In this document: piece by piece, positions 1 to 64,000 of the stretch
Position numbering within the stretch: position 1 is the stretch's first letter
How the letters are laid out: each line of letters opens with the position of its first letter
Position numbers and translations under genes: made by a program
DNA from: Escherichia coli
GTDB lineage: Bacteria; Pseudomonadota; Gammaproteobacteria; Enterobacterales; Enterobacteriaceae
Direction: 5' to 3' (one strand)
NCBI RefSeq assembly: GCF_045037415.1
Contig: NZ_CP173438.1
Length of the DNA stretch: 64,000 nt
The notes under the pieces: generated by a model
What the model was told of the DNA's origin: nothing
The model's database searches: none
Seen by the model: the letters and a program-made list of their open reading frames with translations, nothing else

Positions 1-530
<530 letters not shown>

Positions 531-595
531 TCGGATGCAGGCAGGGGAAGTGTCTGTTTACCCTGCCTGGTCTGATACGAGAATACGCATAACTT

Positions 596-2187
<1,592 letters not shown>

Positions 2188-2195
2188 AGGTTTCT

Positions 2196-2789
2196 ATGAC
2201 TTCTCTGTATTTAGCTTCCGGTTCTCCGCGTCGTCAGGAGTTACTTGCGCAACTTGGCGTGACCTTTGAACGTATTGTTACGGGCATTGAGGAGCAGCGT
2301 CAGCCGCAGGAGAGCGCGCAGCAGTATGTTGTGCGTCTGGCGCGCGAGAAAGCACAGGCGGGTGTCGCGCAAACGGCGCAGGATCTCCCGGTGCTGGGTG
2401 CGGATACTATCGTTATCCTGAATGGAGAAGTGCTCGAGAAACCGCGCGACGCAGAGCATGCGGCGCAGATGTTGCGCAAATTATCGGGTCAGACCCATCA
2501 GGTGATGACGGCAGTGGCGTTGGCCGACAGCCAGCACATTCTCGATTGCCTGGTGGTCACCGATGTGACTTTCAGAACGTTAACAGACGAAGACATCGCG
2601 GGCTATGTCGCCAGCGGCGAACCGTTAGATAAAGCAGGTGCATACGGTATTCAGGGGCTGGGTGGCTGTTTTGTCAGGAAGATAAATGGCAGCTTTCACG
2701 CCGTAGTCGGCTTACCGCTGGTTGAAACGTATGAATTATTAAGTAATTTTAACGCACTGCGTGAGAAAAGGGATAAACATGACGGCTGA
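2196..2789 (+). CDS. yhdE: Maf-like nucleoside triphosphate pyrophosphatase
   Basis: 197-aa ORF starting [17 protein letters not shown] (Maf family motif); mre-operon position. Confidence 0.9.
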
Positions 2790-4248
2790 ATTGTTGGTAA
2801 ACGTAACGCCTTCGGAAACTCGAGTGGCGTATATTGATGGCGGTATTCTGCAGGAAATTCATATTGAACGTGAGGCGCGACGCGGAATAGTAGGCAATAT
2901 CTACAAGGGTCGTGTAAGTCGTGTACTTCCGGGTATGCAGGCGGCTTTTGTAGATATTGGGCTGGATAAAGCCGCGTTTCTTCATGCATCTGACATCATG
3001 CCGCACACCGAATGTGTGGCGGGTGAAGAACAAAAGCAATTCACGGTGCGCGACATCTCGGAACTGGTCCGTCAGGGGCAAGATCTGATGGTGCAGGTGG
3101 TGAAAGATCCGCTTGGCACTAAGGGTGCGCGCCTGACCACCGATATCACGCTGCCTTCTCGCTATCTGGTGTTTATGCCAGGGGCTTCTCACGTTGGGGT
3201 ATCCCAACGAATTGAAAGCGAATCAGAACGTGAACGCCTGAAAAAAGTGGTCGCAGAGTATTGCGACGAGCAGGGCGGGTTTATCATCCGTACTGCAGCG
3301 GAAGGGGTTGGCGAGGCCGAACTGGCCTCCGATGCTGCTTATCTGAAACGCGTCTGGACCAAAGTTATGGAGCGTAAAAAACGCCCGCAGACCCGTTATC
3401 AGCTGTACGGCGAACTGGCGCTGGCGCAGCGTGTTCTGCGTGATTTCGCCGACGCCGAACTCGACCGCATTCGCGTTGACTCACGCCTGACTTACGAAGC
3501 ATTGCTGGAGTTTACCTCAGAGTACATTCCCGAGATGACCAGCAAGCTGGAGCATTACACCGGACGCCAGCCGATTTTCGATCTCTTTGATGTCGAAAAC
3601 GAAATCCAGCGAGCGCTGGAACGCAAAGTAGAACTGAAATCCGGTGGTTATCTGATTATCGACCAGACCGAAGCGATGACCACCGTGGACATCAATACCG
3701 GGGCGTTTGTCGGTCATCGCAATCTGGACGACACCATTTTCAATACCAATATTGAAGCGACGCAGGCTATCGCTCGCCAGTTACGGTTGCGCAATCTGGG
3801 CGGGATTATCATTATTGATTTCATCGATATGAATAATGAAGATCACCGTCGCCGCGTGCTGCACTCGCTGGAGCAGGCGTTGAGCAAAGATCGGGTGAAA
3901 ACCAGCGTTAATGGTTTTTCGGCGCTGGGGCTGGTGGAGATGACGCGTAAACGCACCCGCGAAAGCATTGAGCACGTACTGTGTAACGAATGCCCAACCT
4001 GCCACGGTCGCGGAACGGTGAAAACCGTGGAAACGGTATGCTATGAAATCATGCGCGAGATTGTTCGTGTCCACCATGCTTACGACTCCGACCGTTTCCT
4101 GGTCTATGCTTCTCCGGCAGTAGCCGAAGCCTTGAAAGGCGAAGAGTCACACTCGCTGGCGGAAGTGGAAATTTTCGTTGGCAAACAGGTTAAAGTACAA
4201 ATTGAACCGCTCTATAACCAGGAGCAGTTTGACGTCGTAATGATGTAA
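2779..4248 (+). CDS. rng: Ribonuclease G
   Basis: ORF-track frame 2761..4248; start chosen at ATG 2779 ([13 protein letters not shown]...), giving 489 aa; RNase E/G catalytic-domain family; overlaps yhdE by 11 bp. Confidence 0.93.
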
Positions 4249-4315
4249 ACAGATGCTGGGCCGCCATCCGGCAAAGGGTTTTTGAGTCACATTTTTAGCA
4301 GACAAGGAGTGACGG

Positions 4316-7300
4316 GTGAGGCGATTGCCGGGGATTTTACTGCTTACTGGAGCCGCGCTCGTTGTGATCGCTGCCCTGCTGGTTAGCGGCCTGCGTATTG
4401 CTTTACCGCATCTTGACGCCTGGCGTCCGGAAATCCTCAACAAAATAGAATCCGCGACTGGCATGCCGGTAGAAGCCAGTCAGCTCTCAGCCAGCTGGCA
4501 GAATTTTGGTCCGACGCTTGAAGCGCACGACATCCGTGCAGAACTAAAAGATGGCGGCGAATTTTCGGTTAAACGCGTTACCCTGGCGCTGGATGTCTGG
4601 CAGAGCCTGTTACATATGCGCTGGCAGTTTCGCGACCTCACTTTCTGGCAGCTGCGCTTTCGCACCAACACTTCTATCACCAGCGGCGGTGGTAATGATA
4701 GCCTGGAAGCCAGTCACATCAGCGATCTGTTTCTTCGTCAATTTGACCATTTCGATCTCCGCGACAGTGAAGTCAGTTTCCTGACGCCATCCGGTCAGCG
4801 CGCCGAGCTGGCGATCCCACAGCTCACCTGGCTGAACGATCCACGTCGACACCGTGCGGAAGGCCTGGTAAGCCTCTCCAGCCTTACCGGACAGCACGGC
4901 GTGATGCAGGTGCGTATGGATTTGCGCGATGATGAGGGGTTGTTAAGCAATGGTCGCGTCTGGCTCCAGGCGGATGACATCGACCTGAAGCCGTGGCTCG
5001 GTAAATGGATGCAGGACAATATTGCGCTGGAAACGGCACAGTTCTCCCTTGAAGGCTGGATGACGATCGACAAAGGCGATGTAACCGGCGGTGACGTCTG
5101 GCTGAAACAGGGCGGTGCCAGCTGGTTGGGCGAGAAGGAAACGCATACGCTGTCGGTGGATAATCTGACTGCGCATATTACGCGTGAAAATCCGGGATGG
5201 CAGTTCTCTATTCCCGATACACGGATCACGATGGACGGCAAACCCTGGCCGAGCGGAGCATTGACGCTGGCCTGGATACCGGAACAGGACGTTGGCGGCA
5301 AAGACAATAAACGCAGTGACGAACTCCGGATTCGTGCCAGTAATCTGGAGCTGGCAGGGCTGGAGGGCGTACGCCCGCTGGTCGCGAAACTTTCACCTGC
5401 ACTGGGTGATGTTTGGCGCTCCACACAACCGAGCGGCAAGATTAACACTCTGGCGCTGGATATCCCGCTTCAGGCGGCAGACAAGACCCGTTTTCAGGCA
5501 TCGTGGAGCGATCTGGCCTGGAAGCAATGGAAATTATTACCGGGTGCGGAACACTTCTCCGGGACGCTTTCCGGCAGCGTAGAAAATGGTTTGCTTACTG
5601 CGTCGATGAAGCAGGCAAAGATGCCTTACGAAACGGTATTCCGTGCGCCACTGGAAATCGCCGACGGCCAGGCAACGATAAGCTGGCTGAACAATGACAA
5701 AGGTTTCCAGCTGGATGGGCGTAATATTGACGTTAAAGCCAAAGCCGTCCATGCGCGCGGCGGTTTTCGTTACCTGCAACCTGCTAACGATGAACCCTGG
5801 CTGGGTATTCTGGCTGGCATCAGTACCGATGATGGTTCACAAGCCTGGCGCTATTTCCCGGAAAACTTGATGGGTAAAGACCTGGTTGATTACTTAAGTG
5901 GCGCGATTCAGGGCGGTGAAGCGGATAACGCGACGCTGGTTTATGGTGGCAATCCGCAACTCTTCCCCTATAAACACAACGAAGGTCAGTTTGAAGTGCT
6001 GGTGCCGCTGCGCAACGCGAAGTTTGCCTTCCAGCCGGACTGGCCTGCATTAACTAACCTTGATATTGAACTGGACTTTATTAACGACGGTTTATGGATG
6101 AAAACCGATGGCGTTAATCTGGGCGGCGTGCGCGCGAGTAATCTCACCGCAGTGATCCCTGACTACTCAAAAGAAAAACTGCTGATTGACGCTGACATTA
6201 AAGGTCCGGGTAAAGCCGTTGGCCCTTACTTTGATGAGACACCGCTGAAAGATTCCCTGGGTGCGACCCTGCAAGAACTCCAGCTCGACGGCGATGTGAA
6301 TGCTCGCTTACATCTTGATATCCCGCTGAACGGCGAGTTGGTAACCGCGAAAGGTGAAGTGACGCTGCGTAATAACAGTCTGTTTATCAAACCACTCGAC
6401 AGCACCCTGAAAAATTTGAGCGGTAAATTCAGCTTTATCAATGGCGATCTGCAAAGTGAACCACTGACAGCAAGCTGGTTTAATCAGCCGTTGAACGTGG
6501 ATTTTTCCACCAAAGAAGGGGCAAAAGCCTACCAGGTCGCGGTGAATCTCAACGGTAACTGGCAACCAGCGAAAACCGGCGTTCTGCCTGCAGCGGTGAA
6601 CGAAGCATTAAGTGGCAGCGTGGCGTGGGATGGTAAAGTGGGCATTGAGCTGCCTTATCATGCTGGCGCGACGTATAACGTAGAGCTGAACGGCGATTTG
6701 AAGAATGTGAGCAGTCACTTACCTTCACCGTTAGCCAAACCTGCGGGTGAACCACTATCGGTAAACGTTAAGGTTGATGGCAATCTCAACAGCTTTGAAT
6801 TAACCGGACAGGCTGGTGCGGATAACTATTTCAATAGCCGCTGGTTGCTCGGTCAAAAGCTGACGCTCGATCGTGCTATTTGGGCGGCAGACAGTAAAAC
6901 GCTCCCGCCGTTGCCGGAACAAAGTGGCGTTGAACTCAATATGCCGCCGATGAATGGTGCCGAGTGGCTGGCCCTGTTCCAGAAAGGCGCGGCGGAGAGT
7001 GTCGGTGGTGCAGCGAGTTTCCCACAACACATAACGTTACGTACGCCTATGTTGTCGCTGGGAAATCAGCAATGGAATAACCTGAGTATTGTTTCGCAAC
7101 CGACGGCAAATGGCACCCTGGTTGAGGCGCAAGGGCGTGAAATCAACGCCACGCTGGCGATGCGTAATAACGCGCCGTGGCTGGCGAATATCAAATATCT
7201 TTATTACAACCCAAGCGTGGCGAAAACTCGTGGTGATTCAACACAGTCATCACCTTTCCCGACAACGGAACGCATTAGCTTCCGTGGCTGGCCAGACGCA

Positions 7301-8116
7301 CAAATACGATGCGCAGAGTGCTGGTTCTGGGGGCAAAAATTCGGTCGCATTGACAGTGATATCACCATTTCTGGCGATACGTTAACGCTGACTAATGGAC
7401 TGATTGATACTGGTTTTGCGCGGCTCACTGCCGATGGTGAATGGGTTAACAATCCGGGGAATGAACGAACCTCGCTGAAAGGAAAACTGCGCGGGCAGAA
7501 AATTGATGCCGCCGCAGAATTTTTTGGTGTCACGACGCCCATACGCCAGTCGTCATTTAATGTGGATTACGATTTACACTGGCGCAAAGCACCCTGGCAG
7601 CCAGATGAGGCGACGTTGAATGGCATCATTCATACTCAACTGGGTAAAGGCGAAATTACCGAAATCAATACCGGACATGCCGGGCAATTGCTGCGCTTAT
7701 TGAGCGTAGATGCCCTGATGCGTAAGCTGCGTTTTGATTTCAGAGACACTTTTGGCGAAGGGTTCTATTTTGACTCCATTCGCAGCACCGCGTGGATTAA
7801 AGACGGCGTTATGCACACCGACGACACGCTGGTGGATGGCCTGGAAGCGGACATCGCCATGAAAGGGTCGGTAAATCTGGTACGTCGCGACCTGAATATG
7901 GAAGCGGTTGTCGCACCAGAGATTTCTGCGACGGTGGGTGTGGCTGCGGCCTTTGCGGTTAACCCCATTGTTGGCGCGGCAGTGTTTGCCGCCAGTAAAG
8001 TGCTGGGACCGCTGTGGAGCAAAGTCTCCATTTTGCGCTATCACATTTCGGGTCCGCTGGACGATCCGCAAATCAACGAAGTGTTGCGACAACCGCGTAA
8101 AGAAAAAGCGCAATGA
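4316..8116 (+). CDS. yhdP: Large AsmA-like envelope protein YhdP
   Basis: 1266-aa ORF with N-terminal TM anchor; length and context match yhdP. Confidence 0.9.
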   Translation: MRRLPGILLLTGAALVVIAALLVSGLRIALPHLDAWRPEILNKIESATGMPVEASQLSASWQNFGPTLEAHDIRAELKDGGEFSVKRVTLALDVWQSLLHMRWQFRDLTFWQLRFRTNTSITSGGGNDSLEASHISDLFLRQFDHFDLRDSEVSFLTPSGQRAELAIPQLTWLNDPRRHRAEGLVSLSSLTGQHGVMQVRMDLRDDEGLLSNGRVWLQADDIDLKPWLGKWMQDNIALETAQFSLEGWMTIDKGDVTGGDVWLKQGGASWLGEKETHTLSVDNLTAHITRENPGWQFSIPDTRITMDGKPWPSGALTLAWIPEQDVGGKDNKRSDELRIRASNLELAGLEGVRPLVAKLSPALGDVWRSTQPSGKINTLALDIPLQAADKTRFQASWSDLAWKQWKLLPGAEHFSGTLSGSVENGLLTASMKQAKMPYETVFRAPLEIADGQATISWLNNDKGFQLDGRNIDVKAKAVHARGGFRYLQPANDEPWLGILAGISTDDGSQAWRYFPENLMGKDLVDYLSGAIQGGEADNATLVYGGNPQLFPYKHNEGQFEVLVPLRNAKFAFQPDWPALTNLDIELDFINDGLWMKTDGVNLGGVRASNLTAVIPDYSKEKLLIDADIKGPGKAVGPYFDETPLKDSLGATLQELQLDGDVNARLHLDIPLNGELVTAKGEVTLRNNSLFIKPLDSTLKNLSGKFSFINGDLQSEPLTASWFNQPLNVDFSTKEGAKAYQVAVNLNGNWQPAKTGVLPAAVNEALSGSVAWDGKVGIELPYHAGATYNVELNGDLKNVSSHLPSPLAKPAGEPLSVNVKVDGNLNSFELTGQAGADNYFNSRWLLGQKLTLDRAIWAADSKTLPPLPEQSGVELNMPPMNGAEWLALFQKGAAESVGGAASFPQHITLRTPMLSLGNQQWNNLSIVSQPTANGTLVEAQGREINATLAMRNNAPWLANIKYLYYNPSVAKTRGDSTQSSPFPTTERISFRGWPDAQIRCAECWFWGQKFGRIDSDITISGDTLTLTNGLIDTGFARLTADGEWVNNPGNERTSLKGKLRGQKIDAAAEFFGVTTPIRQSSFNVDYDLHWRKAPWQPDEATLNGIIHTQLGKGEITEINTGHAGQLLRLLSVDALMRKLRFDFRDTFGEGFYFDSIRSTAWIKDGVMHTDDTLVDGLEADIAMKGSVNLVRRDLNMEAVVAPEISATVGVAAAFAVNPIVGAAVFAASKVLGPLWSKVSILRYHISGPLDDPQINEVLRQPRKEKAQ

Positions 8117-8190
8117 TTTGACGAGGGCGCGTAATTGCCCCAATCTCATATGATAATCGTTGCCAAAGGCCAACGAGCCAGAACATAACC

Positions 8191-8226
8191 GTAGGCCGGA
8201 CAGGGCGTTCACGCCGCATCCGGCAG
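8191..8226. repeat. REP (repetitive extragenic palindrome) element
   Basis: gtaggccggacagggcgttcacgccgcatccggcag matches REP consensus (GCCGGATGCGGCG...CGCC.TATCCGGCCTAC in reverse complement); lies in the yhdP-tldD spacer. Confidence 0.75.
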
Positions 8227-8256
8227 CCGTAAAAAATCCTCTACTGCAGTAACTAA

Positions 8257-9717
<1,461 letters not shown>

Positions 9718-9767
9718 TAATTTCAGTATTTTCAGAAGGATAATTAATCCTTCTCCGTGCACGAACG

Positions 9768-9799
9768 GTCCCCTCGCCCCTCTGGGGTTAGGGGAACCC
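9768..9799. repeat. GC-rich imperfect palindrome (TCCCCTCGCCCCT...GGGG..AGGGGAA), copy 1
   Basis: ggtcccctcgcccctctggggttaggggaacc in the tldD-aaeR convergent spacer; related copy at 25927..25961. Confidence 0.4.
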
Positions 9800-9838
9800 G
9801 TCGGCACAGGTTTGTACAACGTAACAGTACAATATTAA

Positions 9839-10768
9839 TTACTTCTCTTTCCCGCGCCCGTGCATCTCCTGAAACAATTTACCGACCTCAACAAAATAAT
9901 CCGTCAGCGAGTTGATCACGACCTGTACCTTCAGCGGCAGCTTATCTTTTTCGGTATATAACGCATAAACCGGGCGTGGATCTGACTGGTAACGTGGCAG
10001 CAGGATCTCCAGCTCCCCACGATTGATCTCGTTGATCACCCACATCAGCGGCACGTAGGCGATCCCGGCACCCGCCGTCAGCCAGCGCACCAGCGTCATC
10101 GGATCATTAGTCACAAATCTTCCTTGTGGGATCAGGCGAGTCGAGATCCCTTCCGGTGCGATCAGTTCAAATTCATTGTCGGGCCGCACGCTGTATTCAA
10201 GCCATGAGTGACTACTTAAATCGGCGGGTTTTTCCGGTATGCCGTATTGTGTGAGATAGCTTTTTGCGGCGCACACCACCATTGGCATCGCGCCCAGACG
10301 GCGGGAAAACAGGCTGGAATCTTGCAACGCGCCGACGCGGATCACCACATCCAGACCGTCGGCAATCAGGTCGGGGGCAGGAATTCCGGTAACCAGATTG
10401 ACGCTCAAACCTGGGTATTCTTTCAGCATTTTTGCTGTCAGCCCGGCGAGAACATTTTGTGCCATAGTTGAAGAACAGCCAATGCGCAGCGTCCCGATGG
10501 GGGTGTTATTGAAGGCATACAGTTGCTCATGAACATCCTGCACTTCATGGAGCATCCGACGGCAGCCCTGGTAGTAAATTCTACCGGCTTCGGTCAGGCC
10601 AATGCTGCGTGTGCTACGGTTTAACAGCTTTACCTGCAACTCATCTTCCAGTTTTGACACCGTCTGACTGATGGACGAAACGCTCATCTGTAGCTGTCTG
10701 GCGGCGGCGGTAAAAGAGCCAAATTCAACTACTTTGGCAAACACCGACATGCGTTTTAGTCGTTCCAT
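9839..10768 (-). CDS. aaeR: LysR-type transcriptional activator AaeR
   Basis: 309-aa ORF with N-terminal LysR HTH (FTAAARQLQMSVSSISQTVSKLE); divergent from aaeXAB. Confidence 0.9.
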   Translation of the reverse strand: MERLKRMSVFAKVVEFGSFTAAARQLQMSVSSISQTVSKLEDELQVKLLNRSTRSIGLTEAGRIYYQGCRRMLHEVQDVHEQLYAFNNTPIGTLRIGCSSTMAQNVLAGLTAKMLKEYPGLSVNLVTGIPAPDLIADGLDVVIRVGALQDSSLFSRRLGAMPMVVCAAKSYLTQYGIPEKPADLSSHSWLEYSVRPDNEFELIAPEGISTRLIPQGRFVTNDPMTLVRWLTAGAGIAYVPLMWVINEINRGELEILLPRYQSDPRPVYALYTEKDKLPLKVQVVINSLTDYFVEVGKLFQEMHGRGKEK

Positions 10769-10950
10769 TATTCACTCTGACTTAAAAGTGATTTAGATCA
10801 CATAATATAGATAACAGCATAACAGTTACGTTAATATATTAAATATCAATCTACAGCAATGTTGCTCTCGCCCGGCTTTCTATGCCCTTCTCTGCGGCGA
10901 CAGATGCTGAAAATAATAACGCCTGCTCTCTCTATACAACCAAGGTCAAC

Positions 10951-11154
10951 ATGAGTCTGTTTCCCGTTATCGTGGTGTTTGGGCTGTCCTTCCCACCGAT
11001 ATTTTTCGAATTGCTTTTATCACTGGCGATTTTCTGGCTGGTGCGCCGGGTACTTGTGCCAACAGGTATCTACGACTTTGTCTGGCATCCGGCGTTGTTC
11101 AACACCGCGCTCTATTGCTGCTTGTTTTATTTGATATCGCGACTGTTCGTTTGA
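10951..11154 (+). CDS. aaeX: Small membrane protein AaeX
   Basis: ORF-track frame 10882..11154; start chosen at internal ATG 10951 ([16 protein letters not shown]...), 67 aa; immediately upstream of aaeA. Confidence 0.85.
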
Positions 11155-11161
11155 GGTTGAA

Positions 11162-12094
11162 GTGAAAACACTAATAAGAAAATTCTCCCGTACGGCCATC
11201 ACGGTCGTATTAGTCATTCTGGCCTTCATCGCAATTTTTAATGCCTGGGTCTATTACACCGAATCCCCGTGGACGCGTGACGCGCGCTTTAGCGCTGACG
11301 TCGTTGCGATCGCGCCGGACGTTTCTGGACTCATTACCCAGGTGAATGTTCATGATAACCAGCTGGTGAAAAAAGGACAGGTACTGTTCACCATCGACCA
11401 GCCGCGCTATCAAAAGGCGCTTGAGGAAGCGCAAGCCGATGTTGCTTATTATCAGGTACTGGCACAGGAGAAACGCCAGGAGGCCGGACGTCGTAACCGT
11501 CTCGGTGTGCAGGCGATGTCCCGCGAAGAGATCGACCAGGCCAACAACGTACTACAAACGGTTCTGCATCAGTTAGCGAAAGCGCAGGCGACCCGCGATC
11601 TGGCAAAACTGGATCTTGAACGCACGGTGATCCGCGCGCCAGCAGATGGCTGGGTGACCAACCTCAACGTCTATACCGGTGAGTTTATTACCCGTGGATC
11701 AACGGCGGTTGCGCTGGTGAAACAGAACTCCTTCTATGTACTGGCCTATATGGAAGAAACTAAGCTGGAAGGGGTGCGCCCTGGGTATCGTGCGGAGATC
11801 ACGCCGCTTGGCAGTAACAAAGTGCTGAAAGGGACTGTTGATAGTGTTGCCGCAGGGGTCACCAATGCCAGCAGCACGCGTGACGACAAAGGGATGGCGA
11901 CCATCGACTCTAACCTTGAATGGGTACGTTTGGCGCAACGTGTTCCGGTACGTATTCGTCTCGACAACCAGCAAGAGAACATCTGGCCTGCGGGCACCAC
12001 TGCTACGGTGGTAGTCACTGGCAAACAAGATCGCGACGAAAGTCAGGATTCGTTCTTCCGTAAAATGGCTCATCGCCTGCGTGAGTTTGGTTAA
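11162..12094 (+). CDS. aaeA: p-Hydroxybenzoic acid efflux pump, membrane-fusion subunit AaeA
   Basis: 310-aa ORF, GTG start, single N-terminal TM, HlyD-like family. Confidence 0.9.
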
Positions 12095-12099
12095 TCACG

Positions 12100-14067
12100 A
12101 TGGGTATTTTCTCCATTGCTAATCAACATATTCGCTTTGCGGTAAAACTGGCGACCGCCATTGTACTGGCGCTGTTTGTTGGCTTTCACTTCCAGCTGGA
12201 AACGCCACGCTGGGCGGTACTGACAGCGGCGATTGTTGCCGCCGGTCCGGCCTTTGCTGCGGGAGGTGAACCGTATTCTGGCGCTATTCGCTATCGTGGC
12301 TTTTTGCGCATCATCGGCACATTTATTGGCTGTATTGCCGGACTGGTAATCATCATTGCGATGATCCGAGCACCATTATTGATGATTCTGGTGTGCTGTA
12401 TCTGGGCCGGTTTTTGTACCTGGATATCCTCGCTGGTACGAATAGAAAACTCGTATGCGTGGGGGCTGGCCGGTTATACCGCGCTGATCATTGTGATCAC
12501 CATTCAGCCGGAACCATTGCTTACGCCGCAGTTTGCCGTCGAACGTTGTAGCGAGATCGTTATCGGTATTGTGTGTGCAATTATGGCGGATTTGCTCTTT
12601 TCTCCGCGATCGATCAAACAAGAAGTGGATCGAGAGCTGGAAAGTTTGCTGGTCGCGCAATATCAATTAATGCAACTCTGTATCAAGCATGGCGATGGTG
12701 AAGTTGTCGATAAAGCCTGGGGCGATCTGGTGCGACGTACTACGGCGTTACAAGGTATGCGCAGCAACCTGAATATGGAATCTTCCCGCTGGGCGCGGGC
12801 TAATCGACGTTTAAAAGCGATCAATACGCTATCGCTGACGCTGATTACCCAATCCTGCGAAACTTATCTTATTCAGAATACGCGCCCGGAATTGATCACT
12901 GATACTTTCCGCGAATTTTTTGACACGCCGGTAGAAACTGCGCAGGACGTCCACAAGCAGCTCAAACGCCTGCGGAGAGTGATCGCCTGGACCGGGGAAC
13001 GGGAAACGCCTGTTACCATTTATAGTTGGGTCGCGGCGGCAACGCGTTATCAGCTTCTCAAGCGCGGCGTTATCAGTAACACAAAAATCAACGCCACCGA
13101 AGAAGAGATCCTGCAAGGCGAACCGGAAGTAAAAGTAGAGTCAGCCGAACGTCATCATGCAATGGTTAACTTCTGGCGAACCACACTTTCTTGCATTCTG
13201 GGCACGCTTTTCTGGCTGTGGACGGGCTGGACTTCCGGCAGTGGTGCAATGGTGATGATTGCGGTCGTGACGTCACTGGCAATGCGTTTGCCGAATCCAT
13301 GCATGGTGGCGATCGACTTTATCTACGGGACGCTGGCAGCGCTGCCGTTAGGGCTGCTCTACTTTTTGGTGATTATCCCTAATACCCAACAGAGCATGTT
13401 GCTGCTGTGTATTAGCCTGGCAGTGCTGGGATTTTTCCTCGGCATAGAAGTACAGAAACGGAGATTGGGCTCGATGGGGGCGTTGGCCAGCACCATAAAC
13501 ATTATCGTGCTGGATAACCCGATGACTTTCCATTTCAGTCAGTTTCTCGACAGCGCATTAGGGCAAATCGTCGGCTGTGTGCTCGCGTTCACCGTTATTT
13601 TGCTGGTGCGGGATAAATCGCGCGACAGGACTGGACGTGTACTGCTTAATCAGTTTGTTTCTGCCGCTGTTTCCGCGATGACTACCAATGTGGCACGTCG
13701 TAAAGAGAATCACCTCCCGGCACTTTATCAGCAGCTGTTTTTGCTGATGAATAAGTTCCCAGGGGATTTGCCGAAATTTCGCCTGGCGCTGACGATGATT
13801 ATCGCGCACCAGCGCCTGCGTGATGCGCCGATCCCGGTTAACGAGGATTTATCGGCGTTTCACCGACAAATGCGCCGCACAGCAGACCATGTGATATCTG
13901 CCCGTAGCGATGATAAACGTCGTCGGTACTTTGGCCAGTTGCTGGAAGAACTGGAAATCTACCAGGAAAAGCTACGCATCTGGCAAGCGCCACCGCAGGT
14001 GACGGAACCAGTACATCGGCTTACGGGTATGCTCCATAAGTATCAACATGCGTTGACCGATAGTTAA
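12100..14067 (+). CDS. aaeB: p-Hydroxybenzoic acid efflux pump subunit AaeB
   Basis: 655-aa polytopic membrane ORF directly after aaeA. Confidence 0.9.
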
Positions 14068-14070
14068 GTC

Positions 14071-14099
14071 AAAACCGACGCCTGAAGCGTCGGTTTTTT
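14071..14099 (+). terminator. Rho-independent terminator after aaeB
   Basis: aaaaccgacgc-ctgaa-gcgtcgg followed by tttttt, 4 bp after aaeB stop. Confidence 0.7.
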
Positions 14100-14158
14100 C
14101 ATGGCTATACTTAGCGATGAACGGCAGAACTCGCCGCGAAACGTGACGGTGGCAACAG

Positions 14159-14431
14159 ATGAATATTTATACCTTTGATTTTGATGAGATTGAGAGTCAG
14201 GAGGATTTTTATCGTGACTTTAGCCAAACCTTTGGTCTGGCGAAAGATAAGGTACGCGATCTCGACTCACTATGGGATGTGTTAATGAACGATGTCCTGC
14301 CGCTACCACTTGAGATTGAATTTGTTCATCTGGGAGAGAAAACGCGTCGCCGTTTTGGCGCGTTAATATTGCTGTTTGATGAGGCAGAGGAAGAGCTGGA
14401 AGGGCATTTGCGTTTTAATGTTCGTCATTAG
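14159..14431 (+). CDS. yhcO: Barstar-like protein YhcO
   Basis: 90-aa [30 protein letters not shown]..., barstar-like fold family. Confidence 0.8.
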
Positions 14432-14433
14432 CG

Positions 14434-14458
14434 CAAAAAAAGCCCCCGAACCGGGGGC
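14434..14458 (-). terminator. Rho-independent terminator of yhcN (hairpin shared with yhcO 3' end)
   Basis: gccccc-gaacc-gggggc hairpin; on the minus strand it is followed by a U7 tract (A-run 14435..14441 on plus). Confidence 0.65.
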
Positions 14459-14485
14459 AATATCGTCGGACAAGACGATGAGGGT

Positions 14486-14749
14486 TTATTTGTACAGTTC
14501 AGCCGTAGCGTGCCAGGTGTCACCACTACGAGCTTCAGTAATCTGGTAGGCCGTTGCGCCTTTCTCTTCCGCTTTTTTGTTCAGCATTTCACGCATATCC
14601 ATTGGCGAAGACGCCACACCACTTACGGATACGGTCCCGATTGCTTCACGATTTTGTGCTTGTGCAGCATCAATGGAGTCGGCAGCGAATGCACCGAAAG
14701 AGAGAACAGAAAGTACGCTTAATGCAGCAACAGTGGTTTTGATTTTCAT
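14486..14749 (-). CDS. yhcN: Periplasmic DUF1471-family stress protein YhcN
   Basis: ORF-track frame 14486..14800; start chosen at ATG 14749 (MKIKTTVAALSVLSVLSFGAFA, signal peptide) with GAGGT Shine-Dalgarno 7 nt upstream; 87 aa. Confidence 0.8.
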   Translation of the reverse strand: MKIKTTVAALSVLSVLSFGAFAADSIDAAQAQNREAIGTVSVSGVASSPMDMREMLNKKAEEKGATAYQITEARSGDTWHATAELYK

Positions 14750-15112
14750 GATTTTTACCTCGACATAATCTTTTAGCTGGGCCTTTGTTTCGTGACCCAT
14801 ATCACAAAATCAAGTATACACTAATTATTGAACTAATTAATACCACGCTAACTGTTTCAGTTGATACTAAGTGTTAAAAATGTGAATTTTAATAACAAAA
14901 AAGAATTAAAAACACGATCATTTATTGTTAATTATAGTATTTTCAATTAGATAATGAATTTTGCATAATGTGCTTTTTTACTATATGTATTCATTGTGTG
15001 AATGATATGTCGCAGTAAAACGCACTATTCGTTAAATGAATCGCAGGGGAAAGCAGTGGGTTGATAGGCAAAAGCAACATTTTCCCCGCCGCCAGAAGCG
15101 ACGGGGCAGAGA

Positions 15113-15586
<474 letters not shown>

Positions 15587-15606
15587 TCACCCGATATGGT
15601 GGTTGA

Positions 15607-15645
15607 TACAACATTATTGTGCATACAGATGAATTTTTATGCAAA
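15607..15645 (-). promoter_or_regulatory. ARG-box operator (two adjacent boxes) for argR autoregulation
   Basis: Minus-strand TTTGCATAAAAATTCATC (15628..15645) fits the 18-bp ARG box consensus (TGAAT-W4-ATTCA core); a degenerate second box lies 3 bp away; 24-62 bp upstream of the argR ATG. Confidence 0.55.
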
Positions 15646-15942
15646 CAGTCAGCCCTGAAGAAGGCTGAAATAATGTTATGAAAGAGCGGGATTTTATCAA
15701 ATTTCGTTATTGAGAAACATGCCTGCGTCACGGCCTGCAAATTCTGCTTAAAAGTAAATTAATTGTTATCAAATTGATATTGTTTTGGCTGAGCGGTAGG
15801 GTATATTGTCACCACCTGTTGGAATGTTGCGCTAATGCATAAGTGACTGTTAATTACGTAAGTTAGGTTCCTGATTACGGCAATTAAATGCATAAACGCT
15901 AAACTTGCGTGACTACACATTCTTGAGATGTGGTCATTGTAA

Positions 15943-16956
<1,014 letters not shown>

Positions 16957-16972
16957 TTGATTAGCGGATAAT

Positions 16973-17009
16973 AAAAAACCGGAGCACAGACTCCGGTTTT
17001 TGTTTTTTT
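16973..17009. terminator. Bidirectional rho-independent terminator between convergent mdh and degS
   Basis: ccggag-cacaga-ctccgg hairpin flanked by an A-run upstream and T-runs downstream. Confidence 0.75.
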
Positions 17010-17018
17010 ACGCTGACC

Positions 17019-18086
17019 TTAGTTGGTCGCCGGATATTCCTGAATGGTGACCTGCAATGTTAACTGTTTATCGTCACGCATCACGACAACCGGGATCACC
17101 GAACCAGGGCGAATTTCCGCGACCTGATCCATTGTCTCCAGGGCGGAAATAGCGGGTTTGTTATTCACAGAGATAATCAGATCGTTGACCTGGATGCCTG
17201 CATTTGCCGCTGGGCCATCAGGCGACACTTCGTTAACCACGATCCCTTGCAGTTGATCCATGCCGCCACTCTGCGCATGTAATGGGGCGATCTCACGTCC
17301 ACCAATGCCAATGTAGCCACGGATCACACGGCCATCACGGATCAGTTTATCCATAATTTTGGTCGCTAACTGGAAAGGAATCGCAAAGCCGATACCTTCC
17401 GGCGTTTCGCCATCGTTACTCTTATCAAACGACAGCGTGTTAATGCCCATCAGTTCGCCCAGCGAGTTCACCAGCGCGCCGCCAGAGTTACCGTGGTTAA
17501 TGGAAGCATCGGTTTGCAGGAAGTTTTGCCGCCCGGTCGGGTTCAGACCGATTCGACCCGTGGCACTGATAATCCCCTGGGTAATGGTCTGCCCGAGGTT
17601 GTACGGGTTACCGATCGCCAGAACCACATCGCCAATGTGCGGTACGCGGCGTGGATTGATCGGAATCGTTGGTAAACCGCCTGTGGCGTTAATTTTCAGC
17701 ACCGCCAGATCGGTTAGAGAGTCAGAGCCAACCAGTAACGCTTCAAAAACACGTCCATCCTGTAAGGCGACGATGATCTGATCGGCGTCGTTGATCACGT
17801 GTTTATTGGTGATGATATACCCGCGTTGATCCATGATTACACCAGATCCCAGGGTGCGGATCTCAAGCTGGTTGTGAGAGTTGGTGTTCAAACCGCGGTT
17901 ATAAACGTTAACCACCGCTGGCGCGGCGCGGCGAACCGCCAGATTATAGCTGGCAGGCGTTTCATCGGTACTGTCAAATTGCGGAGTGGAAAGCGGGTTA
18001 AGGCTGCGCAGCGAAGGCATGGCAACCAGCAGAATAGCGCCGACAATTAATCCAATCGCAACGGAACGTAAGAGCTTCACAAACAT
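17019..18086 (-). CDS. degS: Periplasmic serine endoprotease DegS
   Basis: 355-aa ORF with trypsin-like motif GNSGGAL and a C-terminal PDZ domain. Confidence 0.95.
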   Translation of the reverse strand: MFVKLLRSVAIGLIVGAILLVAMPSLRSLNPLSTPQFDSTDETPASYNLAVRRAAPAVVNVYNRGLNTNSHNQLEIRTLGSGVIMDQRGYIITNKHVINDADQIIVALQDGRVFEALLVGSDSLTDLAVLKINATGGLPTIPINPRRVPHIGDVVLAIGNPYNLGQTITQGIISATGRIGLNPTGRQNFLQTDASINHGNSGGALVNSLGELMGINTLSFDKSNDGETPEGIGFAIPFQLATKIMDKLIRDGRVIRGYIGIGGREIAPLHAQSGGMDQLQGIVVNEVSPDGPAANAGIQVNDLIISVNNKPAISALETMDQVAEIRPGSVIPVVVMRDDKQLTLQVTIQEYPATN

Positions 18087-18175
18087 GATGGAGGCATCGT
18101 TAAAAAAGGGAACGGCAGCAGCATACCACGAGTTAACCGGACATCACACGTCAGCCTGATGCCCGGTTTACGACA

Positions 18176-19543
18176 TTAACGCATTAGTAGGTAGAGGCTT
18201 TCATTGCCGCGTATGATTTGCAAGGCGATTATGGCCGGTTTTGCCGCCAGCACTTTACGCATTTCAGCAATCGAGTTCACCCGATCGCGGTTGACGCCAA
18301 TGATCACATCGTCTTTTTGCAAGCCAGCCTGAGCAGCTGGGCTTCCTTTGACAACCTCATCGATCTTAATACCTTTGCCACCATCTTTTAGCTGACCATC
18401 GCTCAACGTTGCACCTTCCAGCGCTGGCGTGATCATTTCAGCGCTGGCCGACGAAGAGGTGCTGGTATCGAGCGTCACTTCTACTTCCAGTGGTTTGCCG
18501 TTACGCAGCAGGCCAAGCTTCACTTTCGTGCCCGGCTCGGTGGTCGCGATACGAGAGCGCAACTCAGCAAAGCTATTCAGCGGTTTGCCGTTGAGGCTGG
18601 TAATAATATCGCCCGCTTTGACGCCCGCTTTCGCCGAGCCAGAACCTGGCAACACTTCGCTGACAAACGCGCCACGCTGCACGTCAAGGTTGAAGGCTTT
18701 GGCGATATCGGCACTCATCTCGGTGCCTTTGATACCTAACAGGCCGCGTTTGATTTCTCCAAAGTCGATAAGCTGCTGCGCCAGTGTTCGCGCCATATTA
18801 CTGGGAATGGCAAATCCAATCCCGACGCTACCGCCGCCAGGCGCAAGGATTGCAGTGTTGATGCCAATTAACTCACCGTTAAGGTTTAACAGCGCACCAC
18901 CGGAATTGCCGCGGTTAATGGAGGCATCAGTTTGAATAAAGTTTTCCAGACCTTCGAGATTCAGACCGCTGCGGCCTAACGCAGATATAATCCCGGAGGT
19001 AGCGGTTTGCCCAAGGCCAAATGGGTTACCGACCGCCACGGCAAAATCACCGACGCGCAATTTATCGGAGTCGGCAATAGCGATTTGCGTTAATTTGCTC
19101 GGGTTTTGAATTTGCAACAGGGCGATATCGCTCTGGTCATCGCTACCAATCAGTTTTGCATCAAACTCGCGCCCATCATTGAGCTGAATACTGATTTTCT
19201 GTGCCTGATTAATCACATGGTTGTTGGTCAGCACATAGCCTTTATTGGCGTTGATGATGACACCGGAGCCTAAACCTTCGAAGGGTTGTGCAGGTTGATC
19301 CGGTAAATCATCACCAAAAAACTTTTTGAATTCTTCCGGGATTTTCTGTCCCTGACTGGCCGTTCCTTCCACCCGTACGCTCACCACTGCCGGAAGCACT
19401 TTTTCCAGCATTGGAGCCAGACTGGGGAGGGGGGCCTGATCGGCAACCTGGCCTGGAATCGACGCGACGGCCTGAAATGACGCCGAGAGAGTTAACCCGA
19501 CACTTAACGCTAATGCACTCAACAGCTGGGTTTGTTTTTTCAT
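18176..19543 (-). CDS. degQ: Periplasmic serine endoprotease DegQ
   Basis: ORF-track frame 18176..19585; start chosen at MKKQTQLLSALALSVGL (signal peptide), 455 aa; GNSGGAL motif and two PDZ domains. Confidence 0.93.
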   Translation of the reverse strand: MKKQTQLLSALALSVGLTLSASFQAVASIPGQVADQAPLPSLAPMLEKVLPAVVSVRVEGTASQGQKIPEEFKKFFGDDLPDQPAQPFEGLGSGVIINANKGYVLTNNHVINQAQKISIQLNDGREFDAKLIGSDDQSDIALLQIQNPSKLTQIAIADSDKLRVGDFAVAVGNPFGLGQTATSGIISALGRSGLNLEGLENFIQTDASINRGNSGGALLNLNGELIGINTAILAPGGGSVGIGFAIPSNMARTLAQQLIDFGEIKRGLLGIKGTEMSADIAKAFNLDVQRGAFVSEVLPGSGSAKAGVKAGDIITSLNGKPLNSFAELRSRIATTEPGTKVKLGLLRNGKPLEVEVTLDTSTSSSASAEMITPALEGATLSDGQLKDGGKGIKIDEVVKGSPAAQAGLQKDDVIIGVNRDRVNSIAEMRKVLAAKPAIIALQIIRGNESLYLLMR

Positions 19544-19696
19544 TATTCCTGCTCTCGTACCTGAATGATAAGAAAAGAGATTCAAAACAGTTTGATGTTA
19601 TTGAATTTTCAGACGGCTAACAATGAGACACCAGATTAAATGATAGTCGGGGAGGGAGAGAAGAGGAGGGCGCAATGGCTGCGCCCCAAAAATAAA

Positions 19697-20095
19697 TTAG
19701 TCGCGCTTCGCGCCAGTACGCAGCAGGCCGGATGCGCCTTCAGAATAGTCGCGAGGCATCTGCACCGGTGCCTGATCGTTGCTGGCTTCAGACTCTGCCA
19801 GACGATTACGGAACGGGTTTGCTTCCGCAGACAGTTCCGGCAGCAGGCTACTGGAGCTTTTCGCCATGTGCTGATACAGCTGGCGATAGTCGTGCGCCAT
19901 GGTATCCAGTAATTCCGCGCTGCGGGCAAAGTGGCTAACCAGCTCTTCGCGATACTCGTCCAGTTCAGCTTTATTCTTTTCCAGTTCGTACTGCAACGCC
20001 TGTTGCTGGCGTAGTTTACGATTACCAAAACGCATGGCCACAGCACCAATAATGATGCCGACGACTAACCCAATTAGCGCATATTCCCAGGTCAT
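19697..20095 (-). CDS. yhcB: Inner-membrane DUF1043 protein YhcB (ZapG)
   Basis: 132-aa ORF MTWEYALIGLVVGIIIGAV... with N-terminal TM and coiled-coil. Confidence 0.85.
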   Translation of the reverse strand: MTWEYALIGLVVGIIIGAVAMRFGNRKLRQQQALQYELEKNKAELDEYREELVSHFARSAELLDTMAHDYRQLYQHMAKSSSSLLPELSAEANPFRNRLAESEASNDQAPVQMPRDYSEGASGLLRTGAKRD

Positions 20096-20288
20096 GAACA
20101 TCTCCCGTTGTCTTTTGTTTCCGTAGGGTGTTGGCTTCAGGCTCCATGCCTGCGGCTGATTATGCCACTATAACCGTTAATTCCACAGAAGTGGAATCCC
20201 GACAGCATATCGCGTAGTGTAGAACGGCCTTTTTTTCGTCAACCGTGAACAACGGCGCACCGATTATTCAAGGAATAACAATAAGATC

Positions 20289-21416
20289 ATGCAAAGCGTT
20301 ACCCCAACATCGCAATACCTGAAGGCGCTCAATGAAGGCAGCCATCAACCCGACGACGTTCAAAAAGAGGCCGTCAGCCGCCTGGAAATTATTTATAAGG
20401 AACTCGTCAATAGCACGCCACCAGCCCCCAGGACGAGTGGGCTAATGGCGCGGGTCGGTAAGCTGTGGGGTAAACGCGAAGACACAAAGCATATGCCAGT
20501 GCGTGGCTTATATATGTGGGGCGGTGTAGGACGCGGGAAAACCTGGCTGATGGACCTTTTCTATCAAAGTCTGCCGGGAGAGCGGAAACAGCGCCTGCAC
20601 TTTCACCGTTTTATGCTGCGGGTGCATGAAGAGCTAACTGCTTTGCAGGGGCAGACCGATCCGCTGGAAATTATTGCCGATCGCTTTAAAGCAGAAACTG
20701 ACGTGCTCTGTTTTGACGAATTTTTTGTTTCTGATATTACCGATGCCATGCTACTTGGCGGTCTGATGAAAGCCCTGTTCGCCCGCGGTATTACCCTGGT
20801 AGCGACGTCAAATATTCCGCCGGACGAACTTTATCGAAATGGCCTGCAACGTGCGCGTTTTTTGCCTGCAATCGATGCCATTAAACAGCATTGTGATGTA
20901 ATGAACGTGGACGCTGGTGTTGATTATCGCCTGCGTACACTCACTCAGGCGCATCTGTGGCTTTCGCCCCTCAACGATGAAACCCGGGCGCAAATGGATA
21001 AACTATGGTTGGCGCTGGCGGGGGCGAAACGAGAAAATTCACCGACGTTAGAAATCAACCATCGGCCATTGGCGACAATGGGCGTCGAGAACCAGACGCT
21101 GGCGGTTTCTTTTACTACGCTGTGCGTCGACGCCCGCAGTCAGCATGACTATATTGCGCTCTCACGCCTCTTTCACACGGTCATGTTGTTTGATGTACCA
21201 GTTATGACGCGGTTGATGGAGAGCGAAGCGCGGCGCTTTATTGCGCTGGTGGATGAGTTTTACGAGCGCCATGTCAAATTAGTGGTGAGTGCAGAAGTGC
21301 CGCTGTATGAAATTTATCAGGGCGAGCGGCTGAAGTTTGAGTTCCAGCGTTGCCTGTCACGTCTGCAAGAGATGCAAAGCGAAGAGTATTTGAAGCGCGA
21401 GCATTTGGCGGGGTAA
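20289..21416 (+). CDS. zapE: AFG1-like ATPase ZapE
   Basis: 375-aa ORF with Walker A GGVGRGKT. Confidence 0.9.
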   Translation: MQSVTPTSQYLKALNEGSHQPDDVQKEAVSRLEIIYKELVNSTPPAPRTSGLMARVGKLWGKREDTKHMPVRGLYMWGGVGRGKTWLMDLFYQSLPGERKQRLHFHRFMLRVHEELTALQGQTDPLEIIADRFKAETDVLCFDEFFVSDITDAMLLGGLMKALFARGITLVATSNIPPDELYRNGLQRARFLPAIDAIKQHCDVMNVDAGVDYRLRTLTQAHLWLSPLNDETRAQMDKLWLALAGAKRENSPTLEINHRPLATMGVENQTLAVSFTTLCVDARSQHDYIALSRLFHTVMLFDVPVMTRLMESEARRFIALVDEFYERHVKLVVSAEVPLYEIYQGERLKFEFQRCLSRLQEMQSEEYLKREHLAG

Positions 21417-21548
21417 AACCTGCCACAAATCACAAAAAGGGGTCGATCTTTGACCCCGACTTCTCTATAATCCTGCGACCCCACGTTACAAGAAAGTTTT
21501 TTTTCCCGAAACTTTTTGTGTGCTGGCATAGGCTATTCGAAGGGGTAG

Positions 21549-22064
<516 letters not shown>

Positions 22065-22076
22065 TCGGGATTATAG

Positions 22077-22472
<396 letters not shown>

Positions 22473-22504
22473 TTGGCTTCTGCTCCGGCAGAAAACAATT
22501 TGCG

Positions 22505-22531
22505 AAAAAACCCGCTTCGGCGGGTTTTTTT
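22505..22531 (+). terminator. Rho-independent terminator of the rplM-rpsI operon
   Basis: aaaaaacccgc-ttcg-gcgggttttttt. Confidence 0.85.
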
Positions 22532-22866
22532 ATGGCTAAAATCTGCATCAGCGTAAAAAATGGAAAGTTGCTTTTTGCTGCCACCTGACAGACAGGTAAA
22601 ACAAAAACCACATCGCCAATAAGGGACTAAGTCAACTATTTCAGACTAAAGCGCATCTCTTTTTCCCCATTTCCGGCATCGACTCACCACAAAGGTCGCA
22701 AAATCTGGTAAACTATCATCCAATTTTCTGCCCAAATGTCGGGTATTGCTCATTTTTTGTTTGATTTTCGAACAAAGAGAGTCGTTCCTTACTGGGTAAC
22801 ACAACTTCTGACTGGCCACCTGGTGGCTGGTAGCAGTAAAAATTCTGACTATACCTGGAGGTTTTC

Positions 22867-23505
22867 ATGGCTGTCGCTGCCAACAAACGTTCGGTAATGA
22901 CGCTGTTTTCCGGTCCTACTGACATCTATAGCCATCAGGTCCGCATTGTGCTGGCTGAGAAAGGTGTAAGTTTCGAGATCGAACACGTGGAAAAGGACAA
23001 TCCGCCTCAGGATCTGATTGACCTCAACCCGAATCAGAGCGTTCCGACCCTGGTGGATCGTGAGCTGACCCTGTGGGAATCTCGCATCATTATGGAATAT
23101 CTGGATGAGCGTTTCCCGCATCCGCCACTGATGCCTGTTTACCCGGTAGCTCGCGGTGAAAGCCGTCTGTACATGCATCGCATCGAAAAAGACTGGTACA
23201 CGCTGATGAACACCATCATCAACGGTTCAGCTTCTGAAGCCGATGCCGCACGTAAGCAACTGCGCGAAGAACTGCTGGCGATTGCGCCGGTCTTCGGTCA
23301 GAAGCCGTACTTCCTGAGCGATGAGTTCAGCCTGGTCGATTGCTACCTTGCTCCTCTGCTGTGGCGTCTGCCGCAACTGGGCATCGAGTTCAGCGGCCCG
23401 GGTGCGAAAGAGCTGAAAGGCTATATGACCCGCGTCTTTGAACGTGACTCTTTCCTTGCTTCTTTAACTGAAGCAGAACGTGAAATGCGTCTGGGCCGGA
23501 GTTAA
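22867..23505 (+). CDS. sspA: Stringent starvation protein A
   Basis: 212-aa GST-like ORF MAVAANKRSVMTLFSGPTDIYSHQVRIVLAEKG. Confidence 0.95.
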   Translation: MAVAANKRSVMTLFSGPTDIYSHQVRIVLAEKGVSFEIEHVEKDNPPQDLIDLNPNQSVPTLVDRELTLWESRIIMEYLDERFPHPPLMPVYPVARGESRLYMHRIEKDWYTLMNTIINGSASEADAARKQLREELLAIAPVFGQKPYFLSDEFSLVDCYLAPLLWRLPQLGIEFSGPGAKELKGYMTRVFERDSFLASLTEAEREMRLGRS

Positions 23506-23510
23506 TCTGT

Positions 23511-24008
23511 ATGGATTTGTCACAGCTAACACCACGTCGTCCCTATCTGCTGCGTGCATTCTATGAGTGGTTGCTGGATAACCAGCTCACGCCGCACCTG
23601 GTGGTGGATGTGACGCTCCCTGGCGTGCAGGTTCCTATGGAATATGCGCGTGACGGGCAAATCGTACTCAACATTGCGCCGCGTGCTGTCGGCAATCTGG
23701 AACTGGCGAATGATGAGGTGCGCTTTAACGCGCGCTTTGGTGGCATTCCGCGTCAGGTTTCTGTGCCGCTGGCTGCCGTGCTGGCTATCTACGCCCGTGA
23801 AAATGGCGCAGGCACGATGTTTGAGCCTGAAGCTGCCTACGATGAAGATGCCAGCATCATGAATGATGAAGAGGCATCGGCAGACAACGAAACCGTTATG
23901 TCGGTTATCGATGGCGACAAGCCAGATCACGATGATGAAACTCATCCTGACGATGAACCTCCGCAGCCACCACGCGGTGGTCGACCGGCATTACGCGTTG
24001 TGAAGTAA
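23511..24008 (+). CDS. sspB: ClpXP adaptor SspB
   Basis: 165-aa ORF with acidic tail ending ...GGRPALRVVK. Confidence 0.95.
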   Translation: MDLSQLTPRRPYLLRAFYEWLLDNQLTPHLVVDVTLPGVQVPMEYARDGQIVLNIAPRAVGNLELANDEVRFNARFGGIPRQVSVPLAAVLAIYARENGAGTMFEPEAAYDEDASIMNDEEASADNETVMSVIDGDKPDHDDETHPDDEPPQPPRGGRPALRVVK

Positions 24009-24013
24009 AATGA

Positions 24014-24038
24014 AAACAGGCCCATGTGGCCTGTTTTG
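24014..24038 (+). terminator. Rho-independent terminator after sspB
   Basis: acaggcc-catgt-ggcctgt followed by tttt, 6 bp after the sspB stop. Confidence 0.75.
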
Positions 24039-24115
24039 CTATCTGTCATCTTTTCGCCTGACTTTGATACTGTGCTACGATAGCGTCGTTATTATCCGCT
24101 AACGCATTTTCCTGA

Positions 24116-24907
24116 ATGAGTCCTATGAACGCATTTGATCCGCAAGCTGAAGATTCTACTACCACTATCGGGCGCAACTTGCGCAGCCGCCCGCTGGCGC
24201 GTAAAAAACTCTCCGAAATGGTGGAAGAAGAGCTGGAACAGATGATCCGCCGTCGTGAATTTGGCGAAGGTGAACAATTACCGTCTGAACGCGAACTGAT
24301 GGCGTTCTTTAACGTCGGGCGTCCTTCGGTGCGCGAAGCGCTGGCAGCGTTAAAACGCAAAGGTCTGGTGCAAATAAACAACGGCGAACGTGCCCGCGTC
24401 TCACGTCCTTCTGCGGACACCATCATCGGCGAGCTTTCCGGCATGGCGAAAGATTTCCTTTCTCATCCTGGTGGGATTGCCCATTTCGAACAATTACGTC
24501 TGTTCTTTGAATCCAGCCTGGTGCGCTATGCGGCTGAACACGCCACCGATGAGCAAATCGATTTGCTGGCAAAAGCACTGGAAATCAACAGTCAGTCGCT
24601 GGATAACAACGCGGCATTCATTCGCTCAGACGTTGATTTCCACCGCGTTCTGGCGGAGATCCCGGGTAACCCAATCTTCATGGCGATCCACGTTGCCCTG
24701 CTCGACTGGCTAATCGCCGCACGTCCAACCGTGACCGATCAGGCTCTGCATGAGCATAACAACGTTAGCTATCAACAGCATATTGCGATCGTTGACGCGA
24801 TCCGCCGTCATGATCCTGACGAAGCCGATCGCGCGTTGCAATCGCATCTCAACAGCGTCTCTGCTACCTGGCACGCCTTCGGTCAGACCACCAACAAAAA
24901 GAAATAA
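24116..24907 (+). CDS. nanR: GntR/FadR-family sialic acid regulon repressor NanR
   Basis: 263-aa ORF with GntR-type HTH ([22 protein letters not shown]). Confidence 0.9.
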
Positions 24908-24970
24908 TGCCACTTTAGTGAAGCAGATCGCATTATAAGCTTTCTGTATGGGGTGTTGCTTAATTGATCT

Positions 24971-24993
24971 GGTATAACAGGTATAAAGGTATA
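24971..24993 (+). promoter_or_regulatory. NanR operator: three direct GGTATA repeats in the nanA promoter
   Basis: GGTATAacaGGTATAaaGGTATA at 24971..24993, 36 bp upstream of the nanA ATG. Confidence 0.75.
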
Positions 24994-25028
24994 TCGTTTA
25001 TCAGACAAGCATCACTTCAGAGGTATTT

Positions 25029-25922
25029 ATGGCAACGAATTTACGTGGCGTAATGGCTGCACTCCTGACTCCTTTTGACCAACAACAAGCACTGGATAAA
25101 GCGAGTCTGCGCCGCCTGGTTCAGTTCAATATTCAGCAGGGCATCGACGGTTTGTACGTGGGTGGTTCGACCGGCGAAGCCTTTGTACAAAGCCTTTCCG
25201 AGCGCGAACAGGTACTGGAAATCGTCGCTGAAGAGGCGAAAGGTAAGATTAAACTCATCGCCCATGTCGGTTGCGTCAGCACCGCCGAAAGCCAACAACT
25301 TGCGGCATCGGCTAAACGTTATGGCTTCGATGCCGTCTCCGCCGTCACGCCGTTCTACTATCCTTTCAGCTTTGAAGAACACTGCGATCACTATCGGGCA
25401 ATTATTGATTCAGCGGATGGGTTGCCGATGGTGGTGTACAACATTCCAGCCCTGAGCGGGGTAAAACTGACCCTGGATCAGATCAACACCTTGGTTACGC
25501 TGCCTGGCGTAGGTGCGCTGAAACAGACCTCTGGCGATCTCTATCAGATGGAGCAGATCCGTCGTGAACATCCTGATCTGGTGCTCTATAACGGTTACGA
25601 CGAAATCTTCGCCTCTGGTCTTCTGGCGGGCGCAGACGGCGGTATCGGCAGCACTTACAACATCATGGGCTGGCGTTATCAGGGGATCGTGAAGGCGCTG
25701 AAAGAAGGCGATATCCAGACCGCGCAGAAACTGCAAACTGAGTGCAACAAAGTCATTGATTTACTGATCAAAACTGGCGTATTCCGTGGGCTGAAAACTG
25801 TCCTGCATTATATGGATGTCGTTTCTGTGCCGCTGTGCCGCAAACCGTTTGGTCCGGTAGATGAAAAATATCTGCCAGAACTGAAGGCGCTGGCTCAGCA
25901 GTTGATGCAAGAGCGCGGGTGA
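25029..25922 (+). CDS. nanA: N-acetylneuraminate lyase
   Basis: 297-aa [20 protein letters not shown]... (DHDPS-like family). Confidence 0.95.
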
Positions 25923-25926
25923 GTTG

Positions 25927-25961
25927 TTTCCCCTCGCTCGCCCCTACCGGGTGAGGGGAAA
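25927..25961. repeat. GC-rich palindrome (TTTCCCCTC-N17-GAGGGGAAA), copy 2
   Basis: Perfect 9-bp arms; 5' half (tcccctcgctcgcccct) closely resembles the copy at 9768..9799; 5 bp after the nanA stop. Confidence 0.4.
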
Positions 25962-26030
25962 TAAACGCATCTGTACCCTACAATTTTCATACCAAAGCGT
26001 GTGGGCATCGCCCACCGCGGGAGACTCACA

Positions 26031-27521
26031 ATGAGTACTACAACCCAGAATATCCCGTGGTATCGCCATCTTAACCGCGCACAATGGCGGGCATTTTCCG
26101 CTGCCTGGTTGGGATATCTGCTTGACGGTTTTGATTTCGTTTTAATCGCCCTGGTACTCACCGAAGTACAGGGTGAATTCGGGCTGACGACGGTGCAGGC
26201 GGCAAGTCTGATCTCCGCAGCCTTTATCTCTCGCTGGTTCGGCGGCCTGATGCTCGGCGCTATGGGTGACCGCTACGGGCGTCGTCTGGCAATGGTCACC
26301 AGCATCGTTCTCTTCTCGGCCGGGACGCTGGCCTGCGGCTTTGCGCCAGGCTACATCACCATGTTTATCGCTCGTCTGGTCATCGGCATGGGGATGGCGG
26401 GTGAATACGGTTCCAGCGCCACCTATGTCATTGAAAGCTGGCCAAAGCATCTGCGTAACAAAGCCAGTGGTTTTCTGATTTCAGGCTTCTCAGTGGGGGC
26501 CGTCGTTGCCGCTCAGGTCTATAGTCTGGTGGTTCCGGTCTGGGGCTGGCGTGCGCTGTTCTTTATCGGCATTTTGCCAATCATCTTTGCTCTCTGGCTG
26601 CGTAAAAACATCCCGGAAGCGGAAGACTGGAAAGAGAAACACGGGGGTAAAGCACCAGTACGCACGATGGTAGACATTCTTTACCGTGGTGAACATCGCA
26701 TTGCCAATATCGTAATGACGCTGGCGGCGGCTACTGCGCTGTGGTTCTGCTTCGCCGGTAACCTGCAAAATGCCGCAATCGTCGCTGTACTCGGGCTGTT
26801 ATGCGCCGCAATCTTTATCAGCTTTATGGTGCAGAGTACGGGCAAACGCTGGCCAACGGGCGTAATGCTGATGGTGGTCGTGTTGTTCGCTTTCCTCTAC
26901 TCATGGCCGATTCAGGCGCTGCTGCCAACGTATCTGAAAACCGATCTGGCTTATGACCCGCATACTGTCGCCAATGTGCTGTTCTTTAGTGGCTTTGGCG
27001 CGGCGGTGGGGTGCTGCGTCGGTGGCTTCCTCGGTGACTGGCTGGGAACCCGCAAAGCGTACGTTTGTAGTCTGCTGGCCTCGCAGCTGCTGATTATTCC
27101 GGTATTTGCGATTGGCGGCGCAAACGTCTGGGTGCTCGGTTTGTTACTGTTCTTCCAGCAAATGCTTGGTCAGGGCATCTCAGGGATTTTACCGAAACTG
27201 ATCGGCGGTTATTTCGATACCGACCAGCGTGCGGCGGGGCTGGGCTTTACCTACAACGTTGGCGCACTGGGCGGTGCACTAGCTCCAATCCTCGGCGCGT
27301 TGATCGCTCAACGTCTGGATCTGGGAACGGCACTTGGCTCGCTCTCGTTTAGTTTAACGTTTGTGGTGATCCTGCTGATTGGTCTGGATATGCCTTCTCG
27401 TGTTCAGCGTTGGTTGCGCCCGGAAGCATTGCGTACTCATGACGCTATCGACGGCAAACCATTTAGCGGTGCCGTGCCATTTGGCAGCGCCAAAAACGAT
27501 TTAGTCAAAACCAAAAGTTAA
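26031..27521 (+). CDS. nanT: Sialic acid MFS transporter NanT
   Basis: ORF-track frame 26001..27521; start chosen at ATG 26031 ([22 protein letters not shown]), 496 aa, polytopic. Confidence 0.93.
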
Positions 27522-27568
27522 TCCTGTTGCCCGGTCTCTGTACCGGGCCTTTCGCTAAGGGAAGATGT

Positions 27569-28254
27569 ATGTCGTTACTTGCACAACTGGATCAAAAAAT
27601 CGCTGCTAACGGTGGCCTGATTGTCTCCTGCCAGCCGGTTCCGGACAGCCCGCTCGATAAACCCGAAATCGTCGCTGCCATGGCATTAGCGGCAGAGCAG
27701 GCGGGCGCGGTTGCCATTCGTATTGAAGGTGTGGCAAATCTGCAAGCCACGCGTGCGGTGGTGAGCGTGCCGATTATTGGGATTGTGAAGCGCGATCTGG
27801 AGGATTCTCCGGTACGCATCACGGCCTATATTGAAGATGTTGATGCGCTGGCGCAGGCGGGCGCGGACATTATCGCCATTGACGGCACTGACCGACCGCG
27901 TCCGGTGCCTGTTGAAACGCTGCTGGCACGTATTCACCATCACGGTTTACTGGCGATGACCGACTGCTCAACGCCGGAAGACGGCCTGGCATGCCAAAAG
28001 CTGGGAGCCGAAATTATTGGCACTACGCTTTCTGGCTATACCACGCCTGAAACGCCAGAAGAGCCGGATCTGGCGCTGGTGAAAACGTTGAGTGACGCCG
28101 GATGCCGGGTGATTGCCGAAGGGCGTTACAACACGCCTGCTCAGGCGGCGGATGCGATGCGCCACGGCGCGTGGGCGGTGACGGTCGGTTCTGCCATTAC
28201 GCGTCTTGAACACATTTGTCAGTGGTACAACACAGCGATGAAAAAGGCGGTGCT

Positions 28255-28258
<4 letters not shown>
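27569..28258 (+). CDS. nanE: N-acetylmannosamine-6-phosphate 2-epimerase
   Basis: ORF-track frame 27527..28258; start chosen at ATG 27569 ([23 protein letters not shown]), 229 aa. Confidence 0.93.
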
Positions 28259-29591
<1,333 letters not shown>

Positions 29592-29617
29592 AATTTAGTT
29601 GGATAGCTCGTTTTATA

Positions 29618-29644
29618 AATTCGCCAGACACTGTCTGGCGAATT
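29618..29644. other. Perfect inverted repeat (12-bp arms, 3-nt loop) at the yhcH/gltD convergent junction; possible bidirectional terminator hairpin
   Basis: aattcgccagac-act-gtctggcgaatt; contains GAATTC; no strong U-tract on either side. Confidence 0.5.
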
Positions 29645-29658
29645 CATTGTTACCTCGC

Positions 29659-31089
<1,431 letters not shown>

Positions 31090-34000
31090 TTACTGCGCCT
31101 GCACGCGCAACTCTGCTGCGCTACGACTACGGTGACCCAGCAGTGCTTTTACATCACTGGACTTCGGTTTAACCAGCGCAAATTTAGTGGCGAAGGTTGA
31201 CCAGTTCGCCAGAATCTCTTCACCACGCTGGGAACCGGTATGCTGAACATGCTCGGTGATAAGACCACGCAGATGCTCTTCATGGATCGCCAGATCGTCA
31301 ACGCTTAAGACCTCGACCAGCTCCGGGTTAACGCGTTTGCGGAAATCGCCGCTTTCATCGAGAACGTAAGCGAAGCCGCCAGTCATGCCCGCGCCGAAGT
31401 TAACGCCGGTTTTACCCAGAATACAGACGATACCACCCGTCATATATTCACAGCCGTTGTCGCCAATGCCTTCTACCACGGTGATAGCACCGGAGTTACG
31501 CACGCCGAAACGTTCACCCGCGCGGCCTGCGGCATACAGACGACCACCGGTCGCGCCATACAGGCAGGTGTTGCCGATAATGCTCGCTTCATGGCTGCGG
31601 AAGGCGGAACCAACCGGAGGACGAATGGCGATTAAGCCGCCCGCCATGCCTTTACCAACATAGTCGTTGGCATCACCGGTCAGGTACAGTTCCACGCCGC
31701 CCGCGTTCCACACGCCGAAGCTCTGGCCTGCAGTGCCGTTGAAGTACGCTTTGATAGGATCGGCTGCCAGCCCCTGATCGCCGTGCGTCTGGGCGATATA
31801 GCCTGAAAGCGACGCGCCGACAGAACGGTCGGTGTTGCGGATATCGAACCAGAAGGTTTTGCTCTGGCGTTCATCGACAAACGGTTTTGCCTGTTGCAGC
31901 AACTGCGCGTTCAGCAGGCCGTTATCAAACGGCGGGTTGTTTTCGGTGCAGTAGAGCGCTTTACCAGGATGCGGCTCGGCAGTCTCCAGCAGCTTCGACA
32001 GTGCCAGTTTCTGCTGTTTGGCGGTGAAACCGTCCAGCTCTTTCAGCAGGTCGGTGCGACCAATCAGATCCACCAGACGCGTTACCCCCAGCTGTGCCAT
32101 CAGCTCGCGGGTTTCACGGGCGATAAACTCAAAGTAATTAGTCACTTTGAACGGCAGGCCGTGATAGTGATTCTTACGCAGTTTGTCATCCTGAGTTGCT
32201 ACACCCGTGGCGCAGTTGTTCAGGTGGCAAATTCGCAGATATTTACAGCCAAGCGCTACCATCGGGCCAGTGCCGAAGCCAAAACTTTCCGCGCCAAGAA
32301 TCGCCGCTTTGATGATATCGACACCCGTTTTCAGGCCGCCATCGACCTGCAAACGGATCTTGTGACGCAAGCCGTTGGCAACCAGCGCCTGTTGGGTTTC
32401 AACAAGCCCCAGCTCCCACGGACAGCCTGCGTATTTCACCGATGAAAGCGGACTTGCGCCGGTGCCGCCGTCATAGCCTGCGATGGTGATTAAATCGGCA
32501 TAAGCTTTTGCCACGCCAGTCGCGATGGTGCCTACGCCCGGTTCGGAAACCAGCTTCACGGAGATCATCGCTTTTGGATTGACCTGCTTGAGGTCGAAAA
32601 TCAGCTGCGCTAAATCCTCAATAGAGTAGATATCGTGGTGCGGCGGCGGGGAGATCAGCGTCACGCCCGGCACCGAATAGCGCAGTTTGGCAATGTAAGG
32701 AGTGACTTTATCACCCGGTAACTGACCACCTTCACCCGGCTTCGCGCCCTGGGCGACTTTTATCTGAATGACGTCGGCATTGACCAGATACGCCGGAGTA
32801 ACCCCAAAGCGACCGGACGCTACCTGCTTGATGCGCGACACTTTGTTAGTGCCATAGCGCGCCGGGTCTTCACCGCCTTCGCCGGAGTTTGAGTTACCGC
32901 CGATGCTGTTCATCGCTTCCGCCAGCGCCTCGTGGGCTTCCGGGCTTAACGCACCGATAGACATCGCGGCGGTATCGAAGCGTTTAAACAGTTCGCTTGC
33001 CGGTTCAACATCAGCAATGTTGACCGCGTTTTCACCCGGCGTAATTGCCAGCAGATCGCGTAGCGTGGTTGCCGGACGCTCATTAACCAGCTTCGCGTAT
33101 TCCTGATAGTCGCTATACTCGCCGCTCTGTACCGCCTGTTGCAGCGTGCGCACCACGTCCGGGTTGTAGGCGTGGTATTCGCCACCGTGTACATATTTCA
33201 GCAGGCCGCCCTGGCTGATAGGCTTACGCGCCAGCCAGGCTCGTTTCGACAGATTCAGCAGATCCTGCTGGAAGTCTTCAAAGCTCGCCCCCCCAATGCG
33301 GCTAACTGCCCCCTGGAAGCACAGGCCCACGACATCATCGTGCAGACCGACCGCTTCAAACAGTTTCGAGCAGCGGTAAGAGGCGATGGTGGAGATGCCC
33401 ATTTTGGACATGATTTTGTACAAGCCTTTGTTGATGCCGTTACGATAGTTGAGCATCACGGTACGATAATCTTTGGCAATCGCGTGGGTGTCTACCAGGC
33501 GGCCCAGCGTTTCATAGGCAAGGTATGGATAAATAGCCGTCGCGCCGAAACCCAGCAACACGGCGAAGTGGTGCGGATCACGGGCGCTGGCGGTTTCTAC
33601 GATGATGTTGGCATCGCAACGCAGGCTTTGCTCGACCAGACGGGTCTGGATCGCGCCAACCGCCATCGGAGCCGGAACCGGCAGGCGATCTTTAGCGATA
33701 TTCCGGTCGGAGAGCACCAGCAGCACGGTGCCGCTACGTACCATTTTTTCGGCTTTGTCACACAGTTCTTTCACCGTCGCTTCGAGCGTGGTTTTAGTGA
33801 CGTCAAAGGTGATATCCAGCGTATCTGCGCGGTAGTGATCCTCTTTCATCGTCGTGAGCTGTTTGAAATCGGAATAGAGCAGAATCGGCGATTTAAAGCT
33901 TAAACGGTGCGCCTGGCCTTCTGCTTCACAGAAGACGTTCATTTCACGACCGATACTGGTGGCGAGCGACATAACATGCGCTTCGCGCAGCGGGTCGATT

Positions 34001-35643
34001 GGCGGGTTGGTTACCTGAGCAAACTGCTGGCGGAAGTAGTCGTAAATAATGCGCGGCTGGCTGGAGAGCACGGCGAATGGGGTATCGTCGCCCATCGAAC
34101 CGACCGCTTCCTGACCGTTTTCACCCAGTACGCGGATCACCGAATCCAGCTCTTCCGCGCTGTAGTTAAATTGTTTCTGGTAGCTGGCAAGCGTGTCGTC
34201 GTCCAGTTCGCGGCTACCCACTTCTTCATCGGGCAGATCTTCAAACGGTACCAGACGGCGGACGTTTTTCTCCATCCACTCTTTATAAGGGTGGCGGCTT
34301 TTCAGATCGTCATCGGTTTCTGCCGAGTGCAGAATACGCCCACTGCGGGTGTCGATAACCATCAGTTCGCCTGGCCCCACGCGGCCTTTTTCGACCACTT
34401 CGTCAGGCTGATAATCCCAGATACCGACTTCAGAGGCGCAGGTAATGAGCTTATCTTTGGTGATGACGTAGCGCGCCGGACGCAGACCGTTACGGTCGAG
34501 GTTACAGGCGGCAAAACGACCGTCAGACATCACGATGCCTGCCGGGCCATCCCACGGCTCCATATGCATGGAGTTAAAGTCAAAGAAGGCACGCAGTTCC
34601 GGGTCCATATCCGGGTTGTTCTGCCAGGCAGGTGGCACTAACAGACGCATGGCACGGATGATATCCATCCCACCTGCCAGCAGGAGTTCCAGCATGTTAT
34701 CCATCGAACTGGAGTCAGAGCCGGTTTCGTTGACGAACGGCGCGGCGTCGTGCAGGTCAGGGATCAGCGGCGTCTGGAATTTATAGGTACGCGCACGCGC
34801 CCATTGGCGGTTACCAGTGATGGTGTTGATTTCACCGTTATGCGCGAGGTAGCGGAACGGCTGCGCCAGCGGCCAGCGCGGTACGGTGTTAGTGGAAAAG
34901 CGCTGGTGAAACAGGCAGATGGCCGATTCCAGACGCAGGTCCGCGAGGTCCAGGTAGAAGCGCGGCAGATCCGCCGGCATACACAGACCTTTATAAATAT
35001 TGACCAGATTCGACAGGCTACAGACGTAGAAGTCTTTGTCGGCTTCGAGACGCTTTTCAATGCGGCGGCGGGCGATAAACAGACGGCGCTCCATATCGCG
35101 CGGACGCCAGCCTGCCGGGGCGTTCACAAAAATTTGCTCAATGCGTGGCAGAGAGGAGAGGGCGATTTCACCCAGCACGCCTTCGTTAGTGGGGACATCA
35201 CGCCAGCCCACAATCGACAACGTTTCGCGTTGCAGCTCTTCTTCAACGATGCGGCGTGCGGCAGCGGCGAGTTCAGGATCTTTATTCAGGAAGAGCATCC
35301 CGACGGCGTAGTTTTTTGCTAAACGCCAGCCGCGCTCCTGCGCAACGATGCGAAAAAAACGATCCGGTTTTTGTAACAGCAAGCCGCAACCGTCACCGGT
35401 TTTACCATCGGCGAGAATCGCGCCACGGTGCTGCATGCGGGCCAGTGCGTGTATTGCAGTACGCACTACCTTGTGGCTAGGTTCGCCTTCTATGTGGGCG
35501 ATCAGGCCGAAACCACAGTTATCCCTCTCAAGGGATTTATCGTACAACATATCGTGAACCTCCCCCAGGCTCTGCGGGAACCCCACTTCCGAACCGCTGC
35601 GCACGGGCACAGTAAGAGCGTGGCGACGGGGTTTGCGTGTCAT
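31090..35643 (-). CDS. gltB: Glutamate synthase (NADPH) large subunit
   Basis: ORF-track frame 31090..35658; start chosen at ATG 35643 ([13 protein letters not shown]..., GAGGTG Shine-Dalgarno 7 nt upstream); the 35658 start is possible; 12 bp upstream of gltD. Confidence 0.93.
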
Positions 35644-36224
35644 ACGCGCACCTCGCATTCGCCCCCTTGTTGTCCTTTTCGCATCGGTTAATACGGTGAA
35701 GAGGGGATCTCAATTACTGCATAAATATGATGAGCAGGCTGCTCATCCAGAAAGCTTCCAGCGGATTTCCAACTTATCGGGAAAGCTGATACAGGTCAAA
35801 TGGCAAGCTTATTGGTACAGAAATGTGCTTTAGCGCAAAATTCTTTATTAATTGTATGAAATTAAAGTGGATTTTCTATTTAAGGCTAAAAGGGGTGTCG
35901 TTAGAGAAACAGCCAATTCCTGACTGTCATAAAGGCGTGTTAACCCTTATCCTGCCTTGAATTGATGAGAAAGCCAGCATTTTATACTGCCTTAATTGGT
36001 AATAACGTTTCATGCTACTGTTTTTGCCTAAAATCCATAAGAAGATAAAAAAATCTGACACAAGATAAGCAACAGTGATTTATGTGATTGTGCATGAAAT
36101 TTCGGTAATTTTGATTGGTTATGCAGTTGATAAAAGCAGGCTGGGACGATTGATCCAGGTCATCGCCGAATTGGGCTAAAAATGGCAGGCTTTGGCCTCT
36201 TTTCAAGGCGCGGTCTATCAGATT

Positions 36225-37154
36225 ATGCAGTTACAGAAATTAGTCAATATGTTTGGTGGTGATCTCACCCGTCGTTATGGGCAAAAGGTGCATAAGCTGA
36301 CGCTGCACGGCGGTTTTAGCTGCCCTAACCGTGACGGTACCATCGGGCGTGGCGGCTGCACATTCTGTAATGTTGCCTCGTTTGCCGATGAAGCGCAGCA
36401 GCATCGTTCCATTGCCGAGCAACTGGCGCACCAGGCGAATTTAGTTAACCGCGCTAAACGCTATCTGGCCTACTTTCAGGCGTATACCAGCACCTTTGCG
36501 GAAGTTCAGGTGCTGCGTTCGATGTATCAGCAGGCGGTGAGCCAGGCCAATATTGTCGGTTTGTGTGTTGGTACCCGCCCGGACTGCGTGCCGGATGCGG
36601 TGCTGGATCTGCTTTGCGAATATAAGGACCAGGGCTACGAAGTGTGGCTGGAGCTGGGGCTACAAACCGCCCACGACAAAACACTGCATCGCATAAATCG
36701 CGGTCATGATTTTGCCTGCTATCAGCGCACGACGCAGCTGGCGCGTGAGCGTGGGCTGAAGGTGTGCTCTCACTTAATTGTTGGCCTGCCTGGCGAAGGG
36801 CAGGCTGAATGTTTGCAAACGCTGGAGCGAGTGGTTGAAACCGGCGTGGACGGCATAAAGCTGCATCCGCTGCATATAGTGAAAGGCAGCATTATGGCGA
36901 AAGCCTGGGAAGCGGGGCGTTTGAACGGAATTGAACTGGAGGATTACACGCTCACTGCCGGAGAAATGATTCGCCATACGCCACCGGAAGTTATCTACCA
37001 CCGTATTTCCGCCAGCGCCCGTCGCCCGACGCTGCTTGCTCCGCTGTGGTGCGAAAATCGATGGACGGGAATGGTCGAGCTGGATCGTTATCTGAATGAA
37101 CATGGCGTACAGGGATCGGCGCTGGGACGTCCGTGGCTACCTCCAACGGCGTAG
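36225..37154 (+). CDS. yhcC: Radical SAM family protein YhcC
   Basis: ORF-track frame 36192..37154; start chosen at ATG 36225 (MQLQKLVNMFGGDL...), 309 aa; CxxxGxxGxCxFC radical-SAM-like motif (CPNRDGTIGRGGCTFC). Confidence 0.85.
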   Translation: MQLQKLVNMFGGDLTRRYGQKVHKLTLHGGFSCPNRDGTIGRGGCTFCNVASFADEAQQHRSIAEQLAHQANLVNRAKRYLAYFQAYTSTFAEVQVLRSMYQQAVSQANIVGLCVGTRPDCVPDAVLDLLCEYKDQGYEVWLELGLQTAHDKTLHRINRGHDFACYQRTTQLARERGLKVCSHLIVGLPGEGQAECLQTLERVVETGVDGIKLHPLHIVKGSIMAKAWEAGRLNGIELEDYTLTAGEMIRHTPPEVIYHRISASARRPTLLAPLWCENRWTGMVELDRYLNEHGVQGSALGRPWLPPTA

Positions 37155-37249
37155 GCCATTGAGGGGAATTCCGCATTTCTCACACAATTTATAACGTAAC
37201 TGTCAGAATTGGGTATTATTGGGGCAGGTTGTCGTGAAGGAATTCCCTA

Positions 37250-39586
37250 ATGAAGCAAATTCGTCTGCTGGCGCAGTATTATGTTGACCTGATGATGAAG
37301 TTAGGTCTGGTGCGCTTCTCAATGTTGCTGGCGCTGGCCCTCGTCGTTCTTGCCATTGTGGTACAAATGGCGGTAACCATGGTGCTGCATGGTCAGGTCG
37401 AAAGCATTGATGTTATTCGTTCTATCTTCTTTGGTTTGCTGATTACGCCGTGGGCGGTCTACTTTCTATCGGTGGTCGTCGAGCAACTGGAGGAGTCACG
37501 ACAACGTCTGTCACGACTGGTGCAAAAACTGGAGGAGATGCGCGAGCGCGATTTGAGCCTCAACGTTCAGTTAAAAGATAATATTGCCCAGCTAAATCAG
37601 GAAATCGCCGTTCGTGAAAAAGCGGAAGCAGAACTGCAGGAAACCTTCGGCCAACTGAAAATTGAAATCAAAGAGCGCGAAGAGACACAAATTCAGCTCG
37701 AGCAGCAATCCTCATTCTTACGTTCCTTCCTTGACGCTTCACCCGACCTGGTTTTTTATCGTAACGAAGATAAAGAGTTTTCCGGCTGTAACCGCGCGAT
37801 GGAGCTGCTGACCGGAAAAAGCGAAAAACAACTGGTTCACCTGAAACCTGCTGATGTTTACTCACCAGAAGCCGCTGCGAAAGTCATTGAAACCGATGAA
37901 AAAGTGTTCCGTCATAATGTGTCACTGACCTATGAGCAGTGGCTGGATTATCCCGACGGACGCAAAGCCTGCTTTGAAATCCGTAAAGTGCCGTACTACG
38001 ACCGCGTGGGTAAACGTCACGGTTTGATGGGCTTTGGTCGCGACATTACCGAGCGTAAGCGGTATCAGGATGCGCTTGAACGCGCCAGCCGCGACAAAAC
38101 GACGTTTATCTCCACCATCAGTCACGAATTGCGTACACCGCTGAACGGTATCGTCGGCCTGAGCCGCATTCTGCTGGATACTGAACTCACCGCCGAGCAG
38201 GAAAAATATCTCAAAACCATCCATGTTTCGGCTGTCACGCTGGGGAATATCTTCAACGATATTATCGACATGGATAAGATGGAACGGCGCAAGGTCCAGC
38301 TTGATAATCAGCCGGTTGATTTCACCAGCTTCCTTGCCGATCTGGAAAATCTCTCCGCATTGCAGGCGCAACAAAAAGGATTGCGCTTTAATCTGGAGCC
38401 GACGCTGCCATTACCGCATCAGGTCATTACCGACGGGACGCGTTTACGGCAGATCTTGTGGAACCTCATCAGTAACGCCGTCAAATTCACTCAGCAAGGC
38501 CAGGTTACCGTGCGCGTGCGCTACGATGAAGGCGATATGCTGCATTTTGAAGTGGAAGACTCTGGTATCGGCATTCCGCAGGATGAGCTGGATAAAATCT
38601 TCGCCATGTATTACCAGGTGAAAGACAGTCATGGCGGTAAACCTGCCACCGGCACCGGTATTGGTCTGGCCGTTTCTCGTCGTCTGGCGAAAAATATGGG
38701 CGGCGATATTACGGTTACCAGCGAACAGGGCAAAGGTTCAACCTTTACGTTGACGATCCACGCACCGTCGGTAGCAGAAGAGGTTGATGATGCGTTTGAT
38801 GAAGACGATATGCCTTTACCGGCGCTGAATGTGCTGCTGGTGGAAGACATTGAACTGAACGTGATTGTCGCGCGTTCTGTGCTGGAAAAATTAGGTAACA
38901 GCGTTGATGTCGCCATGACCGGCAAGGCGGCGCTGGAGATGTTTAAACCGGGCGAATACGACCTGGTATTGCTGGATATTCAGTTGCCAGATATGACCGG
39001 GCTGGATATCTCTCGTGAACTGACGAAGCGTTATCCGCGCGAGGATTTACCGCCGCTGGTGGCCTTAACCGCTAACGTGCTGAAAGACAAGCAAGAGTAC
39101 CTCAATGCTGGAATGGATGATGTGCTGAGTAAGCCGCTTTCTGTTCCGGCGCTAACCGCGATGATCAAGAAATTCTGGGATACCCAGGATGATGAGGAGA
39201 GTACGGTGACGACAGAAGAGAACAGTAAATCAGAAGCATTGCTCGATATTCCCATGCTGGAACAGTATCTCGAACTTGTAGGACCGAAGCTGATCACCGA
39301 CGGGTTAGCGGTGTTTGAGAGAATGATGCCGGGCTATGTCAGCGTGCTGGAGTCGAATCTGACGGCGCAGGATAAAAAAGGCATTGTTGAGGAAGGGCAT
39401 AAAATTAAAGGTGCGGCGGGGTCAGTGGGGTTACGCCATCTGCAACAGCTGGGTCAGCAAATTCAGTCTCCTGACCTTCCCGCCTGGGAAGATAACGTCG
39501 GTGAATGGATTGAAGAGATGAAAGAAGAGTGGCGTCACGACGTAGAAGTACTGAAAGCGTGGGTGGCAAAAGCCACTAAAAAATGA
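37250..39586 (+). CDS. arcB: Aerobic respiration control sensor kinase ArcB
   Basis: 778-aa ORF with HisKA H-box (ISTISHELRTPLNGI), receiver and HPt domains. Confidence 0.95.
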   Translation: MKQIRLLAQYYVDLMMKLGLVRFSMLLALALVVLAIVVQMAVTMVLHGQVESIDVIRSIFFGLLITPWAVYFLSVVVEQLEESRQRLSRLVQKLEEMRERDLSLNVQLKDNIAQLNQEIAVREKAEAELQETFGQLKIEIKEREETQIQLEQQSSFLRSFLDASPDLVFYRNEDKEFSGCNRAMELLTGKSEKQLVHLKPADVYSPEAAAKVIETDEKVFRHNVSLTYEQWLDYPDGRKACFEIRKVPYYDRVGKRHGLMGFGRDITERKRYQDALERASRDKTTFISTISHELRTPLNGIVGLSRILLDTELTAEQEKYLKTIHVSAVTLGNIFNDIIDMDKMERRKVQLDNQPVDFTSFLADLENLSALQAQQKGLRFNLEPTLPLPHQVITDGTRLRQILWNLISNAVKFTQQGQVTVRVRYDEGDMLHFEVEDSGIGIPQDELDKIFAMYYQVKDSHGGKPATGTGIGLAVSRRLAKNMGGDITVTSEQGKGSTFTLTIHAPSVAEEVDDAFDEDDMPLPALNVLLVEDIELNVIVARSVLEKLGNSVDVAMTGKAALEMFKPGEYDLVLLDIQLPDMTGLDISRELTKRYPREDLPPLVALTANVLKDKQEYLNAGMDDVLSKPLSVPALTAMIKKFWDTQDDEESTVTTEENSKSEALLDIPMLEQYLELVGPKLITDGLAVFERMMPGYVSVLESNLTAQDKKGIVEEGHKIKGAAGSVGLRHLQQLGQQIQSPDLPAWEDNVGEWIEEMKEEWRHDVEVLKAWVAKATKK

Positions 39587-39698
39587 CCCCGGCTAGACCG
39601 GGGTGCGCGAATACTGCGCCAACACCAGGGAAATCTTGGCTGCGCCGTAAATTATTATGATGAGTTACAAGGGCACAGCACTGTTTTTCAGGCCGCAC
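39578..39698 (-). ncRNA. arcZ: Hfq-dependent small RNA ArcZ (SraH/RyhA)
   Basis: Minus-strand sequence GUGCGGCCUGAAAAACAGUGCUGUGCCC...CCCUGGUGUUGGCGCAGUAUUCGCGCACCCCGGUCUAGCCGGGGUCAUUUUUU; terminator hairpin ccccggctagaccgggg overlaps the arcB stop codon; convergent with arcB. Confidence 0.75.
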
Positions 39699-39815
39699 GC
39701 AGTTAAGATAGCAAAACTTAAATGATTTGTTACATGAATCAGTTAAATGTGTGATGCGTAGCATTTTTATTAAAAAAATTAATGTGTTTCAGTCAATTGC
39801 GAAAGGAAGATCACA

Positions 39816-40469
39816 ATGAAGAAAATTGGCGTAATTCTGAGCGGATGCGGCGTCTATGACGGTTCTGAAATTCATGAAGCGGTATTGACGTTGTTAGCTA
39901 TTTCACGCAGCGGTGCGCAGGCGGTTTGCTTTGCACCGGATAAGCAGCAGGTTGATGTTATCAACCATTTAACTGGTGAAGCGATGACGGAAACGCGCAA
40001 TGTGCTGATTGAAGCGGCACGAATAACGCGCGGTGAAATCCGTCCTCTGGCCCAGGCCGATGCCGCTGAACTGGATGCGTTGATTGTGCCGGGGGGTTTT
40101 GGCGCGGCGAAGAATTTAAGCAATTTTGCCAGTCTTGGTAGCGAATGCACCGTTGACCGTGAATTAAAGGCGCTGGCACAAGCGATGCATCAGGCCGGAA
40201 AACCGCTTGGTTTTATGTGTATTGCACCGGCGATACTGCCGAAAATTTTCGATTTCCCGCTACGTTTGACCATCGGTACTGATATCGATACCGCAGAAGT
40301 GCTGGAAGAGATGGGCGCGGAGCATGTGCCGTGTCCTGTCGATGATATCGTGGTTGATGAAGACAATAAGATTGTCACCACCCCGGCATATATGCTGGCG
40401 CAGAACATTGCAGAAGCGGCGAGCGGCATTGATAAGCTGGTTTCCCGCGTGCTGGTTCTGGCTGAATGA
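39816..40469 (+). CDS. elbB: DJ-1/PfpI-family glyoxalase ElbB
   Basis: 217-aa [26 protein letters not shown]... Confidence 0.9.
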
Positions 40470-41194
40470 GTAAAAGCCGCTTAACGGTGTTTAGTTTCGT
40501 TCGCCGTTTTCTTCTGCGGTTAATGGTTGTCCTCGCCATTTTCTGGGGCGGGGGCATCGCGTTGTTTAGCGTTGCGCCTGTTCCTTTCTCAGCGGTAATG
40601 GTCGAGCGGCAAGTCAGCGCCTGGCTGCATGGCAATTTTCGTTACGTGGCACATTCTGACTGGGTCAGTATGGATCAAATCTCGCCGTGGATGGGACTGG
40701 CGGTGATTGCCGCAGAAGATCAGAAATTTCCTGAGCACTGGGGCTTTGATGTCGCTTCCATTGAGCAAGCCCTGGCGCACAACGAGCGCAATGAAAACCG
40801 TATTCGCGGTGCTTCAACGATTTCTCAGCAGACAGCCAAAAATCTCTTTTTATGGGATGGGCGTAGCTGGGTTCGAAAAGGGCTGGAAGCCGGATTAACG
40901 CTGGGGATAGAAACAGTCTGGAGCAAAAAGCGTATCCTGACGGTTTACCTGAATATCGCCGAATTTGGCGACGGTGTGTTTGGCGTCGAAGCTGCGGCAC
41001 AACGTTATTTCCACAAACCCGCGAGCAAACTTACCCGGTCGGAAGCTGCATTACTGGCAGCTGTATTACCTAATCCACTTCGTTTCAAAGTCTCCGCGCC
41101 ATCGGGCTATGTGCGTAGCCGTCAGGCGTGGATTTTACGGCAGATGTATCAGTTAGGCGGTGAGCCGTTTATGCAACAACACCAGCTTGATTAA
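40466..41194 (+). CDS. mtgA: Monofunctional peptidoglycan glycosyltransferase
   Basis: 242-aa ORF with N-terminal TM and transglycosylase motifs ([21 protein letters not shown]); overlaps the elbB stop. Confidence 0.9.
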
Positions 41195-41823
41195 GCTTCG
41201 CGCGAAGTGAGGGCCAGCGTTTTGCTCTCACGAGGTTGCAGATCTTTCTGCAGGGCAATAGCCAGCGCCGGTTGGGCGATAAATCGTTTCCATAACCGCT
41301 CTTGCTTACGCAGACAACACCACTTCGACCAGGTCGCCAGTGGAATCAATGTGCTTTCACCAATGTTGTCGCAGACGACGGGGATAACCTCTGACTCACT
41401 GATGCGGTGACAGAGGATATTCTGCGGCTTCAGCGACATCGTCACGATACGGTTATCCTGCAAATAACGCTTCAGCTGTTTCAGTAACTGGCGCAGTTGT
41501 GCAATGTCTTCTTCGTAACGGCATTGTTCTGCAAATTCGGTCAGCGTAATGGAAGGCTTGCCGTCGAAATCGGCAATCACATCGTAGACATAACCGGTTC
41601 CGCAATCCGTCTCAACGGTACCGTGATAGCGCGGTATTCCACTCCAGTCTTTTAACCGGCGACCAAGATGCGCGTAGTACTTTAACTCACGGCGGATCTC
41701 TTTATCGCCACCATCGCCACGATGGTAGACAATCTTGATACAGCGTTGGGCATCTTCCGGATGCGCATAACATTTCCGATGTCTTCCGGTGCCCAGGGGA
41801 CTTTGTTCAGATAAGCGAATCAT
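41191..41823 (-). CDS. yrbL: PhoP-regulated protein YrbL
   Basis: 210-aa [36 protein letters not shown]...; stop codon overlaps the mtgA stop (TTAA). Confidence 0.85.
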
Positions 41824-41873
41824 GCCATCTCCTGGAAATATTTTCTGACGATCTCCAGTATGGTCGATTAACT

Positions 41874-41890
41874 TAAACGAAATCTAAACA
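41874..41890 (-). promoter_or_regulatory. PhoP box (direct hexamer repeat) in the yrbL promoter
   Basis: Minus-strand TGTTTA-gattt-CGTTTA matches (T/G)GTTTA-N5-(T/G)GTTTA; 51-67 bp upstream of the yrbL ATG. Confidence 0.6.
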
Positions 41891-42035
41891 ATGCTTCTTA
41901 AGGTTTTCTTAAGGTTCTTCTGAAAGTAAAAAGCGCACGAAATGTACAATCGACGTTGATTGATAACGATTTCAGTACGCGCTTTTCTTATTGCCGGGGG
42001 AGCTTGAAGGGATTTGAATGTCAAAGTGATGAAGA

Positions 42036-42308
42036 TTAATCTTCATCAAAACCAGAGTTAAAGAGGGCGATAACGGCGGCCAGTGCTTCCTCTTCCTGTG
42101 GACCGGTCGCTTCAACTTCAATCTGCCGTCCTTTGGCAGAATCCAACATCAGCAGCGCAATAACGCTGTTGGCTTCAGCCTCGGTGCCTTCGTCATTACG
42201 TAACAGCACTTCAGCGTCAAAACCCTGCATTAATTCAAACAGCTTCATTGCAGGCCGGGCATGCATGCCCAGCTTGTTTGTAATTTCAACAGTTTGCTTG
42301 ACGGTCAT
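42036..42308 (-). CDS. npr: Nitrogen-PTS phosphocarrier NPr
   Basis: 90-aa HPr-like [29 protein letters not shown]. Confidence 0.9.
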
Positions 42309-43159
42309 GGTTTACGTTTTTCCAGCGTCCGATGGCGTGACTGGACGTTTTTACCGCGCGAGCGGAAGTAGTCTGCCAGTTGCTCTGCAATATACACCGA
42401 ACGGTGCTTCCCGCCGGTACAACCAATGGCGACCGTCAGGTAGCTACGGTTGTTGGTTTCCAGCATAGGTAACCATAGCTCAAGATAGCTTCGCGTCTGG
42501 TAGATAAAATTGTGTACTTCTGTGTGGCGGTCGAGGAACGCGGCGACAGGTTTATCAAGACCTGTCATTGGACGCAGTTTCGGATCCCAGTGTGGGTTCG
42601 GCAAGAAGCGCACGTCAAAGACGTAATCTGCATCGATAGGGATACCGTGTTTGAAGCCGAAAGACTCAAAGACCATGGTCAGTTCACGTTCACGTTTACC
42701 CAACAGACGGGTACGCAGCATTTCTGCCAGCTCGTGAACGGACATTTCTGAGGTATCGACAATCAGATCCGCTCGCGAACGCAGAGGCTCCAGCAAATCG
42801 CTTTCTTTGTCGATAGCACTTTCCAGCGACAGGTTTTTGCTGGAAAGCGGATGCAGTCGGCGCGTGTCACTGTAACGACGAATTAAGGTATTACGGTCGG
42901 CATCCAGGAACAGTAGTTGCGGTGAGAAAGCGTCAGGCAGGTTACTCATCGCCTGTTCGAATATTTCTGGTGACTCCGGCATATTACGAACATCAATGCT
43001 GACGGCGGCAGAAATCTCTCGATCGGCCAGAGTTCGAGCCAGATCGGGTAACAACACTACGGGAAGGTTATCCACGCAGTAAAAACCCATATCTTCCAGC
43101 GCACGCAGGGCGACAGATTTACCTGAACCTGAACGTCCGCTGACGATCATCAGTACCAT
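42305..43159 (-). CDS. rapZ: RNase adaptor protein RapZ
   Basis: 284-aa ORF with Walker A GRSGSGKS. Confidence 0.93.
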
Positions 43160-43204
43160 GTACTGTTTCTCCTCACAACGTCTAAAAGAGACATTACCGA
43201 ATAA

Positions 43205-43696
43205 CTACGCTTCATCCGGAGTACCTTCGGTATCCGTAATGATTTGATACAGCTCTTCATCGCTCTGGGCTGCGCGTAAACGGCGGCAGATGGTTTTGTC
43301 CGCCAGACGTTTCGCCACCAGCGACAGAGTATGCAGGTGCGTTTTAGTTTGGTCTGCCGGCACCAGCAGGGCAAAAAGTAAGTCCACCGGTTGGTTGTCG
43401 ATGGCATCGAAAGCTATAGGTGTTTCGAGCTGAACGAAAACGCCAACGGCACGCAGAGTATCTTCTTCCAGTTTGCCATGCGGAATGGCAATACCATTGC
43501 CGATACCGGTACTGCCCATTTTTTCCCGCGTCAGGATAGCTTCAAAAACCACCTGAGGCGCCAGGCTAAGTTGTTTCGCCGCCAGCTCGCTGATGATTTC
43601 CAGGGCGCGTTTTTTGCTCTGGCAGTGGACGCGGCTTCGCGTACATTCCCTGTTAAGAACACTGCTAAGCTGTAGAGTTGTATCATTATTTGTCAT
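43205..43696 (-). CDS. ptsN: Nitrogen-PTS EIIA (EIIA-Ntr)
   Basis: ORF-track frame 43205..43720; start chosen at MTNNDTTLQLSSVLNRE, 163 aa. Confidence 0.93.
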   Translation of the reverse strand: MTNNDTTLQLSSVLNRECTRSRVHCQSKKRALEIISELAAKQLSLAPQVVFEAILTREKMGSTGIGNGIAIPHGKLEEDTLRAVGVFVQLETPIAFDAIDNQPVDLLFALLVPADQTKTHLHTLSLVAKRLADKTICRRLRAAQSDEELYQIITDTEGTPDEA

Positions 43697-43813
43697 AATT
43701 TCACCTAAGAACCTGCCCACTCAAACAGTGGAACAGGTTCGGAGCATTAACCGTACAAATGGCCCGTTGTGCCGCACAACAGGCCGCCATGCACATGCTA
43801 ATTGCCCGGACAA

Positions 43814-44101
43814 TTAGTGTTGTTTCAGTTTATCTTTATGTTTGGTCAACTGGCGTGCCAGCTTATCAATTAAGCCATCAATGGCAGCGTACATGTCCTG
43901 ACCTTCCGCGCTGGCATGAATTTCACCACCGTTTACATGCAGTGTTGCATCTGAGGTGTGGGTGACTTTCTCCACTTTCAGAACAACATAGACCTGGTTG
44001 ATTCGGTCAAAATATTGCTCAAGTTTGGCAAATTTGGCTGTAACAAATTCGCGCAGTGCCTCGGTGATCTCGACGTTATTTCCGGTAATGTTGAGCTGCA
44101 T
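43814..44101 (-). CDS. hpf: Ribosome hibernation promoting factor
   Basis: ORF-track frame 43814..44185; start chosen at MQLNITGNNVEITEALREFV, 95 aa. Confidence 0.93.
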   Translation of the reverse strand: MQLNITGNNVEITEALREFVTAKFAKLEQYFDRINQVYVVLKVEKVTHTSDATLHVNGGEIHASAEGQDMYAAIDGLIDKLARQLTKHKDKLKQH

Positions 44102-44123
44102 AGTGTCTTCCTTATCGGTTGGG

Positions 44124-45557
44124 TCAAACGAGCTGTTTACGCTGGTTTGACGGCGGAATGGATAAAGACTCTCGGTACTTCGCAACAGTGCGGCGTGCCA
44201 CCATGATACCTTGTTCCGACAGCAAAGAGGTTAACTTGCTGTCGCTCAACGGTTTCGCTGGGTTTTCCGCCGCGATTAATTTCTTCACCAGCGCACGAAT
44301 CGCTGTGGAAGAGGCTTCACCCCCGCCTTCAGTATTGACGTGACTGGAAAAGAAATATTTCAGTTCAAAAATGCCTCGTGGACTATGCAGGTATTTTTGC
44401 GTGGTCACGCGAGATATCGTCGATTCATGCATTTCGACAGCCTGGGCGATATCGGCCAGTACCATCGGTTTCATATATTCTTCACCTTGCTCAAAGAAGG
44501 CTTGCTGCTGTTCAACGATACAGCGACTCACGCGCAGTAGCGTATCGTTACGGCTTTCCAGACTCTTGATCAACCATTTGGCATCCTGCAGATTGCTGCG
44601 GATAAACTGGCTATCACCATCATTGCGCGCGTTATTGCACATCGAGGCGTAGTGCTGGTTGATTTGCAGACGCGGAATGCTGTCACTGTTGAGTTCTACC
44701 GTCCAGTGGCCGTTATGCTTACGCACCAGCACATCTGGAATGACATACTCAGGTTCGCCAGTCTGGATCGACTGCCCGGGGCGCGGATCGAGCGACTGGA
44801 TCAGATTGACGGCTTCTTTCAGCACATCTTCTTTCAGACGCGTGACGCGCATTAAAGTGCGGAAGTCGTGATTGGCTAATAGATCGAGATGATCGCTAAT
44901 GATCAGTCTGGCCTCTTCCAGCCATGGCGTGGTCTTATCGAATTGGGAGAGTTGGATCAGCAGGCAGTCACGCAGATCTTTTGCCGCCACACCGACTGGA
45001 TCAAACCGTTGGATCCGCTTAAGGACGGCTTCAACTTCGTCGATGTCAATCTCTTCATCGCCCATACTTTCGAGAATATCTTCCAGCGGGACAGTCAGAT
45101 AACCGGTGTCATCAACGGCATCGACGATAGAGGTAGCAATCGCGCGGTCAGTGTCGGAAAACGGTGTCAACTCGACCTGCCACATCAGGTAATCCTGTAA
45201 GGTCTGCGTCGTTTCGCCCTGATAGACCGGCAGCTCGTCATCAATGTAGTCACCGCTGGTGCCGGATGGTGTACCAGCGGTGTAAATGGTGTCCCAACTG
45301 GCATCGAGCGGCAGCTCTTCCGGCATCTCTTTTTGTTCGAGCGCGTCGGCGGTGTCCAGTGTTTCACTGTCTTGCGTTTCGCGGGTGTCGATTTCTTCAT
45401 GAGTGTCGATTTGCTCAAGCAGCGGATTGCTCTCCAGCGCCTGCTGTAGCTCTTGCTGAAGTTCCAGCGTCGACAACTGCAACAGACGAATTGCCTGTTG
45501 GAGCTGTGGCGTCATCGCCAGTTGTTGGCTAAGCCTGAGTTGCAAACCTTGCTTCAT
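44124..45557 (-). CDS. rpoN: RNA polymerase sigma-54 factor
   Basis: 477-aa ORF with Gln/Leu-rich N-terminus and C-terminal RpoN box ([21 protein letters not shown]). Confidence 0.97.
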
Positions 45558-45604
45558 GTTCAGAATCGTACTCTCCTGCTAAAACGTCGCAAACTTCTAC
45601 CCTA

Positions 45605-46330
45605 TCAGAGTCTGAAGTCTTCCCCAAGGTATACACGCTTAACGTGTTCGTCTTGTAAGATTTCTGTAGGCGTGCCGTGGGCGATCAAATGCCCCTGACT
45701 GACGATATAAGCGCGTTCACAAACCGCCAGTGTTTCACGCACGTTGTGGTCAGTGATCAGTACGCCCAGGCCGCTGTCGCGCAGGTGCTCAATGATGCGT
45801 TTAATGTCGATAACCGAGATCGGGTCAACCCCGGCAAACGGTTCGTCGAGCAGAATAAATTTCGGATTCGCAGCCAGTGCGCGGGCAATTTCTACACGGC
45901 GACGTTCACCCCCGGAGAGTGACTGCCCCATGCTGTCACGCAGGTGCTCAATGTGAAACTCTTCCATCAGCTCGTTCGCACGGTCTTCACGTTGTTCAGC
46001 AGACAAGTCGTCACGAATTTGCAGTACCGCCATCAGGTTATCGTAAACGCTGAGGCGACGGAAAATGGAGGCTTCCTGCGGCAGATAGCCGATACCGCGG
46101 CGCGCGCGTGCATGCAGAGGCAGCAGACTGATATCGTCATCATCAATAATGATGTTGCCCGCATCGCGCGGCACAATGCCAACAACCATGTAGAAAGTGG
46201 TGGTCTTACCGGCACCGTTTGGCCCCAGCAGACCGACAATTTCCCCGGAGTTGACGGTCAGGCTGACGTCTTCTACCACGCGACGGCCTTTATAGGCTTT
46301 TGCAAGGTTCTTTGCAGTTAATGTTGCCAT
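45605..46330 (-). CDS. lptB: LPS export ABC transporter ATPase LptB
   Basis: 241-aa ORF with Walker [10 protein letters not shown] and ABC signature LSGGERRR. Confidence 0.95.
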
Positions 46331-46336
46331 AACGAA

Positions 46337-46894
46337 TTAATTACCCTTCTTCTGTGCCGGGGTCTGGCCTTTATTGTTTTTGTCCTGCAACTGCGACGGC
46401 ACCAGAACGGTGGTTACGCGCTTGCCTTTGTCGCTGAAAGCCTGCATTTTCTGCTCTTTCACCAGGTAAGTGATCTTATCGCCCTTAATGTTGCTATCGA
46501 CCTGCTGCAGATAAGCATTACCCGTCAGAACGACAAAATCTTTTGCCAGTTCGTAGTGCATCTGGGAAGCGTGACCTTCAACGGGTTTACCGTTGTCCTG
46601 CATCTGGTAGAACGTTGCCGGTTTACCGTAGCCGTCAATCACTTCTTTACCTTGTTCGCCGCCCGGACGGGTAACGACCACTTTGTCGGCATTAATTTTG
46701 ATGGTGCCCTGGGTGACGATAACATTACCGGTAAAGGTAACCACGTTGCCTTGCATATCAAGAGATTGCTGGTCCGATTCAATGTGGATCGGCTGATCAG
46801 TGTCTCCGGTTACGGCAAATGCCGGAATGCTGGCGGCCAGAAGTGAGCTGGCAAGCACAAGATTAAGGCTGAGTTTGTTTGTTTTGAATTTCAT
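46337..46894 (-). CDS. lptA: Periplasmic LPS transport protein LptA
   Basis: ORF-track frame 46337..46915; start chosen at MKFKTNKLSLNLVLASSLLAASIPAFA, 185 aa. Confidence 0.93.
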   Translation of the reverse strand: MKFKTNKLSLNLVLASSLLAASIPAFAVTGDTDQPIHIESDQQSLDMQGNVVTFTGNVIVTQGTIKINADKVVVTRPGGEQGKEVIDGYGKPATFYQMQDNGKPVEGHASQMHYELAKDFVVLTGNAYLQQVDSNIKGDKITYLVKEQKMQAFSDKGKRVTTVLVPSQLQDKNNKGQTPAQKKGN

Positions 46895-47438
46895 AGGATG
46901 TTCTAACCTTTTCAATCAGCTCGGCGTTCTTGCTGCGTAAGTTGCCGCGCATTTTCAGACCGCTGGAGTTAAATGTTGTTCCGTATAACGTGACGAGGTC
47001 TTCAGAGGTAACATCCTGCGTCACCAGATTGATCTGCGCGTTATCCGTCGTGATTCTGCGAAGTTGAGAGTCCGGCACGAGTGCATTGACTTCAACGTGT
47101 CCATATAAATAGAGCATCCGGTCATTGGTCAGCTTGGCTTTATCTGCTTTTACGGACCATGTCGGGATTTTATCCTTATCAAACGTGGTAAGTACCGGCT
47201 GCGTAAACCACGAAACGGCCTGATCGGAATAATATTCAACGTGTTGAGCAATCAATCGATAGCTTAGTGCCCCTTCTGGGTTATAGACGAGCGTGTCCGT
47301 ATGCTCGCTTTTATAGGTGGGATCATTGTTGTTGACGACCACCTGGGCGGTATCGTCTTTTTCGGCCATATTAATGCCGATCATCACCAGAACCGCCAGT
47401 GATAGCACAATGATAACCCAACGTCTGGCTTTACTCAT
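46863..47438 (-). CDS. lptC: LPS export protein LptC
   Basis: 191-aa ORF with single N-terminal TM; 3' end overlaps the lptA start. Confidence 0.9.
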   Translation of the reverse strand: MSKARRWVIIVLSLAVLVMIGINMAEKDDTAQVVVNNNDPTYKSEHTDTLVYNPEGALSYRLIAQHVEYYSDQAVSWFTQPVLTTFDKDKIPTWSVKADKAKLTNDRMLYLYGHVEVNALVPDSQLRRITTDNAQINLVTQDVTSEDLVTLYGTTFNSSGLKMRGNLRSKNAELIEKVRTSYEIQNKQTQP

Positions 47439-48001
47439 ATCGATTGCCCTTTGGCTTCATCCAGTTTGCCCTGCGCCAGGAGTAATAAGTCGCAAACTTC
47501 TCGCACTGCGCCACGACCGCCAGCAATGCGCGTTACGTAATCGGCGCGCGGGATCAACAGTGGATGCGCATCGGCCACGGCGACGCTTAAACCCACTTTT
47601 TCCATTACCGGCCAGTCGATGAGATCATCGCCGACATAAGCCACATTTTCCGGGGCAATCGCCAGTTTTTCCAGCAGATCGCTAAAGGCGATCAGTTTGT
47701 TTGACTGCCCCTGATACAAGTGAGTGATCCCCAATGTGGCACAACGATCTTCTACCAGTTTAGCCTTTCGCCCGGTAATGATAGCGACTTCAATATCAGA
47801 GGTGAGCGCACAACGAATGCCATAACCGTCACGAACATTGAACGCTTTCAGCTCTTCGCCGTTATTGCCCATATAAATCAGGCCATCTGACAGTACGCCG
47901 TCAACGTCGAGGATCAGCAGACGAATGTTCTCTGCTTTTGCCATAACGTCGGCGCTGACAGGGCCGTAACAGGTCGCAAGCGACGCACCTGCTTTGCTCA
48001 T
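47435..48001 (-). CDS. kdsC: KDO-8-phosphate phosphatase
   Basis: 188-aa HAD-family ORF with LLILDVDGVLSDG. Confidence 0.93.
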   Translation of the reverse strand: MSKAGASLATCYGPVSADVMAKAENIRLLILDVDGVLSDGLIYMGNNGEELKAFNVRDGYGIRCALTSDIEVAIITGRKAKLVEDRCATLGITHLYQGQSNKLIAFSDLLEKLAIAPENVAYVGDDLIDWPVMEKVGLSVAVADAHPLLIPRADYVTRIAGGRGAVREVCDLLLLAQGKLDEAKGQSI

Positions 48002-48021
48002 TGTTGTTTATCCTTGAATCT

Positions 48022-49008
48022 TTACACTACGCCTGCACGCAGTAAATCATGCATATGTAACACACCGAGTAAATGGTCGCCATCGGCAACCATCACGGAG
48101 GTGATATGGCGGGACTGCATTAAGTTCAGTGCCTCAACGGCCAGAATGCCTGGGCGCACGCGTATTCCCCCCGGCGTCATCACATCGGCAATACTTAACT
48201 GACGAACATCCACGCCCATATCGAAGACACGGCGTAAATCACCGTCGGTAAAGATGCCTTCAATCATCATATTGTCATCGCAAATGACAGTCATACCAAG
48301 ATTTTTGCGGGTAACTTCCAGCAATGCGTCACGCAGACTGGCCGTTTTCTTAACATGCGGGATCTCATCGCCCGTATGCATAATATCGTTTACGCGCAGC
48401 AGAAGTTTACGACCCAGTGCGCCGCCTGGGTGTGAGAGCGCAAAATCTTCAGCAGTAAAGCCGCGTGCTTTTAACAGCGCGACAGCGAGGGCATCGCCCA
48501 TAACCAGCGTGGCGGTTGTGCTGCTGGTCGGTGCCAGCCCTAACGGACAGGCTTCTTTCGCTACTTTAACACACAGATGCACATCTGCGGCGCGCGCCAT
48601 GCTGCTCTCCGGGCGACCGGTGATGCAGATTAACGGTACGTGAAGACGCTTAAGCACTGGAATTAAGGCCGTGATTTCGCTGGATTCACCTGAGTTAGAG
48701 ATAGCAATCACCACATCCTGCGGGGTGACCATGCCTAAATCACCATGCGCGGCTTCACCAGGATGGACGAAAAATGAAGGTGTACCAGTGCTGGCAAATG
48801 TTGCTGCCATTTTGCGCCCGATGTGCCCCGATTTCCCCATCCCCATGACGACAACTTTCCCTTTACACCAGAACATCTTTTCACAGGCAAGCGTGAAATT
48901 CTGATTGATGTATTGATCAAGCTCCGCCAGGCATTCACGTTCAATCGCCAGGACTTCTTTACCTGCTTGCTGAAAGTCAAAACCCGGTTGTAACTCTACG
49001 TGCGACAT
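48022..49008 (-). CDS. kdsD: D-arabinose-5-phosphate isomerase
   Basis: ORF-track frame 48022..49029; start chosen at MSHVELQPGFDFQQAGK, 328 aa; SIS domain plus tandem CBS. Confidence 0.93.
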   Translation of the reverse strand: MSHVELQPGFDFQQAGKEVLAIERECLAELDQYINQNFTLACEKMFWCKGKVVVMGMGKSGHIGRKMAATFASTGTPSFFVHPGEAAHGDLGMVTPQDVVIAISNSGESSEITALIPVLKRLHVPLICITGRPESSMARAADVHLCVKVAKEACPLGLAPTSSTTATLVMGDALAVALLKARGFTAEDFALSHPGGALGRKLLLRVNDIMHTGDEIPHVKKTASLRDALLEVTRKNLGMTVICDDNMMIEGIFTDGDLRRVFDMGVDVRQLSIADVMTPGGIRVRPGILAVEALNLMQSRHITSVMVADGDHLLGVLHMHDLLRAGVV

Positions 49009-49021
49009 AATGCGTTTCCAG

Positions 49022-49999
49022 TTATTCAACGAGTATTGGCGATAACCAGTACAACATCGCCAGCCATACGATAAATCCGCCAGTTAATAATACCCCTACA
49101 CCACGGCCCGGTTGCGGGGAGCGCCGCCAGCACAGCAACGCAAAAATAATGCTCACCAGCAACATCACGCTGTAGTCACGACTGTACGCCAGTGGATCAA
49201 TCTCTCCTGGCGTTATCAGCGCGGGTAAACCCAACACGATGACAATATTAAAAATGTTTGCGCCAATGATATTTCCGACCGCAATGTCGTTTTCACCTTT
49301 GCGAACCCCTGCTATTGCGGTTGCCAGTTCCGGCAGGCTGGTTCCGATAGCAATTGCCGTCAGACCCATCGTCAACTCGCTGATGGCAAAGTAATTCGCC
49401 AGCACCGTGGCGTTATCAACTACCATCCGCGTGGCCACTGGCATAATGATCAGTGCGATGCCGAGCCATAAAAATGCGACGGGCAATCCACCTTCACGCG
49501 GCAGCTCTGCAAGCTGCTCTCTGGTCAGGCTGTCAGTCCCCTGACGTTCAGCCTGACGTGCAAGTTTAACAATGAACAGCAGCCATAGCACAGCCAGAAA
49601 GAGGAGAAAGATACCATCGCTGCGACTAAGTTGTCCGTCATAGAGTACGGAACCGGCCACCACGCTGACCAACAACATTAAGGGTAATTCACGGCGTAGA
49701 ACATCAGAATGGACGGTAAAAGGACGAACCAGCGCAGCCAGACCGAGGATCAGCAATATATTGATAATGTTTGAGCCGAGGGCTGTACCAACGGCTAAAT
49801 CGCGTTGTTCGTGCAAAGACGCGGCAAGCGAGACGATGATTTCTGGTAACGATGTACCAATACTGACCACCGTCATGCCGATGATCAACGGCGGGATGCC
49901 AAAGGTTCGGCAAAGAATAGACGCGGCAAAAACCAGGCGGTCGGCACTGTAAACGACCAAAAGTAAACCAACAATTAACAGTGCCGTAGCTAAAAGCAT
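49022..49999 (-). CDS. yrbG: CaCA-family cation antiporter-like membrane protein YrbG
   Basis: 325-aa polytopic ORF with duplicated alpha-repeat motifs (GTSLPE). Confidence 0.85.
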   Translation of the reverse strand: MLLATALLIVGLLLVVYSADRLVFAASILCRTFGIPPLIIGMTVVSIGTSLPEIIVSLAASLHEQRDLAVGTALGSNIINILLILGLAALVRPFTVHSDVLRRELPLMLLVSVVAGSVLYDGQLSRSDGIFLLFLAVLWLLFIVKLARQAERQGTDSLTREQLAELPREGGLPVAFLWLGIALIIMPVATRMVVDNATVLANYFAISELTMGLTAIAIGTSLPELATAIAGVRKGENDIAVGNIIGANIFNIVIVLGLPALITPGEIDPLAYSRDYSVMLLVSIIFALLCWRRSPQPGRGVGVLLTGGFIVWLAMLYWLSPILVE

Positions 50000-50208
50000 C
50001 TAACGTCCTTTCTTCAGGTATACTCGCCGGTCCGCTGAAGATTTTCAGAAAGCCGTAACAGATTCTTAATTTTGACTTTATGCGGCTAAAAAGTAAAACA
50101 AATGCCAGCTTTCGCTAACCACGGCAGGTAATATTCTGTAAATATGTTGGGTTCAAGGTTAAATTGAGCGCCATGCTTAGAAAATCAACGCAAGACGAAG
50201 GGTGAATT

Positions 50209-51808
<1,600 letters not shown>

Positions 51809-51812
51809 GTTC

Positions 51813-52364
51813 ATGCAAACGAAAAAAAATGAAATTTGGGTGGGTATCTTTTTATTAGCAGCACTGCTTGCGGCGCTGTTTGTTTGCCTGAAGGCAGCGA
51901 ACGTGACGTCTATACGTACTGAACCGACCTATACGCTTTATGCGACGTTCGATAACATTGGCGGCCTGAAAGCCCGCTCTCCGGTCAGCATTGGTGGCGT
52001 TGTTGTGGGCCGGGTGGCGGATATTACGCTGGACCCGAAAACCTATCTGCCGCGCGTAACGCTGGAAATTGAACAACGTTATAACCACATTCCTGATACC
52101 AGTTCGCTGAGCATTCGTACTTCCGGCCTGCTGGGGGAACAATATCTGGCATTAAACGTCGGTTTTGAAGACCCGGAACTGGGGACTGCTATCCTGAAGG
52201 ATGGCGATACAATTCAGGACACCAAGTCTGCGATGGTGCTGGAAGATCTCATTGGTCAGTTCCTTTACGGTAGTAAAGGCGATGACAATAAGAATAGTGG
52301 CGATGCGCCAGCTGCTGCGCCAGGTAATAATGAAACCACTGAACCTGTGGGTACAACGAAATAA
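51813..52364 (+). CDS. mlaD: MCE-domain phospholipid-binding protein MlaD
   Basis: ORF-track frame 51798..52364; start chosen at MQTKKNEIWVGIFLLAALLAALF, 183 aa. Confidence 0.9.
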   Translation: MQTKKNEIWVGIFLLAALLAALFVCLKAANVTSIRTEPTYTLYATFDNIGGLKARSPVSIGGVVVGRVADITLDPKTYLPRVTLEIEQRYNHIPDTSSLSIRTSGLLGEQYLALNVGFEDPELGTAILKDGDTIQDTKSAMVLEDLIGQFLYGSKGDDNKNSGDAPAAAPGNNETTEPVGTTK

Positions 52365-53017
<653 letters not shown>

Positions 53018-53018
<1 letters not shown>

Positions 53019-53311
53019 TGAGCGAGTCACTGAGCTGGATGCAGACGGGTGACACGCTGGCGTTATCCGGAGAGCTGGATCAGGACGTTTTGCTACCGCT
53101 TTGGGAAATACGTGAGGAAGCGGTGAAGGGGATTACCAGCATCGATCTTAGCCGTGTGTCTCGCGTGGATACGGGTGGACTGGCACTGCTGCTCCATCTT
53201 ATCGATCTGGCGAAAAAGCAGGGCAACAATGTGACGCTTCAGGGGGTAAACGACAAAGTGTATACCCTGGCGAAATTGTATAATTTGCCTGCTGATGTTC
53301 TGCCTCGTTAA
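53018..53311 (+). CDS. mlaB: STAS-domain protein MlaB
   Basis: ORF-track frame 52922..53311; start chosen at ATG 53018 overlapping the mlaC stop (TAATG); MSESLSWMQTGDTLALSGELD, 97 aa. Confidence 0.88.
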
Positions 53312-53320
53312 ATTTTTTCA

Positions 53321-53351
53321 GGCCGGATATGGCGTTAACCGCCTGTCCGGC
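53321..53351. repeat. REP-like imperfect palindrome
   Basis: ggccggatatggcgttaaccgcctgtccggc resembles the REP consensus GCCGGATG.GGCG...CGCC.TATCCGGC but is degenerate. Confidence 0.35.
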
Positions 53352-53370
53352 AAACCTGCCTGCAAGTCGA

Positions 53371-53400
53371 GCCTTGTCTGATTTATCAGCGAGGCTTTTT
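53371..53400 (+). terminator. Probable rho-independent terminator after mlaB
   Basis: Imperfect hairpin gccttgtctgat..atcagcgaggc followed by ttttt. Confidence 0.45.
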
Positions 53401-53470
53401 GCTTATTTATGCCAGCGCAACTTTGCTCTAAGATGTTTCGCTGATTTATTAACTGATGATTGAAGATCCC

Positions 53471-53725
53471 ATGGAAAATAATGAAATTCAGAGCGTGTTG
53501 ATGAACGCTCTCTCCCTCCAGGAAGTCCACGTTTCCGGCGATGGCAGCCACTTTCAGGTTATTGCCGTGGGTGAGTTGTTTGACGGCATGAGTCGGGTTA
53601 AAAAACAGCAGACGGTCTATGGCCCGCTGATGGAATATATTGCGGATAACCGCATTCATGCTGTGTCGATCAAAGCGTATACCCCTGCGGAGTGGGCGCG
53701 CGATCGCAAACTGAACGGCTTTTGA
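53471..53725 (+). CDS. ibaG: BolA-family protein IbaG
   Basis: ORF-track frame 53456..53725; start chosen at [33 protein letters not shown], 84 aa. Confidence 0.88.
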
Positions 53726-53779
53726 GCTATGGGCGATTCGCCGGTAGCGGATATGAATTGTTAACTGAGAACAAACTAA

Positions 53780-55039
<1,260 letters not shown>

Positions 55040-55055
55040 TTGTCTGAGAGCTGGC

Positions 55056-55073
55056 AGCCCCGTTCGCGGGGCT
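55056..55073. terminator. Bidirectional terminator hairpin between convergent murA and sfsB
   Basis: agccccg-ttcg-cggggct GC-rich hairpin. Confidence 0.55.
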
Positions 55074-55086
55074 ACCGCCAGACCAC

Positions 55087-55365
55087 TCATTTTTTCGGTT
55101 TAGTGTAGCTACGCATCAACTGCGTTCTGTCGATAAACTCATGGGTCTGCGGATCATGGTAGCGTGATGGCCAGATAACCCAGGGGTCAGTTCCCAGGGC
55201 TTTCGCAATAATCATCTCTCCTTTCGGCCATGGGCGTGATAATGCGTTCGCCAGCGTTGAGGAACTCAAACCATTTCTGCGAGACTCCGCCGCCATTGAC
55301 GTTCCCTTCTTGCGCAAACCTGCAATGATGTCAGCGGGATGCCAGTCAATGAAATTACTTTCCAT
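55087..55365 (-). CDS. sfsB: Ner-like DNA-binding regulator SfsB (Nlp)
   Basis: 92-aa ORF MESNFIDWHPADIIAGLRKKGTSMAAESRRNGLSSSTL. Confidence 0.88.
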   Translation of the reverse strand: MESNFIDWHPADIIAGLRKKGTSMAAESRRNGLSSSTLANALSRPWPKGEMIIAKALGTDPWVIWPSRYHDPQTHEFIDRTQLMRSYTKPKK

Positions 55366-55597
55366 CTTTCCTCACTCCTTAAATTAGTCGCTTTCATTCA
55401 GAATACTTCTTCTGTTTCTGTCGAGCATCACTATACTCCTGATGGCCTATTGCTCTAAAAAGTTCCTGTAAAGAGTGTGAATATTCAGAATATATAAAGA
55501 TACACAGCCCTGTTTTTCAGGAGTTATAGAGCTGAATAAGTGTTTTATGGAATTTACTGGAATCATCCCGCGCACTGCGCGGGATGAGGGGAGGGGA

Positions 55598-56569
55598 TTA
55601 ACGATCGCGTTGAACAGCGATGTGCGCGAGGCCGATAAGTGCTTCTCTCCACGGGGTGTCCGGGAGCACCTGTAACGCTGCGATGGCTTTGTCTGCTTCT
55701 TCCTCGGCACGCTGACGCGTCCATTCAAGAGATCCACAAGCGTTCATTGCTTCCAGAACCGGTTCCAGAAGATGGCGACCGTTACCCTGTTCGATGGCGG
55801 TACGAATCATCTGTGCCTGTTCTGGTGTGCCATGATGCATCGCATGCAGCAGCGGCAGCGTCGGTTTACCTTCGTTCAGATCGTCGCCGACGTTTTTACC
55901 TAACTGTTCGCCATCGGCATTGTAATCGAGTAAATCGTCGATCAACTGGAAAGCAGTGCCGAGATAGCGCCCATAATCTTGTAGGCCTTTCTCCTCCTCC
56001 GGCGTACAGCCAGCCAGAATCCCGGAACACTGCGCGGCAGCCTCAAACAGACGCGCAGTCTTGCTGTAGATAACGCGCATGTAGTTTTCTTCAGTGATGT
56101 CCGGATCGTTAACGTTCATCAGTTGCAGAACTTCACCTTCTGCGATGACGTTTACGGCTTCTGACATGACTTCCAGCACTTTGAGTGAACCGAGGCTGGT
56201 CATCATCTGGAACGCGCGGGTATAAATAAAATCGCCTACCAGCACGCTGGCGGCATTGCCAAATGCGGCGTTGGCGGTAGCTTTACCCCTGCGCATATCT
56301 GATTCATCCACAACGTCGTCGTGTAGCAGAGTCGCCGTGTGGATAAACTCGATCAGGGCAGCAATGGTGACATGCGCATTTCCCTCATAGCCAACAGCTC
56401 GTGCAGCCAGTACAGCAATCATCGGACGAATACGTTTACCGCCGCCGCTGACGATGTAATAGCCTAACTGATTGATCAGTTGGACGTCGGAATTAAGCTG
56501 CTCAAGGATTGCCGCATTAACACCCGCCATATCTTGCGCGGTTAACTCATTGATTTTTTCTAAATTCAT
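55598..56569 (-). CDS. ispB: Octaprenyl diphosphate synthase
   Basis: 323-aa ORF with polyprenyl synthase DDxxD motifs (LLHDDVVDESD; DDLLDY). Confidence 0.95.
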   Translation of the reverse strand: MNLEKINELTAQDMAGVNAAILEQLNSDVQLINQLGYYIVSGGGKRIRPMIAVLAARAVGYEGNAHVTIAALIEFIHTATLLHDDVVDESDMRRGKATANAAFGNAASVLVGDFIYTRAFQMMTSLGSLKVLEVMSEAVNVIAEGEVLQLMNVNDPDITEENYMRVIYSKTARLFEAAAQCSGILAGCTPEEEKGLQDYGRYLGTAFQLIDDLLDYNADGEQLGKNVGDDLNEGKPTLPLLHAMHHGTPEQAQMIRTAIEQGNGRHLLEPVLEAMNACGSLEWTRQRAEEEADKAIAALQVLPDTPWREALIGLAHIAVQRDR

Positions 56570-56726
56570 CGCAAAAGCCGGGCTTTTCGCCCCGATTACC
56601 TTACTGTGAACAAAGGCAACTTAGGGTTTATGGTTAGGAATATAGGGTGATTGTACTGAAAAAATGGCACAGATAAACGTTACCGTACAAGTTGTGTTTT
56701 TTTTCTTCGTGTATTGACTGTAGCAC

Positions 56727-56755
56727 TTGTCAAAGGCGTGCGTTTTGCGTAATAT
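56727..56755 (+). promoter_or_regulatory. Candidate sigma-70 promoter of rplU-rpmA
   Basis: -35 TTGTCA (56727..56732), 17-bp spacer, -10 TAATAT (56750..56755); AT-rich UP-like tract upstream; about 70 bp upstream of the rplU ATG. Confidence 0.5.
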
Positions 56756-56791
56756 TCGCGCCCTATTGTGAATATTTATAGCGCACTCTGA

Positions 56792-57417
<626 letters not shown>

Positions 57418-57443
57418 GTTTTTCGCGTCCCGGTAACGGATGA

Positions 57444-57472
57444 AAGCCCCGCAACACGTTGCGGGGCTTTTT
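57444..57472 (+). terminator. Rho-independent terminator of rplU-rpmA
   Basis: agccccgcaac-acg-ttgcggggct followed by ttttt. Confidence 0.85.
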
Positions 57473-57543
57473 ACATTCGATAACCGGTAAAAATGCGCAT
57501 GGTGCGACGTTAATCCGCATATGCGCTTTGCAGGGAATACGGT

Positions 57544-58509
57544 ATGAAGCAGCAGGCAGGCATTGGCATTCTTTTGGCGCTCACCACAGCAATTTGCTGG
57601 GGGGCGTTGCCAATCGCAATGAAGCAGGTGCTGGAGGTGATGGAACCTCCGACAATCGTGTTTTACCGTTTCTTGATGGCGAGTATTGGCCTTGGTGCCA
57701 TTCTTGCGGTGAAGAAGCGGTTGCCGCCATTACGCGTGTTTCGTAAGCCACGCTGGTTGATTTTGTTAGCAGTGGCGACCGCCGGGCTGTTTGGGAACTT
57801 CATCCTGTTCAGCTCATCCTTGCAATACCTGAGTCCGACCGCTTCGCAGGTGATTGGGCAACTCTCGCCAGTTGGCATGATGGTTGCCAGCGTATTTATC
57901 CTGAAAGAGAAAATGCGCAGTACTCAGGTTGTAGGGGCATTGATGCTCCTGAGCGGCCTGGTGATGTTTTTTAACACCAGTCTGGTCGAGATATTTACAA
58001 AGCTCACCGATTACACCTGGGGAGTTATCTTTGGGGTCGGTGCGGCGACGGTTTGGGTGAGTTATGGCGTGGCGCAAAAGGTTTTATTGCGTCGGCTGGC
58101 CTCACCGCAGATCCTGTTTTTGCTGTACACTTTATGTACAATTGCGCTCTTCCCTCTGGCAAATCCTGGAGTGATAGCGCAGCTTAGCCACTGGCAGCTC
58201 GCCTGTTTAATTTTTTGCGGACTGAATACATTGGTAGGATATGGCGCCCTGGCGGAAGCGATGGCTCGCTGGCAGGCAGCGCAGGTGAGCGCGATCATCA
58301 CGCTCACCCCACTGTTTACGCTGTTTTTTTCAGATCTTTTATCACTGGCCTGGCCCGATTTCTTCGCCAGACCGATGTTAAACCTTTTAGGTTATCTCGG
58401 TGCGTTTGTCGTGGTTGCGGGCGCGATGTATTCCGCCATTGGTCATCGTATTTGGGGCGGATTACGTAAGCATACAACGGTGGTATCGCAACCCCGCGCA
58501 GGCGAATGA
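57544..58509 (+). CDS. yhbE: EamA/DMT-family inner-membrane transporter YhbE
   Basis: 321-aa polytopic ORF. Confidence 0.85.
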   Translation: MKQQAGIGILLALTTAICWGALPIAMKQVLEVMEPPTIVFYRFLMASIGLGAILAVKKRLPPLRVFRKPRWLILLAVATAGLFGNFILFSSSLQYLSPTASQVIGQLSPVGMMVASVFILKEKMRSTQVVGALMLLSGLVMFFNTSLVEIFTKLTDYTWGVIFGVGAATVWVSYGVAQKVLLRRLASPQILFLLYTLCTIALFPLANPGVIAQLSHWQLACLIFCGLNTLVGYGALAEAMARWQAAQVSAIITLTPLFTLFFSDLLSLAWPDFFARPMLNLLGYLGAFVVVAGAMYSAIGHRIWGGLRKHTTVVSQPRAGE

Positions 58510-59697
<1,188 letters not shown>

Positions 59698-59702
59698 TCA
59701 GC

Positions 59703-59733
59703 AAAACCCCGGCCATGTGCCGGGGTTTCTCTT
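59703..59733. terminator. Bidirectional terminator between convergent obgE and dacB
   Basis: aaaa-ccccggc-catgt-gccgggg-ttt. Confidence 0.7.
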
Positions 59734-59737
59734 TAGG

Positions 59738-61171
59738 CTAATTATTCTGATAAATATCTTTATACAAACGGCTTTCAAAACGCACTAACGGAATACGGCG
59801 ATTACGCTGATCCGCCGGTTCTACTGCATAGCCAGAAAGATATTGCACAAACGCCATTCGTTGCCCGCTCGCTGTGGTAATGAATCCCGCCAGGTTATAT
59901 ACCCCCTGCAACGAACCGGTTTTCGCTGAGACTTTTCCATCCACGCCCGCCTGATGCAGACCTGCACGGTACTGCAAAGAGCCGTCATAGCCCGCCAGCG
60001 GCAGCATGGAGATAAAGTTAAGTTCATTGTCGTGTTGGGCAATATATTGCAGCACCTGCATCATGGTGGCGGGGGCAATCAGGTTATGCCGCGAAAGCCC
60101 TGAACCATCGGCAATAATGGTGTTTCCGATATCGACACCGGCTTGCTGGCGCAGGATCTGACGCACGGCGTCCGATCCGGCCCGCCATGTTCCAGGCACA
60201 TTGAAGCGCGCATGGCCGATCATGCGGAAAACCGTATCGGCAATCATGTTGTCCGACTTTTTCAGCATAATCTTAAGCAGATCGTGCAGCGGGGCCGACT
60301 GTTTACTGGCAACTACCGTTCCAGGTTCGTTAACCTGAGTCTGGCGCAGCAGTGTTCCGCTCCAGGCGATACCCGCCTGTTTTAACTCATCTTTCAGAAT
60401 TGCCCCGGCATAGCTGGCACCATCCTGCACGGCAAAAGCCAACGGGAGCGGCTCAGAACGTTGTGGCAGGCATCCCGTTAGCGTAAAGCGGTTCAGGTCA
60501 CCTGGTACGACATCCAGTTCGCAGTATTGCGCTTCGGCAGAACCACGGGGGAGGGTGCGTACCTGGCTGAACATCGTAACGGGGTAATAAGATGCCACGC
60601 GTATAAAAGCCATATCACCAGGTTTTGGGGCACTGTAGAGCGAGACGGAGAAACAGTTGCGGTCAACTATGGCGGCGGCAGGCGGTGCGCTAAAGCATTG
60701 TGTCATGTCATTCCATGGCCAGCCGGGGGCTTTATCGTGGCTGGCGAAAATGGAGGTATCTATCAACACATTGCCATCGATTTGGTTGACGCCAGATTTT
60801 TTCAAAGTCGTGACCATATTGCGAATATCCTGACGTTTTAACGTCGGATCGGCACCAAATCGCGCAACTAAGTCACCCTTAAGTACGCCGTTTTCCACAT
60901 TGCCTTTGGTTTCAAGCGTCGTGGTAAAACGAAAATCGGGGCCGAGTTGAATCAACGCCGCCAGCGCAGTAATCACTTTCTGCGTACTGGCGGGTAGCGC
61001 CATCTGCTGACTGTGGTAATCAATAGCGGGGGCCGACGCGCCGACTTTTTGCACCATCAGGGCAAGGTTGGCACCTGCGGGGAGTTGAGTAATGTACTCA
61101 TCAACATTTGCGGCCTGAACACTGAACGCTATACAGCTGGTCAATCCGATGATAAATCTGGAAAATCGCAT
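59738..61171 (-). CDS. dacB: D-alanyl-D-alanine carboxypeptidase/endopeptidase PBP4
   Basis: 477-aa ORF with signal peptide and SxxK active-site motif (STQK). Confidence 0.93.
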   Translation of the reverse strand: MRFSRFIIGLTSCIAFSVQAANVDEYITQLPAGANLALMVQKVGASAPAIDYHSQQMALPASTQKVITALAALIQLGPDFRFTTTLETKGNVENGVLKGDLVARFGADPTLKRQDIRNMVTTLKKSGVNQIDGNVLIDTSIFASHDKAPGWPWNDMTQCFSAPPAAAIVDRNCFSVSLYSAPKPGDMAFIRVASYYPVTMFSQVRTLPRGSAEAQYCELDVVPGDLNRFTLTGCLPQRSEPLPLAFAVQDGASYAGAILKDELKQAGIAWSGTLLRQTQVNEPGTVVASKQSAPLHDLLKIMLKKSDNMIADTVFRMIGHARFNVPGTWRAGSDAVRQILRQQAGVDIGNTIIADGSGLSRHNLIAPATMMQVLQYIAQHDNELNFISMLPLAGYDGSLQYRAGLHQAGVDGKVSAKTGSLQGVYNLAGFITTASGQRMAFVQYLSGYAVEPADQRNRRIPLVRFESRLYKDIYQNN

Positions 61172-61236
61172 AATCTCGCGCTAACAACCTGGAATCGAGC
61201 CGTCATACTACGGCGCAACGCCCTATAAAGTAAACG

Positions 61237-61325
61237 ATGACCCTTCGGGAACTCCAGGGTAAAATGACTATCAAAATGTGAATTGTAGCTGACCTGGGAC
61301 TTGTACCCGGGTCGGTATTTTTTTG
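61237..61325 (+). ncRNA. graL: greA P1 promoter plus leader terminator (GraL short leader RNA)
   Basis: -35 ATGACC (61237..61242), 17-bp spacer, -10 TAAAAT (61260..61265); leader hairpin gacctggg..cccgggtc followed by a T7 run (61291..61324), about 95 bp upstream of the greA ATG. Confidence 0.4.
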
Positions 61326-61418
61326 CTTCTGGTCCCGGTGAGGAGTTATGCCGGGCAGGCCGAACAGCCGGGGTGGGTGAAGACTTGCCCCATCAGGAAT
61401 ATTCAAGAGGTATAACAA

Positions 61419-61895
<477 letters not shown>

Positions 61896-61938
61896 GAATT
61901 ACCCAATACTCAAGATGTTGATGTATTGTAAAGAAAGG

Positions 61939-61964
61939 AAAAAGGCCGCTATGCGGCCTTTTAT
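61939..61964. terminator. Bidirectional terminator between convergent greA and yhbY
   Basis: aaaaa-ggccgc-tat-gcggcc-ttttat. Confidence 0.75.
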
Positions 61965-62050
61965 CAACGAACAGAGCGTGGCATTTTGCTCTCCTGCCTG
62001 CGGAAAACCCCTCGTTTTACACAGCGAATGTGTGTAACTTTAGGATAATC

Positions 62051-62344
62051 TTAGCGTGGCAGCGAGATTTTACGTTCTTTAGTTGGGCGATAAAGCACCA
62101 GCGTTTTACCGATGACCTGTACATTACAGGCGCCGGTTTCGCGCACGATAGCTTCCACGATCAAGGTTTTAGTTTCGCGATCTTCGGTGGCGATTTTCAC
62201 CTTGATGAGTTCATGGTGCTCTAACGCTTGTTCAATCTCGGCCAGCACCCCTTCGGTCAAACCATTACTGCCAAGCAGAACAACTGGCTTGAGCGGATGT
62301 GCCAGACCTTTCAGGTGCTGTTTTTGTTTAGTACTCAGATTCAT
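62051..62344 (-). CDS. yhbY: CRS1/YhbY-family RNA-binding protein
   Basis: 97-aa ORF MNLSTKQKQHLKGLAHPLKPVVLLGSNGLTEGV. Confidence 0.9.
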   Translation of the reverse strand: MNLSTKQKQHLKGLAHPLKPVVLLGSNGLTEGVLAEIEQALEHHELIKVKIATEDRETKTLIVEAIVRETGACNVQVIGKTLVLYRPTKERKISLPR

Positions 62345-62469
62345 CGTATTTTTTGCTTACGTTGGGATTGAAAACGGGTCATTCTACCGCCATCTCCCAT
62401 ATATCACCAAATAGGCGCGTAAAAATTTACGCAATTGGTTACGATGAGTTATCCCCATGGGAAAGTTAA

Positions 62470-63099
62470 ATGACAGGTAAGAAGCGTTCTGCCAGCTCCA
62501 GCCGCTGGCTTCAGGAACACTTTAGCGATAAATATGTTCAACAGGCACAGAAAAAGGGGTTACGTTCCCGTGCCTGGTTTAAACTTGATGAAATACAGCA
62601 AAGTGACAAACTCTTTAAACCGGGAATGACGGTTGTCGACCTTGGTGCTGCTCCGGGTGGTTGGTCACAATATGTGGTCACCCAAATTGGCGGCAAAGGC
62701 CGCATCATCGCTTGCGATCTTTTACCTATGGATCCTATCGTTGGTGTGGACTTTCTTCAGGGCGATTTTCGTGATGAACTGGTGATGAAAGCACTGCTGG
62801 AGCGCGTTGGCGACAGCAAAGTCCAGGTTGTCATGTCCGATATGGCACCAAACATGAGCGGAACACCGGCGGTGGATATCCCCCGTGCCATGTATCTGGT
62901 GGAACTGGCGCTAGAAATGTGTCGTGATGTATTAGCGCCAGGTGGCAGTTTTGTAGTGAAGGTGTTCCAGGGCGAAGGTTTCGATGAGTATCTAAGGGAA
63001 ATTCGCTCCCTGTTTACGAAGGTCAAAGTTCGTAAGCCGGACTCTTCTCGTGCACGTTCGCGGGAAGTGTATATTGTAGCGACCGGGCGTAAACCCTAA
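62470..63099 (+). CDS. rlmE: 23S rRNA 2'-O-ribose U2552 methyltransferase (RrmJ/FtsJ)
   Basis: 209-aa ORF with SAM-binding motif [13 protein letters not shown]. Confidence 0.95.
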
Positions 63100-63198
63100 C
63101 CGGGAGATTTCAGACGAAAGTTTGAAAGATGCTGGATATAGAGTATCCTGACGCTGTTTTTAACACAGTTGTAATAAGAGGTTAATCCCTTGAGTGAC

Positions 63199-64000
63199 AT
63201 GGCGAAAAACCTAATACTCTGGCTGGTCATTGCCGTTGTGCTGATGTCAGTATTCCAGAGCTTTGGGCCCAGCGAGTCTAATGGCCGTAAGGTGGATTAC
63301 TCTACCTTCCTACAAGAGGTCAATAACGACCAGGTTCGTGAAGCGCGTATCAACGGACGTGAAATCAACGTTACCAAGAAAGATAGTAACCGTTATACCA
63401 CTTACATTCCGGTTCAGGATCCGAAATTACTGGATAACCTGTTGACCAAGAACGTCAAGGTTGTCGGTGAACCGCCTGAAGAACCAAGCCTGCTGGCTTC
63501 TATCTTCATCTCCTGGTTCCCGATGCTGTTGCTGATTGGTGTCTGGATCTTCTTCATGCGTCAAATGCAGGGCGGCGGTGGCAAAGGTGCCATGTCGTTT
63601 GGTAAGAGCAAAGCGCGCATGCTGACGGAAGATCAGATCAAAACCACCTTTGCTGACGTTGCGGGCTGCGACGAAGCAAAAGAAGAAGTTGCTGAACTGG
63701 TTGAGTATCTGCGTGAGCCGAGCCGCTTCCAGAAACTCGGCGGTAAGATCCCGAAAGGCGTCCTGATGGTAGGTCCTCCGGGTACCGGTAAAACGTTGCT
63801 GGCGAAAGCAATTGCAGGCGAAGCGAAAGTTCCGTTCTTTACTATCTCCGGTTCTGACTTCGTAGAAATGTTCGTCGGTGTGGGTGCATCCCGTGTTCGT
63901 GACATGTTCGAACAGGCGAAGAAAGCGGCACCGTGCATCATCTTTATCGATGAAATCGACGCCGTAGGCCGCCAGCGCGGCGCAGGCTTGGGCGGTGGTC
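63199..64000 (+). CDS. ftsH: ATP-dependent zinc metalloprotease FtsH, N-terminal part (runs off window end)
   Basis: ATG at 63199; translation [31 protein letters not shown]...[23 protein letters not shown]...[18 protein letters not shown] (AAA+ Walker A/B); absent from the ORF track because no stop occurs in the window. Confidence 0.95.

Follow-up and report, generated by a model that had tools for sequence, protein, structure and literature searches.

The arcZ locus convergent with arcB in an Escherichia coli genome and the direction of its terminator

The arcZ gene and its neighbors

We analyzed a 64,000-nucleotide stretch of Escherichia coli DNA (hereafter, the window) at the junction of arcB and elbB. 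According to the open reading frame list, arcB occupies positions 37250 to 39586 of the plus strand, and its translation is a protein of 778 amino acids that ends in WVAKATKK and is followed by TGA. Strain SK1144 and K-12 both have identical DNA that is annotated as arcB. On the minus strand, the 121-nt primary transcript of arcZ spans 39578..39698, with its 5′ end at a G (39698) and its 3′ end in a U-run (39578/39579), as placed by Rfam family RF00081, identity with K-12, and Term-seq. The gene elbB lies on the plus strand at 39816..40469, divergent from arcZ, and the 117-bp spacer between the two (39699-39815) contains the promoter regions of both genes.

An intact ArcZ gene on the minus strand of the arcB-elbB spacer had been proposed in the first-pass annotation, together with an Rfam scan for ArcZ as a check. 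A covariance model search with RF00081 (ArcZ) returned a match at 39591-39698 of the minus strand with a score of 120.8 bits, well above the gathering score of 66 (E = 4.1e-27), and the alignment covers the model at full length (positions 1-106 of 106). In addition, window positions 39578-39698 (minus strand) are identical at 121 of 121 nt to the K-12 MG1655 ncRNA gene arcZ (b4450, 3350577-3350697). Both results bear the proposal out. When 271 nt around arcZ were compared with K-12, two positions differed, both in the arcZ-elbB spacer: one at 39761 (position -63 of arcZ) and one at 39808, in the ribosome-binding region of elbB. arcZ was found in 5,416 of 5,426 complete E. coli genomes, with at least 99% identity in 5,395. 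Every sequence element of a functional ArcZ is intact in the window, namely the extended -10, stem-loop 1, the RNase E site, the core CCCUGGUGUUGGCGCA, and the terminator with its U-run. The locus at 39578-39698 (minus strand) is thus almost certainly the canonical E. coli sRNA gene arcZ (SraH/RyhA). Judged by sequence, the gene and the arrangement of its neighborhood are the same as in the K-12 reference, and the functional properties ascribed to arcZ here are carried over from K-12 and Salmonella through sequence identity.

The convergence of arcZ (39698-39578, minus strand) with arcB (37250-39586, plus strand), which the first-pass annotation had described as covering the arcB stop codon, is evident from the coordinates of the two genes. 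They overlap by 9 bp (39578..39586), which on the arcB strand are the final two Lys codons and the stop, and the K-12 annotation contains the identical 9-nt overlap (3350689-3350697, corresponding to window positions 39578-39586).

We then compared the locus across Enterobacterales. Only 8 of 19 diverse loci reached the Rfam gathering score, which means that relying on Rfam alone underestimates ArcZ outside Enterobacteriaceae, Yersinia, and Pantoea. Therefore, loci were collected by an exact 21-mer containing the core CCCUGGUGUUGGCGCA, which gave at least 120 hits in Enterobacterales genomes, and the orientation of arcB was scored by alignment of the ArcB C-terminus. arcB is convergent with arcZ in all 116 scorable loci. 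In 92 of these, about 80% of the sample, the arcB stop codon (TGA in 58, TAA in 34) directly adjoins the hairpin, resulting in an overlap of 9-11 nt. These 9 bp are probably under a double constraint, encoding the C-terminal Lys-Lys-stop of ArcB and the U-run of ArcZ, an arrangement kept in most Enterobacterales.

Sequence elements of arcZ

A strict sigma-70 promoter scan of 39300-40000 returned nothing at the thresholds used because the -35 of arcZ is poor. We therefore identified the extended -10 element visually, with the annotated +1 as the reference, and examined its conservation. The element TGcTATCTT lies at 39705..39713 of the minus strand, with TG at -15/-14 and TATCTT at -12..-7, and 15 distinct Enterobacteriaceae promoter sequences all have TTTGCTATCTTA unchanged. 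This element is the likely arcZ promoter. Upstream of it, the block ATTTAACTGATTCATGTAACAAATCATTTAAG (-50..-19; 39717..39748, minus strand) is nearly invariant in Escherichia, Citrobacter, Enterobacter, Lelliottia, and Leclercia loci, making it a candidate regulator-binding region.

The ArcA/ArcB-ArcZ feedback with which the first-pass annotation had connected this layout is established in the literature (Mandin and Gottesman 2010, as summarized in PMC11331407), but it cannot be read from the sequence. A search with the ArcA 15-mer box GTTAATTAAATGTTA, allowing up to three mismatches, found no match near arcZ; the sole match, at 15754, is at chance level. A ChIP study does not report an ArcA site upstream of arcZ (PMC3798270), while a review states that ArcA-P binds the arcZ promoter region (PMC11331407). 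Direct binding of ArcA at the arcZ promoter is uncertain.

The structure line of the Rfam alignment places stem-loop 1 at nt 20-60 of the transcript (39639..39679, minus strand), where the arms GCUGUGCC and GGCGCAGC pair; it belongs to the part that is lost on processing. The arms vary among genera yet stay complementary. The single-sequence minimum free energy fold of the 121-nt RNA (z = -2.7) has a long-range structure unlike the Rfam consensus and was therefore not relied on.

Directly 5′ of the core CCCUGGUGUUGGCGCA is an RNase E motif, GA|UUU (consensus RN|WUU; 39631..39635, minus strand), with the predicted cut between nt 65 and 66. A site directly before the core has been described for E. 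coli ArcZ (PMC11331407). Cleavage at GA|UUU would leave exactly 56 nt (nt 66-121; 39578..39633, minus strand), which equals the published length of processed ArcZ (PMC11331407), and this fragment is the predicted active form. The core itself, an exact match at nt 69-84 (39615..39630, minus strand), serves in target pairing and directs the single cleavage (PMC11331407). The identical K-12 ArcZ is transcribed, bound by Hfq, and processed by RNase E in vivo, and it regulates rpoS and other targets (PMC11331407). We also modeled pairing of the processed ArcZ seed with the 567-nt K-12 rpoS leader using RNAduplex. The best duplex had an energy of -24.4 kcal/mol and lay away from the known site. Shuffled seeds averaged -26.9 kcal/mol, and 251 of 300 scored equal to or better than the real seed, so this comparison does not discriminate.

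At the 3′ end, a terminator scan of 39300-40000 found one site only, on the minus strand, with its stem at 39604..39586 and the tail CATTTTTTAG. The hairpin, ACCCCGGU-CUA-GCCGGGGU (39586..39604), has eight pairs, six of which are G-C, and folds with an energy of -14.0 kcal/mol. Across species, 38 distinct variants of the hairpin all fold, with compensatory changes from GG/CC to AA/UU. The tail CAUUUUUU (39578..39585, minus strand), which contains the 3′ U-run, is complementary to the arcB bases AAA AAA and the TG of the stop codon. The U-run binds Hfq (PMC11331407), and K-12 Term-seq places the ArcZ 3′ end within it, at 3350696 (+), corresponding to window position 39579, in three conditions. 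The first-pass annotation had described both the hairpin and the U-run as overlapping the last arcB codons. This is correct for the tail, CA plus U6 at 39578-39585, but the stem shares just its closing A-U pair at 39586. The G+C core of the hairpin (39587-39603) starts right after the arcB TGA (39584-39586).

We also considered whether the region encodes a small protein, either as a 62-amino-acid ORF at 39576-39764 (minus strand) or as a 40-codon frame beginning with the GUG at the ArcZ +1. The former is present in the ORF list, and in E. coli and E. albertii the latter runs without a stop until a UAG at the extreme 3′ end. However, the 62-amino-acid ORF has its ATG before the point where transcription starts, the stop codon falls at or beyond the transcript end, in-frame stops occur in Citrobacter and other close relatives (five loci), and the 5′ half changes freely, with indels, yet keeps its stem pairing. 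We rejected coding by either frame on account of the relatives' in-frame stops and the ATG before the transcription start, and consider a small protein from this region a negligible prospect.

Termination of arcB transcription

The first-pass annotation had further proposed that arcB and arcZ share a bidirectional terminator. This proposal finds no support: the plus strand has no U-tract and no predicted terminator, Term-seq has no arcB 3′ end, and the arcB 3′ UTR is described as running into arcZ (PMC4281340, PMC11331407). In a canonical bidirectional terminator, a G+C-rich hairpin lies between an A-run and a T-run, so that the RNA of either strand has a U-tract after its stem. Here, the minus strand has U6, whereas the plus-strand RNA continues after the hairpin as UGCGCGAAUA, with two U in 10 nt; the longer arcB-strand sequence 3′ of the hairpin, UGCGCGAAUACUG, likewise has no U-tract. 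K-12 Term-seq maps only one of the two transcripts to the hairpin: the ArcZ 3′ end is listed, and an arcB 3′ end nearby is absent from the published lists, although low arcB abundance may explain its absence. The supplements of a SMRT-Cappable-seq study do not mention arcB, arcZ, or elbB, and a literature search for arcZ with a bidirectional terminator found nothing relevant. Collectively, these observations suggest that the arcZ hairpin terminates transcription in one direction only, for arcZ. Since no U-tract follows the hairpin on the arcB strand, arcB transcripts probably pause there or read antisense through arcZ.

Three accounts of the arcB 3′ end can be weighed against one another. That the hairpin at 39586-39604 is nevertheless a canonical bidirectional intrinsic terminator ending both transcripts is improbable. 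The hairpin is palindromic and folds no less well as plus-strand RNA, it lies directly 3′ of the arcB stop, and an A-run precedes it on that strand, as in many two-way terminators. Against this reading, the stem is followed on the plus strand by UGCGCGAAUA, and the scan of 39300-40000 has no plus-strand site. The downstream sequence, which is the complement of ArcZ stem-loop 2, moreover hardly varies among the 120 species loci (TTCGCGCA in nearly all, TTAGCGCA in a few) and so cannot supply a U-tract. The lack of an arcB 3′ end in the Term-seq lists and the reported pairing of the arcB 3′ UTR with ArcZ (PMC4281340) also argue against it. We give an about even chance to transcription of arcB crossing the hairpin and arcZ, possibly into elbB-mtgA, which would produce a long antisense RNA whose duplex with ArcZ is degraded, resulting in mutual repression. 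No plus-strand terminator was predicted from arcB to position 40000, and three reports are in line with this account: arcB mRNA is thought to be an antisense RNA that destabilizes ArcZ (review, PMC11331407), ArcZ is said to destabilize "antisense arcB mRNA" (PMC3937726), and ArcZ binds the arcB 3′ UTR including 6 nt of coding sequence (PMC4281340). On the other hand, Rho-dependent or collision termination could shorten the arcB 3′ UTR.

Collision is the basis of the remaining account, a non-canonical "overlapping" bidirectional terminator at which the arcB polymerase pauses and a head-on collision ends both transcripts, so that arcB output depends on the arcZ promoter. E. coli convergent pairs often end at Rho-independent hairpins unlike intrinsic terminators (Ju et al. 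2019, as cited in bioRxiv 10.1101/2022.10.23.513370), a stable hairpin sits exactly within the arcB/arcZ overlap, and reports that arcB and ArcZ repress each other (PMC11331407) would fit. The literature examined does not, however, mention such termination for the arcB/arcZ pair, Term-seq has no arcB 3′ end, and arcB expression is weak next to that of ArcZ; we regard this account as unlikely. More speculative still is an extended version, in which the ArcZ hairpin sets the 3′ end of arcB mRNA through pausing and head-on collision, the activity of the arcZ promoter tunes ArcB co-transcriptionally, and the Lys-Lys terminus is a by-product of the U-run. If true, co-transcriptional tuning of ArcB would add to the known post-transcriptional feedback.

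Proposed regulation and comparison with known systems

From the elements above and established knowledge of the ArcZ family, the arcZ unit would be transcribed from the extended -10 promoter, with the divergent elbB 117 bp away, to the Rho-independent terminator. Hfq would bind the 3′ part of ArcZ, and RNase E would cut once at GA|UUU to release the 56-nt 3′ fragment. The invariant seed at the 5′ end of this fragment would then pair with targets, activating rpoS and repressing flhDC, sdaC, tpx, and mutS. In the reported feedback loop (PMC11331407, PMC3937726, PMC4281340), ArcA-P and arcB expression lower ArcZ, and ArcZ lowers arcB mRNA. ArcZ pairs with an arcB 3′ UTR that extends into arcZ (PMC4281340, PMC11331407); the reported cis-antisense effects would probably act on arcB transcripts that pause at the hairpin or read antisense through arcZ.

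The strain has an intact copy of a well-characterized global regulator, one that connects ArcAB oxygen sensing to the RpoS stress response, motility, and mutagenesis, and for these functions little changes. What is corrected is the annotation: the arcZ terminator should be treated, in annotation and modeling, as one-directional. Modeling of ArcB-ArcZ, or deletion of arcZ, should also take into account the 9 bp that are common to the arcB reading frame. Published work mutates the arcZ -10 element instead, sparing the arcB frame (PMC3937726).

Compared with K-12 arcZ (b4450), the locus is alike in its neighbors (arcB convergent, elbB divergent), the 9-nt overlap, the -10, the RNase E site, the seed, and the terminator; there are no differences inside the gene, and the two substitutions are confined to the arcZ-elbB spacer. 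Among other sRNAs, DsrA and RprA are, like ArcZ, stand-alone Hfq-dependent genes with Rho-independent terminators and U-runs, and they activate rpoS by pairing with its leader. They have no sequence relationship to ArcZ. Unlike DsrA and RprA, ArcZ needs RNase E processing for activity (PMC11331407) and is physically interlocked with the gene of the sensor kinase that regulates it. The overlapping bidirectional terminators described by SEnd-seq, such as ynaJ-uspE, also have a stable hairpin in a convergent overlap that is a poor intrinsic terminator in at least one direction; unlike that class, the arcZ direction here has a strong canonical terminator with U6. Finally, GadY-gadX resembles ArcZ-arcB in that an sRNA encoded against an mRNA 3′ end influences how stable that mRNA is. 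In contrast to GadY, ArcZ works chiefly in trans, using a seed outside the overlap region, and its fixed overlap with the coding sequence is just 9 nt.

Identity and anatomy of arcZ in the window

The first-pass annotation placed an ArcZ sRNA at 39578-39698 on the minus strand and proposed a search with the Rfam ArcZ covariance model as a check. We read this interval on both strands and scanned the whole window against Rfam. RF00081 (ArcZ) matched at 39591-39698 (minus strand) with 120.8 bits, above its gathering score of 66 (E = 4.1e-27), and the match spanned model positions 1-106 of 106; it is 13 nt shorter than the annotated interval because the model ends inside the terminator. The full interval corresponds exactly to the curated arcZ gene of K-12 MG1655 (b4450, 3350577-3350697, 121 nt) and is identical to it at 121/121 positions. 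Together, these results bear out the sRNA call. The gene lies between arcB (37250-39586, plus strand; 778 aa, ending in WVAKATKK) and elbB (39816-40469, plus strand), with mtgA and yrbL as further flanking ORFs. Only two families reached their gathering scores in the window, ArcZ and the greA leader (GraL, RF01769; 61202-61323, plus strand, 128.2 bits, gathering score 60, full model).

Among 5426 complete E. coli genomes, 5416 carry the 121-nt sequence, 5395 of them with at least 99% identity; arcZ belongs to the core genome of the species and is nearly invariant. The ncRNA is annotated only in the curated K-12 record. In RefSeq, PGAP records of E. coli (loci L001 and L002 among them) show only arcB (and elbB) at the matching position and have no arcZ feature; therefore, automated annotation would leave arcZ invisible.

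Numbered from the 5' end on the minus strand (nt 1 = 39698), the RNA contains stem-loop 1 of the Rfam consensus at nt 20-60, with arms GCUGUGCC and GGCGCAGC. A predicted RNase E site, GA/UUU (nt 64-68; cut at the slash), fits the RN/WUU motif, and the core CCCUGGUGUUGGCGCA (nt 69-84) follows directly 3' of it, as described for E. coli ArcZ, in which RNase E cleaves immediately upstream of this core (PMC11331407). Computed from the sequence, a cut after nt 65 yields exactly 56 nt (39633-39578), the same length as the active form described in PMC11331407. The terminator, ACCCCGGU-CUA-GCCGGGGU (nt 95-113, 39604-39586), has 8 base pairs, including 6 G-C pairs, and a fold energy of -14.0 kcal/mol; the tail CAUUUUUU follows it. 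Term-seq in K-12 places the ArcZ 3' end at 3350696 (+), equivalent to 39579, in 3/3 growth conditions (PMC7815308, supplementary file 1). In duplex-energy calculations of ArcZ with rpoS, shuffled seeds could not be told apart from the real one, a result that counts neither for nor against pairing. We rejected a coding role for a mechanically called 62-aa ORF, whose ATG falls outside the transcript, and for the frame opening at the +1 GUG, in which Citrobacter and other near relatives have stop codons.

Promoter and upstream region

A predicted extended -10 promoter element, TGcTATCTT (39705-39713, minus strand), places TG at -15/-14 and TATCTT at -12 to -7 relative to the annotated +1 G at 39698. 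A strict sigma-70 scan reported no site here because the extended -10 lacks a good -35. Among 15 distinct Enterobacteriaceae sequences, the -10 element and the block from -50 to -19 (ATTTAACTGATTCATGTAACAAATCATTTAAG; 39717-39748, minus strand) hardly vary, the block across genera of the family. This conserved block stands out as the candidate binding region for a regulator acting on arcZ. The first-pass annotation also invoked ArcA/ArcB-ArcZ feedback. This is established in K-12 (PMC11331407), but the sequence does not demonstrate it: the ArcA 15-mer consensus, allowing up to 3 mismatches, had no match near arcZ, the -50 to -19 block included, and genome-wide ArcA ChIP identified no binding site upstream of arcZ (PMC3798270).

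Across 271 nt around arcZ, the window differs from K-12 at two positions only: 39761 (-63 of arcZ; C on the ArcZ strand, G in K-12) and 39808, in the elbB ribosome-binding region (GGAAGAT versus GGATGAT, plus strand). Elsewhere, gltD adjoins nanQ at approximately 29600-29619, where K-12 MG1655 has ~8.3 kb containing gltF, the yhcA-yhcD-yhcE(IS5)-yhcF fimbrial cluster, and yhcG; of the 5426 complete E. coli genomes, 946 share this junction, which is therefore a lineage polymorphism. Similarly, nanR adjoins sspB (24038-24114; the same junction occurs in 1039 of the 5426 genomes), where K-12 has dcuD (~1.7 kb), and dacB-obgE (59700-59707) has ~150 bp fewer than K-12.

Conservation of the arcZ-arcB arrangement

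At least 120 loci in species-representative genomes matched the 21-mer TTCCCTGGTGTTGGCGCAGTA. Genera among the matches listed include Escherichia, Citrobacter, Enterobacter, Kluyvera, Kosakonia, Yersinia, Rahnella, Pantoea, Erwinia, Photorhabdus, Xenorhabdus, Proteus, Morganella, and Providencia, a sample biased towards genomes with the exact 21-mer core. Enough downstream sequence for scoring was available at 116 listed loci, the window included, and a homologue of the ArcB C-terminus was convergent to the sRNA in all 116 (minimum local alignment score, 182). The arcB stop abuts the terminator stem in 92 of these listed loci (TGA in 58, TAA in 34), in which ArcB ends in Lys-Lys and the two genes overlap by 9-11 nt. 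The 24 other loci come mainly from Pantoea, Mixta, and Morganella, with a few from elsewhere; there, arcB stops within the U-run or a few nucleotides past it. The stem occurs in 38 distinct variants among the listed loci. All of them fold, with compensatory changes such as CCCCGG/CCGGGG to CCCCAAC/GUUGGGG, which is good evidence of selection on the stem itself.

Of 19 diverse loci searched with RF00081, only 8 scored at or above its gathering threshold. Those below it (L003, L004, L021, L022, L024, L031, L041, L050, L061, L062, and L073) come from Photorhabdus, Xenorhabdus, Proteus, Morganella, Providencia, Erwinia, Yersinia aldovae, Mixta, and Rouxiella. In these loci all 21 nt of the ArcZ core are unchanged and a terminator adjoins arcB; the scores are low because the 5' half of ArcZ has diverged. 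Incidentally, the Providencia vermicola locus (L061) carries a class A RNase P RNA (RF00010, 334.6 bits; 2961-3334, minus strand) ~7 kb from arcZ.

Termination between arcB and arcZ

As the first-pass annotation proposed, arcZ is convergent with arcB and overlaps its stop codon (TGA, 39584-39586, preceded by AAA AAA); the coordinates agree, and both the K-12 annotation and a review of ArcZ (PMC11331407) already note an overlap of 9-10 nt. On the ArcZ strand the nine overlapping bases read U-CA-UUUUUU, comprising the U of the closing A-U pair (the last stem base), a CA spacer, and the U-run. The claim that both hairpin and U-run overlap the last arcB codons thus holds for the U-run but only marginally for the hairpin, by one stem base, because the G+C core (39587-39603) lies wholly outside the arcB reading frame.

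The one part of the first-pass interpretation that goes beyond established knowledge is that arcB and arcZ share a bidirectional terminator, and here the evidence is against a canonical one. The hairpin folds on the plus strand too, but the sequence that follows it there, UGCGCGAAUACUG, is complementary to ArcZ stem-loop 2. Because stem-loop 2 shows essentially no variation among the species sampled, this sequence cannot supply a U-tract. A terminator scan of 39300-40000 found a single site, on the minus strand, and none on the plus strand. Curated K-12 Term-seq tables (PMC7815308) contain no minus-strand (arcB) 3' end near the locus. PMC11331407 and PMC3937726 present arcB mRNA as an antisense partner of ArcZ, and PMC4281340 describes ArcZ as binding the arcB 3' UTR, all citing Mandin & Gottesman 2010; by implication, arcB transcripts continue past the hairpin. 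Alternatively, the hairpin in the overlap could pause polymerases, with head-on collisions completing termination and coupling both genes co-transcriptionally, a model proposed for numerous pairs of convergent genes in E. coli (Ju et al. 2019, as described in bioRxiv 10.1101/2022.10.23.513370). Our literature search on arcB/arcZ returned nothing for or against collision-type termination, and we consider it improbable that arcB ends in this way; such coupling would be of modest interest if true.

On the ArcZ strand, K-12 has a Rho-dependent termination region antisense inside arcB (3351461 (+), approximately 38814 on the minus strand), 764 nt past the ArcZ 3' end, with a Rho score of 15.2 and downstream reads rising from 20 without bicyclomycin to 418 with it (PMC7815308). 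These values suggest that Rho suppresses ArcZ-strand read-through or antisense transcription.

The window locus has every sequence-level defining feature of ArcZ that can be tested (covariance score, synteny, core, RNase E motif, and terminator), and the tests for a canonical bidirectional intrinsic terminator came out negative for its hairpin. Therefore, the locus is an already known gene, correctly identified, with one over-reaching inference attached; its in vivo behaviour is documented for K-12, whose arcZ sequence is identical (PMC11331407).

Follow-up and report, generated by a model that had tools for sequence, protein, structure and literature searches.

Convergent genes that overlap at their 3′ ends are a known feature of prokaryotic genomes. 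According to Lillo and Krakauer (2007, PMC2174442) the commonest overlap length in prokaryotes is 4 bp, the four tetramers TTAA, TTAG, CTAA and CTAG allow opposed stop codons to interlock, and a rho-independent terminator of genes that overlap convergently has to be located within a coding region. The excludome assembled with ExcludonFinder from strand-specific RNA-seq coverage (Sanmartin et al., NAR 2025, PMC12288877) covers the locus described here and follows the same idea: its list of 165 convergent excludons, each detected in no fewer than 50% of 58 RNA-seq sets of E. coli MG1655, includes yrbL-mtgA. The pair is listed there without locus-specific analysis, i.e. without overlap length, 3′ ends or a test for reciprocal expression, and the main text holds no locus-level dsRNA or RNase III data for it. 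Bidirectional terminators with programmed head-on collisions of RNA polymerases (Wang, Watters, Ju, Liu 2022, bioRxiv 10.1101/2022.10.23.513370) likewise concern convergent genes whose polymerases must meet, but in those systems an intergenic stem-loop sets the collision site, whereas mtgA/yrbL has neither intergenic DNA nor a significant or conserved stem-loop. In Salmonella enterica the same two genes are found in the same convergent orientation and with similar C-termini of both proteins; the difference is a spacer between the stop codons. Given the excludon listing and the work of Lillo and Krakauer, both the observation at this locus and its immediate consequence are already in the literature, as is the general phenomenon of excludons and convergent overlaps.

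The window, a stretch of 64,000 nt of Escherichia coli DNA, reads ATTAAGCTTC at positions 41190-41199. On the + strand mtgA ends with CAG CTT GAT TAA, and on the minus strand yrbL ends with CGC GAA GCT TAA. The two coding sequences have 4 nt in common and the two stop codons 2 nt (Table 1). An identical 4-nt overlap is annotated by RefSeq in every E. coli record inspected. The geometry is that described by Lillo and Krakauer, of which mtgA/yrbL is one instance without any difference in kind: open reading frame ends and RefSeq place both stops in an interlocked TTAA, and the C-termini are native as judged from equivalog matches above cut-off and from conservation across genera. The preliminary description had reported overlapping TTAA stops for these two genes, and sequence, open reading frame list and RefSeq agree with it; the gene names and coordinates it used are likewise correct by profile matches, open reading frame list and RefSeq. 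The overlap is thus real and of a known kind, and the exact pair is already catalogued.

Table 1 Features at and around the mtgA/yrbL junction. Positions are those of the window
Feature	Position	Strand	Basis and remarks
elbB	39816..40469	+	NF008747 ElbB, 357 bits; upstream of mtgA
mtgA, monofunctional peptidoglycan glycosyltransferase, 242 aa	40466..41194	+	TIGR02070, PF00912, RefSeq name
TTAA tetramer with both stops	41191..41194	mtgA TAA 41192-41194 (+), yrbL TAA 41193-41191 (-)	Sequence, open reading frame ends, RefSeq
yrbL, PhoP regulatory network protein YrbL, 210 aa	41191..41823	-	NF007671, PF10707, RefSeq name
Two small hairpins in the mtgA 3′ extension, inside yrbL codons	41207-41231, 41236-41253	+	z -1.46, -0.57; terminator role unsupported
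PhoP box, direct repeat TGTTTA-N5-CGTTTA = TGTTTAGATTTCGTTTA	41890-41874	-	Pattern match, 1 mismatch; 51 nt upstream of yrbL start
Long imperfect hairpin AAAAGCGCG...CGUGCGCUUUUU with U-run, npr-yrbL spacer, after npr	41928..41987	-	-30.4 kcal/mol, z = -3.61

Both products could be assigned with confidence. MtgA scores 290 bits against the TIGR02070 equivalog (cut-off 183) and reaches an E value of 7.9e-54 with PF00912 (Transgly), while YrbL scores 399 bits against NF007671 (cut-off 227) and 2e-67 with PF10707; the curated family cut-offs are passed and the families matched over their full length. Since the TIGR02070 and Pfam domain matches stop short of the final 11 residues of MtgA and the final 25 of YrbL, we weighed whether one of the reading frames truly ends elsewhere, in which case the overlap would be an annotation artefact and not biological. 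We found no support for such an artefact. The NF007671 profile covers residues 1-210 of the 210 residues of YrbL, and both stop codons are unambiguous. Moreover, the C-termini (...GGESFMxxHxLx before the stop of MtgA, ...LxLxSREA before that of YrbL) keep their length and sequence across genera. The full-length NF007671 match and the conserved C-termini led us to reject an artefact, the probability of which is practically negligible.

A junction of this kind is not rare in E. coli. Among the 10 convergent junctions of the window, with long open reading frames as gene proxies, mtgA/yrbL is the sole overlap and the others have gaps of 40-558 nt. For E. coli SK1144 we additionally counted, by eye, the intact annotated CDS junctions of convergent type in five stretches of 50 kb each (250 kb in total) and arrived at 25. 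Seven of them overlap or have a spacer of at most 12 nt, namely the overlaps ygeA/lysR (14 nt), pdeR/ymiD (19 nt), hypT/iraD (8 nt) and two hypothetical genes (95 nt), and the short spacers lysA/galR (6 nt), yegI/yegD (12 nt) and yjiJ/kptA (12 nt). A second convergent overlap of exactly 4 nt was absent from this 250-kb sample. According to these counts, an intergenic terminator would not fit into roughly one in four convergent junctions. The overlap is no statistical anomaly.

Within the species the junction is nearly universal: a 404-nt junction probe found matches of at least 95% identity in 5425 of 5426 complete E. coli genomes. For comparison across species, a YrbL alignment scan of species-representative genomes gave 52 loci, 29 of which have a convergently oriented mtgA immediately downstream of yrbL. 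A 4-nt overlap is present in 15 of these 29 (TTAA in 11, TTAG in 2, CTAA in 2), comprising six Escherichia lineages, one C. amalonaticus, Pseudocitrobacter, Superficieibacter, Intestinirhabdus, Siccibacter turicensis and a MAG. Six have a spacer of 1-7 nt (Citrobacter sp. NCU1, C. amalonaticus ku-bf3, C. sedlakii, two Pluralibacter, Siccibacter colletis), four a 26-nt overlap (the Pseudescherichia group and C. koseri, where the gene may be frameshifted), and four a spacer of 47-104 nt (two Salmonella subspecies, C. amalonaticus S646, Cedecea). The genes thus overlap or lie within 7 nt of each other in 25 of 29 species representatives from about ten genera, a tightness that could reflect selection rather than inertia. 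The sequence ATTAAGCTT is invariant in 10 sequences of Escherichia, Citrobacter and Pseudocitrobacter. The last mtgA codon of these genera is NAT, with a free first base that gives D, N, Y or H; that only the first base of this last codon is free is the expected consequence of the shared stop bases.

The stop-to-stop spacer of Salmonella measures 74 nt (subsp. diarizonae) or 83 nt (subsp. arizonae). The Salmonella spacers carry inverted CTTATCAGGCC/GGCCGGATAAG units, which resemble REP elements. A canonical terminator was not found in the Salmonella yrbL-mtgA spacer. An intergenic region of 65 bp between yrbL and mtgA, given for another Salmonella strain (PMC3261920), is in agreement with these spacers. 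In Salmonella, C. amalonaticus S646 and Cedecea the spacer is present and the C-termini of both proteins are kept; as their length is unchanged in Salmonella, the insertion there lies precisely between the two stops. In Citrobacter sp. R56 (locus L010, 3634-6075) two genes are inserted directly downstream of yrbL in place of mtgA, so the junction can accept insertions. To judge from these sequences, the overlap is dispensable, and the junction is an old and compact one that persists where nothing has inserted and tolerates splitting. The two genes inserted in Citrobacter sp. R56 code for a 312-aa protein that looks secreted and a 462-aa protein that looks like an MFS-type sugar-phosphate transporter, and at locus L009 no mtgA lies in the 3 kb that follow yrbL either.

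A terminator scan of both strands detected no terminator-like site closer than about 220 nt to the junction. Its nearest calls are at 40956 (+ strand, inside mtgA) and at the terminator of the small RNA ArcZ (39604-39586). RNA folds 3′ of each stop, compared with shuffled sequence, gave z = -1.46, -1.10, -0.57 and +0.44 for four segments, none of them significant. Furthermore, the entropy of synonymous codons in the last 20, 40 and 60 codons of mtgA and yrbL is not reduced in 28 taxa (P = 0.10-0.71). We had considered whether the 3′ coding ends also carry a conserved, overprinted element, and these entropy profiles rule it out. A permissive Rfam scan of 39400-42400 returned ArcZ only, 1.5 kb from the junction. 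Scan, folds and synonymous sites thus agree that a bidirectional intrinsic terminator, i.e. a GC-rich hairpin with A-tract and U-tract, is lacking.

Terminators embedded in the last codons of the partner gene might nevertheless end both transcripts within tens of nucleotides, and the antisense overlap would then be minimal and inconsequential. The candidates are the two + strand hairpins just 3′ of the mtgA stop (Table 1). The authors of ExcludonFinder reported overlapping terminators predicted by TransTermHP at 146 of the 165 convergent excludons in general (PMC12288877), and a stem-loop aids the positioning of head-on polymerase collisions (bioRxiv 10.1101/2022.10.23.513370), both of which would fit such a role. 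At this locus, however, neither hairpin is followed by a U-tract and the scan calls neither of them. Their folds are no better than those of shuffled sequence, and the 3′ side of yrbL is essentially unstructured (z = +0.44). In addition, the synonymous sites are unconstrained, and the hairpin sequence 3′ of the mtgA stop differs among Escherichia species. With no hit in the consensus scan and four non-significant folds of the 3′ flanks, embedded terminators were set aside as a very unlikely explanation.

As there is no intergenic DNA and no nearby intrinsic terminator, each transcript must by geometry enter the partner gene in antisense orientation. This is what the preliminary description had claimed, together with the lack of an intergenic terminator; terminator scan and fold tests bear out the latter, and the antisense read-in, which follows from the geometry, agrees with the excludon listing (PMC12288877). 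Between about 275 and 350 nt into the 3′ extension of yrbL, at 40840-40917, the transcript would contain a C-rich and G-poor patch (27 C vs 11 G in 78 nt), and by base composition this patch is compatible with a Rho loading site.

On the + strand, the TGA of elbB overlaps the ATG of mtgA in an ATGA at 40466-40469 (sequence reading). Co-directional ATGA overlaps of 4 nt are a classic arrangement and are associated with translational coupling. The overlap suggests an elbB-mtgA operon, which is the probable source of the + strand transcription through the junction. A literature search for the transcription unit of mtgA and elbB, or for Rho mapping at the locus, yielded nothing useful. With regard to its neighbours, mtgA bears a 4-nt overlap at each of its two ends.

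On the minus strand, yrbL is preceded by a direct repeat of the type (T/G)GTTTA-N5-(T/G)GTTTA, the hallmark of the PhoP regulon, with one mismatch. In Shigella the yrbL promoter has a predicted PhoP box, TGTTTAggtttTGTTTA, and a fragment carrying this promoter was shifted by phosphorylated PhoP in EMSA (PMC5775216). Indeed, deletion of phoPQ in Shigella flexneri lowered yrbL to a mutant/wild-type ratio of 0.02, a change of about 50-fold (PMC5775216). PhoP regulation of yrbL, as assumed in the preliminary description, is thus upheld by the PhoP box and by the Shigella expression and EMSA data. Further upstream, the spacer between npr and yrbL contains a long hairpin (Table 1), and only one of 200 shuffles folds as well. 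The simple terminator scan missed it because its loop is long. It probably terminates the rpoN-hpf-ptsN-rapZ-npr operon and insulates yrbL. If it shields yrbL in this way, minus-strand transcription through the junction would be mainly driven by PhoP.

We regard it as quite likely that the locus is an ordinary, maximally compacted tail-to-tail junction of unrelated transcription units, at which the transcript overlap is real and the interference probably weak and incidental. The units would be elbB-mtgA on the + strand and a monocistronic, PhoP-activated yrbL on the minus strand. The TTAA interlock is the deepest overlap that costs each protein only the third base of its last codon; being nearly free of cost to both proteins, such an overlap could arise and persist without selection for the overlap itself. 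Each RNA polymerase would run into the coding region of the partner. The antisense tail is presumably untranslated, accessible to Rho after the ribosome has left at the stop codon, and most likely ended in a Rho-dependent manner, with head-on encounters of polymerases and 3′ trimming as further probable contributors. Mutual interference is then expected to be weak and incidental and not a dedicated regulatory device.

The pair might instead act as a functional excludon, in which PhoP-driven transcription of yrbL at low Mg2+ runs antisense through mtgA and elbB and lowers their expression, with the reverse effect also possible. Polymerase collision and cleavage of the RNA duplex by RNase III would be the mechanism, and envelope-stress signalling would be coupled to a peptidoglycan glycosyltransferase. 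Several of the above results are in line with this, i.e. the entry among the 165 convergent excludons (PMC12288877), the place of yrbL among the most strongly PhoP-dependent genes (ratio 0.02, PMC5775216), the lack of room for a terminator at the junction of 25 of the 29 species representatives, and scan and folds that reveal no terminator to limit read-through. For overlapping coding sequences, however, geometry makes an excludon call almost certain as soon as both genes are expressed. The tight pairs galR-lysA, lysR-ygeA, yegD-yegI, kptA-yjiJ and ymiD-pdeR are also in the excludon list; with five of the seven tight pairs of the SK1144 sample included, the list mostly tracks tight spacing. 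Moreover, neither 3′ end shows extra synonymous constraint. As to expression, the lists of genes changed at least 2-fold in the Shigella phoPQ deletion strain, as given for two growth phases in the main text and the supplements inspected, do not include mtgA; these are microarray lists defined by a threshold (PMC5775216). Expression of both mtgA and yrbL decreased in one transcriptome of Salmonella in co-culture, a result that is anecdotal and comes from a strain that carries the spacer. Taken as a whole, we consider a functional excludon unlikely. Selection of the tight junction as an antisense switch, by which PhoP activation (low Mg2+, antimicrobial peptides) lowers elbB-mtgA and adjusts glycan-strand synthesis under envelope stress, appears highly improbable. 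The mutual interference of mtgA and yrbL that had been proposed as a potential effect is a possibility and is unsupported: what little evidence there is speaks against a large effect and is compatible with a modest one.

An ordinary compact junction matters little in itself. It provides a clear textbook example of the tightest packing of two convergent genes and shows that many E. coli genes manage without an intrinsic terminator. If PhoP-induced antisense transcription measurably lowered mtgA, this would be one small link from Mg2+ and antimicrobial-peptide signalling to peptidoglycan synthesis; the evidence at present does not favour this.

The ArcZ sRNA is located at 39591-39698 on the minus strand (Rfam RF00081, 120.8 bits, E 1.9e-28), just past the arcB stop (39586) and on the opposite strand, with its terminator hairpin at 39604-39586. 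The 3′ end of ArcZ abuts that of arcB and thus forms a second convergent, terminator-sharing junction in the window.

A pause element in wide use for E. coli RNA polymerase, the 'yrbL consensus elemental pause element' (G-10 Y-1 G+1), also derives from yrbL (PMC11260103). The sense strand of yrbL contains two matches to GN6TGCG, GACGGATTGCG and GCACAACTGCG (41601-41611 and 41492-41502, minus strand), which are candidates for the published pause. Later papers on the pause did not give its sequence, and a sequence search returned nothing relevant. The strict pause motif GGN6TGYG has three matches on the + strand, antisense to yrbL. An enrichment of pause motifs in antisense orientation as an aid to Rho was considered and dropped, since the relaxed motif has a background of 2.1 per kb and strand and is matched twice on the sense strand as well.

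The junction probe hit 5426 places in the 5425 E. coli genomes, one genome having a second copy on a plasmid. The 54 nt at 41166-41219 are polymorphic: 1084 genomes are at least 99% identical, 3552 differ by 1-2 bases, and about 790 E. coli genomes lack an exact 28-nt word. The window has the allele CTT GAT (Leu-Asp), other strains have CTG GAT or CTG AAT, and TTAA is constant in all sequences aligned. In the laboratory strain E. coli K-12 ER2796 (NZ_CP009644.1; locus L002, 875-2126) an IS5 element lies beside a truncated mtgA, of which the last 141 nt are left and which is annotated as a pseudogene; the unrelated yhcE and a DUF1120 gene are on the other side of the IS5/mtgA remnant. This strain has lost arcB, elbB and most of mtgA through an IS5-associated deletion or rearrangement, with the TTAA junction and yrbL intact.

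YrbL homologues of 28-57% identity occur in Sutterella, Parasutterella, Desulfosarcina, Selenomonadales, Veillonellaceae, Sulfurimonas and assorted Gammaproteobacteria. None of these homologues (loci L034-L041, L044-L047, L051-L054) adjoins mtgA. Their scattered occurrence is suggestive of horizontal transfer of the gene. Several database relatives of YrbL also match the protein-kinase family PF00069. A contig of 420 nt from the Bacteroidota species Tannerella forsythia (ATCC 43037, contig135, locus L031) encodes residues 1-129 of YrbL with 99% identity to E. coli and is almost certainly E. coli contamination of the assembly.

Follow-up and report, generated by a model that had tools for sequence, protein, structure and literature searches.

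On its sequence and orthology, the segment between positions 41874 and 41890 of the 64-kb stretch of Escherichia coli DNA analysed here (the window) is the site at which PhoP binds the yrbL promoter; it has already been characterised, and this strain carries it in a common allelic form. Very probably the box is where PhoP activates a sigma-70 promoter of class II ('architecture I') that depends on this activator. The window belongs to the E. coli chromosome and has the gene order arcB-elbB-mtgA-yrbL-npr-rapZ-ptsN-hpf-rpoN; the annotated neighbours of the box are mtgA, yrbL ('PhoP regulatory network protein YrbL'), npr and rapZ, as is also the case on the K-12 map. The 1.3 kb surrounding the box was matched by 5,425 of 5,426 complete E. 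coli genomes and was 100% identical in several human isolates. The ArcZ sRNA lies between arcB and elbB (39591..39698, minus strand; Rfam RF00081, 120.8 bits). The features of the promoter region are listed in Table 1.

Table 1. Positions in the window, strand and conservation of the features of the yrbL promoter region. Conservation is the mean major-base frequency in the promoter alignment (18 sequences).
Feature	Position	Strand	Conservation	Basis or remark
Long imperfect hairpin followed by a U run	41928..41987	-		distal to npr; -25.8 kcal/mol, z = -3.4
20-bp block TTGTACATTTCGTGCGCTTT	41930..41949	-	0.88	consensus TTGTACATTYnGTGCkCTTT; conservation equal to that of the PhoP and PmrA boxes
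PmrA/BasR box CTTAAG-AAAAC-CTTAAG	41897..41913	. (CTTAAG is palindromic)	0.87	6 nt upstream of the PhoP box
Gap between PmrA/BasR box and PhoP box, 6 nt	41896..41891	-		sequence
PhoP box TGTTTA-GATTT-CGTTTA	41890..41885, 41884..41880, 41879..41874	-	0.82	sequence, matrix, literature orthology
Gap between PhoP box and CATACT, 11 nt	41873..41863	-		sequence
-10 hexamer CATACT	41857..41862	-	0.95	same hexamer listed for Salmonella yrbL (Table 2, PMC3335776)
yrbL leader, 33 nt	41856..41824	-		includes AGGAG; sequence
Probable transcription start zone	41849..41854	-		from sequence and Salmonella data
Shine-Dalgarno AGGAG	41829..41833	-		5 nt before the yrbL ATG; sequence
yrbL start codon ATG	41823..41821	-		sequence
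yrbL CDS	41191..41823	-		210 aa, Pfam PF10707 YrbL-PhoP_reg, protein-kinase-like; gene under control of the box
Spacers			0.46-0.60	

The reverse complement of 41874..41890 reads TGTTTA-GATTT-CGTTTA, confirming the direct repeat on the yrbL-sense strand claimed in a preliminary description of this DNA. Its upstream distance of 51-67 nt from the A of the yrbL start codon (41823) likewise agrees with that description. The PhoP half-site consensus (T/G)GTTTA has been broadened to (C/T/G)GTTTA in footprinted sites (PMC3335776), and the box is a direct repeat of the broadened consensus with a 5-nt spacer. From the strict form KGTTTA-N5-KGTTTA it is one base off (C at 41879), and matches with one mismatch are not rare, two being found in the window against 0.94 expected. 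The GTTTA-N6-GTTTA core is exact and occurs once in the window (0.08 expected); at least one occurrence was found in 7 of 100 shuffles.

A PhoP matrix was derived from 37 DNase-footprinted Salmonella boxes, with yrbL excluded (Table 1, Zwir et al. 2012, PMC3335776). The matrix scan, a check proposed in the preliminary description, placed the box first among about 128,000 positions in 64 kb with 20.9 bits, compared with at most 18.8 for the 37 training boxes and 16.2 for the next match in the window. None of 200 Markov-1 simulated windows reached 20.9 bits (simulated maxima: mean 14.9, sd 1.4). Since the repeat holds the top rank and scores above both the training maximum and all 200 simulations, it is far beyond what chance would produce. 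The intergenic region contains no further match among the top 12 of the window, indicating a single box. The second-best match, CTGTTAATTGTTGGTTTAC (49963..49981, minus strand, 16.2 bits), falls within the 5' end of a 325-aa open reading frame (49022..49999) and was rejected as a PhoP site on account of its coding, non-promoter position and a score near the chance maximum.

The box covers the -35 position and ends 11 nt before CATACT. Two hexamers stand at the -35 distance, AGATTT with a 17-nt spacer and TAGATT with an 18-nt spacer; both are poor matches to TTGACA, and a sigma-70 consensus scan of 41700..42150 found no promoter. Because of these poor hexamers and the lack of a sigma-70 consensus match, the box is taken to occupy the -35 position of a promoter that has no usable -35, and its earlier description as a '-35 replacement' is upheld. 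The arrangement agrees with class II/architecture I in all respects considered: a single box, orientation in the direction of transcription, 11-12 nt to the -10, a poor -35 and conservation in orthologous promoters. The Salmonella start mapped with S1, 2 nt beyond the -10, would fall at position 41854, and a start at the usual distance of 6-7 nt at 41850/41849. A Dam site (GATC, 41850..41853) lies within the presumed start-site zone, and a Dcm site (CCAGG, 41831..41835) overlaps the yrbL Shine-Dalgarno sequence; in a dcm mutant yrbL was among the five most significantly up-expressed genes (PMC11741368).

Sequence, matrix rank, geometry, orthology and conservation were observed here, and PhoP binding, the PhoP- and Mg2+-dependent start and PmrA repression are taken from published work on other alleles of this promoter. 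In Salmonella, the yrbL box TCGTTTAGGTTTTGTTTAA has the direct orientation and is separated by 11 nt from the -10 CATACT, with a -35 TAGGTT that has 4 mismatches and an 18-nt spacer, and with a leader of 32 nt; the box was footprinted, a single S1-mapped start was seen only in the wild type at low Mg2+, and the promoter was assigned to architecture I with class II activation predicted (PMC3335776). The Shigella flexneri yrbL box is tTGTTTAggtttTGTTTAa; the promoter fragment was shifted by PhoP-P in EMSA, and mutation of phoPQ brought yrbL mRNA down to 0.02-fold (Lin et al. 2018, PMC5775216). When PhoP is induced, a yrbL reporter in E. coli goes up, giving the weakest output and the lowest PhoP sensitivity of the regulon genes tested. 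Judging from papers that cite them, Minagawa et al. 2003 and Zwir et al. 2005 reportedly describe the PhoP box of E. coli yrbL. Perez 2009 does not mention yrbL.

The closest known system is the yrbL box of K-12 and Shigella, which shares locus, position, strand and flanks with that of the window, the -10 and leader being identical; it differs in reading TGTTTA-GGTTT-TGTTTA. The Salmonella promoter likewise has a single direct box 11 nt before CATACT, an unusable -35 and an upstream PmrA box, but the leader sequence is different and strain 14028s has a C in the upstream half-site (CGTTTA-GGTTT-TGTTTA). The Salmonella genomes compared here carry CGTTTA-GGTTT-TATTTA, unlike the published 14028s second half-site TGTTTA. 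The mgtA and phoP promoters also have a direct hexamer repeat with a 5-nt spacer over the -35 region and class II activation, which at mgtA is independent of the alpha-CTD (PMC3335776). Their boxes are 12 nt from the -10 compared with 11 nt at yrbL, and yrbL differs further in having a PmrA/BasR operator 6 nt upstream and in giving the weakest output of the regulon.

Conservation was analyzed in loci from Escherichia species, Citrobacter, Salmonella, Siccibacter, Superficieibacter, Pluralibacter, an Erwinia-labelled genome and Cedecea, together with a non-syntenic paralogue. Twenty promoters from 6 genera were aligned, including those of the window, K-12 and O157, and conservation was calculated on 18 of them, the near-identical K-12 and O157 rows being left out. 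The PhoP repeat, the 11-nt gap and CATACT are kept in 18 of the 20 orthologous promoters, and the alignment shows four conserved islands against diverged spacers (Table 1). The paralogue, found in an Enterobacter hormaechei assembly (60% identity, 701..1279 of the locus), is outside the npr-mtgA context and downstream of an ARAGORN 'tRNA-Stop' gene (anticodon tta, 348..424 of the locus); it retains the 20-bp block, a PhoP box (TGTTTA-ATGTC-CATTTA), a -10 hexamer and, in degenerate form, a PmrA-like repeat. In the assembly of Tannerella forsythia ATCC 43037, a fragment of E. coli YrbL (99% identity) is encoded on a 420-bp contig, most likely a contamination of that assembly.

The PmrA/BasR box fits YTTAAK-N5-YTTAAK exactly and is the sole match in the window (0.09 expected); on the plus strand the same site contains an exact 11-bp tandem, TTCTTAAGGTT twice, at 41895..41916. 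It matches the consensus of the PmrA/BasR boxes of pmrD and yrbL, and, whereas the PmrA boxes of arn and eptA are activating, that of yrbL is reported to be a repressor site. According to PMC3335776 and papers citing the original work, PmrA binds the E. coli yrbL promoter and represses it, with the same predicted for Salmonella, and PmrA and PhoP are described as forming a 'bi-fan' on yrbL. A RegulonDB-derived annotation gives BasR and PhoP as the regulators of yrbL, and in iron-adapted E. coli B yrbL is down whenever basR, eptA and arn are up. Mg2+/PhoPQ control of yrbL in this strain, as proposed in the preliminary description, is supported insofar as the box is the orthologue of a published PhoP-dependent yrbL box with the same geometry; since a PmrA/BasR repressor box, missed in that description, lies adjacent, Mg2+/PhoPQ is not the sole input.

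ChIP and expression data in K-12 MG1655 and CFT073 name yrbL as a direct target of Fur. A scan for the Fur box (GATAATGATAATCATTATC) of 41760..42060 gave 11/19 at best, a level reached 352 times in the window. Given this reported direct control by Fur and an E. coli reporter that is the weakest and least PhoP-sensitive of the regulon, PhoP is not the whole story of yrbL. The npr stop codon lies within a perfect 22-bp palindrome, TGATGAAGATTAATCTTCATCA (42027..42048); each of its halves is 7/9 like a Fur half-site, but the spacing is 9-2-9.

The fourth conserved island is the 20-bp block, whose spacing is rigid. The PmrA box is 21-22 nt away, and in every Escherichia, Citrobacter and Salmonella sequence the distance to the yrbL ATG is 106-107 nt, whereas the npr stop may be anything between 75 and 182 nt away. 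The block travels with the yrbL paralogue, which lies beside the tRNA-like gene and not beside npr. In E. coli proper, to which the hairpin at 41928..41987 is specific, the block forms the 3' arm of this hairpin, which is probably the terminator of the rpoN operon there. Other species use a separate npr terminator, so terminator function cannot account for the conservation of the block; this, together with the variable distance to npr and the fixed distance to the ATG, led us to reject it as a mere terminator arm. It was also rejected as a known RNA, since a search of 39000..43000 with Rfam covariance models (E <= 1) returned ArcZ only and left the block unmatched, and as a repeated or regulon-wide motif, the block being present in a single copy per genome and GTAC-N5-GTGC not being enriched in the window. 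The block strings had no match in the searchable literature.

By eye, the block shows partial, tentative resemblances to binding motifs. Its spacing fits a sigma-54 -24/-12 element, with TG instead of GG and, in Siccibacter, C at -24; the first half alone fits the RstA box; and the Fis core GnnYRnnnnnYRnnC, which is very degenerate, fits in most species. The marbox, CRP, OmpR, CpxR and NtrC sites and an upstream sigma-70 promoter (for which there is no conserved -35) were likewise compared by eye. Its conservation equal to that of the two boxes, its fixed spacing and its carriage with the paralogue to a non-syntenic locus lead us to suggest, tentatively, that the block may be the operator of a third regulator and the yrbL promoter a three-element module, not the two-element one described. 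Such a regulator might be what acts directly on yrbL in the reported responses to Fur/iron or growth phase, or else an architectural protein, for example Fis.

Compared with K-12, the window has A for G at 41883 and C for T at 41879, and the two are identical from 41878 to the ATG (55 nt). Exact 50-nt searches of the 5,426 complete E. coli genomes found the window allele (TGTTTA-GATTT-CGTTTA, 20.9 bits) in 1,193 genomes (22%), the K-12 allele (TGTTTA-GGTTT-TGTTTA, 22.5 bits) in 3,318 (61%) and an O157-type allele (TGTTTA-GGTTT-CGTTTA, 20.3 bits) in 845 (16%); about 40 had no intact 50-nt promoter match. The Salmonella yrbL box scores 21.6 bits on the same matrix. Being present in 1,193 genomes, the window allele is not a recent lesion. 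In E. coli 2009C-3133 an IS1A (2546..3400 of its locus) lies between the PhoP box and the -10, at window position 41861/41862, with a 9-bp target duplication (AATCGACCA) and the box moved about 0.8 kb from the core promoter; judged by its position, the insertion would be a natural uncoupling mutant. E. coli S931B has an IS1X4 just past the npr stop codon (window 42009..42016), upstream of the hairpin and of the yrbL promoter module.

The two substitutions in this PhoP site (A in place of G in the spacer; C in place of T at the start of the promoter-proximal half-site) might measurably alter its output, either through a lower affinity for PhoP or through a change of TAGGTT to TAGATT that could raise PhoP-independent basal expression. 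Such an effect would agree with the confinement of both differences to the 17-bp box, the 55 nt downstream being identical to K-12, with the lower matrix score relative to K-12 and with the segregation of three alleles in E. coli; the -35-like hexamer at 18-nt spacing, which is TAGGTT in the Salmonella table, is TAGATT in the window, one base nearer TTGACA. However, the motif is least constrained at these two positions, C, T or G being found there in footprinted boxes (CGTTTA half-sites were footprinted in Salmonella at yrbL, slyB, rstA and virK; PMC3335776), and other genera also carry C at the same position. The window box still scores above every other footprinted PhoP box, and TAGATT is still just a 3/6 match. 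We consider a measurable effect unlikely, although a quantitative difference between alleles, for example by way of TAGATT, is possible; the allele with A in the spacer and CGTTTA as second half-site is expected to be functional and to work like the others.

It is very improbable that the repeat is a chance occurrence or a relic and that yrbL is driven by another regulator or promoter, such as Fur or the conserved upstream block. The frequency of one-mismatch consensus matches in 64 kb, the Fur ChIP and expression data and the presence of a further conserved element upstream would be in keeping with it, but the box has the top matrix rank with no simulation as high, is orthologous to experimentally bound sites and is conserved across genera together with its spacing to the -10, and the scans gave neither an alternative sigma-70 promoter nor a Fur box better than 11/19. 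Response regulators of the OmpR/PhoB family share a direct-repeat architecture of about 10-11 bp. On that basis another member of the family could be the main user of the box, with PhoP secondary, but the PhoP-specific matrix puts the box above all known PhoP boxes and 98% of the yrbL mRNA of Shigella disappears when phoPQ alone is lost, making this extremely improbable.

PhoQ senses low Mg2+ (and also antimicrobial peptides, acid pH and osmotic upshift) and phosphorylates PhoP; with the box as the PhoP site of a class II promoter, a PhoP-P dimer would bind both hexamers head-to-tail, one helical turn apart. Since the box covers the place of the -35 and ends 11 nt from CATACT, bound PhoP would stand in for the missing -35 contact and recruit RNA polymerase to CATACT; transcription would start a few nucleotides downstream, giving an mRNA leader of about 25-32 nt. 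PmrA/BasR on the adjacent CTTAAG repeat would repress the promoter when the Fe3+/BasSR regulon is on. Less in keeping with this mechanism are the second half-site, which falls outside the strict (T/G)GTTTA and goes with a matrix score 1.5 bits below that of K-12, and the unusually short distance of 2 nt between the proposed -10 and the Salmonella start.

These results indicate that the strain keeps the textbook PhoP/PmrA wiring of yrbL, a reporter gene for the PhoQ/PhoP regulon; the finding is correct but ordinary, already known and nothing new for PhoP biology. The existence of three common box alleles in E. coli is relevant to cross-strain yrbL reporters and to motif matrices. The 20-bp block could explain why yrbL is an outlier of its regulon, since it is bound earliest and has the lowest output, and since it is noisy and responds to iron and Fur.

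Follow-up and report, generated by a model that had tools for sequence, protein, structure and literature searches.

The mlaE-mlaD-mlaC-mlaB-ibaG-murA genes lie on the + strand of a 64,000-nucleotide stretch of the E. coli chromosome (the window). The annotated start of ibaG is at position 53471, and the 159-nt spacer that separates it from mlaB contains two hairpins (Table 1). The hairpin nearer to mlaB is formed by an imperfect palindrome, GCCGGATATGGCGTTAACCGCCTGTCCGGC, which starts 10 nt 3' of the mlaB stop codon and whose arms, 15 nt each, are 73% complementary. A previous sequence-only reading of the window had described REP-like ends at 53321-53351, and the letters found there, GGCCGGATATGGCGTTAACCGCCTGTCCGGC, agree with that description. 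A short open reading frame in the spacer (53329-53463, 44 amino acids) was dismissed, since it spans both the palindrome and the second hairpin and is impossible in species that lack the palindrome.

Table 1. Features of the mlaB-ibaG spacer, in window coordinates.
Feature	Position	Strand	Basis
mlaB stop codon TAA	53309-53311	+	Open reading frame 52922/53018-53311 translates to MlaB; K-12 annotation maps there
TCAG tetranucleotide in place of the conserved REP GTAG	53318-53321	+	Covariance-model positions 1-4 (GUAG) align here; GTAG in Citrobacter orthologues
Degenerate Y-class REP palindrome; outer stem GCCGGA/TCCGGC, inner stem GGCG/CGCC, loop TTAAC	53322-53351	+	Sequence, fold, motif count, models, orthologues
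REP-to-terminator linker AACCTGCCTGCAAGTCG	53353-53369	+	Aligns with the linker of Citrobacter (CTGCC..CAA)
Intrinsic terminator of the mla operon; hairpin 53370-53395, U-tract 53396-53400, RNA 3' end 53400	53370-53400	+	Fold, covariation, Term-seq
Strongly conserved block 5' of ibaG; -10-like TAAGAT at 53429-53434	53401-53470	+	Near-invariant across 80 species loci

The palindrome and the E. coli REP classes

Folded as + strand RNA, the palindrome forms a 12-bp stem with a single bulged U (-21.3 kcal/mol, z = -4.37), a stability that none of 200 shuffled sequences attained. Two copies of the motif GCCGGAT-N10-22-TCCGGC are present in the window where 0.03 would be expected, and the other copy is a canonical Y-class REP in the degQ-degS spacer (8191-8225, GTAG strand +). 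Like the E. coli Y-class REPs, the mlaB-ibaG element is an extragenic unit of 35 nt (53318-53352; REPs are imperfect palindromes of 30-40 nt) that lies directly 3' of a stop codon, with GCCGGAT...TCCGGC arms, GGCG/CGCC and a stem interrupted by non-complementary bases. The interruption places TAT across from TG where the outer stem gives way to the inner one, and in the RNA form it is reduced to one bulged U by an A-U and a U.G pair, whereas the canonical Y REP carries a 2x2 mismatch, AA/GC. The element also departs from the Y consensus in an apical loop longer by one base, in one A deleted from the 3' arm, and in TCAG at the place 5' of the stem foot where REPs have the conserved GTAG. The centre of the palindrome had been described as divergent; this is correct for the internal and apical loops, but the inner stem, GGCG/CGCC, is that of a canonical Y REP.

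We compiled a reference set of 50 REPs with a GTAG, drawn from the window and from 250 kb of K-12 sequence, comprising length classes of 30 nt (Z1), 35 nt (Y) and 37-38 nt (Z2). Class Y on the + strand gave the best alignment (28/35 identical, versus 25/38 for Z2 and 23/30 for Z1; consensus GTAGGCCGGATAAGGCGTTCACGCCGCATCCGGCA, element TCAGGCCGGATATGGCGTTAACCGCCTGTCCGGCA), with a score that was reached by 0 of 5000 shuffles. A covariance model built from 13 distinct, independent E. coli Y REPs matched the element over its full length on the + strand with 13.8 bits (E = 0.12), the second-best full-length match in 64 kb, compared with 58.6 bits for the canonical degQ-degS copy. The - strand reading was rejected, as it scored 10.5 bits and the Citrobacter orthologues have their GTAG on the + strand. 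In an nhmmer profile search over 314 kb, the element scored 10.9 bits (E = 0.12); all matches above it were genuine REPs, and the first false positives came just below. The comparison with REP and BIME classes proposed along with the sequence-only reading thus returned an alignment, to class Y, even though the REP-likeness that can be read from the E. coli sequence itself is real but borderline.

Rfam contained no family that matched the element at threshold. The naRNA4 family (RF02564; REP325-derived) gave a weak match of 20.6 bits, below its gathering score of 59.5, and the element is not a member; the similarity arises because the family was built from REP units. A match to a eukaryotic lncRNA was spurious. 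The K-12 RefSeq feature table lists no REP in the mlaB-ibaG spacer, nor does it list the canonical REPs of degQ-degS, glnA-glnL and malE-malF; since the table omits even these, its silence at mlaB-ibaG is uninformative. The supplements of the RepRanger paper come without a gene-level list. Elsewhere in the window, a perfect 13-nt REP half-site, GCCGGATGCGGCG, lies at 54668-54682 within the murA coding sequence (9.6 bits, nhmmer); it is a chance match that lacks a palindromic partner.

Within E. coli, the element is present in 5423-5425 of 5426 complete genomes, with one copy in each. A 61-nt segment around it is single-copy in 5423 of these genomes and identical in 5204, and a 301-nt search disclosed no E. 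coli allele with the drop in identity expected of a REP deletion. The exact variant is found at a median of one place per genome and is not repeated elsewhere, so that the many copies typical of REPs are missing, and the element belongs to the REP family only as a diverged copy. The E. coli spacer is also no BIME, as it holds one REP-like match with no inverted partner.

These data bear on the simplest alternative, namely that the palindrome is a chance look-alike, a locus-specific RNA or DNA hairpin with G+C-rich arms and no REP ancestry. The borderline E-values against the E. coli REP models, the missing GTAG and the single copy could all be read in its favor, but the low count of the motif expected in the window and the failure of every shuffle to reach the Y-consensus score are not what such an origin predicts. 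It is largely refuted by orthology, as described below, and we consider it scarcely credible.

Orthologous spacers and the origin of the element

We collected 80 species-level loci via IbaG (numbered with an L where individual loci are cited). The REP is absent from 57 of them, among which are all genera other than Escherichia, Citrobacter and Salmonella; in these REP-less loci the spacer measures 114-139 nt (mostly 125-127) and runs from the stop codon through TTTTTTCAGTACGTTACT.. to the terminator. Spacers are 158-159 nt in Escherichia, 169-171 nt in most Citrobacter and 199 nt in alleles with a BIME. Most Citrobacter carry a 35-nt element at the identical position and on the identical strand, which in several species is a canonical GTAG REP, GTAGGCCGGATAAGGCCTTGTGCCGCCATCCGGCA. 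The E. coli-derived model assigns this canonical copy 41.2 bits (E = 4.5e-9, in four Citrobacter species), and the scores of the orthologues form a graded series from there through 36, 30, 21 and 17.4 bits to the Escherichia copies at ~14 (13.8) to 7.6. The presence of canonical REPs at the orthologous Citrobacter site, with the same strand and length and on a shared spacer haplotype, indicates homology by descent and settles the identity of the mlaB-ibaG element as a REP. The comparison of orthologous spacers that had been suggested as a check, extended here to other species, therefore places a canonical GTAG REP exactly where the E. coli palindrome lies.

The REP-bearing alleles of Escherichia and Citrobacter have the terminator variant AGCCTTGTCTGATTTATCAGCGAGGC in common, while REP-less alleles, including those of Citrobacter, have another; the linker between REP and terminator is partly alignable between the two genera. 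The shared terminator variant and linker argue for one ancestral insertion with later decay. The Escherichia/Citrobacter lineage would have gained the REP at a point flanked on one side by the T-run behind the mlaB stop codon and on the other by the mlaFEDCB terminator, which was already in place.

Alternatively, the Escherichia and Citrobacter elements could be independent insertions at a REP hot spot, in which case the E. coli copy would have been without a GTAG from the start and is a REP body beside a resident TTTTTTCAG. The site has indeed been struck more than once, since the BIME alleles (a Y iREP with a 38-nt Z2-like REP) are a different insertion, and the junction in REP-less taxa, TTTTTTCAG followed by TAC, contains the same TCAG as Escherichia. 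Nevertheless, element length, junction position, terminator variant and the partly alignable linker are all held in common, and in the C. freundii complex GTAG and T/CCAG alleles are both present on otherwise near-identical spacers, which argues that the tetranucleotide changes in situ. Independent insertion is in our view unlikely, and we favor a single ancestral insertion.

The 199-nt spacers, which combine an iREP with a 38-nt REP, were found in Salmonella arizonae, C. amalonaticus ku-bf3 and Citrobacter MGH106 (L009, L018, L019). At the site orthologous to the single E. coli REP, Salmonella arizonae and some Citrobacter thus have an iREP + REP pair, which is a separate insertion event.

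Several further features of these spacers were noted. REP-less genera (L022, L036, L080 and others; ~1380-1400) conserve the motif TTTTTCAGTACGTTACT in the stretch that leads from the mlaB stop codon to the terminator; in Escherichia and Citrobacter, REP and linker have taken its place. The Citrobacter single-REP alleles (L011 1372-1398, and others) have an additional mini-hairpin, CCCCTGAAGGGG, with compensatory variants, between REP and terminator; Escherichia has none. All 35 nt of the GTAG REP are the same in four Citrobacter species that are distant from one another, C. koseri among them (L011, L029, L032, L033; 1336-1371), with linkers that differ, while alleles that have lost GTAG have accumulated several substitutions. 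This pattern fits a picture in which intact REPs would be homogenised or maintained and disabled ones drift.

The mla operon terminator and the ibaG upstream block

The downstream hairpin and the T5 run behind it have a folding energy of -18.8 kcal/mol (z = -3.7), far more stable than shuffled sequences. When 55 distinct orthologous sequences were compared, pairing held for 96.4% of cells and compensatory changes were seen at 7 of the 9 pairs, a level of covariation found in 0 of 500 shuffles. In the Term-seq data for MG1655 (Adams et al. 2021; PMC7815308, supplementary files 1 and 3), each of the three growth conditions has an abundant 3' end at 3336874(-), which lies outside Rho-dependent regions and 71 nt before ibaG. 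After a check of the coordinate mapping, this K-12 position corresponds to window position 53400, the last U of GGCUUUUU. A G+C-rich hairpin, a U-tract, covariation and an RNA 3' end within the U-tract thus coincide at 53370-53400, as expected of an intrinsic terminator.

The "imperfect terminator hairpin" that had been noticed behind the palindrome is therefore real. A simple consensus scan for terminators overlooked it because of its bulge and the stem rules of the scan, in keeping with the word imperfect, and the intrinsic-terminator score at the Term-seq 3' end, 2.63 against a cut-off of 3.0 (PMC7815308), fits the same description. The proposal that the REP marks the boundary between the mla operon and ibaG-murA did not survive: the boundary is the downstream terminator, which is conserved in REP-less genera and has the Term-seq 3' end. 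The terminator evidently predates the REP, and the latter is best seen as an accessory insertion upstream of it. Among the reported Term-seq 3' ends (PMC7815308) there is none at the foot of the REP, and hence nothing to suggest that the REP is a major barrier to exonucleases in the growth conditions of that study.

RNA-seq coverage across the 3' end is 169 upstream versus 126 downstream (PMC7815308), and transposon insertions with outward promoters throughout mlaFEDCB raise murA expression (PMC7735965; PMC7566553). The modest fall in coverage and the transposon effects on murA indicate that the terminator is leaky. Termination itself is the work of the downstream hairpin, and some of the transcripts read through it into ibaG-murA.

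From the T-run to the ibaG start codon, the spacer is nearly invariant across the 80 Enterobacteriaceae species, most strongly so at ACTTTGCTCTAAGATG (~53420-53435). This block is presumed to hold the promoter and 5' UTR of ibaG-murA. A consensus scan of 53401-53470 gave no match to a sigma-70 promoter, and the putative promoter/leader perhaps acts via a non-standard sigma factor or an activator. Promoter coverage in Shimada 2014 is limited to mlaF.

Fate and possible role of the REP hairpin

In the Escherichia copy, TCAG has replaced the lost GTAG; the stem mismatch of the E. coli element has shrunk to one bulged base, and the element is single-copy and essentially fixed. The REP transposase TnpA-REP requires both GTAG and the stem mismatch (PMC3333891), so the E. 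coli copy should be an immobile relic, and binding or cleavage of the element by TnpA-REP as single-stranded DNA is predicted to be negative. The earlier suggestion of a decayed REP holds insofar as the element is REP-derived and degenerate, as evidenced by the Y alignment, the covariance model and the Citrobacter orthologues; the decay is confined to the determinants of mobility (GTAG), and the hairpin is intact. We conclude, with a probability of about 85%, that the palindrome is a single Y-class REP whose GTAG strand is the mla sense strand and which persists as a decayed, immobile 3'-UTR relic in front of the true terminator. Such a degenerate, orphan copy of a Y-class REP is nothing unusual and belongs to a well-known kind of element.

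Among 15 distinct alleles from Escherichia and Citrobacter, 99% of the outer-stem cells pair as sense-strand (+) RNA, and nearly all changes among these alleles lead to G.U pairs or are compensatory. E. albertii, for example, has GGTG/CACC where E. coli has GGCG/CGCC, and all five of the differences between these two species preserve the structure (5/5; p ~0.05 by our own estimate). The substitution density between E. coli and E. albertii within the REP (5/35) is no lower than in the adjoining linker, and any constraint would hence be on pairing, not on sequence. In strain GN25, a one-base deletion falls in the loop. Small as these numbers are, they suggest that pairing in the mRNA is under constraint; the excess of changes that form G.U pairs on the sense strand could instead stem from a transcription-associated C-to-T bias.

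The 12-bp hairpin lies in a 3' UTR whose end is the terminator U-tract, 49 nt beyond the hairpin. REP hairpins can slow 3'-to-5' exonucleolytic mRNA decay, and the mlaB-ibaG hairpin may slow the decay of mla mRNA likewise. According to the statement in PMC12306157 that cites Liang et al. 2015, REPs less than 16 nt from a stop codon can reduce translation of the upstream gene; at less than 15 nt from the mlaB stop codon, the hairpin may hinder the terminating ribosome and thereby lower MlaB output. The element resembles known stop-proximal 3'-UTR REP hairpins in its stability and its 10-nt distance from the stop codon of the upstream gene, and differs from them in that a separate intrinsic terminator downstream carries the mapped 3' end. 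Its likely role is that of an immobile relic lasting as a hairpin in the mRNA 3' UTR.

A more elaborate role would make the hairpin part of a regulatory RNA device, either as an sRNA derived from the 3' UTR or as the terminator's antiterminator partner. The segment from REP to terminator would give a two-hairpin RNA of ~90 nt with a U-tract end at an abundant Term-seq 3' end, and its hairpin is kept across Escherichia species. Yet no Rfam family matches at threshold, the K-12 annotation has no sRNA at this place, the two hairpins fold each on its own and no alternative pairing is predicted, and the segment is missing from most Enterobacteriaceae that have the same operon and terminator. We regard a regulatory device as very improbable.

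Returning to the REP relic, a bolder extension is that it was domesticated in Escherichia after the loss of GTAG, as an RNA hairpin that adjusts how much MlaB is made and/or how fast mla mRNA decays. The series of alleles found there (no REP, TCAG-REP, GTAG-REP, BIME) would then record the entry of REPs into the gap between stop codon and terminator, with conversion of the tetranucleotide in situ, possibly from TCAG to GTAG as templated by other REPs. We offer this as speculation and consider it unlikely.

The practical value of these results is small and lies in a corrected annotation of the mlaB-ibaG spacer, with a degenerate REP, a real terminator (3' end at 53400) and a conserved block upstream of ibaG-murA. 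The locus also provides a natural allele series for the gain and decay of a REP at one site. The leakiness of the terminator bears on murA expression, and hence on fosfomycin susceptibility; we know of no effect of the REP itself on either.

One natural insertion was seen in the same spacer. In the urine isolate E. coli EC2 (NZ_CP041955.1; L088 2733-4431), an ISEcp1 element (IS1380-like, with a frameshifted transposase) lies between the mlaB terminator and ibaG, at the site corresponding to window position ~53431/53432 and reading in the same direction as ibaG-murA. The outward promoter of the element could increase expression of murA, the fosfomycin target, in this strain.

Follow-up and report, generated by a model that had tools for sequence, protein, structure and literature searches.

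The window, the whole 64,000-nucleotide stretch of DNA analysed here, is part of an Escherichia coli chromosome carrying obgE, dacB, greA, yhbY and rlmE, and the order rlmE-yhbY-greA-dacB-obgE is also found in the K-12 MG1655 record. The ORF map and the K-12 annotation place the feature under study in the divergent intergenic region between dacB and greA; this assignment was made because the flanking genes are annotated as dacB and greA in matched E. coli genomes. The elements of the region, with the basis of each assignment, are as follows:

59738-61171, minus strand: dacB open reading frame, 477 aa (ORF map, E. coli annotation)
61237-61242, plus strand: -35 hexamer ATGACC of the greA sigma-70 promoter P1 (motif scan; the exact hexamer is a presumed assignment)
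61248-61254, plus strand: -35 element GGAACTC of the greA sigma-E promoter P2 (comparison with NC_000913.3 and the published consensus)
61260-61265, plus strand: -10 hexamer TAAAAT of P1 (motif scan; 17-nt spacer from ATGACC)
61270, plus strand: P1 transcription start, +1 = A (derived from published landmarks)
61270-61287, plus strand: 5' segment of GraL (+1 to +18), mostly unpaired in the minimum-free-energy (MFE) fold (folding)
61270-61328, plus strand: GraL RNA family, with P1 transcripts of 49-59 nt and P2 transcripts of 37/38-47/48 nt (K-12 identity and publications)
61271-61275, plus strand: -10 element TCAAA of P2, 16 nt after its -35 element
61281-61282, plus strand: P2 transcription start (published spacing, ApA primer, product lengths)
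61288-61316, plus strand: terminator hairpin, in which an 11-bp stem (61288-61298 paired to 61306-61316) encloses a 7-nt loop (61299-61305) (folding, covariation)
61317-61328, plus strand: A-U7-GCUU tail, ATTTTTTTGCTT (sequence; published 3' ends 61318-61328)
61329-61418, plus strand: remainder of the greA 5' UTR, in read-through mRNA only; includes the published P3/P4 signals and the ribosome-binding site
61419-61895, plus strand: greA coding sequence, 158 aa (E. coli genomes annotate the product as transcription elongation factor GreA)

The identity of the locus was assessed by genome comparison and by a search of Rfam. A 401-nt query across the dacB-greA gap was present in 5425 of 5426 complete E. 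coli genomes, with at least 99% identity in 5416 of them. The Rfam family RF01769 (Enterobacteria greA leader) matched 61202-61323 over its full length (model positions 1-124) and scored 128.2 bits, where the gathering score is 60 (E = 8.1e-25). Positions 61270-61328 (+1 to +59) were identical to MG1655 (NC_000913.3), and the only intergenic differences between the window and MG1655 were 61254 C/T, 61340 G/A and 61391 C/T, the last two falling in the remainder of the greA 5' UTR (61329-61418). Since all three lie outside GraL, GraL itself is the same as the characterised K-12 allele, and from this sequence agreement we infer that the strain of the window would behave like K-12. We are thus almost certain that the feature is the published E. 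coli greA promoter-leader encoding GraL, with overlapping promoters, an early terminator and read-through into greA; nothing contradicting the GraL identification was found. The feature is already known and curated in Rfam, and is real but ordinary. In the K-12 RefSeq record (NC_000913.3, 3328716-3328962), the gap between greA and dacB has neither an RNA nor a regulatory annotation for GraL, although GraL is published and in Rfam.

Conservation was assessed across Enterobacterales. One genome per species was scanned for the conserved 16-mer AAAGTAAACGATGNCC, which lies just upstream of and includes the P1 -35 element. The scan returned at least 120 loci; among the matches listed, 41 lay upstream of greA and 79 failed the greA filter, most of these 79 being chance matches in unrelated taxa. 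The greA-upstream loci among the matches listed came from Escherichia, Citrobacter, Enterobacter, Klebsiella, Kosakonia, Kluyvera, Pluralibacter, Siccibacter, Mangrovibacter, Pantoea, Erwinia, Serratia, Yersinia, Photorhabdus, Acerihabitans, Plesiomonas and Morganella. The alignment (n = 41) comprised the window and 40 listed leaders, the Morganella leader being set aside because it diverged too far; Pectobacterium, Brenneria, Dickeya and Tatumella also contained the pattern and fell outside the set through a simple filter on the GreA N-terminus. Because selection used an exact promoter 16-mer, the set over-represents conserved leaders.

A sequence-only reading of this DNA had placed a sigma-70-like promoter, ATGACC-17-TAAAAT, ahead of the leader, and this arrangement is indeed present at 61237-61265. 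It was the only match of at least 9/12 on the plus strand in the promoter scan. It scored 9/12, and 2 promoter-like sites were found in 2 kb against 2.5 expected from shuffles; by motif alone, the P1 hexamers are no better than chance. P1 is considered validated because the published start mapping fits, not because of its motif. In its legend, the source gives the P1 consensus as TTGACA-N17-TATAAT (PMC2836576). Setting +1 at A61270 reproduces the numbered landmarks of the literature, namely the greA AUG at +150 (61419), a pre-hairpin segment from +1 to +18, a hairpin region from +19 to +48 (61288 and 61317) and the end of the U-rich tail at +59 (61328) (PMC6829880). The published ApU (P1) and ApA (P2) primers likewise agree with AT at 61270-61271 and AA at 61281-61282, and the P1 products of 49-59 nt would end at 61318-61328, in the U7GCUU stretch. 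The gap of only 4 nt from TAAAAT to A61270 is unusually short for the distance between a -10 hexamer and +1. Across the 41 aligned leaders among the matches listed, the P1 -10 hexamer was TAAAAT in 35, TAGAAT in 5 and TAAACT in 1, and the +1 dinucleotide was AT in 38.

The sequence-only reading had left out the sigma-E promoter P2, as it had the imprecise, multi-site termination and the feedback by GreA through GraL in cis. In K-12, P1 (sigma-70) and P2 (sigma-E) are two strong overlapping promoters mapped 11 bp apart, and the P2 consensus is GGAACTT-N16-TCNAA (PMC2836576). The corresponding motif in the window is GGAACTC-16-TCAAA, its -35 element one change from that of K-12, the strain for which promoter activity is published. 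The change is at 61254, where the window has C and K-12 has T, so that the K-12 -35 element is the perfect consensus GGAACTT. Over 61225-61285, 798 of 5425 E. coli genomes matched the window exactly and all others were at least one base off; DH1, a K-12 derivative, showed exactly one difference. The C and T forms of the P2 -35 ending were each found in other genera (41 leaders among the matches listed), and since both endings occur across genera, 61254 C/T is natural variation. The P2 -10 element was TCAAA in 33 of the 41 aligned species among the matches listed. The P2 start itself is placed 11 bp downstream of P1 in the 2010 paper (61281), and the product lengths of the 2019 paper imply 12 (61282).

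Downstream of the promoter, the sequence-only reading had proposed a hairpin at about 25-50 nt followed by a run of seven T residues, about 95 bp before the greA start codon. The hairpin was found at 61288-61316, 23-51 nt past the -10 hexamer, and the T7 run at 61318-61324; its last T lies 95 nt before the greA ATG at 61419. The arms are GCTGACCTGGG (61288-61298) and CCCGGGTCGGT (61306-61316), the loop is ACTTGTA, 7 of the 11 stem pairs are G-C and the T7 run begins one base past the stem, giving the GC-rich hairpin and immediate U tract of an intrinsic terminator. In the MFE fold, +9 to +13 additionally pair with the U-tract as a weak 5-bp outer helix. The RNA at 61270-61328 had a folding energy of -21.4 kcal/mol (z = -4.17), which none of 200 shuffles equalled; the terminator hairpin is above chance. 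The 161-nt leader as a whole folded modestly better than shuffles (z = -2.07). A start-stop frame, ATG-TGA, lies inside GraL at 61276-61281; it has no obvious ribosome-binding site, occurs in 2 of the 41 aligned leaders among the matches listed and is probably due to chance.

The aligned leaders give comparative evidence for the stem. Among the 41 leaders from the matches listed, 92% of cells of the 11-pair stem were standard pairs, against 20-54% when the partners were slid by 1-3 columns, and 8 of the 11 pairs had changes on both sides. In these same 41 listed leaders, the stem scored 0.425 for covariation and shuffles 0.240; none of the 500 shuffles reached 0.425, and RNAalifold found the same helix independently. 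An earlier comparison of GraL in four species likewise reported that 17 of 18 stem substitutions keep pairing (2010 publication, PMC2836576). The terminator stem is kept through compensatory changes in enteric bacteria. Among the matches listed, the tail takes the form TTTTCTTTTGCTT in most genera and ATTTTTTTGCTT in E. coli and Citrobacter, and the +1 to +18 segment differs between genera. Four Photorhabdus leaders among the matches listed have weaker hairpins and interrupted T tracts, which makes termination in Photorhabdus doubtful.

The sequence anatomy, K-12 identity, Rfam match, stem covariation and absence of an antiterminator described in this work come from the present analysis; start sites, termination efficiency, transcript release and GreA feedback are taken from the K-12 literature (PMC2836576; PMC6829880). 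The K-12 experiments comprised Northern blots, release assays, primer extension and lacZ fusions that carried or lacked the terminator, together with in vitro transcription by each of the two holoenzymes (PMC2836576). The published terminator is an 11-bp stem followed by AU7GCU2, at which about two-thirds of transcripts stop (PMC2836576). Termination occurs at many adjacent positions, with 3' ends 1 nt apart over about 10 nt in K-12, and yields clusters of 50-60-nt and 40-50-nt RNAs that were named GraL (PMC2836576). These RNAs are released from polymerase in a bead-release assay, are Gre-insensitive in vitro and are visible on Northern blots; GraL from a single copy was hardly detectable on the 2010 blot (PMC2836576). 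When the terminator was added to a P1P2-lacZ fusion, activity fell about 4-fold from that of P1P2 alone, to the level of the fusion with the whole region (PMC2836576). A literature search for independent 3'-end data returned no paper with specific Term-seq results on greA/GraL.

These data bear out the prediction that the arrangement would produce short terminated leader RNAs and read-through greA mRNA in the manner of GraL, which has been demonstrated experimentally in K-12, whose +1 to +59 is identical to that of the window (PMC2836576; PMC6829880). The short leader transcripts on which that reading depended are reported both in vitro and on Northern blots of K-12 (PMC2836576). A transcription start downstream of the hairpin would have told against it; the literature holds no such start, as the downstream primer-extension signals P3 and P4, with no more than 17 and 6 Miller units, were attributed to processing (PMC2836576).

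About two-thirds of the RF01769 model, positions 1-68, aligns to 61202-61269, upstream of the P1 start at 61270. In the 41 leaders among the matches listed, the upstream helices of the model (through position 71) had a covariation score of 0.038 against 0.030 in shuffles, and both sides had changed in 1 pair, where 1.3 were expected; for helices 1-3 this test is one-sided, their 3' halves being fixed by the search pattern. Because these helices precede +1 and lack covariation, the RF01769 score partly reflects conserved promoter DNA and not RNA structure. The hexamer ATACTA at 61205-61210 is invariant in 41 of 41 leaders among the matches listed and is not forced by the search pattern. Its minus-strand reading is TAGTAT; on that strand TTTACT (61234-61229) precedes it by 18 nt, and the dacB ATG, at 61171, follows about 35 nt further on. 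The TAGTAT and TTTACT pair scores 8/12, under the threshold of the promoter scan. TAGTAT/TTTACT is a candidate divergent dacB promoter, whose putative -35 element would adjoin that of greA P1. The conserved 5' part of RF01769 may accordingly represent the DNA of two back-to-back promoters, those of dacB and greA, and not RNA structure.

At the other end of greA, which converges with yhbY, a perfect 10-bp hairpin, AAAAGGCCGC-TAT-GCGGCCTTTT, lies between the two genes at 61940-61962. It is flanked on either side by A/T runs and has the appearance of a bidirectional terminator that both genes share. STnc420 and STnc540 were matched at 61924-61969 with 20-21 bits against gathering scores of 38-70 and were rejected; these sub-threshold matches were caused by the greA/yhbY terminator hairpin.

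Other explanations of the leader were weighed against this evidence. It is very improbable that the leader is a classical switch attenuator, in which an antiterminator, a leader peptide or an aptamer decides terminator formation, as in the trp leader or a riboswitch, and that reading is already largely refuted. A "clear antiterminator structure" was reported in greA-leader candidates in a computational survey (Naville and Gautheret 2010, PMC2965389), and the RF01769 model draws several helices upstream of the terminator; however, those helices map to 61202-61272, almost wholly before the mapped start, and show no covariation in the 41 aligned leaders, and only 18 nt are transcribed ahead of the stem. 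With the 3' arm forbidden, the best fold of +1 to +47 reached -0.2 kcal/mol, against -18.9 for the hairpin, and constrained folding found no antiterminator in the transcribed leader. The sole open frame is the ATG-TGA at 61276-61281, in 2 of 41 aligned leaders, and no conserved leader ORF that could encode a leader peptide was found in these 41 leaders among the matches listed. The Rfam search matched no riboswitch family to the leader, and termination efficiency is constant through growth (PMC2836576). Since it has no alternative fold, no conserved leader ORF and no aptamer, the leader is not a switch attenuator, and because the transcribed leader lacks a competing fold, its terminator is effectively unconditional at the RNA level. 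The possibility that a chance promoter-like match merely sits beside a chance hairpin, without function, is negligible: the promoter scan did return no more sites than shuffled sequence, but the hairpin z of -4.17, the compensatory stem changes across 41 species among the matches listed, the Rfam match (E = 8e-25) and direct published biochemistry (PMC2836576) all stand against it.

It is also improbable, though less so, that the locus serves chiefly to encode a trans-acting small RNA, with GraL (acting, for example, on nudE mRNA) as the functional product and control of greA read-through as a by-product. GraL overproduction alters more than 100 transcripts and GraL improves fitness (PMC2836576; PMC6829880), and a later screen, as described in text citing it, names nudE as a likely GraL target (Dylewski 2018). 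No direct GraL target was found in the 2010 paper, however, and the terminator alone explains the approximately 4-fold drop in downstream expression (PMC2836576). Published greA fusions were unaffected by GraL in trans, GraL is required in cis for GreA feedback (PMC6829880), and the inter-genus variation of +1 to +18 is a poor fit to a conserved seed region. The cis and trans roles of GraL are not mutually exclusive; the trans role, with nudE as candidate target, has been proposed and is less secure than the cis role.

The preferred reading, that of the published greA promoter-leader with its early terminator, would work as follows. P1 (sigma-70, A61270) and P2 (sigma-E, near 61281) would fire 11-12 bp apart, producing 18 nt of unstructured RNA from P1, or 7 nt from P2, before the GC-rich 11-bp hairpin and the A-U7-GCUU tail. 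About two-thirds of polymerases would stop at 61318-61328 and release GraL RNAs, and the remaining third would read on to give greA mRNA with a 149-nt leader. The leader would thus act as a partly efficient, constitutive terminator 19 nt past the start site. In vivo, catalytically active GreA would raise termination here, a negative feedback that would need the GraL sequence in cis and an extra factor; released GraL may act in trans as well, with nudE as its proposed target.

The feedback step draws on K-12 experiments. Catalytically active GreA reduces read-through and increases GraL independently of the promoter, and the effect requires the sequence of +1 to +18 as well as that of the hairpin (PMC6829880). 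Scrambling of +1 to +18 weakened GreA autorepression, and deletion of the region downstream of +59 left autoregulation unaffected (PMC6829880). Purified components failed to reproduce the stimulation of termination by GreA in vitro (PMC2836576; PMC6829880), which implies another factor. Speculatively, and we consider it rather unlikely, the broad U7GCUU window may be a kinetic sensor of RNA polymerase secondary-channel occupancy, with hesitating or backtracked polymerases being pushed to release by active GreA and an accessory factor. Were this so, the cell would gauge GreA activity at the gene's own leader, and the need for +1 to +48 would reflect factor binding to nascent GraL. The idea was raised by the 2019 authors as the simplest model and failed in purified in vitro transcription (PMC6829880).

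Comparison with known systems places the feature precisely. It shares locus, stem and AU7GCU2 tail with GraL of K-12 (Potrykus et al. 2010, NAR 38:1636; Dylewski et al. 2019, IJMS 20:5224), and the distances agree: the greA AUG stands at +150, and the A of the dacB ATG falls at -99 by the present count, one base from the -98 in print; it differs by the three intergenic single bases, of which 61254 falls in the sigma-E -35 element. Like ordinary Rho-independent terminators, it has a GC-rich hairpin with a direct U-rich tract and, in published K-12 work, terminates in vitro independently of factors. Ordinary terminators lie at gene ends and produce 3' ends at 1-3 positions, whereas that of GraL lies 19 nt past the start, ends at about 11 positions and, unlike ordinary intrinsic terminators, is only about two-thirds efficient. 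The 2019 authors compared GraL with the SreA riboswitch of Listeria (PMC6829880), which is likewise an early-terminated leader with cis control and a proposed trans role; unlike SreA, GraL has no ligand-binding aptamer or alternative fold, and its effector, GreA with an extra factor, raises termination rather than relieving it. Early terminators ahead of Gre-family genes recur across phyla, in the greA/rnk-family leaders of Proteobacteria, bacilli and clostridia (Naville and Gautheret 2010, PMC2965389). Those leaders are computational predictions with proposed antiterminators, whereas no antiterminator is possible in the transcribed part here.

The window leaves existing knowledge of the greA leader unchanged, and its value is that of a positive control, in which an experimentally characterised regulatory element was recovered from sequence alone. 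The GraL leader helps to set the level of GreA, which acts globally as a factor for transcription fidelity and against arrest.
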